DNA of 64,000 bases from Candidatus Dormiibacterota bacterium (GTDB lineage: Bacteria > Chloroflexota > Dormibacteria > Aeolococcales > Aeolococcaceae), in the NCBI GenBank assembly GCA_963718525.1, contig OY970355.1, positions 2,784,001 to 2,848,000 of the forward strand, read 5' to 3'. The notes beneath the pieces are model-generated. The model was given only the letters and a program-made list of their open reading frames with translations, made no database searches and had not been told where the DNA came from. Every line of letters starts with the position of its first letter. Positions within the stretch are counted from its first letter, which is position 1. This document shows, piece after piece, positions 1 to 64,000 of this stretch. The position numbers and the translations under genes are program-made.

Positions 1-30
1 CAGCGTCGAGTTGCGCAGCGTTGTGCTCAT
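1..30 (-). CDS. 5' end of the next liv-operon gene (probably LivM-type permease), truncated by the window edge
   Basis: ATG at 28-30 overlaps the TGA of the upstream permease (ATGA coupling); operon position. Confidence 0.45.
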   Translation of the reverse strand, partial: MSTTLRNSTL

Positions 31-905
31 ACCTGGCGCTGCCGCCCAAAGCTGAACAGCCCTTGCGGGCGAAGCATCAGCACCACGATCAGAATCACGA
101 ACCCCCCGAGTGGGGCGAGGTCGGAACCGATGTAACCGCTGACGTAGCTGAGTGCGAGACCAACCGCCACCGCCCCAATCACCGCCCCGGCCGGGCTCTC
201 GAGACCGCCGATGATGGCGCCCGTGAAGCCGAACACGAGCACCTCGTCCATGTTGCTGGGGTATACGTAGACGGACGGCGCTGCCAGCGTCCCGGCGAGC
301 GCGCCGAGCAATGCGGCCAGCCCCCACCCGAGCGTGAGCATCCTGCCGACCCGAATCCCGAGAATGCGGGCGATCTCCGGATTGAACGCCGCCGCGCGCA
401 TGCGCAGTCCGAGGGTGGTGCGTTGAAAGACGAGGAACAGCAGCAGCATCGCGACCAGCACCGCGCCGATCGTGAACAGATCGAATGGTGAGATGTCGAG
501 TGAGGTCGACCCGGCCACGAGGTTGGTGTTCGAAACGGGCACGGGAAACGATTGCGTCTGCCCACCGAACAGCATCGGCGCCACCGCCTCGAGAAGGATG
601 AGCACGCCGAGGCTCAGAATCACGGCGTTGAGCGGCGGGCGGGACTCCACCGGGCGCACCAGGACGCGTTCGATGATCGCGCCGAGCACGAACCCGGTCA
701 GAAGCGCCACCAGGAAGCCGAGCCAGTACGGGGCGCCGTGGCGGATCACCTCCAGGGCGACGTATGTCGTGAACATCGCCATCGCGCCCTGGGCGTAGTT
801 GATGATCCTGGTCGAGCGCCAGATCATCACAAGCGCCAGCGCCACCGCTGCGTAGACCATCCCGTTGGTGATGCCCGCGACGGTGTAGATCACAAAGAGA
901 TGCAC
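27..905 (-). CDS. livH: Branched-chain amino acid ABC transporter permease
   Basis: Hydrophobic 292 aa; NYAQG and GLRMRAAAFNPEIARILGI motifs. Confidence 0.92.
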   Translation of the reverse strand: MHLFVIYTVAGITNGMVYAAVALALVMIWRSTRIINYAQGAMAMFTTYVALEVIRHGAPYWLGFLVALLTGFVLGAIIERVLVRPVESRPPLNAVILSLGVLILLEAVAPMLFGGQTQSFPVPVSNTNLVAGSTSLDISPFDLFTIGAVLVAMLLLFLVFQRTTLGLRMRAAAFNPEIARILGIRVGRMLTLGWGLAALLGALAGTLAAPSVYVYPSNMDEVLVFGFTGAIIGGLESPAGAVIGAVAVGLALSYVSGYIGSDLAPLGGFVILIVVLMLRPQGLFSFGRQRQV

Positions 906-907
906 GG

Positions 908-1615
908 TCAGAAGCCCAGGTACGCGTGGCGGAGCGCGTCGTCGCCCGCAAGACGGTCGGCGCTGTCGCGCAGTTCGACCCGTCCCAGCGACAGCACGAT
1001 TGCCTGGTCGGCAACGGAGAGTGCGGACCGCGCGTTCTGCTCGATGAGCAATACGCTCAGCTTGCGCTCGAGCACCAGTGAGACGAGACGCTGCATGATC
1101 TGGGCGAGCAGTGCGGTGGCGAGGCCGAGGGAGGGCTCATCGAGGAGGAGCGCCGTCGGGCGTGCAACCATCGCGCGACCGATCGAGAGCATCTGTCGTT
1201 CGCCGCCACTGAGGTTCGACGCGTGCACCGCACGGCGTACCCTGAGTGGCGGGAAGAGTTCGTATGCCTCCTCGATCGCCACGCGCTGGTCGGCGCGGTC
1301 GCGGCGCCAGAGGCCCCCGAGGCGAAGGTTCTCCTCGACGGTCAGTTCGCTCACGATTCCGTGACCTTCCGGCACATGACCGACCCCGAGCCGCGCGATC
1401 GCCTCGGGAGATCTCCCCACCAGCTGATGATCGCCGAGCATCACCGAACCATGACGAGGCCTGACCAGGCCGGAGATGGTCCGCACAAGCGTGGTCTTGC
1501 CGGCGCCGTTCGCACCGAGCACCGCCGTGATGCTCCCTTCCGGGACGGACAGCGACACCTTCTCGAGTGCGATGACTCCTCCGTACGCGACCGTGAGGTC
1601 GGTGATCTCAAGCAT
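908..1615 (-). CDS. livF: Branched-chain amino acid ABC transporter ATP-binding protein
   Basis: GANGAGKTT, LSGGERQML, LLLDEPSLGL. Confidence 0.92.
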   Translation of the reverse strand: MLEITDLTVAYGGVIALEKVSLSVPEGSITAVLGANGAGKTTLVRTISGLVRPRHGSVMLGDHQLVGRSPEAIARLGVGHVPEGHGIVSELTVEENLRLGGLWRRDRADQRVAIEEAYELFPPLRVRRAVHASNLSGGERQMLSIGRAMVARPTALLLDEPSLGLATALLAQIMQRLVSLVLERKLSVLLIEQNARSALSVADQAIVLSLGRVELRDSADRLAGDDALRHAYLGF

Positions 1616-2396
1616 GAGCGACCGTCTGACCCAGATACGCGGTGGCGACAGCGGCGTTGGCGCGGATCTCCGCTGGTGAGCCCGAGGCGATCACCTGCCC
1701 GAGGTTGAGCACCGTGATGGTGTCGCTCACCGCCATGACCATGTCGACGTGGTGCTCCACAAGTGCGATCGCCATCCGCGTGCGCAGTGCGCCGAGCAGT
1801 TCGATGAGCTGGTTCACATCGGCAGCGGAGAGCCCGCTGGCCGGCTCATCGAGGAGCAGCAGCGCGGGTCTCACCATCAGCGCGCGGGCGATGATGACCC
1901 GCTTCTGGACGCCGTGGGGCAGCGCTCCCGGCGATGCGGAGGCGCGTTCTGCAACGCCGAGCTCCGCGAGGTATGTCATCGCCTCTTCGCGAAGCGCCCC
2001 CACGCGACGGTCTGCGCCCGGTGACGCCACGATGTCCGCTGCCAAACGAGCGCGCGACGGCGCACCGGCGACCACATTTTCGAGCACGCTGAGCGACGGC
2101 CACAGCCCGAGGCCCTGCAGCGTTCGTGCAATCCCCATGTGCGCAAGCCGCCACGCCGGCACCCCGAGCAGCGGCTGTCCCTGGAAGGTGATCGTCCCGT
2201 TGCTGGGCGTGACGAATCTCGAGACCGCGTTGAAGAGCGTGGTTTTCCCAGCGCCATTCGGCCCGATCACCCCGACGATCTGATTGGCGCGCACCGTCAG
2301 CGAGACGCCGTCGAGAGCGACGACGCCTTCGAAGCGCACGTCGATGCCGGCGACCTCGAGGACGACCGCCGATGCGCCCGATGTCGTCACGGACAC
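1608..2396 (-). CDS. livG: Branched-chain amino acid ABC transporter ATP-binding protein
   Basis: GPNGAGKTTLFN, LLLDEPASGL, C-terminal AYLG. Confidence 0.92.
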   Translation of the reverse strand: MSVTTSGASAVVLEVAGIDVRFEGVVALDGVSLTVRANQIVGVIGPNGAGKTTLFNAVSRFVTPSNGTITFQGQPLLGVPAWRLAHMGIARTLQGLGLWPSLSVLENVVAGAPSRARLAADIVASPGADRRVGALREEAMTYLAELGVAERASASPGALPHGVQKRVIIARALMVRPALLLLDEPASGLSAADVNQLIELLGALRTRMAIALVEHHVDMVMAVSDTITVLNLGQVIASGSPAEIRANAAVATAYLGQTVAHA

Positions 2397-2515
2397 TCTA
2401 CGGCGACCCGTTCAATCCCCATGAGCGCCCGCAGGGTACAGCGATCGATGGGCCTTTGCCTTCCCTCACAGGGGGGATTTATCTCGCGTCGTCGCCGGTC
2501 GCGACGGTGAAGTGC

Positions 2516-3274
2516 TCAGCGAATCGCCACGAGCACGCGATTGGCGAGATGCTGCCACAGGGTTCCCACCTCGGCAAAACCGGCCGAGAAGAGCGCAGAC
2601 CGATGGAATTCATAGCTGTGCGCCTCGTCCCCGTGCGGGTGAGCGTGCCAGCGCTGCTCCCGCTCCGCCACCGCTTCGGCGAGGCCCGGTTCGGCGACAA
2701 CGGCTGACCACCAGGCGTCGTAATCCTCGGCACCGGGCGGCGCGTCTGGCCATTCCGGACGCACCTGGCGCGCGGCCGCGGCGATCGCCTGCTGGTCATG
2801 ATCGAAGTCGAGCCGGTCGCCGTCGAGGAACACGGCTCCTGGGCGGAGCACGCCGGCAAGCGTGCGGTACAGGCGAACGAGCTGTTCGAGGCCAAGCCAG
2901 TGCAGCGCCGTGGTCGACACCGCAGCGTCGTACGGGCCCGGCGACGGCAGCGCACTGACCCAATCGGCCCGCAGGTCGGCGTCCAGGAACTGAATATTCC
3001 TGTCTTTGAGAGCGCCGCGACCGATGGCGAGCAGCACCGGGTCGGCATCGATGGCGACGATCTGGGCACCGGGAATTCGATCAACAACGCGAGCGCTCAG
3101 CGATCCCGGTCCGCACCCGAGGTCCAGCACGCGTGGCTCGGGTCCCGCGAACGCCGCCACCGCATCGGTGATGGCGGCGAAACGTTCCTCACGGTCGGGG
3201 ATGTGGCGCTGCTGCTGCGCGTCCCACCGCGCCAGCCAGTTCGTGTGATCAATGGTGACGGCCTGGATGCTCAT
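2516..3274 (-). CDS. Class I SAM-dependent methyltransferase
   Basis: VLDLGCGPG motif; start taken at MSIQAV (3292 is an alternative). Confidence 0.85.
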   Translation of the reverse strand: MSIQAVTIDHTNWLARWDAQQQRHIPDREERFAAITDAVAAFAGPEPRVLDLGCGPGSLSARVVDRIPGAQIVAIDADPVLLAIGRGALKDRNIQFLDADLRADWVSALPSPGPYDAAVSTTALHWLGLEQLVRLYRTLAGVLRPGAVFLDGDRLDFDHDQQAIAAAARQVRPEWPDAPPGAEDYDAWWSAVVAEPGLAEAVAEREQRWHAHPHGDEAHSYEFHRSALFSAGFAEVGTLWQHLANRVLVAIR

Positions 3275-3293
3275 GACCGGGGTATGTACCACA

Positions 3294-4414
3294 TCAGCGT
3301 TCGGCGGCCGCGGGCAGCTTCAGCGTGATCGCCGTGCCGTCTTCGGCGCTGCTCGCCGCGGCCACCGAGCCACCATGCGCCTCCACGACGTCGCGGACAA
3401 TGGCGAGACCGAGCCCTGACCCGCTGGACGATTGGCCCTTCACGAAGCGGTCGAACACGCGGGGAAGCAGATCTGGAGGAATCCCCGCACCGTCGTCGTG
3501 CACGGTGAGCATCACGTACCCGCCCGCAGCGACTCCATTGACGGCGATGGTGCCGCCGACGCGAGCATGTGCCAGCGCGTTGCTGACGAGATTGCCCAGA
3601 ACCCCGCGCATCCTCCCCGGGTCGGCATCGATGGCCGGTACGCCGGCATCGACCTTCTCGGTGAGTTGCACGCCCGCAGCCCGTGCCTCCGCGCCGAACG
3701 CGTCCAGTGTCTCGTTGACCAGCACCGCAACATCGACCGGCTCACGGTGGAGCCGCAGCGCGCCGCTCTCCGCCAGCGTCAGGGTGCTGAGATCGTTGAC
3801 CAGCATCTCCAGCAACTCGGTCGCGCTCACGATCGGCGCCATGTGGTCGGCATCGGCCGGGTAGATCCCGTCCGCGATCGCCTCCGCCTGCCCTCGGATG
3901 ATCGACAGTGGTGTGCGCAACTCGTGGGCGATGTCGGCAAGGACCGAACGGCGCCGCGTCTCCTCGGCCTCCAGACGGCCGCTCATCTCATTCATCGCGC
4001 GAGCGAGCGAGCGCAGGTCGGACGGCCCGCGTACCGGCACTCGTGTCGAGAGATCGCCGCCCTCGATGCGGTGCGCTCCCTCGATGAGCGCCCCGACCGG
4101 CGCCGCGAGGCGGCGGAGCAGCAGGATCACCACGATGATCGCGACCCCACCGAGAGCCAGAGCGGTGACCGCCACAGCGGTGTCGAATGGCGCCGAATTG
4201 ACCACGCCAAAGGCGCTGAGCAGCAGCCAGACGACTCCGAATATCGCACTGAGCACCACGAGGAATGCGATCCCGGCGAGGCAGCCGATACGGCGGGCGA
4301 TGCGCCGCCCGTGACGCTGCCAGTTGGGGCCTGCGCCCCACGGACCTCGCTCGCCATCAGGCCACCACGGAGGGCGGCCACCGCCTCCATCCTTTCGCCA
4401 CGGCGGTCCCGTGG

Positions 4415-4418
<4 letters not shown>
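3294..4418 (-). CDS. HAMP-domain sensor histidine kinase (BaeS-like)
   Basis: 2 TM, HAMP, AHELRTPL H-box, DDGAGI, GSGLGL. Confidence 0.93.
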
Positions 4419-5104
<686 letters not shown>

Positions 5105-5162
5105 GGCGAACCTCATCGTAGGGTCGACGTGGGGCGGCGAGCAGCCGTCGCCCCACGCGCCG

Positions 5163-5438
5163 TCAGACCGATTGCGGGGTGGCCGCCGACGTTTCGGGCT
5201 CCGATGCCTTGCGGCCGGTGCACTCACCACCGCCCCAGCCCTTGCCACGCGGCCCGAAGGATCCTGGACCGAATCCACGCCAGTTGCGGCGCCGGGGAGT
5301 CAGGCCGAGCACCCGTGGCAGCACCAGAGCGCCGAGGAAGGTGATCACGATGAACCCCGGATCGCGCGTGGTGATGCCCACCGCGGTTGCGGCCCCAACG
5401 GCGACGAGTCCCCAGGCAGTGCGTCCTGCACGATACAT
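5163..5438 (-). CDS. Small membrane protein, first gene of the two-component operon
   Basis: AAGGAG SD before ATG; two hydrophobic segments then a Gly-rich tail. Confidence 0.7.
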   Translation of the reverse strand: MYRAGRTAWGLVAVGAATAVGITTRDPGFIVITFLGALVLPRVLGLTPRRRNWRGFGPGSFGPRGKGWGGGECTGRKASEPETSAATPQSV

Positions 5439-5492
5439 GTCGTTTCTCCTTGTGGAGGGTTGAACGGTACGTGCATCACTGTCGCGTCCAGA

Positions 5493-5509
5493 TGTGAATC
5501 ACGTGTGAG
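5493..5509 (-). promoter_or_regulatory. TCACA-N6-TCACA direct repeat, candidate OmpR-family binding site
   Basis: Minus strand CTCACAcgtgaTTCACA, 11-bp period, upstream of the RR/HK operon. Confidence 0.5.
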
Positions 5510-5794
5510 CGAGGGACGGAGGTCTCGCGCACGTCCTGCGGTTGAGAGACGGCGGTTCTCTGTCACCGCACGACGCGGTGCAGTCAGCCTGCGGCCCCGT
5601 AGGCGATGGGCCGCCGGGGATCCGCGCTCCACTCTGAAAACGAGCCGTCGTACACGCCGGCTCATGCTCTCGGCGCGACGGCCAGTCCCCTCGTGCAATC
5701 CCTCCACGTGCAGCTGCTCAAGCAGGCCGATACGACCTGAATCTGGCGACCCGCTGCCACCGCTCAGTGCTGAGGCCGTACGCTGTCGGGCGAC

Positions 5795-7045
5795 GTGCCG
5801 AGTCCCATCGCCGAGACCCTGGCAGTGCTGCTCCTCGCCGGGACGTTGGCATGCGCCATCGGGCGCCCGCGCGGATTGCCGGAAGCGGTTGTTGCGGTTC
5901 CTGCCGCCGGTCTGCTGCTGGTGCTCGGTGTCCTGCCGCTCGGGCAAGCTGGTACTGAAGCCGGCGGGCTTGGACCGACCATCGGCTTTCTCGCGGCCGT
6001 GCTCGCCCTCGCCAATCTCTGTGATCGCCACGGACTGTTTGAGGCTGCGGGATCGTGGATGGCCGCCGGCTCCGGCGGAAGACCGGTTTCCTTGCTCGTC
6101 CTCGTCTTTGCCGCGGCCAGCGTCGTCACCGCGGTGCTGAGCCTCGACGCGACTGTCGTGTTGCTCACACCGGTCGTGTTTGCGACCGTTGCGCGGCTCC
6201 GCCTCCGGGCAAAGCCGCACGTATACGCGTGCACGCATCTCGCGAACTCCGCGTCGCTGTTGCTGCCAGTCTCGAACCTCACCAACTTGCTGGCATTCGG
6301 CGCGAGTGGTCTATCGTTCGCTCGATTCGGAGCAACCATGGCACTCCCGTGGCTGGCCGCCATCGGCGTCGAATGGTTGGTGTTTCGCCGTTTCTTTGCT
6401 GGCGACCTGGTTGGCCGCGGTACTGCCCGCGATATCAAGCCGCTTCCGGTACCAGCGTTCGCGGCCGTCGTGGTTGCGCTCACGCTCGTCGGCTTCTTCG
6501 TCACGTCGGCCTTCAATGTCAGCCCGGCATTCGCGGCGCTCGCCGGCGCACTGGTCCTTGCCGCACCTGCAATTGCGAGCCGGAAGACGAGTCTCCGGGC
6601 CATTGCGATGTCGATCGACATCCCATTTCTCGCGTTCGTGCTGGCACTCGGGCTGATCGTGAAGGCAATCTCGCTGCACGGCCTGGGCTCGCTCGTGGCC
6701 CACGTCGTTCCGGGAGGTGCCGGCCTCGGTTCGCTGCTGCTCATCGCTGTCATCGCAGCCGTGCTCGCGAACGTGATCAACAATCTGCCGGCGGCGCTGT
6801 TGCTCATCCCTGCAGTCTCGGGGGCAGGCGCAGGCCCCGTGCTCGCCGTGCTCATCGGCGTCAACACCGGACCCAACCTCACCTATGTGGGCTCGCTGGC
6901 CACATTGCTCTGGCGGCGGGTGCTCATCCGCCGCGGCGAGGAGTTGCCGATCTCCGAATTCATCCGCCTCGGCGCCCTCACGGTGCCGCCAGTGCTCGTG
7001 GCCGCGACCGTCGCGCTGTGGATTTCGCTGCGATTGGTGGGTTAA
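5795..7045 (+). CDS. arsB: ArsB/NhaD-family (ion transporter superfamily) permease
   Basis: Polytopic membrane protein; ANSASLLLPVSNLTNL and NTGPNLTYVGSLATLLW motifs; adjacent ars genes. Confidence 0.8.
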   Translation: MPSPIAETLAVLLLAGTLACAIGRPRGLPEAVVAVPAAGLLLVLGVLPLGQAGTEAGGLGPTIGFLAAVLALANLCDRHGLFEAAGSWMAAGSGGRPVSLLVLVFAAASVVTAVLSLDATVVLLTPVVFATVARLRLRAKPHVYACTHLANSASLLLPVSNLTNLLAFGASGLSFARFGATMALPWLAAIGVEWLVFRRFFAGDLVGRGTARDIKPLPVPAFAAVVVALTLVGFFVTSAFNVSPAFAALAGALVLAAPAIASRKTSLRAIAMSIDIPFLAFVLALGLIVKAISLHGLGSLVAHVVPGGAGLGSLLLIAVIAAVLANVINNLPAALLLIPAVSGAGAGPVLAVLIGVNTGPNLTYVGSLATLLWRRVLIRRGEELPISEFIRLGALTVPPVLVAATVALWISLRLVG

Positions 7046-7609
7046 TGTCGCCCATGAACATCGTCATCTGGATCGTCGAGGGAACCTGGGAAGGTTGCGT
7101 CGACGCGGCGCTCGCGCACTTTCCGGCAGATGCACACTTCACGCTCCTGCACGTGACGCCTTCGGACGTTACGGAGGCAGCGGGCGCGGCGAGCGCCGGC
7201 CTCTTCGGGCGCGCGTTCGCAGGGCGGAAACCAAGCCAACGCTACGACGATATCGCCGACGACGAGGCCTCAGAGTTGCTCGCCGCGGCCGCGCGGCGGG
7301 TTGGGCAACCCGACGTTGAGTTGATCAGTCGACGCGGTCGCATCGAACGCGAGGTGGTAGACGCCGTCGCTGAAGCGGTCGATGTTCTCGTGGTTGCGCG
7401 TGACGGCGATCACTCGCGGCTCGGACCAAAGAGCCTCGGTCACGCAACCCGCTTCGTGGTCGACCATGCCCCCTGCGCTGTGCTCCTGGTCTGGCCGGAC
7501 GAGAACTCCGGGCATCGAGTCGATACCCCCGCCGAAGCACGGTCGGCCTCGAGGGCACGGACCGCCCCCGAAGCACAATCCACCGCCGCACGAGCGCCGC
7601 GACCGCTGA
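7045..7609 (+). CDS. Universal stress protein with an apparent 1-nt insertion at ~7504
   Basis: USP C-terminus LGHATRFVVDHAPCAVLLVWP; removing one A gives ...ETPGIESIPPPKHG...RDR* ending at 7609. Confidence 0.8.
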
Positions 7610-7653
7610 CCCTTGCCGGGCGCCTTCGGAACCGGGTTCGGGCGCAGGGCGGT

Positions 7654-9042
7654 CTATTGCCGCAACCCGGCGACCGAGCGAACCCAGGTCTGGGCACCGA
7701 TCTGCATCGCGTCCCAAGGGCTGCCGAGCGGCGGTGTGTACGAGAGGTCGAGGTCGTTGAGCGACTCGACCGACATCTCGTTGTAGATCGCGGTTGCGGC
7801 GATGTCGATGCGCTTCGCCACCTCGGCGTGCTGGTGGCCGAAGAGCTGCACGCCAAGCAGCCTGCCGGTCCGCCGGTCGCCGGTCCACCGCATGGCGATC
7901 CGATGCGAGCCGGGGTAGTACGCCTTGTGGTCGTCGGCTTCGGACGCGACCGTCACCGGGTCGAAGCCGGCGCTCGCGGCCTCGTGATCGCGCAATCCCG
8001 TCCGCGCAGCGGCCATGTCGAAGATCTTCACGACCTGGGTTCCGAGGCTGCCGGCGAACTCTCGGCTGCCCCCGAGTGCGTTCTCACCGGCGAGGCGTCC
8101 TTGCTTGTGGGCGGTCGTACCAAGCGGAACATATGTCGCTCCGAGCAAACGATGGTGAGTCACCACGCAGTCGCCTGCCGCGAAGATATCCGGCAGGTTG
8201 GTGCGCATGGTCCGGTCGACATCGATCGCCCCTCGGATTCCCAGCCGGGCACCGGCACGTTCGGCCAGGGCAACGTCGGGTCGCACCCCCGCGAACACCA
8301 GAACGATGTCGGCGTCTCGCTGCAACGGCACGCCCTCGCGCGACATGCCGTCGACGCGCAGTCGTGTTCCGTGCTCATTGCGCGTGATGCGACGCACGAC
8401 GGTGTCCGTCACGATCTCCACCCCGTGTGCCCGTAGCTCGGCCGCCACGGTGGCTCCCAGGTCGGCGTCGACCGTCGGCAGCACCTGGGGAAGCTGTTCG
8501 ACCTGGGTCACGTCGAGGCCGCGAACGGTCAGGGCGTCAGCCATCTCGAGGCCGAGGTAGCCGGCGCCGATGATCACGGCAGTCCTTGGGGCAGCCGCAG
8601 TCAGAGTGCTCATGACCCCGAAGGTGTCCCCCATCGAATGCACGACGTGGACGCCGTCATCGGGGCCGAGATGATCGAGCCCGTCGATCGGCGGCCGTAC
8701 CGGAAGGGCGCCGGTGCCGATCACCAGGGCGTCGTACTTGATGACACTCGAAGTTCCGGCCGCGTCTCGGACCTGCACCTCGTGTGCGCCCGGATCGATG
8801 CGTTCCGCCGTCGTCCGCAGATGGAGACGCATGCCGGTCGCCTCCAGGTCCGCGATGCTGCGGTGCGCCAGGCTCCGCCAGTCGGGCACCTCGCCCGACA
8901 CGTGGTACGGAATACCGCAAATGGAAAAGTTCGGGTAGTCGTCAGCGACGATGACATCCACATCGGCTTCTGCGGCAAGCTCGCGGGCGCGCAGCGCCGC
9001 GCTGATGCCTGCATCGCTGCCGCCGATGGCGACGAGACGCAT
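7654..9042 (-). CDS. FAD-dependent oxidoreductase, CoA-disulfide reductase/NADH oxidase family
   Basis: GGSDAG FAD motif, NFSICGIPY active-site Cys, GAGYLGLE, DLSYTPP. Confidence 0.9.
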   Translation of the reverse strand: MRLVAIGGSDAGISAALRARELAAEADVDVIVADDYPNFSICGIPYHVSGEVPDWRSLAHRSIADLEATGMRLHLRTTAERIDPGAHEVQVRDAAGTSSVIKYDALVIGTGALPVRPPIDGLDHLGPDDGVHVVHSMGDTFGVMSTLTAAAPRTAVIIGAGYLGLEMADALTVRGLDVTQVEQLPQVLPTVDADLGATVAAELRAHGVEIVTDTVVRRITRNEHGTRLRVDGMSREGVPLQRDADIVLVFAGVRPDVALAERAGARLGIRGAIDVDRTMRTNLPDIFAAGDCVVTHHRLLGATYVPLGTTAHKQGRLAGENALGGSREFAGSLGTQVVKIFDMAAARTGLRDHEAASAGFDPVTVASEADDHKAYYPGSHRIAMRWTGDRRTGRLLGVQLFGHQHAEVAKRIDIAATAIYNEMSVESLNDLDLSYTPPLGSPWDAMQIGAQTWVRSVAGLRQ

Positions 9043-9048
9043 TGCGGC

Positions 9049-9543
9049 TCAGGCGCTCAATGCGTCGAAGGCGTCGGCACTCCCTTCGGGAACGGTTGCT
9101 GACGAAGCGCAGCAGTCGCTGGTTGGCTCAGCGGATGCCGTGGTTGCACAACACCCTTCCGTGCCTGTCGCGTCGCTTACGGGAGCATCAGCAAGCACCG
9201 TGTACACCTCCCACCGGGTATCTGCTCCGGTCACCCAGACCTTGTCCTGTAGAGCATGACAGCACGTGATGCCGTCCTCGACATCGGTCCGAAGCCCTTC
9301 CGCCGCCAGGCGCCGTGTTGCGCTCACAACCTCATCAGCCGTGCCCACCTCCACGCCGAGATGATTCAAGGTCCCAGCCTGCGCCGGGTTCTCGAAGAGC
9401 ACCAGCTTCAAGGGCGGGTCCGCGACCGCGAAGTTGGCGTATCCAGGGCGCCGCTTTGCCGGCTCGGTCCCAAAGAGCTTCGAGTAGAAGCTGACAGCCT
9501 CATCGAGATGGCTCACATTCAGCGCGAGCTGCACCCGGCCCAT
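9049..9543 (-). CDS. arsI: ArsI/CadI-family VOC metalloenzyme (C-As lyase-like)
   Basis: MGRVQLALNV, LNHLGVEV, TCCHALQDKVWV; extra C-terminal CC pairs. Confidence 0.88.
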   Translation of the reverse strand: MGRVQLALNVSHLDEAVSFYSKLFGTEPAKRRPGYANFAVADPPLKLVLFENPAQAGTLNHLGVEVGTADEVVSATRRLAAEGLRTDVEDGITCCHALQDKVWVTGADTRWEVYTVLADAPVSDATGTEGCCATTASAEPTSDCCASSATVPEGSADAFDALSA

Positions 9544-9544
9544 C

Positions 9545-9604
9545 TCAGCAGTCGCAGTCGCAGTCGCAGTCGCCGGTGCCGTCGCAGCCGCAATCACAAA
9601 TCAT
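9545..9604 (-). CDS. 19-aa Cys/Asp-rich peptide MICDCGCDGTGDCDCDCDC
   Basis: AGGAGG SD at 9620-9615 upstream of the ATG at 9604; stop 1 nt before the arsI ATG; 7 Cys. Confidence 0.75.
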   Translation of the reverse strand: MICDCGCDGTGDCDCDCDC

Positions 9605-9620
9605 GGTGACCAGACCTCCT

Positions 9621-9688
9621 ATCGATGACCGTCGATTGAACGAATCGCATCCTAGCGTGTTCCATCGAAGACTGTCAATGGGTAGAAT
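9621..9688. promoter_or_regulatory. Divergent promoter with two ArsR-type inverted repeats
   Basis: ATCGA-N6-TCGAT (9621-9636) and CATCGA-N6-TCAATG (9663-9680); minus-strand TTGACA-18-TAGGAT; plus-strand TAGAAT at 9683-9688. Confidence 0.7.
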
Positions 9689-9694
9689 GGGAGG

Positions 9695-10204
9695 ATGGAG
9701 ATGCGGGCCAACGCCATCGCAACCGACGTCGAAGTTCGGCCCTTTCGCGACGATGACTGGCCGGCGGTATCTGCCATCTACGCACAGGGGATCGCCACCG
9801 GGAACGCCACCTTCGAGACCGAGGTCCCCGGATTTGAACGATGGTCGGCAGCGCATGCACCCGAGCACCGTTTTGTGGCGGTTCGCGACGGCGAGATCGT
9901 CGGCTGGGTGGCCGCCGGTCCTGTCTCCGACCGTTGCGCATACGCGGGCGTGCTCGAGCACAGCGTCTATGTGGGTGCGCGAGTTCGTGGGCAGGGTGTT
10001 GGCCGCCGATTGCTTGAGGCCCTGCTCGCGAGTGCCGATGCAACCGGCATCTGGACGGTGCAGAGCGGGATCTTCCCGGAGAATGTCGCGAGTGTTGAGC
10101 TGCATCGGCGCTGCGGATTTCGCGTGGTCGGCACTCGCGAACGCATCGGACAGCTCGATGGTGTATGGCGGGATGTGCTGCTCATCGAGCGTCGCAAGCC
10201 GTGA
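9695..10204 (+). CDS. GNAT N-acetyltransferase, PAT/ArsN1-like
   Basis: IYAQGIATGNATFET, EHSVYV, RGQGVG, IFPENVASVELH; start may be 9701. Confidence 0.88.
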   Translation: MEMRANAIATDVEVRPFRDDDWPAVSAIYAQGIATGNATFETEVPGFERWSAAHAPEHRFVAVRDGEIVGWVAAGPVSDRCAYAGVLEHSVYVGARVRGQGVGRRLLEALLASADATGIWTVQSGIFPENVASVELHRRCGFRVVGTRERIGQLDGVWRDVLLIERRKP

Positions 10205-10554
10205 GCGCTGCCACCAAGTCCGCACTGGCGCCGCTGCGTGTGAAGGGATGCTGCCAGCCGGTTGCGCCGCCGCTTCCTGACGCTCGAGCCGACGAGCTCG
10301 CCGCACTCTGCAAGGCACTCGGCGACCCCACCCGGATTCAGATCCTGAACATTCTCGCGAAAGCCAGCGAGCCGGTCTGCGTCTGTGACTTCACCGCCGC
10401 CTTCGAGCTCGGCCAGCCGACCATCAGCCATCACCTGGCCACCCTCCGAGAAGCGGGCATCGTGACGAGCTTCAAGCGCGGGATCTGGGCGTTCTACCGT
10501 CTCAACCCCGCTATGTCAGCCGCAGCGCGGGCGGCGGTTTCGCTGGTCGGGTAG
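10201..10554 (+). CDS. arsR: ArsR/SmtB metalloregulator
   Basis: KALGDPTRIQIL, VCVCD, QPTISHHL, N-terminal CC; GTGA overlap with the GNAT gene. Confidence 0.9.
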   Translation: MSAATKSALAPLRVKGCCQPVAPPLPDARADELAALCKALGDPTRIQILNILAKASEPVCVCDFTAAFELGQPTISHHLATLREAGIVTSFKRGIWAFYRLNPAMSAAARAAVSLVG

Positions 10555-10631
10555 GCGACGCGTTCGCTCGCGCGCGCTTGATCGGCGCGGCGGCAGGCGG
10601 TCCGGCGGGGTTCCGCTGGTAGGGTGAGAAC

Positions 10632-11372
10632 GTGCCCTCCGCCCAATCCGACGCGCTCGCAATCGACGGTCTCATCAATCTCCGAGATCTTGGTGGCTTG
10701 CCGACCTCGTCAGGTGCCAGGACGCTCCGCGGCCGCCTGTTACGGAGTGAATCGCCGCACACCCTAAGTGACGCGGGTTTGCGCGAGCTGCTCGATCTCG
10801 GTATCGGCGCCGTCGTCGATCTGCGTACCACATCGGAACGCGAGAAGCGCCCGAGCCCGCTCGCCGAAGCTGGGGTGCTGACCTCGCACACTCCGATCTT
10901 CACCGACGACGATGACTACCCCGATCACCTCGCCACCGCAGCCGAGGTCTACTGCTGGTGGTTCCGCGAGCGTCGCGACGGCGTCGCAGCCGCGATGGCT
11001 GCGCTCGCCGACGCGCCATCCGCTCCCATCCTTGTGCACTGTCACGCCGGCAAGGACCGCACCGGCGTGATCGTCGCACTCGTGCTGCAACTCGCCGGGG
11101 TCAGCATCGACCTGATCGCAGACGACTACGCCATGAGCGGTGTCCAGCTGGCCGACATGCTCGCTCGTGATCGCGTGAGCGCCGTGGAACGCGGGATGGA
11201 CCCGGTACGCGTCGAGCGGCTTTTCACCGTGCGTCGTGAGGCGATGGTGCAGACCATGGAGTGCGTCGATGCGGAGCACGGCGGCGCCGTATCGTTACTC
11301 CGCGGGATCGGCCTCGACGGCGCCCGCGTGGAGCGCCTGAAGAATCTCCTGCTCAGCCCCACGTGGCCATAG
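10632..11372 (+). CDS. Protein-tyrosine phosphatase family protein
   Basis: NLRDLGG and HCHAGKDRTG (CX5R). Confidence 0.88.
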   Translation: MPSAQSDALAIDGLINLRDLGGLPTSSGARTLRGRLLRSESPHTLSDAGLRELLDLGIGAVVDLRTTSEREKRPSPLAEAGVLTSHTPIFTDDDDYPDHLATAAEVYCWWFRERRDGVAAAMAALADAPSAPILVHCHAGKDRTGVIVALVLQLAGVSIDLIADDYAMSGVQLADMLARDRVSAVERGMDPVRVERLFTVRREAMVQTMECVDAEHGGAVSLLRGIGLDGARVERLKNLLLSPTWP

Positions 11373-11415
11373 CGCGACAGTACGATTCGCTCACGGTGAG
11401 TCCGAGGACTGCGCG

Positions 11416-11760
11416 ATGAGATACATGCTGCTGTTCGCTGGAGACCAGGCGGCGTTCAATGCCATGTCGCCCGCAGATGCACAGGACATGTACGCGAAGA
11501 TCGGTGACTGGTGGGCGCACCACTCTTCGACTGGGGCCCTCGTGAGTGGCGAGCAACTCGAGCCACCGAACACCGCGAAGACGGTGCGTCACGAGCGAGA
11601 CGATCGCCTCGTCATCGACGGTCCCTTCATGGAGACGAAGGAGCACATCGGCGGGTTCGCCATTGTCGAGGTCTCCTCAATCGACGAGGCGTTGGATCTC
11701 GCGCGAACGTGGCCAGCGGGCGGTGCTGTGGAAGTCCGCAGGCTGATCGAGGCGCACTAG
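11416..11760 (+). CDS. YciI/DGPF family protein
   Basis: MRYMLL, DGPFMETKEHIGGF, VEVR. Confidence 0.88.
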   Translation: MRYMLLFAGDQAAFNAMSPADAQDMYAKIGDWWAHHSSTGALVSGEQLEPPNTAKTVRHERDDRLVIDGPFMETKEHIGGFAIVEVSSIDEALDLARTWPAGGAVEVRRLIEAH

Positions 11761-11785
11761 CTCAGCTGCCAGACGGCACCTTCGG

Positions 11786-12232
11786 TCACTGCGATGCGGT
11801 TGCGAGGAACCCGGGACAGATGCGCCCCACGAAGGCGGGCATCTGCCAGGAGCTGCCCAGTTCGAGGGCGGCGTGGTATCCCGACGCGACGGTCACCACG
11901 CTGTCGCCGATCCTGTCTCCGGTGCACCCTTCAGCAGAGATCGAATAGCGCCCCGGTGACAGAGCGATGCTCACCGCCACTGGTCGGCCGGTCCAGTCTT
12001 TGTGAGCGGCGAGGCTGCCGTCGCCCTCATTGGTCACGAAGACACGGCAGCCGTCGACATCCGGCGGGCACGCGGGAACCGTGACTATCAGACCTGTGAA
12101 CCCGGGAGTTCCCGCTCGCGGCCACAAGGCGACGATCGCCATGACAGCGACGCCGAGCAGGAGCCCGGCGGTGATCACGCCATTCCGGCGGGTGCGGGTC
12201 GCGCCCGTTGGCCTGATACCGGTCGCATTCAC
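11786..12232 (-). CDS. Hypothetical membrane-anchored/secreted protein
   Basis: N-terminal TM, four Cys; CATGAT 6 nt before GTG. Confidence 0.55.
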   Translation of the reverse strand: MNATGIRPTGATRTRRNGVITAGLLLGVAVMAIVALWPRAGTPGFTGLIVTVPACPPDVDGCRVFVTNEGDGSLAAHKDWTGRPVAVSIALSPGRYSISAEGCTGDRIGDSVVTVASGYHAALELGSSWQMPAFVGRICPGFLATASQ

Positions 12233-12461
12233 TCCGCAATCATGGTCCCGTCGCCGATTCCCAGGGTGCTCGTCACCGAATAGGGCAACCGCAGCAGGTC
12301 AGCAACGCCTCTCGAACGCGAGCATCGGGTGTCCTCCTAGTTAAGACCCAGGACTGGCGCATCCCTCACACCGTTGAGCAGCGTATTCTGAAGGTGCCTT
12401 GGGATGTTGCATCCAGCGCGGACTGAGCGCACTTCGGACGAGCTGAGGCGAAGGTTGTCCC

Positions 12462-13316
12462 ATGGCAAATGCTGGGAGACTGAGGACCGTTGCGGCGATC
12501 ACAGCCGTCTTCATCGCAGCCTGCGCCTCGGTGACACCACCTGCGGGCTCTTCGTCGAACAGGTCGCCAACGCGCGCAGCATCTGTGCACTCTCGCGCGA
12601 CGCGCGAATCAGCCGCGTCCGAACCATTCGCCAAAACGATCTCCCGCACCTTCGATGACGGGTTCACTCGCACCGCGTCCCCGTCAACCCTCCCTTTGCC
12701 GCTCGCCGCGCTCGCACGCGCCACCTCCAAAGACTTAACCAAGACGATCTACCTCACCTTCGACGATGGCCCCAATCTGACCTGGACTCCAGAAATTCTC
12801 TCCCTCCTGCAGGAATACGGTGCGCATGCGAGTTTCTTCGTCGTCGGCGAGAATGCCAAAAGGTGGCCCGGGTTGGTGGAGCAAGAAGCTCGGGACGGCG
12901 ATACCGTCGGCGACCACACTTGGTCACACCCGGCTCTCACCACCCTGTCAGCGAGTGCAGTCTACGTCGAGCTCGGCCGGGACCGGAACCTGGTCACGAC
13001 GCTGACCGGAGAGACGCCGACCTTGTGGCGACCTCCCTATGAAGCTTTCAACTCAACAGTGGTCGGTATTGCATCCGTGTTGGGGATGAAGATGCAGCTG
13101 TGGAGCGTGGATACCGGTGATTGGCAGCTTCCCGGGACCGAGGTCATCGTGTTGCGCGTAATGGCCGCGCTCCACAACGGGATGGTCGTGTTGTTGCACG
13201 ACGGGGGCGGCGACACCAGGAGTGAGACGGTGGCCGCAGTGGCCATCTTGATACCCGAGTTGGAGGCGGCAGGGTACCGGCTCGCAGCGCTGCCGCCGGC
13301 GGCGATTGGCCATTAG
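12462..13316 (+). CDS. Polysaccharide deacetylase (CE4), probable lipoprotein
   Basis: LTFDDGP, HTWSH, RPPY, LLHDG; IAAC lipobox-like. Confidence 0.9.
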   Translation: MANAGRLRTVAAITAVFIAACASVTPPAGSSSNRSPTRAASVHSRATRESAASEPFAKTISRTFDDGFTRTASPSTLPLPLAALARATSKDLTKTIYLTFDDGPNLTWTPEILSLLQEYGAHASFFVVGENAKRWPGLVEQEARDGDTVGDHTWSHPALTTLSASAVYVELGRDRNLVTTLTGETPTLWRPPYEAFNSTVVGIASVLGMKMQLWSVDTGDWQLPGTEVIVLRVMAALHNGMVVLLHDGGGDTRSETVAAVAILIPELEAAGYRLAALPPAAIGH

Positions 13317-13493
13317 GGCGACATCTGGCGATTGCAACGTCCCCTGGGGAGCGCTCGTCCGAGCAAGAGCGCCCACCAGCCGGTCTGCCCAGAGGACTTA
13401 CGACGAAGAGACCCTGGCAAGTGAGCGCCGGTTGATGGAGCCTACCGAGGAGAGACGCTGATAGGCGGATTGTGGGGGTATGCGCAGGGCGGC

Positions 13494-13664
13494 ATGATCA
13501 TTTGTCCGCGCTGCGCATCGAAGCGAGTGGTCCTGCTCACGTTTCCTGAGGAGGAATCGATCCCTCGCCAGGTTGTGCCGCGTCCAATCGCACGATGCGC
13601 TGACTGCGGGCACCGGCTCACGCCCACGGAGATCACCAGTCAGGAGAAGCCGTCCCTCAACTAG
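13494..13664 (+). CDS. Small zinc-ribbon-like protein
   Basis: CPRC and CADC pairs in about 56 aa; start uncertain. Confidence 0.5.
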   Translation: MIICPRCASKRVVLLTFPEEESIPRQVVPRPIARCADCGHRLTPTEITSQEKPSLN

Positions 13665-13754
13665 CTTTGAGCCCGGCGCCAGGAGGACCGCGACGCGTTG
13701 CTCGTGGCCGAGGCGGCTTGATTACTCACCCGGTAGCATCGAGACCAATCAGAG

Positions 13755-14300
13755 GTGAAGGGCGTGCGCAAAATCGTCGTGTACGAGTTGGTGTCCCTCG
13801 ACGGGGTTGCCGAGGACCCAGATAGTTTCATCGCCGAATGGGACGAGGCGATGGACGCCAACCTTGCGGCTGTGATCGAGAAACAGGACACGGTCATTCT
13901 CGGCCGCCGTAGCTATGCCGAGTGGGCGCAGTTCTGGCCGAGCAGCCAGATCCAGCCATTCGCAACATTCATCAACGGGGTCACGAAGTATGTCGCGACG
14001 TCCAGGCCCCTTGACAGAGATTGGGCCAATGCGACGGTTCTCGACGGCGGGTTGGTCGAATTCGTTCGGGATCTCAAGCAGCAGCGCGGAGGCGATGTCG
14101 GGGTCCACGCAAGTATCTCGGTCGCGAAGGCGCTGCTCGCGGCCGACGTTGTCGACGAACTCAGGCTCGTGATAGCGCCGCGGATCGCCGGCCGCGGACG
14201 ACAACTCCTCGACGGGTTGCCGTCGATTCAGCTCGAGTTGATCCGAAGCGAGATCTCACCGACTGGCTATCTGCTCGTCGACTATCGCGTTACTCGTTAG
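13755..14300 (+). CDS. Dihydrofolate reductase-like (RibD C-terminal) protein
   Basis: SLDGVAE, ILGRRSY, VDELRLVIAP. Confidence 0.87.
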   Translation: MKGVRKIVVYELVSLDGVAEDPDSFIAEWDEAMDANLAAVIEKQDTVILGRRSYAEWAQFWPSSQIQPFATFINGVTKYVATSRPLDRDWANATVLDGGLVEFVRDLKQQRGGDVGVHASISVAKALLAADVVDELRLVIAPRIAGRGRQLLDGLPSIQLELIRSEISPTGYLLVDYRVTR

Positions 14301-14328
14301 GGGTTTCGGGCCGATGCGGGCGGTTCAG

Positions 14329-15234
14329 TCAGGTCGCACGCCGTCGCATTCGCACCAAGCCGATCGCGTTCGCGTCCGCGACGGCGTCCCGGGCTTTGAC
14401 CTGGACGTCGCTGTCCCATGACGTAAGGTTATCCCGCGCACGGCGGAAGGAGGCTGCCACTTGGGCAGCGGTGGGCTCGTCGCCCAACGGCATGACGTGA
14501 AGCGCGTCCACCACCGGCAGATCTGCGAGTCGCAGTGCCATCTCAAGCGCCAAATCGCGCCCTCCCCCGGCGCACACCTGCGCATAGGCTGCGTCAGGCA
14601 GGTCGCACCCTGGCAGGGAGCGGGCTCGATCAGCCATGGCGCGACTCCGCAGCACTCCCACGGTCACATAAACGCGCAGTCGATGCAGCAGCCCCGCGTC
14701 GCCAGCGCGGTCCAAGAATCCGGTGAGAGTGGGGATGCTGAAACACATCTGGGTATGAGCGAAGGTTGCACCGCAGTCAAGCTTTCGCCCCAGCAGCCGC
14801 AGCTCTCTGCCGGGGTCGCTGGCAAACGGGTTCAGTACGCAGCCCCGTGCGATGGGCAGCGGGGCCAGCCATTCCCCGGCAGCAGCGAGCAGCTGCGTCC
14901 CGGTCATGTCGCCGACTCGCGCAATCCCGGGAACGTCGTCGCCGTGGAGGCAGACGATTCCGTCGCAGCCGAGGGCGGCAGCGCCAACCACCTCGCTCTG
15001 GAGCGCTAGCCGGTTGCGATCCCGCGCCGAGATATGGACCACGGTCCTGACGCCCTGCTCTCTCGCCAGGGCCACCGCCGCAAGTGGCGACATCCGGGGC
15101 TGGCCAGCGTGATTGTCGGTGAGCACGACCAGTTCGACGTCTTGCGCCAGCTCTGCGATCCGCTCTGTGACACGTGCAGTGTCGGGGCGCACGGGCAAGG
15201 AGATCTCGGCTGAGGTCAGCGCCCGGTCTGGCAT
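14329..15234 (-). CDS. metF: Methylenetetrahydrofolate reductase-like protein
   Basis: LTDN, HISARDRNRLALQS, CLHGD, RKLDCGATFAHTQ; the ORF-track extension to 15339 runs through the tRNA. Confidence 0.75.
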   Translation of the reverse strand: MPDRALTSAEISLPVRPDTARVTERIAELAQDVELVVLTDNHAGQPRMSPLAAVALAREQGVRTVVHISARDRNRLALQSEVVGAAALGCDGIVCLHGDDVPGIARVGDMTGTQLLAAAGEWLAPLPIARGCVLNPFASDPGRELRLLGRKLDCGATFAHTQMCFSIPTLTGFLDRAGDAGLLHRLRVYVTVGVLRSRAMADRARSLPGCDLPDAAYAQVCAGGGRDLALEMALRLADLPVVDALHVMPLGDEPTAAQVAASFRRARDNLTSWDSDVQVKARDAVADANAIGLVRMRRRAT

Positions 15235-15278
15235 CGACGGATCTTCGCGCAGGCAGCGGCTGCGGTGCAGTAAGGGTG

Positions 15279-15353
15279 TGGTCGGGGCGACTGGACTCGA
15301 ACCAGCGACCCCCTGCTCCCAAAGCAGGTGCGCTACCACTGCGCCACGCCCCG
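15279..15353 (-). tRNA. tRNA-Pro(TGG), CCA encoded
   Basis: CGGGGCG acceptor, CCTGC-TTTGGGA-GCAGG anticodon arm, GGTTCGAGTCC T-arm, ends ACCA. Confidence 0.97.
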
Positions 15354-15469
15354 ACGCGCCGGATCTTCAAGACGCCGCCCACCCCTGCCCCGCGCTCACC
15401 GGTGACGCACCCATCTCGCCGCACCAGGCATGGGCCGGATCTGGCGCAAAAGGTAGCACGACATCTCAC

Positions 15470-15976
15470 TCACGACGCGTCACGCCGGCCAAGGACTCTG
15501 TCGACGGTTTCCTCAATCTGTTTGAGGTGCGGTCGCTCATGGCGAGCGAGATGCTCGGCGTAGGACAGCAGAGTCCGCTCGTTGGTCATCCCGTAGGCGA
15601 CGACCAGGGCCTTGCGCGACCAACCTTCCGGCGACAGGTGTTCAAGGATTGCCAGCAGCTCCGAGCGCTGTGCGACATAGGAACGCATCGAGTCGTGGAA
15701 TCCGAGTTCGAGGTAGTCGGTGCTCTTGATCCACGTGCGGGGATTGACACCACGGCGCTCCGGCATGTCCTCCGCAAGAATCGCTGCGATGTGGTTGCCC
15801 CATACGTCTGCACACGCACGAAGATGCGCAAGCACTTCATTTGCGGACCACGCATCATCGGCGGGACTGGTGCGCAGCTGAGCCGGTGTGATGTCGGCCG
15901 TCAGCGCAGTGATACGACGCGGTGCGTCGGCAAGTCCGGTCACGATCTGCTTCGTCGTGAGTGATTTGCTCGCCAC
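15470..15976 (-). CDS. DinB family protein
   Basis: WSANEVLAHL and HERPHLKQI His motifs; start uncertain. Confidence 0.8.
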   Translation of the reverse strand: MASKSLTTKQIVTGLADAPRRITALTADITPAQLRTSPADDAWSANEVLAHLRACADVWGNHIAAILAEDMPERRGVNPRTWIKSTDYLELGFHDSMRSYVAQRSELLAILEHLSPEGWSRKALVVAYGMTNERTLLSYAEHLARHERPHLKQIEETVDRVLGRRDAS

Positions 15977-16086
15977 TTGATGTCCATTAAGCCATGGCAC
16001 CCACACAATTTCGTCTTGGGCTGCGTGTCAGCGCCGCCCGGGCTGCCATACGGTGCATCGCTGATAGGCTCGGGGCATGGCGGGAC

Positions 16087-16440
16087 ATGACTGAGCGCGC
16101 GATTCCTCCGACTGCGCGCGAGCGAGCGGCGTTCGATGCGGCCACCATGGGGAAGCCCAAGGACTTCATTCGAGTGTGCCGCGAGCTTCGCAGAGACCCG
16201 GCGCAAATGCTGGACGCGTTCGAAGCGGCCCCGTGGCGCTGGCTCTTCCACTTCCCTCCGGGGGACCCGGTCACTGACGAGATGCGTCATCGGCCCTTCC
16301 TGCCTCCGATCCAGTCGCGGCTCGACGCCGTGCGCGAATACGTCGAGGCGCCGTGGTGGCGCCGGGTTTTCAGCGCTTCAGACGCACGCGACCCGACCAC
16401 CCGGCAGGCGTACGCGAGGACTCGCTTGCCTGGTCGATGA
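16087..16440 (+). CDS. Hypothetical protein
   Basis: Open frame filling the gap; no recognised motif. Confidence 0.45.
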   Translation: MTERAIPPTARERAAFDAATMGKPKDFIRVCRELRRDPAQMLDAFEAAPWRWLFHFPPGDPVTDEMRHRPFLPPIQSRLDAVREYVEAPWWRRVFSASDARDPTTRQAYARTRLPGR

Positions 16441-16551
16441 GCGTCGAGTTCGCCTCAGCGCTCATCGTGGCCGATGCCGCCATGGCTCGACACTGACGTC
16501 CAGCCTCGGCCGTCACGCCTGCGCCCTCGCGCGCAGCAAACTCTCGTAGGC

Positions 16552-17730
16552 GTGGACCTCCTCGACGTCATCCTCATCATCTTCATCCTCGTCTTCACCG
16601 TGTCCGGCTTGCGCCGTGGACTGACCGGGGTGGCTCTTGCGCTCGCGGGCCTCGTGGTCGGCCTCCTGCTCGGCGCTGTGATTGCTCCTCCCGTCGCCAC
16701 GGCGATCACCAAGGACCCGACCACCCGGCCGATCGTCGCCATCGGCATCTTCCTGGGCGTCGCGCTCGTGGTTGAAGGGATCGGCGCGGGCGTCGGCTAC
16801 CGCATCCGGGAGCGAACCGAGCGCACCGCCCTGCTCGGCAAGGCCGATTCAGCGGTGGGGGCAGTCCTCGGCCTGGGGGCGGCGCTTGCGACGGCCTGGT
16901 ACGTCGGCCTGATCTTCTCGCAGAGCCCCTGGGTCACCCTGGACAACCAGATCAGCAACTCCGCCATCGAGCGCACCCTCGACCAGTACATGCCCCGGCC
17001 ACCTGGCTTCCTCGCCATCATCGGCAACCTCTTCCGGCCGGGAGGCTTCCCGAACCCCTTCTCCACGATCCTGAACATTCCTCCCACCCCTGTCGCCATC
17101 CCACCGCTCATCAACACGGCGGGCATCCGTGCGGCAACCGCTGTGACCTCCAGAGTGATCGCCACGGGATGCGGCGGCGGAGCTGAGGCGGGATCGTCGT
17201 GGCCCCTGGCAGCCGGGTACTTCGTCACCAACGCCCATGTCGTCGCCGGCTCGAGCAGTGTCGAGGTCGACACGCCGGACGGAGGCCGCCACGTGGCGCG
17301 CGTCGTGCTCTTCGATCCGAACACCGACGTGGCGGTGCTGTACTCACCGGGGGTGCGGCTGAGCCCGCTGGTGATCGTGAACAGCAACCCCGCACGGGGG
17401 ACGGACGGCGCGGTCATCGGCTATCCGGGTGGCGGCGCTGAACAGGTGGTCCCCGCGGCCGTCAGCGGCGTCGAGGCGGCGCGAGGCTACAACATCTATG
17501 GGGACACGCTCGTCACCCGTGAGATCGAGGTGCTCTCCGCCCGGGTCATCCCGGGAAACTCCGGTGGTCCGATCGTGAACGACAACGGCCAGGTCATCGG
17601 CGTCGTCTTCGCGGCGAGCACCGTCCAGCCCAACGTCGGCTACGCGTTGACCGTCCCGACGGTGTATCCAGACCTTCAGGCCGGCGAGCATCGCACCGCC
17701 GCGGTTTCCACCGAGGGGTGCGCCGCCTGA
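16552..17730 (+). CDS. MarP-like membrane serine protease (CvpA TM domain plus trypsin domain)
   Basis: VDLLDVIL TM block, TNAHVV, DVAVL, GNSGGP, terminal Cys. Confidence 0.88.
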   Translation: MDLLDVILIIFILVFTVSGLRRGLTGVALALAGLVVGLLLGAVIAPPVATAITKDPTTRPIVAIGIFLGVALVVEGIGAGVGYRIRERTERTALLGKADSAVGAVLGLGAALATAWYVGLIFSQSPWVTLDNQISNSAIERTLDQYMPRPPGFLAIIGNLFRPGGFPNPFSTILNIPPTPVAIPPLINTAGIRAATAVTSRVIATGCGGGAEAGSSWPLAAGYFVTNAHVVAGSSSVEVDTPDGGRHVARVVLFDPNTDVAVLYSPGVRLSPLVIVNSNPARGTDGAVIGYPGGGAEQVVPAAVSGVEAARGYNIYGDTLVTREIEVLSARVIPGNSGGPIVNDNGQVIGVVFAASTVQPNVGYALTVPTVYPDLQAGEHRTAAVSTEGCAA

Positions 17731-17773
17731 GTGCTGCGCTCAGGCGCTAGTACCGCGACAGCTCCCGAGCCGC

Positions 17774-17800
17774 GGAGGGGCAGCTGCACCCTGCCCCTCC
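17774..17800. terminator. GC-rich hairpin between convergent genes
   Basis: GGAGGGGCAG-7-CTGCCCCTCC, perfect 10-bp stem. Confidence 0.6.
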
Positions 17801-17810
17801 ACTCAGCGAC

Positions 17811-18783
17811 TCAGCTCGAGATGAACCCGTTCTGAAGCAGCCACGTGTGCGCCACGTTGGTGACCGTCTGGCCCTGCACCTCGACCATCGCGTTGAGCGA
17901 GAGCATCACCGGCGTGGTCCACTTCGCCGCCACCGGTGCCATCCACGCGCCGATCGACGGGTTCTTCTGCAGCACGCTCGACCGCACCACCAGTCCCGCG
18001 TTGTCAGGTGGGAAGAGGTTCTTGTCGTCGGTCAAGGTCACCTCGTTGTTGACCTGGATCGCGGAGTTGGTGGTGTACACCTCACCGGCGTCGCACTGCC
18101 CCTTAGCGATCGCCTTCTCGGCGGTCGTGCCGATCTGTATGTAGTGGAAGGCCGAGGCGGCCGGCCAGCCGTAGGTGGTCACGAGGCCAGGAAGACCGTC
18201 GGGCCGGGTGAGGAACTCCGACTGCACGCAGACCTTGGTGGTCGGATGCGACGTCAGGTAGGTGCCGAACGCCGCCAGTGAAGTTCCGAACGTTCCCGAC
18301 TGACTCGACTTGATGGCGATGCCGTTGGTGTCATCGAATTGCGTCGGGGCGACCCAGCAGAGGCCATTGGCCTCGTCCTTCTGCTGCACGTACGTGAACG
18401 CCGCGGCCAGAGCAGTCGGGAAGTTGGTGAGCCCGAGGTAGTCACCCAGCTCGGTCCCGGTGTACTGCCAGTACATGTCGATGGTGCCGGTGGTCAGTGC
18501 AGTGCCGATCGCCTTGTCTGCAGCGGTGAATGTATTCGTGACATTGAAGCCGTGCGCATTGAGCACGTCCGCGGTCATCTGCGCCATCAACCCTTCTTCG
18601 GCAAATCCCTTGGCGCCGATCGAGAGCGTTGTGCCGTTACCGCTGGTCTGAGTTCCGCTCGGGCATGTCGATGTCGTGCCCGCGCTGGTTGACGGAGTGC
18701 CGCCGCCGGAGTTTCCACCCCCGCACGCAGCAAGGGTCCCGGGTATCGCGATTGCGATGACCGCGAGTAGCTTGCGCCTCATG
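17811..18783 (-). CDS. Glycine betaine/osmoprotectant ABC substrate-binding lipoprotein
   Basis: LAAC lipobox, IGAKGFAE, YWQYTGT, DDKNLFPP; start approximate (MRRKLL). Confidence 0.88.
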
Positions 18784-18802
18784 GATGTGTTCCTCCACGT
18801 GT

Positions 18803-19546
18803 TCAACCGTTGACCGTTCTTGGGACTGCGACACGCTCAATCATTGAGAGGCCCCAGTCCGCTAACAAAGCAAGTGACGCCACCATCACGGCTCCGACGA
18901 AAACCACCCTGTCACTGTTGTTGATGCCAGCGGCGATCACGTCCCCGAGGCCGCCACCTCCGATGAAGTTTCCGAGTGTAGCGGTTCCGATGATTAGGAC
19001 GAGTGCGGTGCGAAGCCCGGCAAATATCAGTGGTGACGCCAGGGGTGTCTGGACTCGCACCAAAACCTGCCAACGCGTCATGCCCATTCCTCGCGCCGCA
19101 TCGACCACCGCCGGATCGACCCCCTGGATACCTGCGACCGTATTGCGCAGGACAGGGAGCAGGCCATACACGACCAGCGCGACAACAGTCGGGGTGACCC
19201 CGAGGCCGAGGAATGCGAACAGCAGCACCAGCAGGCCGATGCCGGGAATGGCCTGTCCCAGGTTCGCGATGAGGAACACCGGCACGCGAACGAGCCGCCC
19301 CGCCTGAGCGATCACGACGCCGACCGGCACGCCGATCGCCGCGACCAGCGCGAACGAGATCCCCGAGATGTAGATATGCGAAATCGTCTCCATCATCAGG
19401 TTCGGCGCATTGATGACCTCGGAGTCGAAGGGCTTGCCGGTCAATGTTTGGTAGACACCGATCGACAGGAGAATGCCGATCACAACCCATATGGGGACGG
19501 CGAACGGGCGAAGGCGATGGACCCACGCGGGCAGGTGCGGCATCAC
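18803..19546 (-). CDS. Osmoprotectant ABC permease
   Basis: QAIPGIGLL, DAARGMGMT loop, GGGGLG. Confidence 0.9.
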   Translation of the reverse strand: MMPHLPAWVHRLRPFAVPIWVVIGILLSIGVYQTLTGKPFDSEVINAPNLMMETISHIYISGISFALVAAIGVPVGVVIAQAGRLVRVPVFLIANLGQAIPGIGLLVLLFAFLGLGVTPTVVALVVYGLLPVLRNTVAGIQGVDPAVVDAARGMGMTRWQVLVRVQTPLASPLIFAGLRTALVLIIGTATLGNFIGGGGLGDVIAAGINNSDRVVFVGAVMVASLALLADWGLSMIERVAVPRTVNG

Positions 19547-20487
19547 CGCGACCTCATCGATGCCTGACGGATCACGTCCGCGTCGATCAGACCGAGAGTG
19601 CGGTCGCCGTCGACCACCAGAACGCGTCCGTCCGGCGCCCGGAGCACGGCATCGAGCGCATCGCGGAGCGTCCCCTCGACAGCCACCACCGTGGAGGGAG
19701 CGGCACCGTTGACGGTCGTCAGTTCCACGTCACGGATGGGGATCAGTGCCAGACGCCGGACCAGCGGCCCCTCGCCGAGGAACCCGGTGACGAATTGGGA
19801 CTGCGGGTTGGCGAGCAACTCCTCGGGGGTCGTGAACTGCTCGAGCTTCCCGCCCTTGGACAGGAGCGCCACCCGGTCGCCGAGCTTTACCGCCTCATCG
19901 ATGTCGTGGGTGACGAAGACGATCGTCTTGCGGACCACGCTCTGGAGGCGGAGCAGCTCATTCTGAAGGCGCTCCCGAGCGATCGGGTCGATGGCCCCGA
20001 AGGGCTCATCCATGAGCAGGATGTTCGGATCAGCCCCCAGGGCGCGGGCGACGCCGACGCGCTGGCGTTCACCGCCGCTGAGCTCGGCCGGCAGCCGGCG
20101 GGCGTAGTCGCCGGCAGGGAGCCCTATCAGGTCGAGCAGCTCCTCGACCCGTGCCTGAATCCGCTGCTTCGGCCAATTCAGCAGACGCGGAACCGTCGCG
20201 ACGTTCTCGGCAACCGTCTGATGCGGGAAGAGACCGACCTGCTGGATGACGTACCCGATCGAGCGGCGCAGGTCGTTGACGTCGTACGTCCGCGTGTCGC
20301 GGTCATCGATGCTGATCGTGCCTTCGGTTGGTTCGATCAACCGGTTGATCATCTTCAAGGAGGTCGTCTTGCCGCATCCGGAGGGACCCACGAGGATCAC
20401 CGTCTCGCCGGACTTGATCTCGAGGGAGAGATGGTCGACGGCGACCGAGTTCGCGTAGCGCTTCACCACACGGTCGAACCTGATCAT
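19543..20487 (-). CDS. Osmoprotectant ABC ATP-binding protein
   Basis: GPSGCGKTT, LSGGERQR, LMDEPF. Confidence 0.92.
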   Translation of the reverse strand: MIRFDRVVKRYANSVAVDHLSLEIKSGETVILVGPSGCGKTTSLKMINRLIEPTEGTISIDDRDTRTYDVNDLRRSIGYVIQQVGLFPHQTVAENVATVPRLLNWPKQRIQARVEELLDLIGLPAGDYARRLPAELSGGERQRVGVARALGADPNILLMDEPFGAIDPIARERLQNELLRLQSVVRKTIVFVTHDIDEAVKLGDRVALLSKGGKLEQFTTPEELLANPQSQFVTGFLGEGPLVRRLALIPIRDVELTTVNGAAPSTVVAVEGTLRDALDAVLRAPDGRVLVVDGDRTLGLIDADVIRQASMRSR

Positions 20488-21134
20488 GTGGCGGCCACCG
20501 AGACCCGCCCGCGGGAGAGTGCACGCTGAATGACGGCCAGGATCAGGTCGGCGAGGATGCCGATGGCGGCGACGGGGAGGATCCCGGCGAGCACGGCGTC
20601 GAGGGTGCCGGTGCTGCGACCGATGGCCGAGATGATGGTCTGGCCGAGGTCATTGACCCCGACCGTCGCTCCGACGGTTGCGATCGCGACGATCATCACG
20701 GTGGACTGCCGGATGCCGCCGAGGATCACCGGGACCGCGAGTGGCAATTCGACCCTCAGGAGCACCTGCTGCGGGCTCATCCCCATGCCGCGTGCCGCCT
20801 CCACCACCGCCGGGTCGACGGCATTGATCCCAGCCCGGGTGTTCCGCGTGACGGGCAGCAGCCCGTACAGCACCAGGCCGACGATCACCGGAGGATTGGC
20901 CAGCCCGAGCCAGATCGAGAGCAAGCCGAAGAGGGCGAAGCTGGGGACCGTGAGGATTGTGCTGGTGACCGCCATGATCACCGTTGACAAGGGCTCGGAT
21001 CGCGCGGCCGCGATGCCAAGCCCCAGCCCGATCGCGCTCGTGATCGCGATGCACTCGCCGACGATCTCGAGGTGGGTGACGATCTGCGGCTCGATCGACG
21101 TCCAGTTGTCGGAGATGTACTGAAAGACGCTCAC
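20484..21134 (-). CDS. Osmoprotectant ABC permease
   Basis: TVPSFALF, EAARGMGM. Confidence 0.9.
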   Translation of the reverse strand: MSVFQYISDNWTSIEPQIVTHLEIVGECIAITSAIGLGLGIAAARSEPLSTVIMAVTSTILTVPSFALFGLLSIWLGLANPPVIVGLVLYGLLPVTRNTRAGINAVDPAVVEAARGMGMSPQQVLLRVELPLAVPVILGGIRQSTVMIVAIATVGATVGVNDLGQTIISAIGRSTGTLDAVLAGILPVAAIGILADLILAVIQRALSRGRVSVAAT

Positions 21135-21146
21135 GCTTGTGAGGCG

Positions 21147-21674
21147 TCAGTATCCATAACCTCCAGGGGTCGGTGTGGCTGTGGGTGTCGAGCCGGAGCC
21201 GGTGGATGTGCCCGTTGACGAGGAAGTCGTGCCCGGCATGGCAGCGAACCACATGCCCCCGATGCCGTTCCCATTGGTCTGACCGGGGCCGGTGTCGTTG
21301 GCGTAGGTGTGGAGCGGCCAGCCGTTGTAGGTGACCTCGGTGACGGTCGCGCCGTTGAACATGACCGAAGCCGTGGCGAGCGTCCCGGTGACGCCGGACG
21401 CGGCGGACGGTGCTCCGGTTACCGCCAGGGGCGGCCATGTCGTCAGGCAGCCTCCGGTGCATGCGCCGAGCGTGGAGTTCTTCTCCGGCAGGAAGTAGTA
21501 GAGCGTGAAGCCCCTCGGATCGGTCAGCACGGTACCGAGGGATGTACTCGTCGTGGAGATGGTCGTGCCCGATGCAGCGGGGCCGCTGGTGGCCGGCGGC
21601 GTGGTGCTGGACCCCGCGGCGCCACAGGCGGCGAGCACCGTTGCGCCGGCCAGGGTCAGGACGATGCGTCGCAT
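21147..21674 (-). CDS. Secreted lipoprotein with Y-x4-D repeats (COG4315-like)
   Basis: LAAC lipobox, GFTLYYF, C-x3-C-x3-WPP, YNGWPLHTYAND. Confidence 0.8.
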   Translation of the reverse strand: MRRIVLTLAGATVLAACGAAGSSTTPPATSGPAASGTTISTTSTSLGTVLTDPRGFTLYYFLPEKNSTLGACTGGCLTTWPPLAVTGAPSAASGVTGTLATASVMFNGATVTEVTYNGWPLHTYANDTGPGQTNGNGIGGMWFAAMPGTTSSSTGTSTGSGSTPTATPTPGGYGY

Positions 21675-21756
21675 GGTTGAGAACCTCCGCAGTTGGCGAT
21701 GGTATGAGTACGCCACGGCGTTACGTCGCCAATGCTCACCCGGGTATTCTCGAAGC

Positions 21757-21960
21757 ATGTGCCGAAGCATCAAGACGCTCCGCGGCGCCGAACCCCCTGC
21801 TGACGATGACGATGCTCGGGCGGCCGCGCTCCAGTTCGTGCGCAAGATCAGCGGCTACCGGGCACCGTCCAGGGCGAACCAGCCTGCCTTCGACGCGGCC
21901 GTGCAGGAGGTGACCGCTGCCACCACCCGCCTTCTCGAGGGTCTTCAGCAACGCATCTGA
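21757..21960 (+). CDS. DUF2277 family protein
   Basis: MCRSIKTL...AAALQFVRKISG...AFDAAV. Confidence 0.85.
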   Translation: MCRSIKTLRGAEPPADDDDARAAALQFVRKISGYRAPSRANQPAFDAAVQEVTAATTRLLEGLQQRI

Positions 21961-22014
21961 CGCGTTTAGCCGTCGAACAGCGGATAATCTGCTGATGCGA
22001 TCAGGCTGGATGCA

Positions 22015-22416
22015 CTATTCCGAGTCGATCGCCCCCATGGTGATGGTGCCATTGACCGTGCCGCCGTCATCGACGCGAAGCCTCGCCGCGCGAACGTCAC
22101 CAAGCACGACGCCGCTGCCCGCCACCGTCAACCTGCCGCGTGCGATCACGTTGCCGGTCACATTTCCTCGGACTGTGACGTTGCGCCCGTCGACCTGCGC
22201 ACGCACGTTTGCAGACGACTCGACGTCGACGTCACCCGACGCTTTGATCTCCCCTTCGGCAGTCCCTTCGATGTGGAGGTCGCCTTCGATCGTGAGCGAT
22301 CCGTTAAGGACGTCGCGAGGGCCCAGGGTGATGCCCCTGGCACCTGTCGCGCCGTTTCGGTGACCTCCACGTGGAATGGACGCCGCAGCCTCCTCGACTT
22401 CAGTGATGTTCTCCAT
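22015..22416 (-). CDS. Bactofilin (polymer-forming cytoskeletal protein), paralogue B
   Basis: Beta-helix pattern LNGSLTIEGDLHIEGTAEGEI...GTVNGTITM; GGGAGAGG SD. Confidence 0.88.
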   Translation of the reverse strand: MENITEVEEAAASIPRGGHRNGATGARGITLGPRDVLNGSLTIEGDLHIEGTAEGEIKASGDVDVESSANVRAQVDGRNVTVRGNVTGNVIARGRLTVAGSGVVLGDVRAARLRVDDGGTVNGTITMGAIDSE

Positions 22417-22483
22417 GGAATTGTCCTCTCCTTCTCGTCCGTTGCTCGGCGCATATCGTACTGATCCTGCGGTCGCTTCGCGG

Positions 22484-23449
22484 GTGGAGTGGGCGCACGA
22501 CTCGGTCACGCTCGCGGGCGTACGCGACACGTTCCGCCAGCTGCAACTCGATTTCTACCGTGCCGCTGCGCATCGATACGATTCCTGGGCGGGGGGCGCA
22601 AACGTTCGTGCCGCGCAACAGCTTGCGACGTTCATCGATGTGCAGCCGCACGAGCGCGTGATCGACATCGGCTGCGGCACAGGTCTGGTCAGCCGGTCGC
22701 TGGGGCTCGGCAACTCGACGCTCGAACACCTGGCCATCGATCTGTCTCCGGACATGATCGCGTATGCCCGCGAGCGGTCGTCGGGTGAATGTGGCATCCA
22801 GTACGCGGTCATGGACGCGCAACACCTCGTCTTCAATGACGCGCAGTTCGACATCGCGATCCTCGGGCAATCGTTGGCATACCTCGAGGATCCCTGGCAG
22901 GCGTTCGCCGAGGTCCGGCGTGTCCTGAAACCCAACGGACGCATCGCCGTGTCGTGCAGGTGCAGGAGCCTGTCGACACCCGCACAGGATGTGTTCTTCG
23001 AACGCCTCGAGCGGCTCGCGATCCGTCGTGCGCGTACGCCATCGCATCACGCGCTGTTCGGTGAGCCGTGGGTGCTCACCAACATGCTCGAGATGGCCGG
23101 TTTCGCGGATGTCAGGTTCACCCAGCTGCTGGTCGGTGTTCGCGCCGCTGATGTGCACGAATGGACGGAGCTGATGCAATGGTCAGGACCGTGGCCGCAC
23201 GCGATGATCGGTCTGTTGAGCCCCGGCGCTCGCGCCACGTTCGAGGAAGAGCTTGACCGAACCATGCACCGCCTGGGCGAAGGTGACTACGCGTTTCACG
23301 GCGCTTTCACCCTCGCCACCGGGCGGCTCCGCGACCAGTCCCCGGCTCAGCCCTCTGCTGAGTCCGCGCTCGAGGAAACGCTCGACGTCTCCGCGGTGCG
23401 CTCGTCGCTGTACGCATCGGACTCGGAACCTGCGTTTTCTTCGCCGTAG
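22484..23449 (+). CDS. Class I SAM-dependent methyltransferase (UbiE-like)
   Basis: VIDIGCGTG, DLSPDM, RVLKPNGR; start uncertain. Confidence 0.85.
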   Translation: MEWAHDSVTLAGVRDTFRQLQLDFYRAAAHRYDSWAGGANVRAAQQLATFIDVQPHERVIDIGCGTGLVSRSLGLGNSTLEHLAIDLSPDMIAYARERSSGECGIQYAVMDAQHLVFNDAQFDIAILGQSLAYLEDPWQAFAEVRRVLKPNGRIAVSCRCRSLSTPAQDVFFERLERLAIRRARTPSHHALFGEPWVLTNMLEMAGFADVRFTQLLVGVRAADVHEWTELMQWSGPWPHAMIGLLSPGARATFEEELDRTMHRLGEGDYAFHGAFTLATGRLRDQSPAQPSAESALEETLDVSAVRSSLYASDSEPAFSSP

Positions 23450-23946
23450 GCTCCGCTTTCACCCTCACCACTGACGGGTGACCCAGTCACGTCAACGGCG
23501 GTCTCATCGTCATGCTGTTCCATCCGTCGCGCCGGCGGGGCGTCACCGGACCGGTTCATGGTGATGGTCGCGTTCAACGTTGCACCTTCATCGACCCGGA
23601 GCCTCCCGGCTCGGACCTCGCCCGCGAATGACGCGGTCTCGCTGAGCGCGACCAGCTCGCGAGCCACCGCGTTTCCTTCTACCTTTCCACTGACAACGAT
23701 GTCGCGAGCCGAAATCTGCGCGCGCGCGGTGCCCGTCGAGTGGACGGTGATCTCACCTGTCGCAGTGACCTCGCCGTCCAGCGTGCCTTCGATGCGTACG
23801 TCGCCGTCGACGGTCAGCGTTCCGACGAGCGAATCGCGCGGTCCGAGGACCACGATGCCTCCCGGCTCCGAAGCCGCCGGGCTCGCCGCACCACGACGCC
23901 CGCGGGCCCGGCCCGATGTGGAAATTCCGGTGTCGCTCGTGTCCAT
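23347..23946 (-). CDS. Bactofilin, paralogue A, with an acidic tail
   Basis: LGPRDSLVGTLTVDGDVRIEGTLDGEV...; AAGGAG SD. Confidence 0.88.
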   Translation of the reverse strand: MDTSDTGISTSGRARGRRGAASPAASEPGGIVVLGPRDSLVGTLTVDGDVRIEGTLDGEVTATGEITVHSTGTARAQISARDIVVSGKVEGNAVARELVALSETASFAGEVRAGRLRVDEGATLNATITMNRSGDAPPARRMEQHDDETAVDVTGSPVSGEGESGAYGEENAGSESDAYSDERTAETSSVSSSADSAEG

Positions 23947-24056
23947 TGCGGCTCCTTCGCTATGGCTCGGCGGTCTGTGCTCGCCGGTATCGTACGGGTC
24001 CGTCCGCTCAACGGGTCAGGCGTCGCAGTTACAAATTGCGAAACGCCTGGGGTCGG

Positions 24057-25112
24057 TTACACCACCAGGTCGCGACTGAACTCACCGACCACAGCCACCC
24101 CCGCAAGTCCCATGGCATGCGCGAGCTCGTCGCGGTACGCGTCGAGCACTCGCTGGACGCCCGCGGCCCCGCCGGCCGCGAGGCCCCACAGGATCGGACG
24201 GCCGATCATTGCCGCTGTTGCGCCGAGAGAGAGCGCAACGAAGACGTCCGTGCCGCTCACAATGCCGCCGTCCACGAGGACCGGCGCCCGGCCTTCCACC
24301 GCCGCCACGATCTCTGGGAGGGCGACGGCCGAGGCCACGGCTCGGTCGAGCTGGCGTCCACCGTGGTTGGAGACCACGACGCCGGCCGCGCCCGCGTCAA
24401 GACACGCTGCCGCGTCGTCAGCGCGGAGGACTCCCTTGACGAACACCGGGAGCCCCGCCAGGTCGCGCAGCCACGCGATCGTCTCCAGGCCAATCGTGGG
24501 GTCCTGATCGAGGCTGGCCGTGACGTCGTCGAACGCTGTCCCCGGCCTCAGATGCGCACCGAAGTTGACCAGGTGCTGCTCCATGGTCAGCGGAGCGAAA
24601 TGGCCGCGCCGCTTGAACCCGATGTATGGCGTGTCCACGGTCAGCATCAGTGCTCTCGCTCCCAACCCGGCGGCGCGGCGCACCAGCTCCTCGGTCACAC
24701 GGCGTTCCCGGACCACGTAGACCTGGTACCACCACGCGCCGCCAAGCGCTGCGGCGATCTCCTCGAGCGTCCGGGTCGCACGGGTCGTCACCACCATGAG
24801 GCCGTCCGCAGCGCTGACGCCGCGTGCGGTCTCGACCTCGCCCTCAGGATGAGCCACCTGGTGATACGCGGTCGGCGCCACCACGACCGGCACCCCGAGG
24901 GACGTTCCCAACACCTCCGTCGTGAGATCGGTCGGCGCGCCTCCGCGAAAGATGCGAGGCCGGAGCCGGTAGCGACGCCACGCCGCTCGCAACTCCTCGA
25001 GGCTCAGCTCATCCCCCGCCCCCGCTGCGATGTAGTCGAACGCCGCCGGCGGCAGCTTCGCGCGGGCGGCGAGCTCGTGCTCGACGAGCAGGTCGGCCAG
25101 GGACTCGTCCAC
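24057..25112 (-). CDS. FMN-dependent alpha-hydroxy acid oxidase
   Basis: DYIAAGA, SNHGGRQLD, DGGI, GRP. Confidence 0.92.
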   Translation of the reverse strand: MDESLADLLVEHELAARAKLPPAAFDYIAAGAGDELSLEELRAAWRRYRLRPRIFRGGAPTDLTTEVLGTSLGVPVVVAPTAYHQVAHPEGEVETARGVSAADGLMVVTTRATRTLEEIAAALGGAWWYQVYVVRERRVTEELVRRAAGLGARALMLTVDTPYIGFKRRGHFAPLTMEQHLVNFGAHLRPGTAFDDVTASLDQDPTIGLETIAWLRDLAGLPVFVKGVLRADDAAACLDAGAAGVVVSNHGGRQLDRAVASAVALPEIVAAVEGRAPVLVDGGIVSGTDVFVALSLGATAAMIGRPILWGLAAGGAAGVQRVLDAYRDELAHAMGLAGVAVVGEFSRDLVV

Positions 25113-25138
25113 GCGGAGGATTGTCTGTCAGCGACGCG

Positions 25139-25954
25139 TTACCCGGGTGACGGCGTCGGCGTCGGAAGGGGCTGATACTCGTTGAGCGGGATGATCGGCG
25201 CCGCCAGGCCGGAGGCGACGCTGCTCGAACACTGCGCCAACTCGATCTGCTGCTCTCCAGGCGCTCCAACCAGGTCGGTCAACGTGGGACAGCTATACGT
25301 CAACGTATGCAGGCTCGGGGCCGCAGGCGGGCCGTACGCCACCGCGTCGGTGAAGTGGCATCGCGCATCGATGTCAGGGACGATGCGAAATCGATGCACG
25401 GCGAGCTCGTCGACACCGGTGTCGCGAACCGTGAGCGTCTTGGGAATGCACGCCTCTGCCGAGGCGGCGAAACACTGCGCAGCCTCCGCGGACGCTGCCG
25501 AGGTCGCGCCTCCGATGCCGACCGCCGCTGTGCCACACGACGGTACCGGGACGAGCGCGGCTGTGAGCGCGGACGCGCCCGTCGCCACGCCCAGCGTCGC
25601 GAGGATCACCAGGAGGTTCCGGGTCACGTTTCGGAGTCCACCGCGCCCATGCATGAGCACGAGGGCAGAGCAGATCAACGTGTCAACGCCGAGCAGCGCA
25701 CCGATGGCAATGCCCGCGATGACGAAACCGGTGACGGCCGAGACCACCACGGCGATCACCAGCGCGGCGATCTCCACCAGCACGTACGGGCGATTGACGA
25801 ACCGGTGCCCCGCGATCAACGCCACGGGAACGAGGACGGCGAGCAGGAGGAGTGAGGCGACCAGAGCGAATCCGAGCCCTGCCCAGAAGCTCAGTGCCGC
25901 CCAGGCAAGGAGAAGCAGGCCGAAGACGGTCAGGTACTGAACGCGACCACGCAC
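25139..25954 (-). CDS. Hypothetical membrane protein with a Cys-containing C-terminal domain
   Basis: About 5 TM segments; TAGACT 7 nt before GTG. Confidence 0.65.
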   Translation of the reverse strand: MRGRVQYLTVFGLLLLAWAALSFWAGLGFALVASLLLLAVLVPVALIAGHRFVNRPYVLVEIAALVIAVVVSAVTGFVIAGIAIGALLGVDTLICSALVLMHGRGGLRNVTRNLLVILATLGVATGASALTAALVPVPSCGTAAVGIGGATSAASAEAAQCFAASAEACIPKTLTVRDTGVDELAVHRFRIVPDIDARCHFTDAVAYGPPAAPSLHTLTYSCPTLTDLVGAPGEQQIELAQCSSSVASGLAAPIIPLNEYQPLPTPTPSPG

Positions 25955-25975
25955 GACGCGCAGTCTATTGCCGGG

Positions 25976-27166
25976 CTACGTCGCGGCTGCGAGTGTCACG
26001 GTCGCCTGATGGTGCTGTCCGGATGGGTCGACCCAGCCGATCGCCACGGATTGACCCTCGTGATCGCCATCGAGCGACACCTTGAGCGACGACGAGGAGA
26101 CGACGGCGGTGCCACCGATTGACGTGATGACATCGCCCGCACCGAGCCCCGTGGAGGCTGCCGGCGTCCCGCTCTCGACGCCGGTGGGACCACACGTCGA
26201 TCCCGAGATCAGTACGGCGCCAAGCGGTGATGCGCTGTCGCTGACACACACCCCGAGCAACGCGCCTGCAGGTGGTGTCGAGGGATTGGCGATGATCTGA
26301 TGGGCGTAGTTCAAGGCGGTGTCGATGGGGATTGCGAATGCCTGGATCACCCCGGGCTGCGGTCCCGTGCGTCCTCCGCTCGCGGCCGTGTCGATCCCGA
26401 TCACCTGGCCATTGCTGTTGATGAGCGGCCCACCCGAGTCGCCAGGCTGGATCGGAGCGTTGGTTTGAATCATGCCGCTCAGGTTCTCGGGATTCTGTCC
26501 GGTCGAATCCGAGGCTGTGATCTGCTGATCGAGAGCCGTCACTGTGCCGGTCGCCACCGCCGGCGCGCCGCCGCGACCCTGCGCATTGCCGAGTGCGGTC
26601 ACGCCGTCTCCCACGTGCACGGTGGACGAGTCGCCGATCGGGGCTTTTGACAGTCCACTCGCCCCCTGGAGTTGGAGCACTGCGATGTCGTGGGCGGGGT
26701 CCTGGCCCACGAGGACCGCGGGAAAGGTGTCGCCCGTCGCGGTCAGCCGCACGCTGATCGCCTCTCCACCGGAGACGACATGATCGTTGGTCAGCACGAG
26801 CCCCGTCGAGGTGAGCACGATGCCGGTCCCGGCCGCGGCGGCACCGCCGCCGAGCGACGTGTCGATATCGACGATGGCCGCTTCGACACCGGAGGTGTTC
26901 CCCGAGCCACCCAGGCCATGGGTCGCGATCACCGCGGTCGCAGCAGCGCTCGCGGCGAAGATGAAGATGATGATCACAGCGCCGAGCATCAACAGCCGTG
27001 ATGTCCGCCGTGGTGGCGGCGGCGGCTCGTAGTTGTAGAACTGTTGCGGCCACCACCCAGGGACCGGCGGCGGCGAGGACCATCCCGAACCCGCCCACGG
27101 GTCGTCGGTTCGCGCTCCCCCTGACCACGCCGGAACTCCGACGGGGACCTCCTCCTCCTCGCTCAT
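25976..27166 (-). CDS. HtrA/S1C serine protease with PDZ domain
   Basis: TNDHVV, DIAVL, GDSGGP, GDVITSIGG. Confidence 0.9.
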   Translation of the reverse strand: MSEEEEVPVGVPAWSGGARTDDPWAGSGWSSPPPVPGWWPQQFYNYEPPPPPRRTSRLLMLGAVIIIFIFAASAAATAVIATHGLGGSGNTSGVEAAIVDIDTSLGGGAAAAGTGIVLTSTGLVLTNDHVVSGGEAISVRLTATGDTFPAVLVGQDPAHDIAVLQLQGASGLSKAPIGDSSTVHVGDGVTALGNAQGRGGAPAVATGTVTALDQQITASDSTGQNPENLSGMIQTNAPIQPGDSGGPLINSNGQVIGIDTAASGGRTGPQPGVIQAFAIPIDTALNYAHQIIANPSTPPAGALLGVCVSDSASPLGAVLISGSTCGPTGVESGTPAASTGLGAGDVITSIGGTAVVSSSSLKVSLDGDHEGQSVAIGWVDPSGQHHQATVTLAAAT

Positions 27167-27299
27167 CGTCACCCTATTGTCGCGACTTCCCGCTGTCGAG
27201 TGCATGACGAGGACTTCCCGCGTTCAGGCGCCACGGGCGCGGAACGCGGGTGTCCCCGAGCATGCGACCTGCTGAACCGAGCGTCTCGGTCCGGCCCGG

Positions 27300-27617
27300 C
27301 TACATGACGTTGAAGGTTTCCGCGACCTCGATGCTCGAGCCGCCGCCGAGCACCGGGCAGCCCTTGGCGAGCGCCACAGCCGCGTCGAGCGAATCGGCCT
27401 CGAGCAGGCTGTAGCCGGTGGCCGCGTTCGCGCCACCTCCGTCCGAAACTGACCCATCGCTGGCGATGGTCCTGGTCTGTCCAACCGGGTTGCCGCCGTC
27501 AGCAAGCGCGGGTCCGAGGTTCTGGAACCATGTTCCCCATGCGGCCATCACCTTGTCCTGCGCCTCCTGGCCCTCGGGCATGCTCCCGCCGTGGTAGACG
27601 AGCAGATATTTCGCCAT
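27300..27617 (-). CDS. YciI family protein
   Basis: MAKYLLVYHGG, GYSLLEADSLDAA, GCP; AAGGAGG SD. Confidence 0.85.
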   Translation of the reverse strand: MAKYLLVYHGGSMPEGQEAQDKVMAAWGTWFQNLGPALADGGNPVGQTRTIASDGSVSDGGGANAATGYSLLEADSLDAAVALAKGCPVLGGGSSIEVAETFNVM

Positions 27618-27636
27618 GTCGTGCCTCCTTGTGTCG

Positions 27637-28878
27637 TCAGTTGCTGTTCGCGCTGATGGCGCGGATCACTGTGGGTTCAAGCCGCGTCTCGAGGAGCGCG
27701 CGCTCGGATGGGTTGTCGGTCAACTCGATGGCGCGGCGATCCGCGGCCGCCGCCTCATCGAGCCTTCCGAAGCGACGGAGCAATTCCGCCCTCGTCGCCC
27801 AGTAGAGGTGATAGCCGTCCAGCTCAGCGCGCAGCGCGTCGAGTTCCTCCATCGCAGGTACCGGGCCGGCGACGTGCTCCAGAGCGATGGCGCGATTGAG
27901 GCGGATCACCGGGCCCGGGTTGAGCCGCACCAGGGCACCGTAGAGCGCGAGGATCTGCGGCCAGTCAGTGTCGTCGAACGTCGCGGCCTCGGCGTGACAG
28001 GCGGCGATCGCGGCCTGCAGCCAGTACGACCCCGGGCGGCCCAGGCGTCGCGCCTGCTCGAGCAGTGTGCCGGCCTCGGCGATTGCCGCATGGTCCCACC
28101 GCGATCGGTCCTGGTCACGAAGCAGCACGAGCGCCCCGCCCGCATCGAAACGAGTCGTCCGGCGCGATTCATGCAGGTGCATCAGCGCGAGCAGGGCGAG
28201 GACCTCGGGCTCGTTGGAGAGCATCCGGGAGAGCAGTCCGCAGAGCCAGATCGCGTCGGCGCAGAGGTCGCAACTCGTTGACATCTCCGGCCCGCTGCCG
28301 AGATATCCCTCGTTGAACACGATATAGAGCGAGGCGAGCACCTCGGCCAGACGGTTCGGCAGCTCGTCGGCACCCGGCATGCGGTATGGGATCTGCGCGT
28401 TGACGATCTTTCGCTTCGCGCGAACAATTCGCTGCGCCATGGTCGTCTCCGATACCAGGAACGCGTGCGCAATCTGGCTCGTGGTCATGCCCATGACCGC
28501 GCGCAGGGTCAGCGCAACCTGCGCATCGCGGGCCAGCGCGGGATGGCAGCAGGTGAAGATGAGCCGAAGACGGTCGTCGGGATCGGAGCGAACGTCCGGC
28601 GCCCATCCGTCGGTCAGCAACTGGAGCTTGGCTCGGTACGTCGAGTCGCGACGAAGCCGGTCGATCGCGCGACGCCGTGCTGTCTGGAGGAGCCATGCAG
28701 CGGGCCGCTCTGGCACCCCCTCCAGTGGCCAGCGTTGCAGGGCGACCACCACGGCATCCTGGACCAGGTCCTCGGCGAGGTCGAAGTCACCGGTGATGCG
28801 CACCAGCGATCCGCAGATGAGGCCCACCTCCGCCCGGAAGACGGCGTTCATCGCCTCGCCGGTCGGGTCGTTCACCAT
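27637..28878 (-). CDS. ECF sigma factor with a C-terminal DUF6596/TPR-like extension (ECF42-type)
   Basis: AEDLVQDA, LRLIFTCCHPAL, FNEGY, QDRSRWD, LQAAIAACH. Confidence 0.9.
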   Translation of the reverse strand: MVNDPTGEAMNAVFRAEVGLICGSLVRITGDFDLAEDLVQDAVVVALQRWPLEGVPERPAAWLLQTARRRAIDRLRRDSTYRAKLQLLTDGWAPDVRSDPDDRLRLIFTCCHPALARDAQVALTLRAVMGMTTSQIAHAFLVSETTMAQRIVRAKRKIVNAQIPYRMPGADELPNRLAEVLASLYIVFNEGYLGSGPEMSTSCDLCADAIWLCGLLSRMLSNEPEVLALLALMHLHESRRTTRFDAGGALVLLRDQDRSRWDHAAIAEAGTLLEQARRLGRPGSYWLQAAIAACHAEAATFDDTDWPQILALYGALVRLNPGPVIRLNRAIALEHVAGPVPAMEELDALRAELDGYHLYWATRAELLRRFGRLDEAAAADRRAIELTDNPSERALLETRLEPTVIRAISANSN

Positions 28879-28901
28879 GGCTTCGCGAATCCCTCCCGGA
28901 C

Positions 28902-29282
28902 TCAGCCGACCGGATGATTCGGCATGTCGTCGTGGTTCACCACCGGGCGGATCTCGACAGCCTGATCTTGGCGCGGCCATCTCTTGGCGATCGCGATCGC
29001 GTCGTCCAGGTCCGCGACGTCGATCGTCACGAAGCCGGCCACGGTCTCCTTGCTCTCCATGAAGGGACCGTCGGTCACGAGCGGCCGGCCCTCCTGGAAC
29101 CGGACCGTCGTCGTGGAGTTCGACGGCTGGAGTTCCTCGCCGCCGCGGAGCTTGCCATCACGCCCGATCTCGGCGAACCACTGGTCGACCGCCGCGTAAT
29201 GGGCGCGTTGCGCCGCATCGTCGAGCCCTGCGGCGTCGACGGCCCCCTCCTCGTTCTTGATGAACAGCAACATGTACTTCAC
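28902..29282 (-). CDS. YciI/DGPF family protein
   Basis: MKYMLL, TDGPFMESKE, VEIRP; AAGGAG SD. Confidence 0.9.
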   Translation of the reverse strand: MKYMLLFIKNEEGAVDAAGLDDAAQRAHYAAVDQWFAEIGRDGKLRGGEELQPSNSTTTVRFQEGRPLVTDGPFMESKETVAGFVTIDVADLDDAIAIAKRWPRQDQAVEIRPVVNHDDMPNHPVG

Positions 29283-29326
29283 GGGTTCAGCTCCTTCGCA
29301 TCCAGATACGTCGTCCCAATGATGAC

Positions 29327-29353
29327 GACGATCGGCGAAGCCTTAAATCGACA
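29327..29353 (-). promoter_or_regulatory. ECF42-type promoter, TGTCGA-N17-CGTC
   Basis: Minus strand TGTCGAtttaaggcttcgccgatCGTC directly upstream of the DGPF-sigma operon. Confidence 0.65.
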
Positions 29354-29407
29354 GGTCTCGTCCGAGAAGGCCGTCCGGGCTGGCCGTCCCTGTCAGGCTG
29401 TCACCCC

Positions 29408-30247
29408 GTGGTCGAGTGGACAGTGGTGGGCCGGGCCCGCCTCGGCGGTGAGGATCGGTCGAACGTCGATCGCCTTCGGCGTGCATGCGAGGAGGCGGAA
29501 CCGCTGGACCTGAAGGTCGAGCTCGACGAGGCCGATCATCTCGATCGCCCGATTCACTTCCTGGCTACGGCCGGCGACGAGGTGATCGGCTATGCCGGGA
29601 TCACCGCCGGTGACGAGGCCGAGGTCTGCGGGATGGTGTACCCATCGTGGCGGGGTCGCGGGGTCGGCCGCGCGTTGCTGGCCCACATCCACACCGCGGC
29701 TTCCGACCTCGGCCGCGCGAGCATGCTGGTCATCTGCGAGGACGCTGGACCCCCGGCGATTGCCTGGATGCGCCGCCTCGGCGCCATCCTCGAGTTGGCT
29801 GAGCGTCGCATGGTGGTTCGGCTCATGGCGACCGCCACCCCGTCCACAGTCGATGGCCCTCTCGAGATTCGCCCCGCATCGGACGCCGATCACCACAGGG
29901 TGGCGGTCCTGCTGGGAGAGGAGTTCAGCGACCGTCCGGAGGACCAGCGACTCATCGGCCTCGACGGCGCGGGCATCGTCGGGACGCTCCGACTGATCGA
30001 GTCGTCGCAGCGCACGATGATCTACGGCTTCCTCATCGATGAGGGTCGTCGGGGCACGCGCCTCGGGTCGCGAATGCTCGCCGCCGTCTTCGAGCGTCTG
30101 CGTGGTGAAGGCGTCGACGAGGTCGGCCTGGAGGTCGACCCTGACAACACACCCGCGGTGCGGCTCTATGAGCGATTCCGATTCGAGACGGTCACCACGT
30201 ATCGATACATGCGCCTCCCGACCACCCCCTCGGAACTCCGGGAGTAG
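29408..30247 (+). CDS. Tandem-domain GNAT acetyltransferase
   Basis: Two acetyl-CoA motifs (WRGRGVG, RRGTRLG); NTPAVRLYERF. Confidence 0.85.
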   Translation: MVEWTVVGRARLGGEDRSNVDRLRRACEEAEPLDLKVELDEADHLDRPIHFLATAGDEVIGYAGITAGDEAEVCGMVYPSWRGRGVGRALLAHIHTAASDLGRASMLVICEDAGPPAIAWMRRLGAILELAERRMVVRLMATATPSTVDGPLEIRPASDADHHRVAVLLGEEFSDRPEDQRLIGLDGAGIVGTLRLIESSQRTMIYGFLIDEGRRGTRLGSRMLAAVFERLRGEGVDEVGLEVDPDNTPAVRLYERFRFETVTTYRYMRLPTTPSELRE

Positions 30248-30289
30248 GCCGGGTTCTCGCGGCGTGCCGGCTTCGGTCGGTGCTCGCAC

Positions 30290-30730
30290 CTACCGAAGTG
30301 GTGGCTGCAGTGGGGGTGGCAGTGCCGGTTGGGTGGCATATCCGGGCTGCAGATATCGATCCCAGAGGCCGTTCAGATGGTCCTGGTAATACAGCGAATA
30401 CAGGCCGAAGACGAAGCTCAGCACGAGCCCGACCAGCGGCTCCGCGCGATTTGGGCTCCCCGCCTGCGCCTCCATGCGTGCGATCCGTGTGCCGGTGCGA
30501 TAGATGGTGATCAACGGCGGAATGATGAGCAGAGACCCGGGGATGAACGCGAGCACGGACAGCACGGGCTGGATCGAGTTGTCCCCCAGAAAGCGTCGCG
30601 CCTCGTCGTTGACCTTGTAGATCCAGACGAAGTGATAGATGCCGAGCGTGATGAGCGGCAACCCCAACCACACCGCGATCACATTGCGTTTCTTGTACGT
30701 CTGGGTGCCGACCGTCACGAGCTGTGCCAT
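30290..30730 (-). CDS. DUF4234-like membrane protein
   Basis: LITLGIYHFVWIYKVNDE, YYQDHLN; GGAGG SD. Confidence 0.75.
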   Translation of the reverse strand: MAQLVTVGTQTYKKRNVIAVWLGLPLITLGIYHFVWIYKVNDEARRFLGDNSIQPVLSVLAFIPGSLLIIPPLITIYRTGTRIARMEAQAGSPNRAEPLVGLVLSFVFGLYSLYYQDHLNGLWDRYLQPGYATQPALPPPLQPPLR

Positions 30731-30762
30731 CGCCTACCTCCCTGCACTCCGCGATGCGAGCG

Positions 30763-31689
30763 TCAGTGCCGACCGATTCTGAGGACGACCTTGCCGGTGA
30801 CCTTCCGCGCCAGGAGGTCGCGGGCGAGATCGCCACCGCGGGTCCAATCCTCCTCCACGTCGACGTGCGGCACAAGGTGGCCCGCGACAACCAGCGCGCA
30901 CAGCGTCCGGAGATCAGAGGCTGCGCTTTGCGTGTACCGCAGCTCGTCGAAGATCAACATCGAGCGCACCGTGGCGCCGAGATGTGCGCCGAACCAGCGC
31001 GGGCCGAGCGGCGCCGGCTCCATGAGTGTCGAAGCGAATGAGACCACCATCCCGTGCGGCGCCACGACGTCGAGGCACCGGGTCAGCACCTCACCGCCGA
31101 CGCCGTCGAGGATGTGGTCGTACTGATCGTGCGCATCGTTGATATCACGAAGCACGTGGTCGCACGCGGCCGCTGCGACCGCATTCGCCTCCGGGTTGCG
31201 GATCAGACCGGTCACGGTCATTCGCACCGCGCGCGCCAGCTGGACCGCGAGGTGCCCCACGCCTCCGGACGCACCGGTGATGAGCACGCGCTTGCCTGCC
31301 GGAAACCCACCAAGCGCGAGCGCCCGAAATGCGGTGATGCCGGCGAGCGGGAGGCAGGCGGCTTGAGCCGGCGTCACTCCGCCGGGCACCGGCGCGAGGT
31401 AATCCACCGGGACCGCCACCAGCTCCGCCCACGCTTCGTTATCGACGAGGCCGAGAACGGTCGTGCCTGCCGAGGGTCCGGCGCCGCTCTCGGCAGCGCG
31501 CTCGACCACCCCGAAGACATCCCACCCGACCTGATGGCCTGCAGGCGCGTTCTTGGCTCGCAAGACCTCTCCGCGGTTGAGGCTCGTCGCCTGCACGCGC
31601 ACCAGGGCCTCGTTCGCAGTTGGCCGCGGCTCCGGCACCTCGCTGATGCGGAGCAGGTCGTCGTCGCCGGTGGTGAGGAGCGCAAGCAT
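30763..31689 (-). CDS. MDR-family (quinone oxidoreductase-like) dehydrogenase
   Basis: SLNRGE, ITGASGGVG, GKVVL. Confidence 0.88.
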   Translation of the reverse strand: MLALLTTGDDDLLRISEVPEPRPTANEALVRVQATSLNRGEVLRAKNAPAGHQVGWDVFGVVERAAESGAGPSAGTTVLGLVDNEAWAELVAVPVDYLAPVPGGVTPAQAACLPLAGITAFRALALGGFPAGKRVLITGASGGVGHLAVQLARAVRMTVTGLIRNPEANAVAAAACDHVLRDINDAHDQYDHILDGVGGEVLTRCLDVVAPHGMVVSFASTLMEPAPLGPRWFGAHLGATVRSMLIFDELRYTQSAASDLRTLCALVVAGHLVPHVDVEEDWTRGGDLARDLLARKVTGKVVLRIGRH

Positions 31690-31708
31690 CGGGGTGGCCT
31701 GGATCCGC

Positions 31709-32410
31709 CTAGATCGCGCAGCTGTCGTCAGCGCAGACGCTGTCGACGTCGCCGGCCGCAACCATCTGCAGAGGATGGGCAGCGGTCCACGCCTGTTGCA
31801 TGGCTCCGAGGATCAGTTCCGACGGCTGCGCTCCGGAGACGCCATAGGCGCGATCGAGCACGAAGAACGGGACGCCGGTGATGCCCAACTGGCGGGCCTC
31901 CAACTCGTCATGGCGAACGTCGTCGGCATAGGCGTCGCCGGCGAGCACGTCGCGGACGGCACCCTCCTCAAGACCCGCCTCGACCGCGAGTCGCGTGAGG
32001 ACGTCGTGCTCGCCAATCGCCGCTCCCTCGACAAAGTAGCCCGCCATCAGGCGCTCCTTGAGTGCGTCCTGCCTGCCCACCGAATGCGCGAGGTGGATCA
32101 GGCGGTGTGCATCAAAGGTGTTCCCCGACCGCGCGCGGTCGAGGTGGAAGTCAAGGCCTTCGGTCGCGGCGTTGGCGGTCACACGCGCCTGAGCTGCCTC
32201 CGCAGCGGCGCGACTCATGCCGTACTTGGCAGCCAGCCGCTCCACCGGATCACCCTCTGTCCTGGCCGGGGCACTCGGATCAAGCTGGAAGCTGCGCCAG
32301 GTCACGTTCACCTCGCCTCGGTGATGGAACGCAGCCAGGGCGCCCTCAAAACGGCGCTTGCCGATGTAGCACCAGGGACAGACGACGTCGGACCAGATCT
32401 CAATCTCCAT
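31709..32410 (-). CDS. DsbA-family oxidoreductase (FrnE-like)
   Basis: IWSDVVCPWCYIG, GVPFF, SGAQP. Confidence 0.92.
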   Translation of the reverse strand: MEIEIWSDVVCPWCYIGKRRFEGALAAFHHRGEVNVTWRSFQLDPSAPARTEGDPVERLAAKYGMSRAAAEAAQARVTANAATEGLDFHLDRARSGNTFDAHRLIHLAHSVGRQDALKERLMAGYFVEGAAIGEHDVLTRLAVEAGLEEGAVRDVLAGDAYADDVRHDELEARQLGITGVPFFVLDRAYGVSGAQPSELILGAMQQAWTAAHPLQMVAAGDVDSVCADDSCAI

Positions 32411-32544
32411 GCATCGGTTGTACCGCATTGCCGCCCGGATCACGCCTGACGCGCTCGGGTTCGGAAATCCTGAGTCCGGGTACAGAGATTCCAGAACAAA
32501 CGAACCGGCCACCACGCGGCGGTCGGCCAAAGAGAACTGAAAAC

Positions 32545-34875
32545 ATGGCTGAACTCACATCCGAACTCCTTCCCATCCTGCAGCTGGACGACGTCGTCGT
32601 CCTGCCCGGCATGACCGCCACCCTCGCGGTGGAGAGTGACCCGCAGCGGGCCGCCCTGACAGCCGCGCAGAAGGGCAACCGTCTGATCCTGCTCGTGACC
32701 CGCATCGACGGCCGCTTCTCGGCCATCGGCACGGTCGCGCAGGTGGTCGAGTCCGGTCAGCTGCCGTCCGGTGCGGAGGTCTCCATCCTCAAGGGCCTGC
32801 ATCGCGCTCGCCTCGGTGGTGGCCAGTCCGACATCGGCGGCGCGCTCTGGGTCCAGGTCGAGCCCCTGCCCGACGGCGACCCGACCGACGCCGCTCGCGA
32901 GCTCGCGCGCGAGTACCGCGCGCTCATTGAGAACCTGCTCGAGCTGCGCGGCGCAGGGCGCGCCATCGAAGCGGTCCGATCCGTGCGCCATCCCGGCCAC
33001 CTGGCCGACCTGGCCGGCTACTCGCCCGACTTCAGCCTCGAGCAGAAGCTCGAGGTCCTCGAGACGCTCGACCTCGAACAGCGGCTCTCCCGGTTGATCG
33101 GCTGGACCAAGGATGTCCTCGCCGACGCGTCCGTGCGCGAGAAGGTGCGCACCGAAGTCAACGAGGGCATGGAGAAGACCCAACGGGACTTCCTCCTCCG
33201 CCAGCAGCTCGAAGCGATCAAGAAGCAACTCGGCGAGGGTGGCGACGACGTGACCGCCGGGTACCGGGCTCGTCTCGAGAACGCGGGCATGCCCGAGAAC
33301 GTCCGTACCGAGGTTGAGCGCGAGCTCGACCGGTTCGAGCGGACCAGCGAGCAGAGCCCCGAGCACGGCTGGATCAGGACCTACCTCGACTGGATGTTCG
33401 AGATCCCCTGGAACGTTCGCTCCGAGGACAACCTCGATCTCATCGAAGCGCGCCGGATCCTCGACGAGGACCACACCGGCCTCGAGGACGTCAAGCAGCG
33501 GATCATCGAATTCCTGGCTGTCCGGAAGCTCCGCAGCGAGCGCGGCATCAGCGTGCTCGGCAGCGGATCCGGAGCCATCATCACGCTCGTCGGACCTCCT
33601 GGCGTCGGCAAGACGTCGCTCGGCGAGTCGGTCGCCCGAGCGCTGGGTCGCAAGTTCGCCCGGATCTCGCTCGGTGGCATCCACGACGAGGCCGACATCC
33701 GCGGACACCGGCGCACGTACGTCGGCGCTCTTCCCGGGCGCATCGTGCGTGCCCTCAAGGAAGCCGGCACCAAGAACCCGGTGATCATGCTCGACGAGAT
33801 CGACAAGGTCGGCAGCGACTGGCGGGGTGACCCCTCCTCCGCGCTGCTCGAGGTGCTCGATCCCGCGCAGAACAACACCTTCCGTGACCACTACCTCGAG
33901 GTCGACCTCGACCTCTCCGAGGTGCTCTTCATCCCGACAGCGAACGTGTGGGAGACGATCCCGGCGCCGCTGCTCGACCGGATGGAGCTGATCCGTCTCG
34001 ACGGATACACCGAGAACGAGAAGGTCGCGATCGCACGCGATCATCTCCTCCGCCGGCAGATTGAGCACGCAGGACTGCGGACTGACGAGGTCAGCATCAC
34101 CGATGCCGCGATCCTCGCTGTGATCACCGACCACACCCGCGAGGCGGGCGTCCGGAACCTGGAGCGAGAGCTCGGCAAGATGACCCGCAAGGTTGCGACG
34201 CGCATCGCCGGGGGCGACCTGGTCGCACCGCTGGAGATCACGCCCGCAGAGGTGCGTGACCTGCTGGGCAAGGCCAAGTTCGACAACGAGGTCGCCGAAC
34301 GCACGGCTGTCGCGGGCGTGGCCACCGGGCTTGCAGTGACCGGCACCGGAGGCGACGTGCTCTTCATCGAAGCAGCCAACGCCCCTGGCGACGGCAAGCT
34401 CACGCTCACAGGCCAGTTGGGTGACGTGATGAAGGAGTCGGCGCAGATCGCACTGTCATACGTCAGGGCTCATGCGGCCGCGCTGGGCATCGATCCCGAA
34501 GCTGCCCGCCAGAGCATGCACATCCACGTCCCGGCCGGCGCGGTGCCGAAAGACGGACCATCTGCAGGCGTCGCGATGACGACGGCGATGGTGAGCCTCC
34601 TGACCGGACGGCCGATGCGCAGCAGCGTTGCAATGACCGGTGAGGTCACCCTCCAGGAACTCGTGCTCCCGATCGGCGGCGTCAAGCAGAAGGTCCTCGC
34701 GGCCCATCGCATGGGTCTGCGCGAGGTGATCCTGCCCCGGCGCAACGAGAAGGACATCGAGGACGTCCCGGAGAGCGTGCGCGACGTGATGACGTTCCAC
34801 CTGGCCAGCCGCGTTGAGGAAGCCCTCAACGTTGCGCTCGAACCGGTCGCGACGCCAGTCTTCGCCGCAGCCTAA
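32545..34875 (+). CDS. lon: ATP-dependent Lon protease
   Basis: GPPGVGKTS, DEIDK, PKDGPSAG, catalytic Lys in GVKQK. Confidence 0.96.
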   Translation: MAELTSELLPILQLDDVVVLPGMTATLAVESDPQRAALTAAQKGNRLILLVTRIDGRFSAIGTVAQVVESGQLPSGAEVSILKGLHRARLGGGQSDIGGALWVQVEPLPDGDPTDAARELAREYRALIENLLELRGAGRAIEAVRSVRHPGHLADLAGYSPDFSLEQKLEVLETLDLEQRLSRLIGWTKDVLADASVREKVRTEVNEGMEKTQRDFLLRQQLEAIKKQLGEGGDDVTAGYRARLENAGMPENVRTEVERELDRFERTSEQSPEHGWIRTYLDWMFEIPWNVRSEDNLDLIEARRILDEDHTGLEDVKQRIIEFLAVRKLRSERGISVLGSGSGAIITLVGPPGVGKTSLGESVARALGRKFARISLGGIHDEADIRGHRRTYVGALPGRIVRALKEAGTKNPVIMLDEIDKVGSDWRGDPSSALLEVLDPAQNNTFRDHYLEVDLDLSEVLFIPTANVWETIPAPLLDRMELIRLDGYTENEKVAIARDHLLRRQIEHAGLRTDEVSITDAAILAVITDHTREAGVRNLERELGKMTRKVATRIAGGDLVAPLEITPAEVRDLLGKAKFDNEVAERTAVAGVATGLAVTGTGGDVLFIEAANAPGDGKLTLTGQLGDVMKESAQIALSYVRAHAAALGIDPEAARQSMHIHVPAGAVPKDGPSAGVAMTTAMVSLLTGRPMRSSVAMTGEVTLQELVLPIGGVKQKVLAAHRMGLREVILPRRNEKDIEDVPESVRDVMTFHLASRVEEALNVALEPVATPVFAAA

Positions 34876-34887
34876 GAGCTCATGACC

Positions 34888-34922
34888 GTCCGGGTCACGG
34901 CCACTGTGGTCGCGACCCGGGC
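34888..34922. terminator. Long imperfect hairpin after lon
   Basis: GTCCGGGTCACGGCCAC / GTGGTCGCGACCCGGGC inverted repeat between convergent genes. Confidence 0.5.
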
Positions 34923-34983
34923 GACCTCGGTCACACTCGGCGCACAGGCGCCAATGGAGTGCAGAACGAACGCACTCTTCCTG

Positions 34984-35604
34984 TCATCGAGCCATGGTGG
35001 GTGCCATGGGCTGGGCGCGTGCGCGCCAGACCGCAATCAGCGCGACGATCACGGCGGCTACGAGAATGGGGATCGCAGCGTTGGCTTCGCCTTGGTCGAT
35101 GAGCTTGATGGCCGGACGACCCACTGCGTCTCCGAGACCTACGAAAGCTGCGATGTAGGCCATATTCGCGGCAAGCAACCCTATGAGAAATGTGCGCCGC
35201 GGCATTCCACTGACCGCAGCCACCTGGGTGGTGTAGATCCTCAAGCCGGGAATCAGTCGGGACACAAACGCAGCTCGCCAATCGCCATGGCCCAGGAGCT
35301 TCGCTGCGCGATCCAGAACCCCTCCAGCGTGAAACCTACGAGCAATACCGAAGAGACGATCCCGCCCCAATCGCGCGAAAAGTTCCCAGCCGACGAGCGC
35401 ACCCGCGATCATGGTGAGAAGAGCGGCAGGAATGAACACCAGCGGACTGATCTGTCCTGATGCAATAGCGATTCCGCCTACAGCAAGCAGCAGGTCGCCG
35501 GAGATGAAGAACAGTGGAACCCCAACCTCCTCTGCGAAGAGGAGGCTGAGGATGACCACAAGTAAGACGTTGCCGCCGAGCCCGAACAGCGGTAAGTCGT
35601 TCAT
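34984..35604 (-). CDS. DedA/VTT-domain membrane protein
   Basis: EEVGVPL..SGDLLL, SRLIPGLR, AAVSGM. Confidence 0.85.
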   Translation of the reverse strand: MNDLPLFGLGGNVLLVVILSLLFAEEVGVPLFFISGDLLLAVGGIAIASGQISPLVFIPAALLTMIAGALVGWELFARLGRDRLFGIARRFHAGGVLDRAAKLLGHGDWRAAFVSRLIPGLRIYTTQVAAVSGMPRRTFLIGLLAANMAYIAAFVGLGDAVGRPAIKLIDQGEANAAIPILVAAVIVALIAVWRARAQPMAPTMAR

Positions 35605-37808
35605 GGAGACGTGCGAGCTGGCAAGGACGGATCCGAGATGCCCGACGGACGCGGCGAGATCACACTCTCGCCGTGTCGCCGCGGAATCGCCAGGCGGCGC
35701 CGGCGACGAAGATCGCCGGCCAGGGCTTCGGCTGCGTTGGTTTCATCCACACGACGGCGAGCCTGCCGATCCCACAAGATGTCGAGCGCGAGGAGGATCA
35801 GGTTTGCGCCGACGGTGGCTCCGACGATTGCAGTGACGAGGGAGAGAAGTCCGCTGGTCGCATTGAACCCCAGCCAGGCACCTACGAGGCTACCTCCCAC
35901 TGCTGCCGCGAATCCGATGGTGTGGGCGTTGGATTGCCGGTCGCGGTTGACCCAGGCGAGGTAGATCCCCAGGCCAATCGGCACACCGATTGAGACGACG
36001 GCGAGGAGCTGGTCTTCAATCGGAATCGTCGAGGACGTCGTGAGGACGATGAGCACACCGAGGAACCAGCCACCGAGGCCGAGGATGAGCGGGTACATCG
36101 AGCGGAGCACCGCACTCGCCGTGCGCCCGAACCGACCGCGTCTGCGGATGCGCCACCACATCAGGAGCAGCGACACCACCGTGAGGACGGCGAGGCCGGT
36201 CATCGTGGCGACAATGTCCTTGGCAATCGTCGTCTGTGTGCTGGCCGGTGTGAAGGAGACGTGCGGGCTCGTGTACAGGGATTGGTCGACGCGTCCGGTC
36301 TCGAGGTAGGTGGCGATCAGGGCGGTGCCGCCGGCAGGGTCATAGCTCCAGAAGGAACCTGCGTGCCCGAGCTGGGGCACCACCACCTGGTGCCCATTCG
36401 GGAGGAAGGGCATCAGCTGATCCGTCGCGTTCTGCGGTGGGGTCGACATATCGAGCGCCCCGCTGATCACCAGGGTCTGGACATTCGACGTCTGGTCGTG
36501 CATGTACTGGCCCGAGTCCGTGACAGCCGGCCAGGCATTCGCCAGCTCGCCGCCGGCGAAGAGGAAAGCCGTGCCGGGGCTGCCGATGATCGACGGGTCG
36601 GGGTGGGCGAAGTACTGCCTGACAGCAGGGAAGTCGATCGACCCGACGGACGCGAATTCACCCCAGACAAACGACTGTGGGAAAGCGATGCTTGCCAGAA
36701 ACGATTCGAACCAGAGCCCGCTCGGGTCGCCGGCGGCGGCCGATAACCATGCGTCGATCGTCATCGGCGCGGAGTCTGGCGCTGCGTCGTCCGTCAACTC
36801 CTGCATGCCAAATGAGGTCGCGGCCATTACGTTGCCCTTGGTGATAGGGAGGAACAAGAAGTGGTCGGGCATGTTGGCCGCGGTGTGTTTGATGGTGGCG
36901 ATGAGATCGTTGGTGCGCTTGCCGCAGGCGACGTCCGCTGCGCAGAGGCGAGCGTAGGACTGGAACTCCTGATCGATGGTCGCCGTATCGAACAGGAAGT
37001 CGCCGGGCGGGTTCGCCCCGATCATCACCGAGCGAAGGATGCTCGTCGGGTAGCGCCAGGCATAGATCATTGCAAGGCGGGTCCCCGCGCTCTCGCTGAC
37101 GAGGTCTATCTGCTTGTAGCCCAGCGCGCTGCGCGCCGCCTCGAGGTCATCGACCTGCTCAGGTAGGGTGTAGCCGGCGAGGTCGACGCCGTCTGCCGTC
37201 AGGCGGGTCGCGCAGGTGCGGAAGCCGTTGGCGTAGGCCTCGAACGACGCCTGTCCGAGCATGTCGGCCGAGTTTTCCAGTGCGGAGGTAACCTCGGGGC
37301 AATCGAGCACGGACGATCCGTCGACGCCCCGGTAACCGACCAGGACGACGTCATGGTTAGCTGTAAAGCGGCTGGCGTCCGGGAACACCATGTTCGTGAC
37401 GCCGGGACCGCCGTTCAGACGGAAAATCGGCTCGGACGGATGGGCGGATGTGGCTCGAATGACAATGACGGGCAACGCGATCAGTCGCGAGTGCGGGTTC
37501 GTCCGATTCTCGGGCACGACCAGCGTGCCGCAGTCGGCTCTGGAGCTCCCCTTCTCCGTCGTATAGGTGCAGGCCGTGAGCTTCAATTGGCCGGCATGCG
37601 CACCGGCGGGGACAGACACCGCGCTGGTGCCGCCCGTCAATTGGACGTACACGAGACCGAGCACCCCCAGTGCGATGACGATGAGAGCGATGATGCGCGC
37701 AGCAGTGAAGCCCCTCCTCCGTTCGCTTGTTCGACCGCTGATGGGATGCTCCTTTCGTGACAACCGTTGGGCCCGTGGGTCATCAGTCGTGCGGTTTCTG
37801 CCAAACAT
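35601..37808 (-). CDS. Alpha/beta hydrolase (TAP-like peptidase fold) with a C-terminal membrane domain
   Basis: CGTLVVPENR, GGPG, YRGVDGS, SESAG nucleophile, GH; AGGAG SD. Confidence 0.85.
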   Translation of the reverse strand: MFGRNRTTDDPRAQRLSRKEHPISGRTSERRRGFTAARIIALIVIALGVLGLVYVQLTGGTSAVSVPAGAHAGQLKLTACTYTTEKGSSRADCGTLVVPENRTNPHSRLIALPVIVIRATSAHPSEPIFRLNGGPGVTNMVFPDASRFTANHDVVLVGYRGVDGSSVLDCPEVTSALENSADMLGQASFEAYANGFRTCATRLTADGVDLAGYTLPEQVDDLEAARSALGYKQIDLVSESAGTRLAMIYAWRYPTSILRSVMIGANPPGDFLFDTATIDQEFQSYARLCAADVACGKRTNDLIATIKHTAANMPDHFLFLPITKGNVMAATSFGMQELTDDAAPDSAPMTIDAWLSAAAGDPSGLWFESFLASIAFPQSFVWGEFASVGSIDFPAVRQYFAHPDPSIIGSPGTAFLFAGGELANAWPAVTDSGQYMHDQTSNVQTLVISGALDMSTPPQNATDQLMPFLPNGHQVVVPQLGHAGSFWSYDPAGGTALIATYLETGRVDQSLYTSPHVSFTPASTQTTIAKDIVATMTGLAVLTVVSLLLMWWRIRRRGRFGRTASAVLRSMYPLILGLGGWFLGVLIVLTTSSTIPIEDQLLAVVSIGVPIGLGIYLAWVNRDRQSNAHTIGFAAAVGGSLVGAWLGFNATSGLLSLVTAIVGATVGANLILLALDILWDRQARRRVDETNAAEALAGDLRRRRRLAIPRRHGESVISPRPSGISDPSLPARTSP

Positions 37809-37873
37809 GTCTGCTCTCCTAATTAACTCGTCTGTCTACCTCCACCATCCTGGGCAGCTCCACATCCGATGAC

Positions 37874-37901
37874 ATCAGGGGCAGTACTGGCAGAGCACGT
37901 A
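37874..37901 (-). promoter_or_regulatory. TACGTGC-N7-GTACT-N6-GAT motif, copy 1
   Basis: Same layout as 43319-43346; -10-like CAGGAT 21 nt downstream. Confidence 0.55.
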
Positions 37902-38217
37902 GAGGCGGCAGTCGCGGCCCGACCACCGGTGAAGCGACCGGAGGTCATCCCCTCGGTGTCATGGGGGGTGAAAGCCGCACACTGCGGCGATGTGCAGATC
38001 TTGCCGGTCTCGAGGATCCCAATCTGGTCGCTCAGGCAGTGATGACCAACCTGGGTTTGGTGGACCAGTCCGGGGAATGGCCGACAACATCGAGCGATCG
38101 CAGCCCATGCGGATGCGGGGACTAGCCTTGGCGATACCCGTGGATATGCAGACCGCCTCCGGTATGGTGCCTGGCCACCTAGCTGTCAAGCTGCTCGGCG
38201 TGTTCCCGCGACAGCAA

Positions 38218-38495
38218 TCAACGTGGCGGCCCCGTCAGCCCGACCAGGTCGCTGCTGACCCGCCAGAGCCGCGCGGTGACGGCCAGGTCGCCGGCGGCCT
38301 TGTTGGCGATCTTGGGCTTGCGGTTTGCAAAGAACTGGCCAGTGATCGCCTCCACGTCGGGTGATGAGGCCAGATAGATCGGCGTCCGTGCGCCTTGTGT
38401 CGGTGTCTTCAGGAACGGGCGAACGCGAGCCCGATCGCGGTGGCTTTGCCGATTCCGCAGGTAGCACCGGTGACCAGCACGACCTTGCCTGCCAT
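38218..38495 (-). pseudogene. SDR oxidoreductase remnant with a large internal deletion
   Basis: MAGKVVLVTGATCGIGKATAIGLA joined out of frame to RPFLKTPTQGARTPIYLASSPDV...ARLWRVS. Confidence 0.8.
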
Positions 38496-38505
38496 CGGCA
38501 GTGCA

Positions 38506-39543
38506 TCAGACACTGATCACGACCTTTCCTCGCGCGTGGCCCGTTCCGATGTAGTCCATCGCAGCGGCAGTCTCGCTCAGGGGGTCCGTTCGATCGATGA
38601 CCGGCATGACCTTACCGGCCTCGATCAGCTCCTTGAGCGCGAGGAGATCGTCATGCTTCTGCGCCACCACAAATCGGCCGAGGCGCTGGCTCACAAAACG
38701 GAACGACACCATCGCTTTGATCAGCCGGCCCGCGCTCGAGAACCAACGATTCTGGAACTGCCCGCCGTTTGGCACGAGCATCCCCCTCGCGGTGAGCGTG
38801 CGCCGCAGTTCGGACAACGATCGGTTCGAGATGTTGTCGAGGATGAAGTCGTAATGCTCGCCACTCTTGGTGAAGTCGTCGCGTGTGTAGTCGATAACGT
38901 GGTCCGCGCCGATCGATCGGACCATCTCCACGTTTGACGTGCTGCACACGCCGGTGACTTCCGCTCCCAGTGACTTCGCGATCTGCACGGCGAAGGTGCC
39001 GACTCCACCTGAAGCGCCGTTGACCAGCACCTTCTGCCCAACGTGGACGTCGCCGTGATCGCGAAGCGCCTGGAGGGCAACCGATCCGGCCATCGGGACG
39101 GTGGCAGCTTGTTCGAAAGTGAGATTGGTCGGCTTGAGCGCCAGCCCATCTTCAGAAGCGGACGCGTACTCGGCAAACGCGCCGCGGCACCAGCCGAAGA
39201 CCTCGTCGCCCGGCCGGAATCGCGTCACGGAGATGCCGACGGCTTCGACCTGACCTGCGACATCCGTGCCTCGAATACCGTTCTTCGGTGTGCGCAGACC
39301 GTATATGGGAGCCGGCCGTGCGATGTACGGCAGGCCGCCCATCATCGCCCAGTCCGCCGGGTTGACCGCGGCGGCCCGAACCCGAATCAACACGTCGTGC
39401 TCGCCGATTGCCGGTTTGGCCGTGTCCCTGAGTTGCAGGACGTCGGATGACCCGTATTTGTCTTGAATGATCGCTTTCATTGTCGTCACACCGACGTTAG
39501 CCTCTGTCCGCTCGGTCGCTGTGTCGATGGTGGCTGTCTCCAT
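38506..39543 (-). CDS. NAD(P)-dependent MDR alcohol dehydrogenase-like protein
   Basis: VNPADW, GTDVAG, NGASGGVG, GHARGKVVI. Confidence 0.92.
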   Translation of the reverse strand: METATIDTATERTEANVGVTTMKAIIQDKYGSSDVLQLRDTAKPAIGEHDVLIRVRAAAVNPADWAMMGGLPYIARPAPIYGLRTPKNGIRGTDVAGQVEAVGISVTRFRPGDEVFGWCRGAFAEYASASEDGLALKPTNLTFEQAATVPMAGSVALQALRDHGDVHVGQKVLVNGASGGVGTFAVQIAKSLGAEVTGVCSTSNVEMVRSIGADHVIDYTRDDFTKSGEHYDFILDNISNRSLSELRRTLTARGMLVPNGGQFQNRWFSSAGRLIKAMVSFRFVSQRLGRFVVAQKHDDLLALKELIEAGKVMPVIDRTDPLSETAAAMDYIGTGHARGKVVISV

Positions 39544-40056
39544 GGTCTCTCCCAGAACACTTGCTCAATGCCTCGCATCCTCTCCGGCGGCGGCGGCGAC
39601 AGCCATCGGGGCCACCACTGAGCCACCACGTAGGCGGCACAGCTGGGCCAGGGCGTCAGCCGATAGCCGCACTACGTGGTCGATGGGTGCTGTCACCGAC
39701 GACTTCCGTCGGCAGAGAACGCAACCTGGGGTCATGAGAACGAAACCCCCAGCTCTGACGCCGGCTCGCCTCACACGACGGTGCTACTTAGCCGAGGTGA
39801 CGTTGAGAGTGGCAGCGAGCGAGCTTTCGTGGATCAGCAAGAGCCTGCATGCAGCGTGCCTGCGTCTCCGAGGGAGCAATCTTCGGCTGAAGGTGCTGAG
39901 CGCCGCGTACATCCCGGACGACGACCGGCTCTCATGCATCATCGAGGCTGGGTGTGTCGAGGATATTCATCGCTTGTTTGGCGTTGCACTGCTTCCGCCG
40001 GTCCGAGTCGTCGAAGCGTGTGTGGTCGCACTGCGAACGCCGCGACGAAAGCGCTG

Positions 40057-42381
40057 CTAGTCCGGACCCAACTCGCGCTCAACCCAGCGCGCCACCTCGG
40101 CCCGGGAGTTGATACCGAGCTTGTTGAGGATGTTCGACACGTGCGTCTCCACGGTCCGCTCTGAGAGAAAGCATCGCGAGGCGATCTCCTTATTGCTCAT
40201 GCCGTCTGCGACAAGGCGGGCAACCTCCAGTTCGCGCTTGCTCAGCGGCGTCACGTTCTTTGCATCAACATGAGCGTCGCGCGGGGCTGGTTTCTTCTCG
40301 TCGAGCGCGAAGGCGATTGCTTCATCCGTCGACATCCGCTTGCCCGCTTGGGTCTCCGACTCCAACGCCGGGATTCCAAGCGAGATCGCAATTGTCTCCC
40401 GCGCGTGCGCCAGCACAGGTTCCATATGCGGCATCAGGCGAATGCCGGTCTCGGTCTGCAGGTTCTCCGCGGCACCAAGCAACCGTGCAGACCTCTGTAG
40501 CCTGCCCACCATCGCCGCATGACTCGCCAGCCCGTCGAGAACGTAGAGGATCATGTCGCGGTTTTCGAGACGCCGCTCGATTCCCAGTGCTTCCTGCAAT
40601 AGAGGGCCAGCCTGGTCGGGTTGGTCCCTCTGTAGAAGGGAGAACCCGTAGGAGGAAAGCAGGTAACTGAGAGTCTGCAGGTCACCGCGATCGCGAGCCC
40701 GAGGTGCCCACTCGGTATAGACACGGCCAACGGTTTCGACGTCCGCCTCGGCGAGCGCAATGAACCCCTCTGTGAGGGCCAACATCGCGTCGACACCCGG
40801 GTCGTCAAGCCCCTGAGCCAGGGTCCTCGCTTCGCGCAGCTGCGACCGAGCGCCCTCAAGGTCACCGCTCATGACGCGGATACCCGCGGAGACCGAGAGG
40901 ATCCTGGCGAGCAGCGGCGAGTCATGCGCGGCGCGAGCTATTGCGTCTGCCTCCTGCAGAACTGGCGATGCGGTCGTCGCATCCCCGAGCACCATCGACA
41001 CATAACCGCGCGCGAAGAGGGCACGTGCCAGAATCGGATCGTCGTCGCCCCCGCCGTCTCGAGGATCGAGGTACAGGTCCAACCAGTACGCGCCCTCACT
41101 GGTCGCCCGCGCTGTCCAGTACCAGAGAAGAGAGCCGACCATGGAAACGCCGAGCGCGTGATCAGGACCGCGGAGACAGTGAGCAAGCGCAGCGCGCACG
41201 TTGTCTGCCTCCCCGTCAATGCGCTTGAGCCACTTGACGAGCTGGGGTGACTGCGCGGCCTTCTCCGCTACCTCGCACATGTTGGCGTAGAAAGCGGCGA
41301 AGGCCTTGGCAGCTGCGGGCTCCTCCCCCGCCTCGCGCAGTTTGATGAGCGCGTACTCGCGCATCGTCTCGTGGAGCTTGTAGCGTGCGTTTGCGGCTGG
41401 ACCCAATCGAGTCACGAACGACTTCTCAATCAGGCTCGACAGCAGCTCGAGCACGGACTTTCGATCGATGCCCGTCTGGGTTGCCACGGCTTCAACAGCA
41501 TCGAGGCTCATGTCGGACGGGAACACCGCGAGTTGTCGCAACAGTGCCGCTTCCGGGTCGCTCAACAGATCGTGGCTCCAGTCGATGGTGGCCAGGAGCG
41601 TCTGCTGTCGTGGTAGCGCCGCGCGGCTGCCACCTGTCAGGACCGCGAAACGATCGCTCAAGCGCTCGAGCAGCTGATCGAGACCGATTGTCCTCAACCT
41701 GACGGCCGCCAGCTCGAGTGCTAATGGCATGCCGTCCAGGCGACGACAGAGGTCGAGCAGCAATTGACGGGTGTCGTCCGTGTCCTCGAGTTGGACGCCG
41801 GCGTCGGCGGCTCGAGCCACGAGCAGAGCGACCGCCTCGGAGGGTGGAGCGCCCTGCCCGGGTTCGGCGCTCGATTCTCCCTGCAGCGTGAGAGGAGGCA
41901 CCTGAACGACGCGCTCACCGGAGATCCCCAACGGTTGACGGCTGGTGGCAAGGAGGCGAACTCCGGCGGCCTCCTTCAAGACGACATCGGCGAGAACGGC
42001 GACGGCGTCGAGGAGGTGTTCGCAGTTATCGAGGATCAGCAGCGCTTCGCGTGAGGCGAGGTGGGAGACCACGAGCGAGGTCGGCCACTGTCCGGACTGG
42101 TCAGCCACACCCAGACCGCTGATGACGGCCTTGGCAACCAGATGTGGATCTTCCAGACCGGCAAGGTCGATGAACCAGACGCCGTCACGCAGGGTTCGCT
42201 GGAGGTCAGCGCCCGCACGCAGGGCGAGGCGGGTCTTGCCCACGCCGCCAGGTCCCACTAGCGTCAGCAAGCGAGTGCTCGCGAATGCCGCCTTGACCTC
42301 CGCCAGCAAGCGCCGCCGGCCCACAAAGCTCGTTGACTCTGCGGGCAGCTTGCCCGCGACCGCTCGCTTGGATACGGGCAC
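40057..42381 (-). CDS. ATPase-LuxR transcriptional regulator (NB-ARC-like NTPase, helical repeats, LuxR HTH)
   Basis: GPGGVGKTRLA, LDNCEHL, DGMPLALELAA, C-terminal LSKRELEVA...SNKEIA...TVETHV. Confidence 0.92.
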   Translation of the reverse strand: MPVSKRAVAGKLPAESTSFVGRRRLLAEVKAAFASTRLLTLVGPGGVGKTRLALRAGADLQRTLRDGVWFIDLAGLEDPHLVAKAVISGLGVADQSGQWPTSLVVSHLASREALLILDNCEHLLDAVAVLADVVLKEAAGVRLLATSRQPLGISGERVVQVPPLTLQGESSAEPGQGAPPSEAVALLVARAADAGVQLEDTDDTRQLLLDLCRRLDGMPLALELAAVRLRTIGLDQLLERLSDRFAVLTGGSRAALPRQQTLLATIDWSHDLLSDPEAALLRQLAVFPSDMSLDAVEAVATQTGIDRKSVLELLSSLIEKSFVTRLGPAANARYKLHETMREYALIKLREAGEEPAAAKAFAAFYANMCEVAEKAAQSPQLVKWLKRIDGEADNVRAALAHCLRGPDHALGVSMVGSLLWYWTARATSEGAYWLDLYLDPRDGGGDDDPILARALFARGYVSMVLGDATTASPVLQEADAIARAAHDSPLLARILSVSAGIRVMSGDLEGARSQLREARTLAQGLDDPGVDAMLALTEGFIALAEADVETVGRVYTEWAPRARDRGDLQTLSYLLSSYGFSLLQRDQPDQAGPLLQEALGIERRLENRDMILYVLDGLASHAAMVGRLQRSARLLGAAENLQTETGIRLMPHMEPVLAHARETIAISLGIPALESETQAGKRMSTDEAIAFALDEKKPAPRDAHVDAKNVTPLSKRELEVARLVADGMSNKEIASRCFLSERTVETHVSNILNKLGINSRAEVARWVERELGPD

Positions 42382-42438
42382 ATCGCCAGTGTAGGCGGGC
42401 CTGGGATCCGGCGCCGTTCGGCCCGAGGAGCAAGAGTG

Positions 42439-42468
42439 AGCCCGGCCGGGATCGCACCCGGCCGGGCT
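42439..42468 (-). terminator. Hairpin after the DUF4386 gene
   Basis: AGCCCGGCCGGG-6-CCCGGCCGGGCT, 12-bp stem. Confidence 0.6.
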
Positions 42469-42480
42469 GGATGAGAAGAC

Positions 42481-43248
42481 CTACGCCGCTGGTGTCGGAT
42501 CCACCCGACGCGCAGCTCCTCCCGAGTAGGCGTCGGTCTGGAAACCCTTGGTGAAGAGCCAGAACGGCAGCACCAGTTCAAAGAACATGCCGGGGATCGT
42601 GAGCAGGAGGCCGATGTGGATCCCGAAGACTTCGGCGATGGCTCCAACCATAAGAATCGGATAGCCGATCAAGCCCGCAATCGACAGGAACCGGGGGATC
42701 AAGCGGGTCCGGAAAAGCAGCGCACACAGGGCCACGCAACCCAGGGCAAGTGTCATCTCGCCAAACTGGTAGAACATGGCGTTCGTGTGAACAAGGGCTG
42801 ATCCGCGGGCTACAGCCGTCGCAGCGTCAAGTCCGTGCTGGCCGCTCAAAGGCACGATCATCAACAAAGCGACCGCCCCTACGTCCAGCAACGTTACCTC
42901 GACAACCATTGTTGCCAGATAGGCAATCGCAGTTCTCCTGCTGTGCTTTCCTAGGATCGGAAAGAAGAGGGTCCCTTTGCCGAGGTCGACCACCGTGTTA
43001 AGCAACATCAGAACAGCTCCGATGATGAGGACAGTCGGGTGTGCGGCGATCGAATCGAGAAAGTGCGGCGCGCCGGCCGCGGATGTTGCGAGCGCGGAGC
43101 CAACTCCGTAGACGAGGAATCCCGACAGGAAGAGGGCTCCGATCAGTCTCGAATATGTCATCCGAGAACCCGTTACGCTGAGGCGGCGACGCCTGTCCAC
43201 GACGGGTTCGACGACGTCTGGCCTGCTGGACGAGATGGCTTGCTGCAT
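42481..43248 (-). CDS. DUF4386 membrane protein
   Basis: Multi-TM; LIPRFLSIAGLIGY, FELVLPFWLFTKG; AAGGAG SD before ATG 43248. Confidence 0.8.
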   Translation of the reverse strand: MQQAISSSRPDVVEPVVDRRRRLSVTGSRMTYSRLIGALFLSGFLVYGVGSALATSAAGAPHFLDSIAAHPTVLIIGAVLMLLNTVVDLGKGTLFFPILGKHSRRTAIAYLATMVVEVTLLDVGAVALLMIVPLSGQHGLDAATAVARGSALVHTNAMFYQFGEMTLALGCVALCALLFRTRLIPRFLSIAGLIGYPILMVGAIAEVFGIHIGLLLTIPGMFFELVLPFWLFTKGFQTDAYSGGAARRVDPTPAA

Positions 43249-43318
43249 CGGATCTCCTTGGTGGATTGGCGTTGGTGTGCGGCGTACTCGTAGGCTAGGA
43301 AGGGCGAGCCACGGGCGA

Positions 43319-43346
43319 ATCCGTGCGAGTACGTAGCCGGCACGTA
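43319..43346 (-). promoter_or_regulatory. TACGTGC-N7-GTACT-N6-GAT motif, copy 2
   Basis: Same layout as 37874-37901; TAGCCT 21 nt downstream. Confidence 0.55.
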
Positions 43347-43639
43347 AAAGTGCAGCCTTCAGCCATCCCTGCCCGACCGGGGGGATTTCTTTAACGGCGA
43401 AGTGGCTCCCTCCAGCCGACCCCAAGGCTTAGGACGATGAGCGCAGCGCGTGCAAGCTCAGACGCGCCGCACACAGTCACGCATCTCTTGGCCCCGTGGT
43501 TCAGGGAAGCGAGCCTTCGAACTCGCAAGCGCGGTGAAATTGCTCGCGCTTCAACAGCTACTCTCACCCGTCGAGTGGCAACACGTGCAGTAGCGACGAC
43601 TCCGGGCAGCGGGCGACGACGATCGAGGAGGCAGGTGAC

Positions 43640-44854
43640 ATGACAACGTCCAGGAAGCGAGGGCGACGAGGTGCCGGCAGCGCTCGCAAACGCGGCGACC
43701 GCTGGGAATTCCGCTTCCGCCTCGGCGGCAGACAACACAGCGTGTACGGCCGGACGCTCGCCGAGGCTCGAAGTAGAGCTCAGGCAACCCGGGCGGAATC
43801 GCAGCAGCGCTTGTCCCCCACGGTGGGCGATTGGCTCGCTCAGTGGCTGTCGTTGCGGCGAGATGCTTGGCGTCCGCAGACATGGCTTTCATACAACATG
43901 TATGCGCAGCACCACATTGTCCCGACCATCGGTGACGTTCCCATCCACGCGCTCACTGCTGAGCACATCGATCAGCTTCACACCACCATGCTTCGCACGG
44001 TCAGCGCAACCACGACGCGTCACGCACACGATGTCCTGGCGTCGGCGCTGCGCGCTGCTACGCGGCGTGGCCTCCGGGTGTCTTCCGCGATCCGCGACGT
44101 GCCCCCACCGCGCCGCTCTTCACCCCGGATCGAAACCCTTACCCGCGACGAGGTCACTCGGCTCATCGACACGGCGTATGGGGACGCCTTGGAAGCGGCG
44201 TATGTGCTGGCGGTCACCTTGGGCATGCGCCAGGGCGAACTACGGGGACTACGGTGGAGCGCCGTCCAGTTGCAAGAGCGCCGCCTGGTGGTGCGAAGCA
44301 GCGCGACGCGCACCCTCGACAACCAGCAGGTGATCAGCCTGCCCAAGACACGCGCGGGTCACCGCTCCCTGAGGCTGCCCGAGGTCGCCGTCGATGCATT
44401 GCTGCGCACGCAGCGCCGGGGTGAGCTGGTCTGGCCGGGATCCGAGGGCGACCCCATGCCAGCCTCATCGTTCTGCACGCGCTGGGCGGCGATGCGGCGG
44501 CGCGCCGGCATCCGCCCGGTCCATTTCCACGCCTTGCGGCACACAGCTGCGACGCTCGCCCTCGAGGACGGCATCTCGCCGCACGTCGTGGCCGCGATGC
44601 TCGGGCACGCTTCCGTCGCCACCACGCTTGGGGTGTATGCGCATGTCACCCATGTCAGTCTCGACGCGCTGACGGAGGCGATCAATTCCCGCCACCACCC
44701 CCGTGTCGATCTCCGGGTCATCAGCGGCGAGACAACGCCACGTGATGAGGGTACGAATGAGGGTACTGAACTGAAACCTCGCTACCCGTCAAGGGGAAAA
44801 GAGTGCCGAGAAAGGGAATCGAACCCTTACGCCCTTGCGAGCACAGCGCCCTGA
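43640..44854 (+). mobile_element. Tyrosine recombinase/integrase adjacent to tRNA-Leu
   Basis: Catalytic R (GMRQGE), K (PKT), HxxR (HALRH), H (LGH), Y (VYAH); GAGGAGG SD. Confidence 0.92.
44745..44766 (+). repeat. Tandem ATGAGGGTAC x2, candidate integrase arm-type sites
   Basis: Exact 10-mers at 44745 and 44757, about 40 nt from the tRNA 3' end. Confidence 0.6.
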
Positions 44855-44887
44855 ACGCTGCGTGTCTACCAGTTCCACCACCTCGGC
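44804..44887 (-). tRNA. tRNA-Leu(CAG), CCA not encoded
   Basis: GCCGAGG acceptor, CAGCG-TTCAGGG-CGCTG anticodon arm, long variable arm, AAGGG-TTCGATT-CCCTT. Confidence 0.96.
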
Positions 44888-44939
44888 GGGTGCCAGAGGA
44901 TGGTATCAGCGGCGCCGCGGTGTGCCCACCGGACCGCAC

Positions 44940-46547
44940 TCAGTGCAACTCCCACGCGGCGATGTCGTCATATCTCGCTGAACTCGGGTCCGACCGACGG
45001 CATTGGGGCCGTCGGCGCCGGCGATCTGAATACAACGGTCACGCGGGGCGTGTATAGAAAGATCGCCGGTGCATCGTCCGCCACGAGAGCTGCCACCTGG
45101 GCAGCTGCGCTGAGCCGGGCAGCACGACCCGGGACCTCGGCCAGCATGTCGAGCGCGGCGTCGAGAAAGGGGTCAGCGGTGCCCCCGGAGACGTCGTATC
45201 CATGGGGGGGCGTGGCGTTGGAGCGCCAGAACGCGCTCACGTCCGGGTCTGGGACCGGGTTCCACGCGTCGATCGCAAGCTGGAACTGACCGCTGTCGAG
45301 TGTGCCAGTGAGAAACGTCTGGGGCACTACCGCATTCACCGTCACGCGAACGCCGATCGCCGCGAGCTGACTTGCCACTTCACGCGCCACGGTGGGAAGC
45401 GGATTGATATTCGGCACTGCCAGCGTGAACGCCAGCTGGAGTGCGCCGCGATGGCGGACGCCGCCGGCACCGGCGACCCATCCGTTGGCGTCAAGGACCG
45501 ACGCCGCCACCGTGGGAGAGGATGCCTCGAGAGCCGCAGGTCCGACCCACGGGATGCCGGCGGAGAACGGGCCGGTCTCGACCACCCCCGCACGATTGTC
45601 CAGGGCTCCCGCCACAACGGCCGACCTGTTGATGGCGACGCCGATGGCGTGGCGGACCACCGAGTTGGCGAGGGTCGGCACACGCTCGTTGAACATGAGA
45701 TCGACAAACTCAGGAGTGGTCATGGTCTCCGCCTGCGCTCCTTTGACCTTGAGGAGCGTCGTGAGCTCTTCCGGTGTTGATGCGAGGAGCGCGCCGACGC
45801 TGCCGTTCGAGAACGCAGATGCCGCGTCCGCAAACGTGAGGAACAGGCGGAGCTCGTAGCTCTTGATGAACGGACGCACCGCCGCGTAGGGATTGGCTTG
45901 GAGGTCGAGTGCCAGCGCCGCCGTCGACTGCACCTCGTACGGACCGGAGGTCGGCAGCGGCGACGTCGGGTGCGTCGCGGCGGCGACCAGCTCATGGGCA
46001 TCCAATGAGCCCAACGGAAGGATCGGCATCTGCGTCAGCGTCGCCGCGAAGGACGCCCGCGGCGCCGGCAGCGTGAAGGTCACCGTGTTCACTGCGGTGG
46101 CGACCCGGACACCCCGGAGTGCGGTCGCCAGGTTCGGGTCGCTGGCAGCCCTGGACACCGCGAACGCTTCGGTGGCCACAACATCAGCAACCGTGATCGG
46201 CGCTCCGTCCGACCACCGGAGGTTCGTCTGGGGCACGACGGTGTACACAAGACCGTTCGCGCTCACCTCGTACGACGATGCGAGATCAGGCACCGGATAT
46301 CCGGTGCCGTCGAGCTTCAGCAGCGACCTGTAGAGGAGATGGCCGACGTCGACGACCGCGGGATCGGAGGCGTCGATCAGCGGGTTCAGCGACATGGGCC
46401 GCTCGCTGACCACGAGCCCCTCGGTGAACTGAGGGCCGCCGATCAGTCCGAAATGCAGCGAGAGCGCGTACCCGAGGGCGCTGATCCCCAGCAGGCCGAG
46501 TGCGAACCCGGCAACGACCTCAATCGGCCTGTGCCGACGCAGCCACC
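44940..46547 (-). CDS. Peptide ABC transporter substrate-binding protein (family 5); 1-nt insertion near the 3' end, start codon unclear
   Basis: SLNPL, LYRSLL, PDLASSY, WSDGAPITVADV, VRHAI; removing one base at ~44981 gives ...SARYDDIAAWELH*. Confidence 0.8.
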
Positions 46548-46781
46548 TTACTTGGTGACGTAGGTTGCGAGCACCGAGACGACGACGAACAGCGCGATCA
46601 TCGCGGCCGAGAAGCGCAGCAGGCTCGCCTCCAGCCCGCGGCGGCGCCGGTACCCGCCCCCGGAATCTCCTCCACCACCGATCGTGCCGCCGAGTCCGGT
46701 CGACTTCGGGGTCTGGAGGAGGATGCCAAGGATCGCGAGAACCCCGATCACCACCTGGGCCACGGTCAGGGCGGTCTTCAC
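46548..46781 (-). CDS. secG: Preprotein translocase subunit SecG
   Basis: ILLQTPKSTGLGGTIGG...RRGLEASL; AAGGAGG SD before GTG. Confidence 0.9.
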   Translation of the reverse strand: MKTALTVAQVVIGVLAILGILLQTPKSTGLGGTIGGGGDSGGGYRRRRGLEASLLRFSAAMIALFVVVSVLATYVTK

Positions 46782-46904
46782 GCAACAACGCCTCCTTGAC
46801 AACGCATCGGCCCGAGTATAGGCGGCCAGGAGGGATCCCTTCCTCCTGTGAATGGCTTGTGCCCCTTCTGGGCCTACGCTTGTTTGTGATACTGTGTCCA
46901 CGAA

Positions 46905-47969
46905 ATGTACTTGCTGCGTAGGGCCACCGTCCCGGTCTGGCGCTGGATTGTCGGCGCCGTCGTGGCGGCGGCGTTGGTCGTCGGATGTGCCCAGGTCCAG
47001 GCGATCGCAGTCCACCCGCCACCTCCCGCTCCTCTGCTCGGACCCGCGCCGGCTCTCATCGTCGGGGCTGACCAGGTGACCCTGCTTCGCAGCGGACCGG
47101 CGACGTTTGATCGACTGGAGTCATTGATCAACGCTGCGCGGCTGAGCGTCCACGTCGAGATCTACGAATTTGGTCAGCGCCGCCTTGCCTCGGCCCTGGT
47201 TGCAGCGAAGTCGCGTGGCGTCGCCGTCACAGTCATCGAGGATCCGTCCGAGCTTGCCAGCGCGGCGACCGCGGCGCGACTTCTCACCGCAGGCATCGAC
47301 GTTGTCGAGTACCCCGTGCGAAAGATGATGATCGACCACGTCAAGCTGCTCGTCGTCGACGCCGCTGTTGCCGTCGTTGGTGGCATCAACTGGGGAGTCA
47401 GCTCACCGGCGAACCATGACTACGATGCCGAGCTGCGCGGGCCCGTCGTCCACAATCTGGATCGGGTCTTCGATCGCGATCTGGTCACATGCGGGCGCGG
47501 CGTCCCAGTACCGGACCGCATGCCCGACCCCTCGATCGACATCGCCGCCACCCTCCCCGGCACCGAGATTCGACCGCTGGCGCTCGGCCTGATCGACGGC
47601 GCGCAACACACGCTCGATCTCGAGCTCTTCGTCCTGACGGACACCGGCGTCGTCCACGCCCTCGAGGCTGCCGCGCTTCGTGGTGTCTCGGTTCGCATCC
47701 TGCTCGACCCCTCCCAACCCTCGAGCGATCCGTCCTATGCGGCGCTGCTCGGTGCAGGTATCCAGATCCGCTGGTATCGGAGCCGTGGTGAGCTGTTGCA
47801 CGCCAAGGCGATCGTGGCCGATGCAACCTCGGTGCTCTTCGGCAGCGCCAACTGGTCCGGGGGCGGTTTTGCGCGCAACCACGAGCTCGACATCGAACTG
47901 ATCTCGGCACCGCGCGTTGCAGCGGAGATGCTCGCTCAGATGGACCTCAACTGGGCGGCGAGCGCATGA
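46905..47969 (+). CDS. Phospholipase D-family protein (two HKD motifs)
   Basis: HVKLLVVD...GGIN and HAKAIVAD...GSAN. Confidence 0.88.
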   Translation: MYLLRRATVPVWRWIVGAVVAAALVVGCAQVQAIAVHPPPPAPLLGPAPALIVGADQVTLLRSGPATFDRLESLINAARLSVHVEIYEFGQRRLASALVAAKSRGVAVTVIEDPSELASAATAARLLTAGIDVVEYPVRKMMIDHVKLLVVDAAVAVVGGINWGVSSPANHDYDAELRGPVVHNLDRVFDRDLVTCGRGVPVPDRMPDPSIDIAATLPGTEIRPLALGLIDGAQHTLDLELFVLTDTGVVHALEAAALRGVSVRILLDPSQPSSDPSYAALLGAGIQIRWYRSRGELLHAKAIVADATSVLFGSANWSGGGFARNHELDIELISAPRVAAEMLAQMDLNWAASA

Positions 47970-47978
47970 ACTCCCCTC

Positions 47979-48007
47979 TTGACAAGCGACCGGTCTCGAT
48001 ATATCGT
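47979..48007 (+). promoter_or_regulatory. Sigma70-type promoter with a CGATATATCG palindrome (candidate PadR operator)
   Basis: TTGACA-17-TATCGT; palindrome at 47997-48006 overlaps the -10. Confidence 0.65.
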
Positions 48008-48043
48008 TGGAACATCGAATCAGCCGCCATGGAGCGACCCGAC

Positions 48044-48724
48044 ATGACCAGAGAACGATCCCATCCGACTTCCCACGATGAGTGGGGTTGGGCACACCAC
48101 GACGCCGCCGCGCGCTTCCACCACGTCCGCCAGCACCTCGAGCATGGGGTGAGGAACCGCCACCGCAGGGGATGGCCGCCCTTCGATGCCCCGGACTTCG
48201 CGGCCGGTTTCAGTGGCCACGGAGGTTTCGGACCGGGGTTCGGTCCGGGCAGGCGTGCTGCCCGCGGTGACGTGCGCGCCGCCATCCTCGTCCTCCTGGC
48301 CGAGAAGCCGTCGCACGGCTATCAGATCATTCAAGAGCTCGAGCGCCGGAGCGACGGTGCCTGGCGGGCAAGTCCTGGATCGGTGTACCCAACGCTGCAG
48401 CAGCTCGAAGACGAGGGCCTGGTTCGGGCCGTCGAGGCAGACGGCGGACGCCGGGTGTTCGAGCTGACCGAGTTGGGTCGCGAGGAGGCGAGCAAACTCG
48501 CGGCCGGTCCAGCGCCATGGGCAGAGGCGGCGGGTTCCGTCGGGGGCGACCATCGCGACCTTCGTGATCAGGCCTTCCAGCTGCTTGCCGCCACCTGGCA
48601 GGTCAGCCGGACCGGTGACGCCGCACACATCGCACAGGCGCGCACCATCCTGCACGAGGCGCGTCGCAAGCTGTACCTGCTGCTCGCCGGCAGTGAGTCG
48701 CCGTCGGAAAAGACCGAGGACTGA
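48044..48724 (+). CDS. PadR-family regulator with a His/Gly-rich N-terminus
   Basis: RGDVRAAIL, HGYQII, SPGSVYPTLQQLEDEG. Confidence 0.9.
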   Translation: MTRERSHPTSHDEWGWAHHDAAARFHHVRQHLEHGVRNRHRRGWPPFDAPDFAAGFSGHGGFGPGFGPGRRAARGDVRAAILVLLAEKPSHGYQIIQELERRSDGAWRASPGSVYPTLQQLEDEGLVRAVEADGGRRVFELTELGREEASKLAAGPAPWAEAAGSVGGDHRDLRDQAFQLLAATWQVSRTGDAAHIAQARTILHEARRKLYLLLAGSESPSEKTED

Positions 48725-48763
48725 CGACAGGCATCTGTCGCCAGGCCCGGCGATGATGGGCAC

Positions 48764-49063
48764 ATGCCCCAGAACGCCGTGATCATCGACGCCGCGACCC
48801 GCTTCCTTCGCAGCAACCCGGAGTTGGTCGACGTCGCCCGGCGCGGCGCGGTTGAAAGCGGTCAGCTGTTCGACGACCTCATCGCCGATGCGATCCGCCG
48901 GATGCGCCGGTCAGGATTCGAAGCGGTAGCGCAGGAAGAGGTGATCGTCGGACCGCCGCACCAACTCGATCGCGATCCGGAGCAGCGCATCCGAAGCGGC
49001 GGCGAACCCGTCGACGATTCCCGGCCGCGGCTGGTCGTGATCGCGTCCGGCGACACGCGGTGA
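48764..49063 (+). CDS. Hypothetical protein
   Basis: Plausible helical N-terminal half; 3' half overlaps the opposite-strand gene by 153 nt. Confidence 0.4.
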   Translation: MPQNAVIIDAATRFLRSNPELVDVARRGAVESGQLFDDLIADAIRRMRRSGFEAVAQEEVIVGPPHQLDRDPEQRIRSGGEPVDDSRPRLVVIASGDTR

Positions 49064-49726
49064 GACGGTCAAGAACAGCTCGTGCACCGCGTGATCCGCA
49101 AGCAGGCGGCCGAACAATGACGGTCCGCCTTCGCAGAGCAGCAGCCCTGGCCCAAGCGCCGCCGTCACTGCAGACACCACGCCGGCACCACTGATCCCCT
49201 CCTCGCCCACCTCGATCACGGTGACCCGCGGATGCGCGACTCGAACCCGCGCGGCTCCAGCAGACGACGTGATCACGGCGACGCCAGAGGCGGGATGATC
49301 CAGCGCCACGTGCGCGGGAAGATCGCCACTCCCCGACACAACCACCAGCATCGGCGGCTGCCTCGACCCAGTGCGCTCGAAACGGAACTGCGCGACCACC
49401 GGAGCGTCCTCACCGGCGACGGCGGCCGGCGTCCACTGATGACCGGGCGTGGCACGAAGATTGCCGGCGCCAATGACGACGGCATCGGCGCTCGCTCGCA
49501 GCAGCGCCATCAGGTAGCGATCGGCACGCGAGCTGCCGCTCAGCGTCGTCGAGTTGGTCCCGTCGGTCAGTCCGAGCGAGGCGACGCCGTCGACCGACGC
49601 GACAAAATTGGCAATGACATACGGCCGCGGCGTCGCCGGAAATCGCAGCGGGCCACCATACCCCGCCTCGGCACCGAGCGCCTCGACATCCGTGGCGCCG
49701 CTCAGGACCTGGAAGACCGGCGGCAC
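48911..49726 (-). CDS. RibD-like pyrimidine reductase family protein
   Basis: ANFVASVDG, ADAVVIGAG, CEGGP, ELFLTVSP. Confidence 0.85.
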   Translation of the reverse strand: MPPVFQVLSGATDVEALGAEAGYGGPLRFPATPRPYVIANFVASVDGVASLGLTDGTNSTTLSGSSRADRYLMALLRASADAVVIGAGNLRATPGHQWTPAAVAGEDAPVVAQFRFERTGSRQPPMLVVVSGSGDLPAHVALDHPASGVAVITSSAGAARVRVAHPRVTVIEVGEEGISGAGVVSAVTAALGPGLLLCEGGPSLFGRLLADHAVHELFLTVSPRVAGRDHDQPRPGIVDGFAAASDALLRIAIELVRRSDDHLFLRYRFES

Positions 49727-49736
49727 TGTGAGTCGC

Positions 49737-52356
49737 TCAGGCAGAGATGACCGGGGTGCTACTGAGCACCTCGTCGAGCATGCGCAGGAACCGTTGCACC
49801 TTCACGGGTTTGGTCAAGTATGCGTGAGCACCAGCCGCAAGCAGCTGCTTGCGGCGGTGCTCGGTGGCGTCGGCGCTGCACATCACGACCGGTGTTCCGG
49901 CGGTGCGCGGATCGGCTCGCAGCTGTGCGAGCACCTCATCGCCCTGGATGTCAGGAAGGTGCAGGTCGAGCACGATCAGATCCGGATGATGCTCGCGCGC
50001 GAGCTCAAGGGTGAGGCCGCCCTGCATCGCCGTGAGCAGGTGAATATTCGGACGCATCGAGAACACCTCCTCCATCAATCCGATGGTTGCAAGGTTGTCC
50101 TCGACGTACAGGACCGTCCGCTGCGAGGTGAGCAGTGGGGTCACCACCTGAGGCTTGCGCCGCACCCGCGGCTTGGGCGCCGCGATCGGTGACCGGTTGA
50201 GCCTGATCCAGAACGTGCTGCCCACCCCGTGCTCGCTCTCCACGCCGATCGTTCCGTGCATGCCCTGAACGAGCTTGCGTGTCAACGCGAGTCCCAGGCC
50301 GGTGCCGGGGACCGCGGTTCGCTCAGCCCCAAGTCGCTCGAACGGCTGGAACAGCCGCGCCTTCTCGTCGTCCGTGAAGCCGGGACCGGTATCGCGCACA
50401 GCGAGACGGATGAAGTCACCGTTCGACCCTCGATCGCCCTCACGCGTCGCCTCGACATGGATGTGCGCGTCGGTCCCCGAGTACTTCACAGCGTTTGACA
50501 GCAGGTTCAGCAGCGCCTGCACGAGCCGTTGCCGGTCTGCCAGCACGTAGTCAGCCGCACACGCCCCCAGCGATCTCGTGATCTTGATGTGCCTGCTGAG
50601 CGCCGACGGAGCGACGAGCCGAACGCACTCCTCCACCGTTGCCTCGAGCGCGATCGGGTCGAGCGAGAAGGTCTCGCGACCCGAACTCGATCCGTGCGAT
50701 GTCGAGCACATCGTTGACCAGGCTGAGGAGGTGGCCGCTGGCCTCCTGCACCGCGGCGATCGCCTCGGTCTGGTCCTCGCGTGGTTCGCGCATCTCCAGC
50801 AGATCGCTGTAGCCGAGGATCGCGGTGAGCGGCGTGCGCAGCTCGTGGCTCATGCGCGAGAGGTACTCACTCTTGGCCTGCGACGCTTGTTCCGCCACGT
50901 CGCGTGCCTCGCGCAACTCAGACGCCGCAACCTTGTCGGCTGTGACGTCACGGCCGATCTCGATGACCGCTTCCGGCCAGCCGGCGCTGTCCTTCTGAAG
51001 TGCCCAGCGGACCGCGACGTTGATGCGGGCCCCCGACCTGGTGGTCTGAACGACCTCGCCCTCCCAGCGGCCGACGGCGCGGAGCACTGCCAGGATCGCA
51101 TCGCGGCTTTCGGGCAGCTCGGAATGCAGCAGCTCGCCGGCGTCACGACCGATCGCTTCGTTGCTGCTCCACCCGTACAGCTCCTCGGCCCCCTTGTTCC
51201 AGAAGGTGATCAGCTGCGTGCGCACATTCCAGGTGGTGACGGCGTCGTAGGCGAGGTCGAGGAGTTGCGAACTGCGCCGCATCCGCTCGACGAGCAGGAC
51301 GCGGTCGAGCGCGGGAGCAAGCGCCGTCCCGTACTGGGCCAGGCGCACCGCCTCGTCGTCCCCGAACAGCGGGGTGAGCGGCCCAGACGTGACCGCCATG
51401 ACGCCGCGGCTGAGTTGAGCCTCCAGGACGACCCTAATAACGCCGCGCGAGGTGGTCGGATGCGAGGTGAGTCGGGTTCCACTGGTCGTGGTCATCTCGG
51501 ACACGAGCTTCCAGCCGGCGGCTCGGTCGAGCCCGTGCACCGCCAGCACCTCACCGTCGTCCGTGGCGATCACCGCGCCGTCGGCTCCGACGAGGCGTGC
51601 AGCCCATTCGACCGCCCGCTCCGCCAGCCGCTGGCGGTCGGGAGAGTACAGGACCAGATCGGTGAACGCCTCGCGGAAATGGCCCTCCTCCCGCTGGCGC
51701 CAGAAACCGCGCAGCCAGCGCGGGGGCTCAAAGCCGACATAGAAGAACGGCAAGACAGCGAGACCCGGGAGCGCGATGGTGATTTCGGGACGATCGCGGC
51801 CGAATATGAGATCAGCGCCAGCTGACAGCACCAGGGCGACGATGACCCCCCCGTACGCGAGAGTGATCGAGCGCAGCCGGGCGCGCTGAACACGGGGCAT
51901 TGCCGCCGAGATCCCCCACAGCCTGAAGGCAGGCTCCACCACGCAGCCGAGCCAGGCGACCGCGAAACCCAGGACGATCACATGCTGGGTGGTGGTTTGG
52001 CCGCCGTTGAGGGAAATCCCTGTGAGGCAGACCACAACCATCGTCGCCACCACCACAGCGCTGAGCCCGACACTCACCAGCGCGGGCAAGCGCGTCATCG
52101 CGGCACGAAATCCAAAGAACGCCCAGCCTGAGGCGAGAAAGAGCGTGAGCGACAGGTCGCTGGTCCAGATCTCGCGGTCGCGGGTCAGCATTGTGGCAGC
52201 GAGCGCCACCCCGCACCCGCACAACAGCACGATCGAGAGTGCGAGAAGTGCGCGCGTTCGATCGCGCTGACGCAACCACCCTTCGACGGTGACTGCGCCC
52301 AGGAGGATGCAGGCGCCCCCCAAAGCCCACGACAGCGCTAGGGTCGCAGTGCTCAA
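49737..52356 (-). CDS. Membrane PAS hybrid histidine kinase with receiver domain, split by a 1-nt insertion at ~50684
   Basis: TM block, PAS (WNKGAEELYGW), SHELRTPL in one frame; NAVKY, GTGLGL and receiver in the next; joins as ARIESGRETFS. Confidence 0.88.
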
Positions 52357-52525
52357 GGCACCTTGCAGTATCAGCCCGAATCCGCGATTTGCCCCGCCTT
52401 CACTGATTTGTCAGATCTGGCACCGCGTTCCACACGGTTCCCAGAACCTCGGGCAGCCGCGAGCAACCGCGCACCGTCGCGCGCCCTGTGCCGATGCGCG
52501 GGCGCACTCTGACACACTGCGCGGC

Positions 52526-53386
52526 GTGTGGACTCGCGGTCTCGCGCGCTGGTACGAGGCGCACGGGCGGCATCACCTCCCTTGGCGCGGAACCAGAGAA
52601 CCGTGGGCAATCCTCGTCAGCGAGGTGATGCTCCAGCAGACACAGGTCGCGCGGGTCGTGCCTCGATGGGAGGCGTTCCTCGCCCGCTGGCCGACGCCGG
52701 ACGCGTGCGCCTCGGCCCCGCTCTCAGCCATCCTCCGTGAATGGCAGGGGCTCGGGTATCCGCGCCGGGCTCGAGCGCTCCATGACACCGCGGGCATCGT
52801 CGCCACCTCCGGGTGGCCGGATACCGAGACAGGGCTCCGATCGCTTCCGGGCGTCGGCCCCTACACCGCTCGGGCGCTCCGGGTCCTCGCCTTCGGAGCC
52901 TCGAGCGTCCCCCCTCAGGACGTGAACATCGCCCGGGTGACTGCCCGGGCAGCACTCGGCATCGAGCCCCACGCGGCGCGCCAACAATCCATCGAGGAGC
53001 GTCTCGCCGCCGGATGGCCCCGGGGTATGAGCCGGCGTGATTTCACCTATGCGCTCTTCGATGCGGGAGCGCTGCACTGCCGGGCGCGGCCGCTCTGCCA
53101 CGGATGCCCGCTCGCCACGACCTGCGCCGCACGGAGCAGCCTCGCCGGCTCGCCACCCCAGCGGAAGCGCCGGTCGCCGCGATACCGCGGCAGCACCCGA
53201 GAGCTCCGCGGTGCGGTCCTGCGCGCGATGCTCGCCGATGCCCCGCCCTCGACGCTCGAGGAGCTGCATGCGCGGACCGGACCTGCGGCCGACGGGCGTT
53301 CGGTCCGCGACATCGCCGTGGTGCTCGGCACCCTCGTCCACGAGGGATTGGTAAGTCCGGGCGCGAGCATCGTTAGGATCAAGTGA
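52526..53386 (+). CDS. mutY: A/G-specific adenine glycosylase (short form)
   Basis: LPWR, SEVMLQQT, GLGYPRRA, LPGVGPYTA, 4-Cys Fe-S motif. Confidence 0.85.
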   Translation: MWTRGLARWYEAHGRHHLPWRGTREPWAILVSEVMLQQTQVARVVPRWEAFLARWPTPDACASAPLSAILREWQGLGYPRRARALHDTAGIVATSGWPDTETGLRSLPGVGPYTARALRVLAFGASSVPPQDVNIARVTARAALGIEPHAARQQSIEERLAAGWPRGMSRRDFTYALFDAGALHCRARPLCHGCPLATTCAARSSLAGSPPQRKRRSPRYRGSTRELRGAVLRAMLADAPPSTLEELHARTGPAADGRSVRDIAVVLGTLVHEGLVSPGASIVRIK

Positions 53387-53387
53387 C

Positions 53388-54389
53388 GTGGCCACCTCCT
53401 CCGCGTATCTCGACACGGTCCGGCGCGAGCTCTGGGCGCGGGAGGTCTTCACGTTCATCCCCGATCGAGACCTGCCGCCTCCGCCCGAGAAGATCACCCC
53501 GGGCGACGGCCCGAGAGTGGCATTCGCCGGGTTCCCATCGGACTACAGCCTCGCGTTCCTGCTCCGGCTGCTCGAGCTCGACTACCAGCCGGTGGGCATC
53601 GTCACCTCGCCGGGGGCGCATCCGGCGATCCTCGGCGACAACGCGCTGAGCCGGATCGCCGATCATCTCGGCATCCCGCTGATCCGGGCGTGGCGCATCA
53701 ATGACGAGCATTCGCGATTCGAGCTGGAAGAGCTCGGCCTCGATGCGGTGGTGATGGCGAGCTTCGACCAGATCGTGGGACCGAGGGCGCTCGCAATCCC
53801 CAAGCACGGCTGGCTCAACGTGCATCCGAGCCTGCTTCCCGCGTACCGCGGTCCCGAGCCGGTGTACTGGGCCATCGCCGACGGGGTGCCGGTCACGGGT
53901 ATCTCCATGCATAAGGCCGCGCCGAAGGTCGATTCGGGGCCGATCCTTGCCCAGGCGAGGGTTCCGATCCTCCCCACCGACACGGCAGGGACCCTCACCC
54001 GGCGGCTGGCAGCAGCGGGGATGCCGCTGCTGCCTGAGGCGGTCGACCGCCTGCTCACCGATGCGCCAGGGATCGACGTCGACATGACGGCGTCGTCGTA
54101 CCGCACCTCGATCGGTCACCGGTCCCTCGACGAGGCGGCGTCCGCGGAGGAGGCTGAGCGAATGGTCCGAGCCGGAGCACCCAACATGCTCCCGTGGGTG
54201 ATGCGCGACGGCCGGGCCGTGTACGTCAAGTCCGCCCGGGTTGCGAACGGCACCTCACCCGATGGCGTGGCGGTCTTGCACTACCCGGCCGGAGACCTGC
54301 TGCTGCTCGAGACCATGGACACATGCGGCTGTCACCACAACACCAATGACTGTGCGCACCGGCGGTCGCAGGCGGTGACGGGTCGATGA
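53388..54389 (+). CDS. Formyltransferase family protein (Fmt-like)
   Basis: NVHPSLLPAYRGPEP, DSGPIL. Confidence 0.85.
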   Translation: MATSSAYLDTVRRELWAREVFTFIPDRDLPPPPEKITPGDGPRVAFAGFPSDYSLAFLLRLLELDYQPVGIVTSPGAHPAILGDNALSRIADHLGIPLIRAWRINDEHSRFELEELGLDAVVMASFDQIVGPRALAIPKHGWLNVHPSLLPAYRGPEPVYWAIADGVPVTGISMHKAAPKVDSGPILAQARVPILPTDTAGTLTRRLAAAGMPLLPEAVDRLLTDAPGIDVDMTASSYRTSIGHRSLDEAASAEEAERMVRAGAPNMLPWVMRDGRAVYVKSARVANGTSPDGVAVLHYPAGDLLLLETMDTCGCHHNTNDCAHRRSQAVTGR

Positions 54390-54445
54390 AAGGTGTGCGC
54401 TGACACGCCATACGCGTCGAGGATGGCGGTTATGATCCAGCCGCG

Positions 54446-54892
54446 ATGGTCGAAAACGGTGTTCCTTCTGTGCTCGTCGTTGAGGACGACGACGCCGTCA
54501 GGGGATTCCTGACCTACGCCCTGGAAAGCGGTGGGCACGCAGCACTCGGCGTGCGTACCGGCGAAGAGGCCATTGCGGCGCTCCGCGAAGCCCCGATCGG
54601 GGTGATTCTCATCGACGGGATTCTCCCCGACATGCACGGTATTCGCCTGGCGCGCGCCATCCTCGACGACGCGGCCCTCGAGGACGTCGCGATCACCTTC
54701 GTCACCGGCGCCATCCGCGATGGCCGTTCCCCCGTTGCCGGCATCGGCGCCCTCAGTAAGCCACTCCGAGCGCGCGACCTCAACGAGGCCGTCGACGTGC
54801 TGCTGCGCTGGCGGGCAGCGGGCGGCAGCCCGATCGCAGATCGCAGGTCCGCACTCGCGCTGCTCGAGCACATCTTCCTGGTCGGGGCGTGA
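54446..54892 (+). CDS. Single-domain response regulator
   Basis: VLVVEDD, IDGILPDMHG, SKP. Confidence 0.85.
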   Translation: MVENGVPSVLVVEDDDAVRGFLTYALESGGHAALGVRTGEEAIAALREAPIGVILIDGILPDMHGIRLARAILDDAALEDVAITFVTGAIRDGRSPVAGIGALSKPLRARDLNEAVDVLLRWRAAGGSPIADRRSALALLEHIFLVGA

Positions 54893-54926
54893 CCGCCGGT
54901 GTCGCGCGCGTGCGACCATCGCGACG

Positions 54927-55340
54927 ATGACTGAGCCTCGCACCCTCTCGCTCCTGCCCTGGCAGGTGACGCTCGACGAATTCAAGGAGAAGGCTGCTCA
55001 GGGCGCCTCCGACGCGGCATGTTGCGCGTTCGTGGTGGATCCATCGATTCCGCAGGCCGCGCGGGGCGGCTATGCCTCGCTTGTGATGGCGTATTCCCGT
55101 GCCGATGAGCCGGTGTGCGTGCTCGACGACGGCGCCGCGCTTGTCCTTGTTCTCGAGGGTGGCCTCGCCTCAGGCAAGGCCCTCGCCGAACGGGTGCTGG
55201 CGCAGATGCGACGCCTGGCCCTCGACATGACGCTCACCGCCGGGGTTGCATTGATCGGCGACGACCCGGCCAGCGCGGTGACCGCGGCGCGAGATTCCGC
55301 GACGTCCGTCGCGCCGGGAAAGGTCGGCTCTCAGGACTGA
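54927..55340 (+). CDS. Hypothetical protein, degenerate GGDEF-like fold
   Basis: SRADEP...ALAERVL...LTAGVA resembles a cyclase core without GGDEF. Confidence 0.5.
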   Translation: MTEPRTLSLLPWQVTLDEFKEKAAQGASDAACCAFVVDPSIPQAARGGYASLVMAYSRADEPVCVLDDGAALVLVLEGGLASGKALAERVLAQMRRLALDMTLTAGVALIGDDPASAVTAARDSATSVAPGKVGSQD

Positions 55341-57187
55341 CGCCGGACACGGTCAGGTCCGCTCAGACCTGCGGCAATGCGCCGCGGAAGCGGATCGCGT
55401 CGCAATTGCTCGAGGGTTCGCGGCAGCGGGATCGACCAGTTGGGCCGTGCCAGGTCGCCCGGAAGATTGGGACGGCGTTCCGCCAGCCCGGCGTCCTCGA
55501 GCGTGGCGACGACCAGTCGGCTCGGGGCGCGACCGAGGGCGGCGTAGGCGCGCTCCACGACCATTGACGGAGGGGCGTCGTCGCTCACGCCAGCGAGGCG
55601 CTTGAGTTTGCGACGCACGCCGAGCTCGGCGCGACGGCTCACCGGTCGGCCCGTGGCTTCTATCTCGGCGAGATCCGCCCCGGTCCAGACACCGGCCGCG
55701 GTCGGCAGGTCGTGGGTCGTCAGGGCGGCCAGAGCCTGCTCCGGGTACTTCTCCGGCGGCCTCGCCTCGAACCACGCCAGCCGGTAGGAGAGCAGGCCGC
55801 GGCGTCGCAACTCCGAGCGGACGCCGGATTCAACCGTGCCGAGGTCTTCGCCGACAACTCCGCAGCCAGCACGGATGCTCTCCAGCGCGAGGATGTCGAG
55901 CAACTCGCCCGCCGGATACCGCACATAGGCCCCGGCTCCTGGGCTGCCTGCGCCGAGCGGCACCCACCACAGGCGGAACAACCCCATCACGTGGTCGATG
56001 CGCAGCGCGATGCCGGCCGCCATCATCCGCCGCATCGTCGCGATCAGCGGCGCGTAGCCGGCTGCTCGCAGGCGACCCGGGTCGAACGGAGGAACTCCCC
56101 AATCCTGCCCGGCGGGATTGAAGTCGTCGGGCGGCGCGCCGATCCGGGCCTCGGAAGCGACGACGTCCTGCCACAGCCACGCATCGGCGCCATCCGGGGC
56201 GAAGCCGACGGCCAGGTCGTGGACCAGCGGCAGTGCCGCGCCGGCCCGCGCGAGCTGCGCGTCGAGCAGCCACTGGAGCCAGCGGTGAAAATCAACCCGG
56301 GAGCGCTCACGCGTGACGAGCTCGCCCAAAGCGCGTCCGTCAGGGCGTCGATACCGCGCGGGCCATGTCGTCCACGAGCCGGCGTGACGCTCGGCGAGCA
56401 CGCAGAAGCAGGCGTAGCGCTCGAGCAGCGATCCCTCGCGGGCAACGTAGGCATCGAAGCCGGCGTCGCCCCGGAAGCGCGACCACAGCGATTCGAGTGC
56501 CCGCAGCTTCAGCGGGACGATCGCGTTGCGATCGATGATCGGCGCGTCCCGCAGGTGCTCGGTATCCCGCATCACCTCCTGAACCACGTGATCGTCGCGC
56601 GAATCCGGGATGTCCTGAATCCGAAGGTACAACGGGTTGCGGTAGAGGCGGCTCGACGGGAAGTACGGGCTCGATTCCTGGGGCAACCCGGGCCGCACGG
56701 CGTGCAGCGGGTTGACCAGGAGCATCGCCGCCCCGAGCTTCCGAGACCACGTCCCGAGCGCGCGAAGGTCGCCGAGATCGCCGACCCCCCACCCCTGACG
56801 GGAGCGCACGGCGTACAGCTGCGCCGCCCAGCCCCACCCCCGGAGCGCGTCGGGAAGTGCGCACCGTCCTGGACTCGTCACCATCGCGAGGCGACGCCCA
56901 TCCCGCATGACCAGACGGTGATATCCATACGGGGCCTCGCGGGCGAGCACAGCGCCGCCGGGCAGCTCACCGCCGCCCTCAAGCTCGACGGTGCGCACGC
57001 CCTTCGGCAGCGGCGCGCCCGGCCGAACGAACGCGGGGGCCGTGTCGAGACCCTCGACCGGACGGATGCAGCCCTCCACCGCCCGCAACCGCTCGGCGCT
57101 GACCCTGCGGCGGGCGCCTGTCGCATCCACGTACTCTCTCTGGACTCCCCACGCGGGCTGGCCCCCTCTCCGAATGGCGCCGGTCAC
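55331..57187 (-). CDS. malQ: 4-alpha-glucanotransferase
   Basis: QLYAVRS, SPYFPSSR, GAPPD, RIDHVMG, GEDLG, THDLPT. Confidence 0.94.
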   Translation of the reverse strand: MTGAIRRGGQPAWGVQREYVDATGARRRVSAERLRAVEGCIRPVEGLDTAPAFVRPGAPLPKGVRTVELEGGGELPGGAVLAREAPYGYHRLVMRDGRRLAMVTSPGRCALPDALRGWGWAAQLYAVRSRQGWGVGDLGDLRALGTWSRKLGAAMLLVNPLHAVRPGLPQESSPYFPSSRLYRNPLYLRIQDIPDSRDDHVVQEVMRDTEHLRDAPIIDRNAIVPLKLRALESLWSRFRGDAGFDAYVAREGSLLERYACFCVLAERHAGSWTTWPARYRRPDGRALGELVTRERSRVDFHRWLQWLLDAQLARAGAALPLVHDLAVGFAPDGADAWLWQDVVASEARIGAPPDDFNPAGQDWGVPPFDPGRLRAAGYAPLIATMRRMMAAGIALRIDHVMGLFRLWWVPLGAGSPGAGAYVRYPAGELLDILALESIRAGCGVVGEDLGTVESGVRSELRRRGLLSYRLAWFEARPPEKYPEQALAALTTHDLPTAAGVWTGADLAEIEATGRPVSRRAELGVRRKLKRLAGVSDDAPPSMVVERAYAALGRAPSRLVVATLEDAGLAERRPNLPGDLARPNWSIPLPRTLEQLRRDPLPRRIAAGLSGPDRVRRQS

Positions 57188-57222
57188 GTCGGGAACCCGA
57201 GATCAGCGACCTGAGTGGAGCC

Positions 57223-59367
57223 ATGACTGTTCCAGAGCCCTCCGCCGCCGGACGCGCGCCCGACAGCCGGGCCGCGTGGCCGGGTACCGACGCGCCACTC
57301 GGCGCGACCTGGGACGGATCCGGCACCAATTTCGCGATCTTCTCGGAGAGCGCCGAGGCTGTCGACCTGGTGCTGTTCGACGAGCGTGGGGCGGAGCTGG
57401 CGACACACCCGCTCGTCGAGCGTACCGACCTTGTCTGGCACGGTTACATCGCCAACATCGGCCCCGGCCAGCGCTACGGCTATCGCGTCCACGGTCGCTA
57501 CGCGCCGCACGAAGGGCTCCGGCACAACCCGGCAAAGCTGCTGCTCGATCCATACGCTCGCGCCATCGCGGGGCGATTCCGCCATGGACGCTCGCTCTTC
57601 GGATACCGGCTCGGCAGTGACGACCTGCGCATCAGCGGTCTCGACTCCGCGCCGGCGATGCCACGTTGCGTCATCGTCGATCAGTCCTTTCCGTGGGGCG
57701 ATGACCGCCGTCCGAACACGCCATGGTCGGACACGATCATCTACGAGTTGCACGTCAAGGGATTCACCAAACGCCACCCGGACATCCCTGAAATCCTCCG
57801 CGGCACCTACGCGGGCCTCGCCCATCCCGCGGCGATCGAGCATCTCACGGGTCTCGGTGTCACCGCGGTTGAGTTGATGCCAGTGCATCACATCTTTGAC
57901 TCGGCGCAGCTCGTGGAACGCGACCTCGTCAACTACTGGGGCTACGACTTGATCGGCTACTTCGCGCCCGAGGGGCGCTACTCGTCGTCGGGGACCAACG
58001 GGGAACAGGTTCGGGAATTCAAGGCGATGGTGCGCGCCCTGCATGCCGCGGGTCTCGAGGTCATTCTCGACGTGGTGTACAACCACACCGGCGAGGGGAA
58101 TCATCTGGGGCCGACGTTGAGCTTTCGCGGCATCGACAACGCGTCGTACTACCGGCTCAACGACGACGACCCTCGCTTTTATTTCGATGTCACCGGGACC
58201 GGGAACAGCCTCAACGTCCGCAACCCCCACACCCTGCAGCTCATCATGGACAGCCTTCGGTACTGGGTCATCGAGATGCACGTGGATGGGTTCCGCTTCG
58301 ATCTCGCCTCCGCGCTGGCACGCCAGTTCTACGACGTCGACCGTCTCTCGGCATTCTTCGACATCATCCATCAGGATCCGGTCCTGTCGCGCGTCAAGCT
58401 CGTTGCCGAGCCGTGGGACGTTGGTGCCGGTGGCTACCAGGTCGGCAACTTTCCAGTGCGCTGGGCGGAATGGAATGGCGCATTCCGCGACACCGTGCGC
58501 GATTTCTGGCGCGGCGCCACCGGAATCCGTGACCTGGCGTACCGCCTCACGGGGTCAAGCGACCTGTACCAGGGTGATGGCCGGCAACCGTCAGCCAGCG
58601 TCAACTTTGTCACCGCACATGACGGCTTCACGCTCACCGACCTGGTCTCATACGACCACAAACACAATCTGGCGAACGGCGAGAACAACCAGGACGGCAA
58701 TGACGACAACCGCTCCTGGAACTGCGGCGTCGAGGGTGACTCCGACGACCCAGCGATTCTCGAGCTGCGAGCGCGCCAGCGTCGCAACCTCATCGCAACG
58801 GTCCTGCTGTCCGAGGGATGCCCGATGCTTCTCGGCGGCGACGAGATGGGGCGCACCCAGCGCGGCAACAACAACGCCTATTGCCAGGACAACGACGTGT
58901 CCTGGATCGACTGGGAGCACATCGACGAGCCCATGCTCGCGTTTGTCGCGAGGATCGTCGCGCTGCGTCGCAGCGATCCCGTGTTGCGCAGGCGAAACTT
59001 CTTCTCCGGTCAGGCCGTGCACGGATCCGGTCGCAAGGACATCGCGTGGTTCCTGCCGTCCGGACGCGAGGTCGGCGACAGTGAGTGGTTCGATGATGGG
59101 CAGCGATCGCTCGGGATGATCCTCAACGGCGACGAGATTCCAGACCGCGATCCTCGCGGCCGGCGCATTCGTGGCGGCACGCTCATGGTGTTGCTCCACG
59201 CGGGCGACGCACCGGTGCCGTGGGTCATCCCGAGTGGGTGGGGAGACCTGTGGTCGGTCTTTGCCGACACCGCCGAACGCGACATCACACCGTCGACGCG
59301 CCACCATCATGCCGGTGAGGAGATGACCGTGGCAGGACGCTCGCTGGTCGCGCTGCTGCGGGTCTGA
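57223..59367 (+). CDS. glgX: Glycogen debranching enzyme
   Basis: NYWGY, DVVYNH, DGFRFDLA, AEPWD, AHDGFTL. Confidence 0.96.
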   Translation: MTVPEPSAAGRAPDSRAAWPGTDAPLGATWDGSGTNFAIFSESAEAVDLVLFDERGAELATHPLVERTDLVWHGYIANIGPGQRYGYRVHGRYAPHEGLRHNPAKLLLDPYARAIAGRFRHGRSLFGYRLGSDDLRISGLDSAPAMPRCVIVDQSFPWGDDRRPNTPWSDTIIYELHVKGFTKRHPDIPEILRGTYAGLAHPAAIEHLTGLGVTAVELMPVHHIFDSAQLVERDLVNYWGYDLIGYFAPEGRYSSSGTNGEQVREFKAMVRALHAAGLEVILDVVYNHTGEGNHLGPTLSFRGIDNASYYRLNDDDPRFYFDVTGTGNSLNVRNPHTLQLIMDSLRYWVIEMHVDGFRFDLASALARQFYDVDRLSAFFDIIHQDPVLSRVKLVAEPWDVGAGGYQVGNFPVRWAEWNGAFRDTVRDFWRGATGIRDLAYRLTGSSDLYQGDGRQPSASVNFVTAHDGFTLTDLVSYDHKHNLANGENNQDGNDDNRSWNCGVEGDSDDPAILELRARQRRNLIATVLLSEGCPMLLGGDEMGRTQRGNNNAYCQDNDVSWIDWEHIDEPMLAFVARIVALRRSDPVLRRRNFFSGQAVHGSGRKDIAWFLPSGREVGDSEWFDDGQRSLGMILNGDEIPDRDPRGRRIRGGTLMVLLHAGDAPVPWVIPSGWGDLWSVFADTAERDITPSTRHHHAGEEMTVAGRSLVALLRV

Positions 59368-59370
59368 CGG

Positions 59371-60474
59371 TCAGGCGCGCTGCGCGCGCGTCCATTCGAT
59401 CTGATCCTTCAGCGTCGCGCGCTCCATCGCGCGCGACGCGACCTTGAGCCAGTCGGGCGACCGTTTGGCGAGGTCAGCACTGACCGCGCCGATCCGCCGC
59501 GATCCTGAGCCGATATGCACGTTGGCGGTCTCGGCACCCATCGCGTGCAACAGGTCGGTCTGATCAGCGGCAAGACGGGCAACCGTGAATTCGATGCGGC
59601 TGCAGTCGGGGGCGAGCCGGCGAAGCACCCAGCGGCCGCGTACTTCCAGGAATGGGTCGGCACATCGAACCGCGCGCCGGACGATCGTCGGGTAGTGGAT
59701 CGCGACCGCCCCGGAACTCCCCGCGCTCCAGGCGACGGCTGACGCGACGACCTCCTTGACCTCTCGCGCGATCCAACCGCCGGAGTGCTCGGCGAACGCA
59801 ACGATGCGCGGGTGCCCGAGGCTCCCGAGTCCTGCGCGCCGGGTGACATAACGAGGATCCTCCCCACGGCGAAACTGGCGACGCAGAAGTGAGACGGCCG
59901 CGGGCGACAGGCGGCGAGCGCGCGGAAGATCGATCATGGCCGTCCAGAAGCGCACGGGGTCTCGCAACTCCAACTCGGCATCGCGGCGGAGCACGTGGTG
60001 GTGCTCGGCGAGGACGAACGGCCGGCCGCCACTCTTCATCGACGAGCGGTAGCCCTCGAGGATCGCGTTGCAGGCAGCGCGAGGGGTCAGGATCAGGGTT
60101 CCCGCGGCGATCGAGAGCCGCGCGGAGGTCGCCAGGCGCACCAGGTCGTTCGCGTAGGCCATGGGAAACGCCTCGTCGAAATCGTTGATGCCCCAGATCA
60201 GACGGCCCTCGGTGTCGCGCCAGGTTCCGAAGTTCTCGGTGTGCAGGTCGCCCACGGCCAGGACCTTCGGTGCGCTCGCAAGCTCCGGACATATCGCCGC
60301 CCACACCTGGACCCATCGATAGAAGGTGGCGCGGAGGAACGGGAACGGCGCCAGCGCCATCTGCTCGTGCTTGTACGCGAGGTCCGACCTGACCACCTGC
60401 AGCTGCCGGCCCACCCACGCCTCGTAGCTCCGTGTCGCCGCGACGATGGGCACGAGCCGCGAATTTGGGGCCAT
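59371..60474 (-). CDS. DUF2252 family (kinase-like) protein
   Basis: PFLRAT, GDLHTENFG, INDFDEA, GLGSLG; start 60474 or 60453. Confidence 0.82.
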   Translation of the reverse strand: MAPNSRLVPIVAATRSYEAWVGRQLQVVRSDLAYKHEQMALAPFPFLRATFYRWVQVWAAICPELASAPKVLAVGDLHTENFGTWRDTEGRLIWGINDFDEAFPMAYANDLVRLATSARLSIAAGTLILTPRAACNAILEGYRSSMKSGGRPFVLAEHHHVLRRDAELELRDPVRFWTAMIDLPRARRLSPAAVSLLRRQFRRGEDPRYVTRRAGLGSLGHPRIVAFAEHSGGWIAREVKEVVASAVAWSAGSSGAVAIHYPTIVRRAVRCADPFLEVRGRWVLRRLAPDCSRIEFTVARLAADQTDLLHAMGAETANVHIGSGSRRIGAVSADLAKRSPDWLKVASRAMERATLKDQIEWTRAQRA

Positions 60475-60483
60475 GATCTCGCG

Positions 60484-61668
60484 ATGTTCGCGCAGCTGAC
60501 CATTCTCGTGCTTGCCGGCCTTGCGGGGCCGCTGCTTGCGTTCGGCAGGCGCGCCCTGATCCCGGTCGTGATCGGCGAGCTCCTCGCGGGCTTGGTGCTC
60601 GGTCACACGGGGTTCGGAGTGATCAACTCGGTGGCTCAGCCGTTTCCCGCGTTCAGCGCCATCGGCTTCGCGATGCTGATGTTCGGCGCGGGGACACACG
60701 TCGACATCGGCTCGCCGGCCATCCGCCAGGGGTTCTTCCGCGGTCTGCTCGCGCTTGGCGTCGTGGCGATCACCGCCGTGCCGATCGGGCTCCTGCTCGA
60801 TCACGCGCTCGGTATCGGCCATCCCGAGCTGCTTGCGGTGCTCATCACCGGCAGCTCGGCGGCGATCGCATTCCCGATCCTCGAGGAGCGCGGCCTCGCC
60901 GGTCCGAACGTGGCATTTCTCGTTGCCTGGGTCGCCCTCGCCAACTCGCTGACCGTGGTGATCATGCCGCTCACCCTTACGAAGGGCGGCAACCCCCTGG
61001 AGGCGATCGGCGGCGACGCGGCGATCCTGGCCGCAGGCGTACTTGTCCTGATTGCGGCGCAGCGGGCTCGCCACTACGCCTTCGTTCACCAGATGCACGC
61101 GGAGTCGCTCCGGCGTGGGTGGTCGTGGCAGGTGCGCATCTCGCTCGTGCTTCTGTTCGGCCTCTCCGCGATCGCTCAGGAGACTGGCGCGAGCACGCTG
61201 GTCGCGGGCTTCATCGCCGGGATGATCCTGGTGCGGCTTCGAGAATCGGATCGTCTTGCACTGCAGTTTTCGGGAGTTGCCAACGGGTTCTTCGTTCCGC
61301 TGTTCTTCCTGCTGCTGGGCGCGGAGCTCAACCTGCGCGCGCTGGTCACCTCCCCGTCGCGCATCGTTCTTGCAATCGGCCTCGCCGTCGGCGCCGTGAT
61401 CACGCACGTGATTGCGGCGCGTGTGGCCGGTCATGAGCGGTATGTCGCAACCGGTCTTGCGGCGTCGGCGCAGCTGGGCATGCCTGCAGCTGCCGCCAGT
61501 CTCGGCCTGAGCACGGGGCTCCTCGGACCGGCCGAGGCCGCGGCGCTGGTCGCCGCGGGCTGCCTGACACTCATCCCCGCGACGGTCGGATCCCTGCTGC
61601 TCGCCCGACCGGCGCCGACGCCGTCCGGGGCTCCTCAGACGGGAAGCACCCCGGCACCATCGACCTGA
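60484..61668 (+). CDS. Cation:proton antiporter (CPA2-like)
   Basis: PVVIGELLAGLVLG, GFFVPLFFLLLG; polytopic. Confidence 0.85.
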   Translation: MFAQLTILVLAGLAGPLLAFGRRALIPVVIGELLAGLVLGHTGFGVINSVAQPFPAFSAIGFAMLMFGAGTHVDIGSPAIRQGFFRGLLALGVVAITAVPIGLLLDHALGIGHPELLAVLITGSSAAIAFPILEERGLAGPNVAFLVAWVALANSLTVVIMPLTLTKGGNPLEAIGGDAAILAAGVLVLIAAQRARHYAFVHQMHAESLRRGWSWQVRISLVLLFGLSAIAQETGASTLVAGFIAGMILVRLRESDRLALQFSGVANGFFVPLFFLLLGAELNLRALVTSPSRIVLAIGLAVGAVITHVIAARVAGHERYVATGLAASAQLGMPAAAASLGLSTGLLGPAEAAALVAAGCLTLIPATVGSLLLARPAPTPSGAPQTGSTPAPST

Positions 61669-61682
61669 AAGAGTAAGTCGCG

Positions 61683-62678
61683 GTGCTCAGATATCTCGTC
61701 AGCCGGGTCCTCCAGGCGGCACTCGTCGTTGTCGGGGTGGCGACTGTGGTGTTCTTCCTCGAGCGTCTCATGCCCGGCGACCCGGGAAGGATCATGCTCG
61801 GGCCGCGCAGCGGCCCGGCCCAATGGGCGATCTACGACCATCAGAACGGGTTCGACCGGCCGATCCCGGTCCAGTACGTCGACTTCCTCGCAAACCTGCT
61901 CCACGGGAGGATCGCGTTCACGCCGCCGGGGTTCGCAGACCAGATCGACCCCATCGAGGGGGTCGCGGTCGACCTCGACCTCCAGTCACTGGTTCAGGGG
62001 CCGACGATCAACTCGCTGATCCTGACAGGCCTGTCCACCCTGCTCGTCGTTGCAGTGACTGTGCCGGTCGCCCTCTACGAAGCGGCGCGGCGACGCCGGC
62101 GTGGCGCCCATCTCTCCAACATCCTGTCGATGACGCTGTACTCGATCCCGCCCTTCCTGCTCGGCACCCTGCTCATCCTGGTGCTCGCAACAGACCTGAA
62201 CTGGCTCAATCTGAACACGCCGGACTGGAACACCGGCGATGTCCTCGCCGACCCGGCGGGGCTGATTCTCCCCATGCTGACCTTGTCAACGGGAACGGTC
62301 GCGCTGTTCAGCCGCTACCTCCGAGCGGCGACCATCGAGGAGCTGACCAAGGACTACATCACGACGGCGCGAGCCAAGGGTGCGTCGCGGACGCGAGTGA
62401 GCCTGCGCCACGCGCTCCCCAACGCTTCGTTGCCGCTCATCACCCTGCTGGGCACGCGCCTCCCTCAGATCTTCGGTGCCCAGCTCGTCGTGGAAGTGCT
62501 CTTTGGCTATCCGGGGCTGGGAACCACACTCTGGAGTGCAGCGATGAATCACGACTTCTACACGATGCTGGGCGCGATCCTGATCGGGGGTGTTCTCACC
62601 ACGCTCGGCTCCCTGATCACCGACCTCGTGTACGCGATGGTTGATCCTCGGATCCGGTACGTCCGCGCGCGAAGCTGA
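61683..62678 (+). CDS. Peptide ABC transporter permease (DppB/OppB-like)
   Basis: PGDP, DYITTARAKG, HALPNA, DPRIR. Confidence 0.9.
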   Translation: MLRYLVSRVLQAALVVVGVATVVFFLERLMPGDPGRIMLGPRSGPAQWAIYDHQNGFDRPIPVQYVDFLANLLHGRIAFTPPGFADQIDPIEGVAVDLDLQSLVQGPTINSLILTGLSTLLVVAVTVPVALYEAARRRRRGAHLSNILSMTLYSIPPFLLGTLLILVLATDLNWLNLNTPDWNTGDVLADPAGLILPMLTLSTGTVALFSRYLRAATIEELTKDYITTARAKGASRTRVSLRHALPNASLPLITLLGTRLPQIFGAQLVVEVLFGYPGLGTTLWSAAMNHDFYTMLGAILIGGVLTTLGSLITDLVYAMVDPRIRYVRARS

Positions 62679-62689
62679 TCGGCGCGGGC

Positions 62690-62839
62690 TCAGGTGCCCT
62701 CGCGGGAACGACGGCCTGCCTCATCGGCGCGGTCACGCTCGACCTTCTCGGTCTGATCCTTGCGCCGCCGGTCGTCCGCCTGATCCTGCTCCTTGGTGGC
62801 CTCGTCCTCGGGCTTCACGTCGTGCTGCTGGTTGCTCAT
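62690..62839 (-). CDS. Small highly charged protein (49 aa)
   Basis: MSNQQHDVKPEDEATKE...; TATGCT upstream. Confidence 0.45.
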   Translation of the reverse strand: MSNQQHDVKPEDEATKEQDQADDRRRKDQTEKVERDRADEAGRRSREGT

Positions 62840-62895
62840 CGTCGGATCAGCATAGGCCGCTTCTCGCGGGATCCGCGTGCGCGGGTGCCGCTCGG

Positions 62896-64000
62896 TTAGG
62901 ACCACAACCCTTCGAGGGCCACGCCGACCCGCTCGGACGCATCCACCGAGGGCATCGCGTCGACCAACTCCTGCTCGCGTCTGCGCTCGGTCACCTGCTC
63001 GCAGCGGGCACGAACCCGCTCTGAGAGGAATCGCGACGGCTGGGCCCAGCCGTGGCGGTCATCGCGCGCGTTCGGGTGATGGTGGTAGCGCTCGGGCACG
63101 TACAGATGCAGCCCATGTCGAGCGCGGGTCAGGGCGACGTAGAACACCCGCCGCTCCTCCTCGAGACCGTCAGGTGCGCCCAGCGCCATGTCCGAGGGGA
63201 TGTTCCCGTCGGTGACATGGAGCACGTGGACGACGTCCCACTCGAGTCCCTTGGCGGAGTGCACCGTCGAGATGACCAGCCAGTCCTCATCGATGACCGG
63301 CGGTCCCGCAAGATTGCCCGTCGAGCTCGGTGGCTCGAGGACGTGTTCCGCCGCAACGTCGGAGAGGCGCGCGACCTTCGTGCTGGCGGCGACAAGGGTG
63401 TCCAGGTCGGCGAGCCTCGAGGATGGCTCCGGATACACCGCCTCGACGAGCGGCGCAACCGCGACGCGAATCCGCTCCGCGTGGGTGGCGATGGCTTCGC
63501 CAGAGAGCGGCACCAGCGCAGCGACGAGAACGTCGGCCGACCGCATCGCGGCGTCGGGAAGCTGCGCCGACGCGTGCGACCACGACGCGAACACGTCCAA
63601 CTCCGTCGGCGTGTCGTCGGAGCCGAGCAACCCGAGTGCCGCGACAACGCGATGCGCCGTTGCAGGACCCACACCAACGAGCATCTGCAGCAGACGGAAC
63701 CAGGCAACCACGTCACCCGGGTTATCCGCGAGACGGAACGCCGCGAGCATGTCCTTGACGTGCGCCGCTTCGACGAAACGCAATCCGCCGTACTTGACGT
63801 AGGGAATCCGCCGAGCTCCCAGCTCGAGCTCGAGGAGCGCCGAGTGGTGCGCGGCTCGCACCAGCACCGCCTGCTCGCGGAGTGCCACGCCGGCTTCGCG
63901 ATGCTCCAGGATGCGGTCGCAGACCGCCTCGGTCTGTGTGTCCTCGTCCGCGCACCGGACGAGCTGGGGAACCACGCCGGGAGCCGTCCGGGCGGCGTGC
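62896..64000 (-). CDS. UvrD/PcrA-family helicase, C-terminal part (5' end outside window)
   Basis: STVHSAKGLEW, EERRVFYVALTRA, PSRFL. Confidence 0.9.
   Translation of the reverse strand, partial: HAARTAPGVVPQLVRCADEDTQTEAVCDRILEHREAGVALREQAVLVRAAHHSALLELELGARRIPYVKYGGLRFVEAAHVKDMLAAFRLADNPGDVVAWFRLLQMLVGVGPATAHRVVAALGLLGSDDTPTELDVFASWSHASAQLPDAAMRSADVLVAALVPLSGEAIATHAERIRVAVAPLVEAVYPEPSSRLADLDTLVAASTKVARLSDVAAEHVLEPPSSTGNLAGPPVIDEDWLVISTVHSAKGLEWDVVHVLHVTDGNIPSDMALGAPDGLEEERRVFYVALTRARHGLHLYVPERYHHHPNARDDRHGWAQPSRFLSERVRARCEQVTERRREQELVDAMPSVDASERVGVALEGLWS

Follow-up and report, generated by a model that had tools for sequence, protein, structure and literature searches.

Fungi such as Neurospora have Cu-metallothioneins of about 25 residues, eukaryotic proteins specific for Cu(I) that hold about 7 Cys in CxC spacing, with Gly, Ser, Asp or Asn between them and no aromatics; BmtA-type metallothioneins use His for Zn, MymT is about 53 aa long, and true phytochelatins are made enzymatically and are gamma-linked. 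Among the products of ars operons, ArsD, folded and about 120 aa long, binds As(III) via clustered Cys and hands it to the ArsA ATPase. According to the passages of each source drawn on here, smtB/smtA pairs a metallothionein gene with a divergently encoded repressor of the ArsR family (PMC8790569); MymT is listed among Cu(I)-sequestering proteins, the genes for which are in some cases under a Cu-sensing repressor (PMC11672702); the synthetic phytochelatin EC20, engineered for Cd, Hg, Zn, Pb, Cu and Ni, has formed part of a construct for arsenic resistance (PMC4611968); and mycobacterial polycysteine short ORFs, which are leaderless, carry consecutive Cys codons and precede Cys-metabolism genes, unmask a structured ribosome-binding site (RBS) (10.1101/834739).

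Within the window (the whole stretch of 64,000 nucleotides analysed here), the 60-nt ORF at 9604-9545 is, on comparative sequence evidence, a genuine gene, missed by annotation, whose product is a Cys/Asp peptide of 19 residues. Its elements are as follows.

9545..9604, minus strand: short ORF (sORF) of 19 codons plus TGA, product MICDCGCDGTGDCDCDCDC.
9615..9620, minus strand: Shine-Dalgarno (SD) sequence AGGAGG, with a 10-nt spacer (tctggtcacc) to the sORF ATG.
9548..9592, minus strand: tandem array of a hexamer (GACTGC on the coding strand) inside the sORF, 7.5 copies at 82% match and a 6-nt period (TRF).

The range originally singled out (9545-9620) is the sORF plus its SD. Re-reading the minus strand, we recovered every element of the original prediction, namely the SD, the spacer, the codons (ATG at 9604-9602, then ATT TGT GAT TGC GGC TGC GAC GGC ACC GGC (GAC TGC)x4, with TGA at 9547-9545), G 9544 and the arsI ATG at 9543, and the ORF track indeed has no separate entry for the peptide, which shows up there either at the end of a 257-aa ORF or, where a different frame is read, as an N-terminal extension giving a 182-aa arsI product. 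The peptide contains 7 Cys (37%) and 6 Asp, with every Cys in CxC spacing and no adjacent Cys pairs; it thus has the small size and very high Cys content (as CxC, CC or CxxC) of metallothioneins and, like them, is free of aromatics and His. Among the 1615 SD-led ORFs of 10-40 aa in its own 3.34-Mb genome, it is the sole entry with at least 6 Cys, the runners-up having 5. In a near-identical strain one hexamer unit is missing and the frame is kept (6 bases missing at 9548; one contig, run X2).

The peptide resembles the fungal Cu-metallothioneins in size, in its CxC Cys and in having no aromatics, with no homology implied, since those proteins differ in kingdom, metal specificity and regulation. 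Like MymT, it is a small, formerly unannotated, Cys-rich peptide of a family found in Actinomycetota, presumably metal-induced, but, compared by description, it is about three times shorter, appears to be under ArsR-type control and is linked to ars genes. A closer formal parallel is the synthetic (Glu-Cys)nGly type, likewise a ribosomal alpha-peptide in which acidic residues and Cys alternate, of which the (Asp-Cys)4 tail looks like a natural counterpart; unlike EC20, the peptides of the present family are natural and shorter, use Asp rather than Glu, have a Gly-Thr or Pro hinge and would have their own ArsR control. The enzymatic gamma-Glu-Cys build of phytochelatins is not seen in the window peptide: coding by an SD-led ORF with its own start codon, and the use of Asp in place of gamma-Glu, imply alpha-peptide bonds. 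For six family peptides of 20-25 aa (the window 19-mer lies outside this set), Pfam and NCBIfam returned no family at E <= 10, and there was no match to the profile of the SmtA/BmtA family (Metallothio_Pro in Pfam), whose members run to about 55 aa and use both Cys and His as ligands. Moreover, all ten family members of 20-26 aa that were looked up by exact match were missing from a collection of 15 billion proteins, and a literature search at the level of abstracts and passages turned up no account of Cys-rich short ORFs, either within ars operons or from these phyla.

Next in the operon comes the following gene.

9049..9543, minus strand: arsI, encoding an ArsI/CadI-family VOC metalloenzyme of 164 aa, start 1 nt past the sORF stop and no SD of its own.

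Its product scores 185 bits against NF041414 ArsI_CadI_VOC (cut-off 116), its residue 3 falling on profile position 1, and also matches PF00903; it aligns with the solved chains 5dfg/5c4p at E 3e-39, residue 1 (MGRVQL) pairing with MSRVQL and the vicinal Cys pair being kept (ITCCHA against ACCHA of 5dfg_A). By the equivalog cut-off and the vicinal Cys the product belongs to the ArsI/CadI VOC class, with C-As lyase as its putative activity.

We compared the window with 27 fetched Dormibacterota-type arsI loci (L001-L027), 28 loci in all, and used 53 actinobacterial arsI loci as a contrast set. The sequence 5' of arsI in relatives, where the original prediction would have the evidence sought, proved informative: all 27 loci carry an SD-led ORF ending 1-2 nt 5' of arsI in the same stop-start manner, and in 26 of them it is Cys-rich, which argues against chance, whereas none of the 53 actinobacterial loci has an SD-led sORF before arsI. 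Across the set of 28, the SD-led ORF has 15-25 codons (5-10 Cys in 27/28), AGGAG is present throughout at 4-12 nt from the start (measured in L008 to its ATG), and the length of the sORF varies while its frame, SD and stop position stay constant. The first Cys column is Cys in every locus (TGT in 16, TGC in 12), the central Gly is kept in 26/28 with all four codons in use and Thr in 21/28, again with four codons; these synonymous changes, in columns where Cys, Gly or Thr is conserved, indicate that selection acts on the peptide. Aromatics are confined to a single Tyr, in the degenerate L021. The known carriers are all MAGs.

Since the ORF and its frame are kept in 28/28 loci, most of them without a perfect repeat in the sORF, the fear that relatives would lack the ORF or hold the repeat in random frames has been dispelled. 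We accordingly give almost no credence to the idea that the sORF is not a gene, being either a chance ORF within a GACTGC microsatellite or the N-terminus of a longer ArsI, even though the array is a hexamer repeat and a GTG at 9597 in the arsI frame would open the 182-aa ORF. An N-terminal extension of ArsI was considered and rejected: the arsI frame has no start after the SD in 3/28 loci, and in the 14 loci where SD and ATG are spaced more widely, 17-19 nt separate the SD from the first GTG. Nor does arsI seem to begin further upstream, as had been raised against the original prediction, given that both the NF041414 profile and the solved structures begin at MGRVQL/MSRVQL and so support the start at 9543. 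A fusion of sORF and arsI by +1 frameshifting was likewise rejected, because the stop-to-start gaps (1, 2, -1 and 8 nt overall) could not be bridged by any single frameshift.

These gaps are themselves informative, the distance from sORF stop to arsI start being 1-2 nt in 38 of the 40 arsI-linked loci. An SD-like 4-mer precedes arsI in only 1 of the 28 sORF loci, as against 52 of the 53 loci without the sORF; that arsI lacks its own SD, and the stop-start coupling suggested on that ground, therefore both gain support from the comparison. The absence of an SD where the sORF is present, and its presence elsewhere, point to translational coupling from sORF to arsI, and with the start lying 1 nt past the sORF stop, sORF translation would gate that of arsI. 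In L021 the peptide has decayed to 2 Cys, and the retained ORF and 1-nt gap suggest that the coupling role alone has survived there.

Upstream, the sORF is preceded by what appears to be a regulated promoter.

9649..9678, minus strand: promoter-like site, TTGACA (9678-9673), 18-nt spacer and TAGGAT (9654-9649), 10/12 matches.
9659..9668, minus strand: operator box 1, TCGATGGAAC, a putative ArsR half-site in the promoter spacer, directly after the -35.
9621..9636, minus strand: operator box 2, ATCGACGGTCATCGAT, a putative inverted repeat ATCGA-N6-TCGAT between the -10 and the SD.
10165..10554, plus strand: ArsR/SmtB-family repressor, the presumed regulator of the divergent promoters (NF033788, 88.3 bits, cut-off 55).

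One promoter-like site was found, against 0.2 expected in shuffles; the positions of TTGACA and TAGGAT/TATGAT are kept in L001-L027, and 45 nt separate the end of the predicted -10 from the sORF ATG downstream. Box 1 reads (C/T)GTCGATGGAAC in Dormibacterota-type loci and TCATCAATG/TCATCGAC in Gaiellaceae-type loci. Between the -10 and the SD lies a conserved ATCGAC-N4-(A/G)TCGAT, a predicted operator, and ATCGACNNNN(A/G)TCGAT immediately 5' of the SD recurs across 107 pattern matches, with 0 in the complement control. A divergent ArsR is encoded in 24/27 related arsI loci and, among the 95 pattern loci that have an ORF, in 87; the window ArsR has an N-terminal CC and an alpha3 CVC, and among 88 cognate ArsR proteins the N-terminal CC positions are kept in 86/88 and 78/88 and the alpha3 C-x-C in 88/88. 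The conserved promoter, boxes and divergent ArsR agree with the original placing of the sORF as the first cistron behind an ArsR-type operator/promoter, and the sORF is probably metal-inducible.

The window thus has the trait of an ArsR/SmtB-repressed divergon, a divergent ArsR/SmtB-family gene adjoining the peptide gene. As far as the portion cited describes it, the smtB/smtA divergon of Synechococcus PCC 7942 is built alike, its ArsR/SmtB repressor lying divergent from a small Cys-rich gene with inverted-repeat operators between them (PMC8790569), to which the putative boxes here would correspond. Unlike SmtA, the peptides of the present family are far smaller (13-26 aa, with 4-10 Cys), with no His (except in L265) and no aromatics bar two exceptions; unlike SmtB, the sensor has a Cys4 pattern and not an alpha5 His/Asp/Glu site; and in Dormibacteria the peptide gene appears to be coupled translationally to arsenic enzymes.

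The same cassette occurs in other settings. A scan for an ArsR operator, an SD and a CxC peptide of 13-26 aa, with one fixed operator spelling, returned 107 loci (complement control 0); the family occurs in Dormibacteria and Gaiellaceae-like Actinomycetota. About 50 of these, Gaiellaceae-like and others, are standalone cassettes, 31 with only a convergent ychF behind and 19 with no identified co-directional neighbour; in L085, for example, arsR stands divergent from operator, SD and sORF, which are followed by a GC hairpin and then the convergent ychF. Elsewhere the sORF lies directly before arsM (L260 and L274; NF008823, 290 and 306 bits, cut-off 263) or arsC-like genes (L203 and L298), and in one or two loci (L301, L290) it is in frame with ArsI with no stop between, L290 apparently having one extra base relative to its relatives, so that its fusion could be an assembly error. 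The identified co-directional partners (arsI in 40 loci plus 2 fusions, arsM in 2, arsC-like in 2) are all arsenic genes. Among standalone peptides, L215 has two Trp and L265 one His; synonymous and non-synonymous counts in the standalone subfamilies come from small samples of 4-5 sequences each. Of 401 genomes sampled from the GTDB phylum, 5 had the strict pattern, each of them from the window's own family (one is the unpublished G173, on which the count of a 'second genus' depends); as the pattern requires a single operator spelling, a non-match does not equal absence. In a plain DNA scan for CDCGCDC (at least 120 matches), the matches listed were mostly Cys-rich C-terminal tails of larger proteins, L085 and L106 (the L003 contig) being the only relevant ones among them. 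Sequences diverge widely between subfamilies, and the shared ArsR and operator suggest common descent; we infer that the sORF peptides form one conserved, metal-regulated family of very small, metallothionein-like peptides in uncultured soil bacteria.

Since the operator-SD-peptide cassette also stands alone or before arsM and arsC-like genes, the peptide itself would be the product. This bears on whether the sORF might instead be mainly a regulatory leader, in which translation of the Cys codons, or metalloid binding by the nascent chain, tunes ribosome flow to arsI and the freed peptide is idle. The SD-less arsI, with its start 1 nt past the sORF stop, and the decay of Cys in L021 with ORF and gap intact are what such a leader would leave, and Cys-rich short ORFs in mycobacteria do act, in the portion of the study cited, as Cys-responsive attenuators, being, like the sORF, unannotated first cistrons that affect translation of the next gene (by inference here) (10.1101/834739). 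However, the 31 + 19 loci have no co-directional gene downstream to control, the fold of the leader is no better than that of shuffles (z = +1.15), no conserved structure spans the sORF-arsI junction (5 pairs downstream, 0 compensatory), a search for a terminator-like site found none, and the Gly, Thr, Asp/Glu and Pro positions are conserved with synonymous changes as well. Of the marks of the mycobacterial attenuators (leaderless mRNA, consecutive Cys codons with Cys-metabolism genes, RBS-masking RNA), the window has none: the sORF is SD-led, its Cys codons alternate, arsI has no RBS to unmask, the downstream genes lie outside Cys metabolism, and standalone copies exist. We therefore consider a predominantly regulatory leader quite unlikely. 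Between the chelator and the leader peptide that the original prediction had offered, the standalone, arsM and arsC-like loci and the lack of attenuator-like RNA favour a free peptide and disfavour a pure leader; its narrower proposal, that the peptide captures the As(III) released by ArsI, has to be widened, since the peptide also occurs apart from ArsI.

The remaining neighbours in the window are as follows.

7654..9042, minus strand: third cistron, a pyridine-nucleotide-disulfide oxidoreductase like CoA-disulfide reductase, 462 aa, start 6 nt past the arsI stop.
9695..10204, plus strand: divergent GNAT acetyltransferase, ArsN1-like (NF040503, 146.6 bits, under the cut-off of 170).
10632..11372, plus strand: Y_phosphatase3-family protein tyrosine phosphatase, after arsR (PF13350, 184 bits).

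An ArsN1-like gene is present in 15/27 related loci (in the window its start at 9695 is 17 nt from the promoter-like site) and a Y_phosphatase3 gene in 7/27; the window also holds an ArsB-like gene. The ArsN1-like and ArsB-like genes have to be set against a reading in which the peptide is a classical metallothionein for a soft metal (Cd(II), Pb(II), Zn(II) or Cu(I)) under a CadC/CmtR/SmtB-like sensor, the arsenic link being secondary. The four conserved Cys of the ArsR (N-terminal CC plus alpha3 C-x-C) form a pattern that presumably resembles the alpha3N Cd/Pb site of CadC, the CmtR model NF047906 gives a faint match (43 bits, under the cut-off of 150), and, the enzyme family being named ArsI/CadI, the Cys pattern and the CadI side fit Cd/Pb equally with arsenic. 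In addition, the roughly 50 standalone loci have no arsenic gene adjoining the peptide, and the known smtB/smtA pair is, in the part of the source used, zinc-responsive (PMC8790569). Against this, every identified co-directional partner is an arsenic gene, the ArsN1-like and ArsB-like genes accompany the cassette in the window, and the peptides, L265 excepted, have no His. On this balance we hold a soft-metal peptide to be unlikely.

The third cistron (Pyr_redox_2, 179.9 bits; TIGR03385, 312 bits, under the cut-off of 579) suggests another role, in which the peptide would work with the CoA-disulfide-reductase-like flavoprotein, either as its redox or thiol-buffer substrate or as the precursor of a modified peptide, and would not bind metal. 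A Pyr_redox_2 gene follows arsI in 12/27 related loci as it does in the window, and no glutathione or mycothiol marker reached its cut-off in the window's own genome, which is 88.9% complete (GshA and GshB, no match; MshD, 39 bits; MshA-like, 341 against 462; MshC-like, 393 against 485). Yet the reductase is missing from 15/27 arsI loci, in L085, whose neighbours alone among the standalone loci were read, the sORF has just arsR and ychF beside it, and no maturase-like gene was seen among the neighbours examined; control by a metalloregulator, moreover, argues for a metal-linked role. Such a redox function strikes us as improbable.

The reading that we prefer, and to which we give about an even chance of being right, is that the peptide is an inducible thiolate mini-metallothionein or carrier, ArsR-controlled, coupled to arsI and likely a ligand of As(III)/MAs(III). 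The divergent ArsR, with its N-terminal CC and alpha3 C-x-C, would occupy the two ATCGA(C/T)-type boxes flanking the -10 until it is freed by a thiophilic metal(loid), for which As(III) or MAs(III) is the likeliest candidate. Ribosomes would then load at AGGAGG and, as conservation suggests, make the peptide; the anatomy of the junction is consistent with termination at UGA and re-initiation 1 nt on at the SD-less arsI AUG, ArsI synthesis thus depending on sORF translation. From its chemistry and context, the free peptide may bind As(III)/MAs(III) through its thiolates beside ArsI, elsewhere beside ArsM or ArsC, or alone. ArsD, unrelated in sequence and size, offers a working model of how the peptide might pair with ArsI, ArsM or ArsC.

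A bolder version, tentative and in our view rather doubtful, is that the peptide is an undescribed ars component, a gene-encoded, ArsR-induced thiol carrier passing As(III)/MAs(III) between ArsI, ArsM, ArsC and efflux. If true, it would take the job done elsewhere by glutathione or phytochelatin conjugates, which would weigh most where no glutathione or mycothiol marker was found, and the coupling together with the occasional in-frame ArsI fusion would amount to a physical enzyme-carrier partnership.

Finally, considering the family as metallothionein-like peptides, should they bind metal(loid)s they would, to our knowledge, be the smallest natural gene-encoded metallothionein-like molecules in bacteria and would be the first peptide component of ars operons. 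The sORF-arsI pair would also be a clean natural case of SD-less translational coupling, and the family offers a ready-made, naturally optimised ArsR-controlled cassette, encoding a putative chelator, for biosensing or bioremediation. Gene callers are blind to these peptides, and metal-resistance inventories of uncultured soil phyla (Dormibacteria, Gaiellales) overlook genes of fewer than 30 codons.

The uncalled 19-aa Cys/Asp ORF that the original prediction placed ahead of arsI can be read at 9620-9545 with its SD, ATG, 19 codons and TGA, and it is the first cistron behind the TTGACA/TAGGAT site, the sole promoter-like one in 7400-10300 (1 versus 0.2 expected). The host genome is a single contig of 3.34 Mb (the window being C1:2784001-2848000), and among its 1615 ORFs of 10-40 codons preceded by AGGAG or GGAGG, Cys counts are 0 (854), 1 (492), 2 (190), 3 (63), 4 (13), 5 (2) and 7 (1), the sole seven-Cys ORF being the one that heads arsI. 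The locus is arranged as follows.

9678-9673 and 9654-9649, minus strand: promoter-like site read from the sequence, TTGACA and TAGGAT with an 18-nt spacer
9636-9621, minus strand: inverted repeat ATCGACGGTCATCGAT
9620-9615, minus strand: SD AGGAGG, 10-nt spacer before the ATG of the short ORF
9604-9545, minus strand: short ORF, ATG at 9604, 19 codons encoding MICDCGCDGTGDCDCDCDC, TGA at 9547-9545; a single base (G) before the arsI ATG
9543-9049, minus strand: arsI, ArsI/CadI-family enzyme (NF041414, 185 bits, cut-off 116)
9042-7654, minus strand: CoA-disulfide-reductase-like flavoprotein, beginning six bases past the arsI stop
9695-10204, plus strand: ArsN1-like acetyltransferase, divergent from the promoter
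10165-10554, plus strand: ArsR, divergent from the promoter
10632-11372, plus strand: Y_phosphatase3 protein, divergent from the promoter, after arsR
5795-7045: ArsB/CitMHS-type permease

If both are called from their first start codons, the ArsN1-like reading frame and arsR share 40 nt; since the ArsR N-terminus ahead of the conserved RVKGCC is poorly conserved, the true arsR start may be further downstream. Besides the window, 7 of 27 related loci have a Y_phosphatase3-family phosphatase behind arsR. Outside the window, at G000:C1:373080-373148 (minus strand of the same genome), a 22-codon ORF with five Cys, VGFTVCDACATLNGCCRVCAAE, is the only other SD-led ORF of up to 30 codons with at least five.

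A related-locus search on arsI gave 298 relatives, of which the best 80 were examined, the closest being Candidatus Dormibacterota MAGs. In 27 of these 80 (L001-L027; ArsI identity 73-87%, mostly labelled Dormibacterota, four with other TPA labels) the upstream ORF is present, with its frame and stop kept: in each of them AGGAG is followed after 4-12 nt by a start codon opening an ORF of 15-25 codons, 26 peptides carry 5-10 Cys, and the stop lies 1 nt (25/27) or 2 nt (2/27) before the arsI start. The exception, L021, has only two Cys, yet retains the ORF and the 1-nt gap. No Cys-rich ORF precedes arsI in the other 53 of the best 80 (L028-L080, Actinomycetota by label), two of which have unrelated, Cys-free short ORFs there.

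Across the 28 aligned peptides (window included) the first Cys column is invariant (TGT in 16, TGC in 12). A central Gly persists in 26 (GGC, GGA, GGT, GGG) and a Thr after it in 21 (four codons), with Asp, Glu, Asn, Gly or Pro filling the positions between Cys. Because these kept columns each use several codons, and most relatives are without the perfect hexamer array, we dismiss conservation as a DNA repeat; selection is, to judge from the codons, acting on the peptide. Two types recur, M-x-C-D-C-G-C-D-C-(D/G)-G-T-(C/G)-D-C-x-C-x-C and M-(D/E)-C-(E/N)-C-P-(D/E)-G-T-C-P-C-(D/E)-C-G-C-x-C. A near-identical strain (a contig from public run X2) misses 6 bases at window 9548, one GACTGC unit, and its peptide would be (DC)3 versus (DC)4, an in-frame variation in repeat number. 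Five loci with TPA labels Saccharimonadales, Acidiferrales or Binatia (L005, L017, L019, L274, L298) carry Dormibacterota-type ArsR, ArsI and short ORF at 73-80% identity, and may be mislabelled or misbinned contigs or reflect movement of the cassette (ArsR-type operator, SD and short Cys-rich ORF) between lineages.

The arsI frame is often open upstream of its start across the 28 loci, and an N-terminally extended ArsI was considered. It can be ruled out: the start codon is missing in 3 of the 28, the first in-frame GTG is 17-19 nt from the SD in 14 loci with longer SD-to-ATG spacing, the two frames are related differently in the 2-nt-gap than in the 1-nt-gap loci, the NF041414 profile begins at ArsI residue 3, and residue 1 aligns to the first native residue of the solved chains 5dfg/5c4p, with the vicinal Cys pair retained. 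The database names these chains only as glyoxalase-family proteins; we take them to be Thermomonospora ArsI. The absence of an SD proper to arsI was upheld: in the window and the best 80 of 298 relatives, an SD-like 4-mer lies 4-18 nt ahead of the arsI start in 52/53 loci without the short ORF versus 1/28 with it, so arsI has given up its own ribosome-binding site in the lineage with the ORF. With arsI starting 1-2 nt past the stop in 38 of 40 arsI-linked loci in total, the spacing is, on its face, the anatomy of termination-reinitiation. The short ORF in the window operon would have a second use as sole entry point for ribosomes translating arsI, a putative role that, as L021 shows, can outlive the Cys residues.

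The cassette also occurs away from arsI. A scan of the genome collection for the coding motif CDCGCDC gave at least 120 matches, and most of those listed are Cys-rich C-terminal tails of larger proteins. Among the listed matches (L084, L086, L087, L093, L097, L099 and about 35 others), proteins from Streptomyces, Kitasatospora and Nocardia, about 360-470 aa in length, begin ..FGI(V/I)RPC.HRL.. and end in long tails in which hardly any residues other than Cys, Asp, Gly, Asn and Glu occur (e.g. ..CDGCDCGCDCGC). Proteins from Clostridia, about 140-175 aa long and beginning M-T-L-T-E-K-V-A-Y-L-K-G-L-A, also end in (DC)n tails. The listed matches included L085, from an Actinomycetota MAG, which reads:

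Divergent ArsR, 126 aa
TTGACG and ATCGACATCCGTCGAT
GAAAGGAGG, with GTG six bases on
ORF VAKCDCGCDCDCDCEGGCCC and TGA
12-bp GC hairpin after the ORF, then the 3' end of convergent ychF

The pattern ATCGACNNNNRTCGAT, 0-8 nt, GGAG, 8-22 nt, TGYRANTGY was found at 107 loci over the whole genome collection, and its complement-pattern control at 0. Twelve of the 107 have no in-frame start codon (mostly unrelated taxa) and three have ORFs that are not Cys-rich; the others have Cys-rich ORFs. Merging with the first arsI set gave 98 distinct rows, or 100 loci if three identical ORFs from different MAGs are kept separate.

Context of the short ORF in 100 loci
arsI-coupled, window and degenerate L021 included: 40
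Continuous in frame with ArsI, stop absent: 2 (L301, L290)
Heading arsM, 7-nt overlap: 2 (L260, L274; NF008823, 290 and 306 bits, cut-off 263)
Heading LMW-PTP-type arsC-like genes: 2 (L203, L298; below equivalog cut-offs)
Convergent ychF as next feature, 0-240 nt away: 31
Cys-rich, with no co-directional neighbour identified: 19
Lost stop: 1 (L213)
ORF not Cys-rich: 3 (L218, L296, L300)

In L301 (a 170-aa ORF) extra codons replace the stop region before a GTG; L290, compared with its relatives, appears to carry one surplus base, which may be an assembly error. GC hairpins follow several of the 19 neighbourless ORFs (L212, L238, L265). In Gaiellaceae-type loci (L204, L207, L224, L246, L248, L253, L263, L279, L303 and others) the stop abuts or overlaps that of convergent ychF (0 nt between alignments), so the two transcripts must overlap. 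Standalone loci, those with no identified co-directional gene behind, come from MAGs labelled Gaiellaceae, 'Actinomycetes' or Actinomycetota, and no cultured isolate is among the carriers of the ORF. One standalone subfamily reads M-A-(G/E)-C-C-D-C-P-P-D-C-C-P-(D/A)-G-C-C; variable sites at codon positions 1/2/3 number 1/0/3 and 0/2/5 in two subfamilies, mostly third positions in these small samples. Some genomes hold two cassettes, such as palsa_857 (L015 and L302) and palsa_859, where the arsI-linked L021 is without its Cys and the standalone L291 is intact. The Dormibacteria and Gaiellaceae-type peptides probably share ancestry, to judge from the kind of ArsR and the operator they have in common rather than from peptide sequence. 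In the phylum sample 5/401 genomes carry the strict pattern, a floor because it recognises one operator spelling only; all five belong to the window's family, and one, the unpublished G173, is the sole basis of the second-genus count.

Cassette peptides have 13-26 residues, 30-55% of them Cys. Since a metalloregulated promoter can have the peptide as its only cargo, we argue that the peptide is probably the functional product. The original prediction had allowed for a leader peptide, and mycobacterial polycysteine ORFs (10.1101/834739) offer a leader/attenuator precedent; as a pure leader or attenuator, this option fails here because the ORF also stands alone, its start is SD-led and its non-Cys positions are conserved, and because no RNA structure accounting for the arrangement was found in the 146-nt leader, which folds worse than shuffles (z = +1.15), or in the 28-sequence junction alignment (five weak pairs only, all inside arsI, 0 compensatory). 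For a functional peptide, As(III)/MAs(III) is the ligand we would favour, given that the co-directional partners identified are all arsenic enzymes (ArsI, ArsM or ArsC), which handle thiol-bound As(III), and that ArsN1-like and ArsB-like genes are also present in the window; the seven thiolates of the window peptide could hold two As(III). Among 88 aligned cognate ArsR proteins, C-(V/T)-C in alpha3 is retained by all 88 and the two N-terminal Cys by 86/88 and 78/88; four thiolates per monomer would indicate a thiophilic inducer, a pattern that fits Cd or Pb as well as As(III). None of five glutathione/mycothiol marker models passes its cut-off in the 88.9%-complete host genome (GshA and GshB, no match; MshD, 39 bits; MshA-like, 341 versus 462; MshC-like, 393 versus 485), which is suggestive only.

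A full-text literature search, covering listings, abstracts and selected passages, returned no account of such a short Cys-rich ORF from either ars operons or these phyla, and ten of ten family members of 20-26 aa were absent from a 15-billion-protein collection. The smtB/smtA divergon (PMC8790569) follows the same logic of a metalloregulated promoter with a small Cys-rich product; the peptides here are a third of the size of SmtA and have no sequence relation to it. By class of arrangement, we rate the product as a putative metallothionein-like peptide under ArsR/SmtB control; the family is unusual in that its peptides are extremely short, seem to be translationally coupled and at times are fused to arsenic enzymes, and resemble engineered (Glu-Cys)n peptides (PMC4611968).
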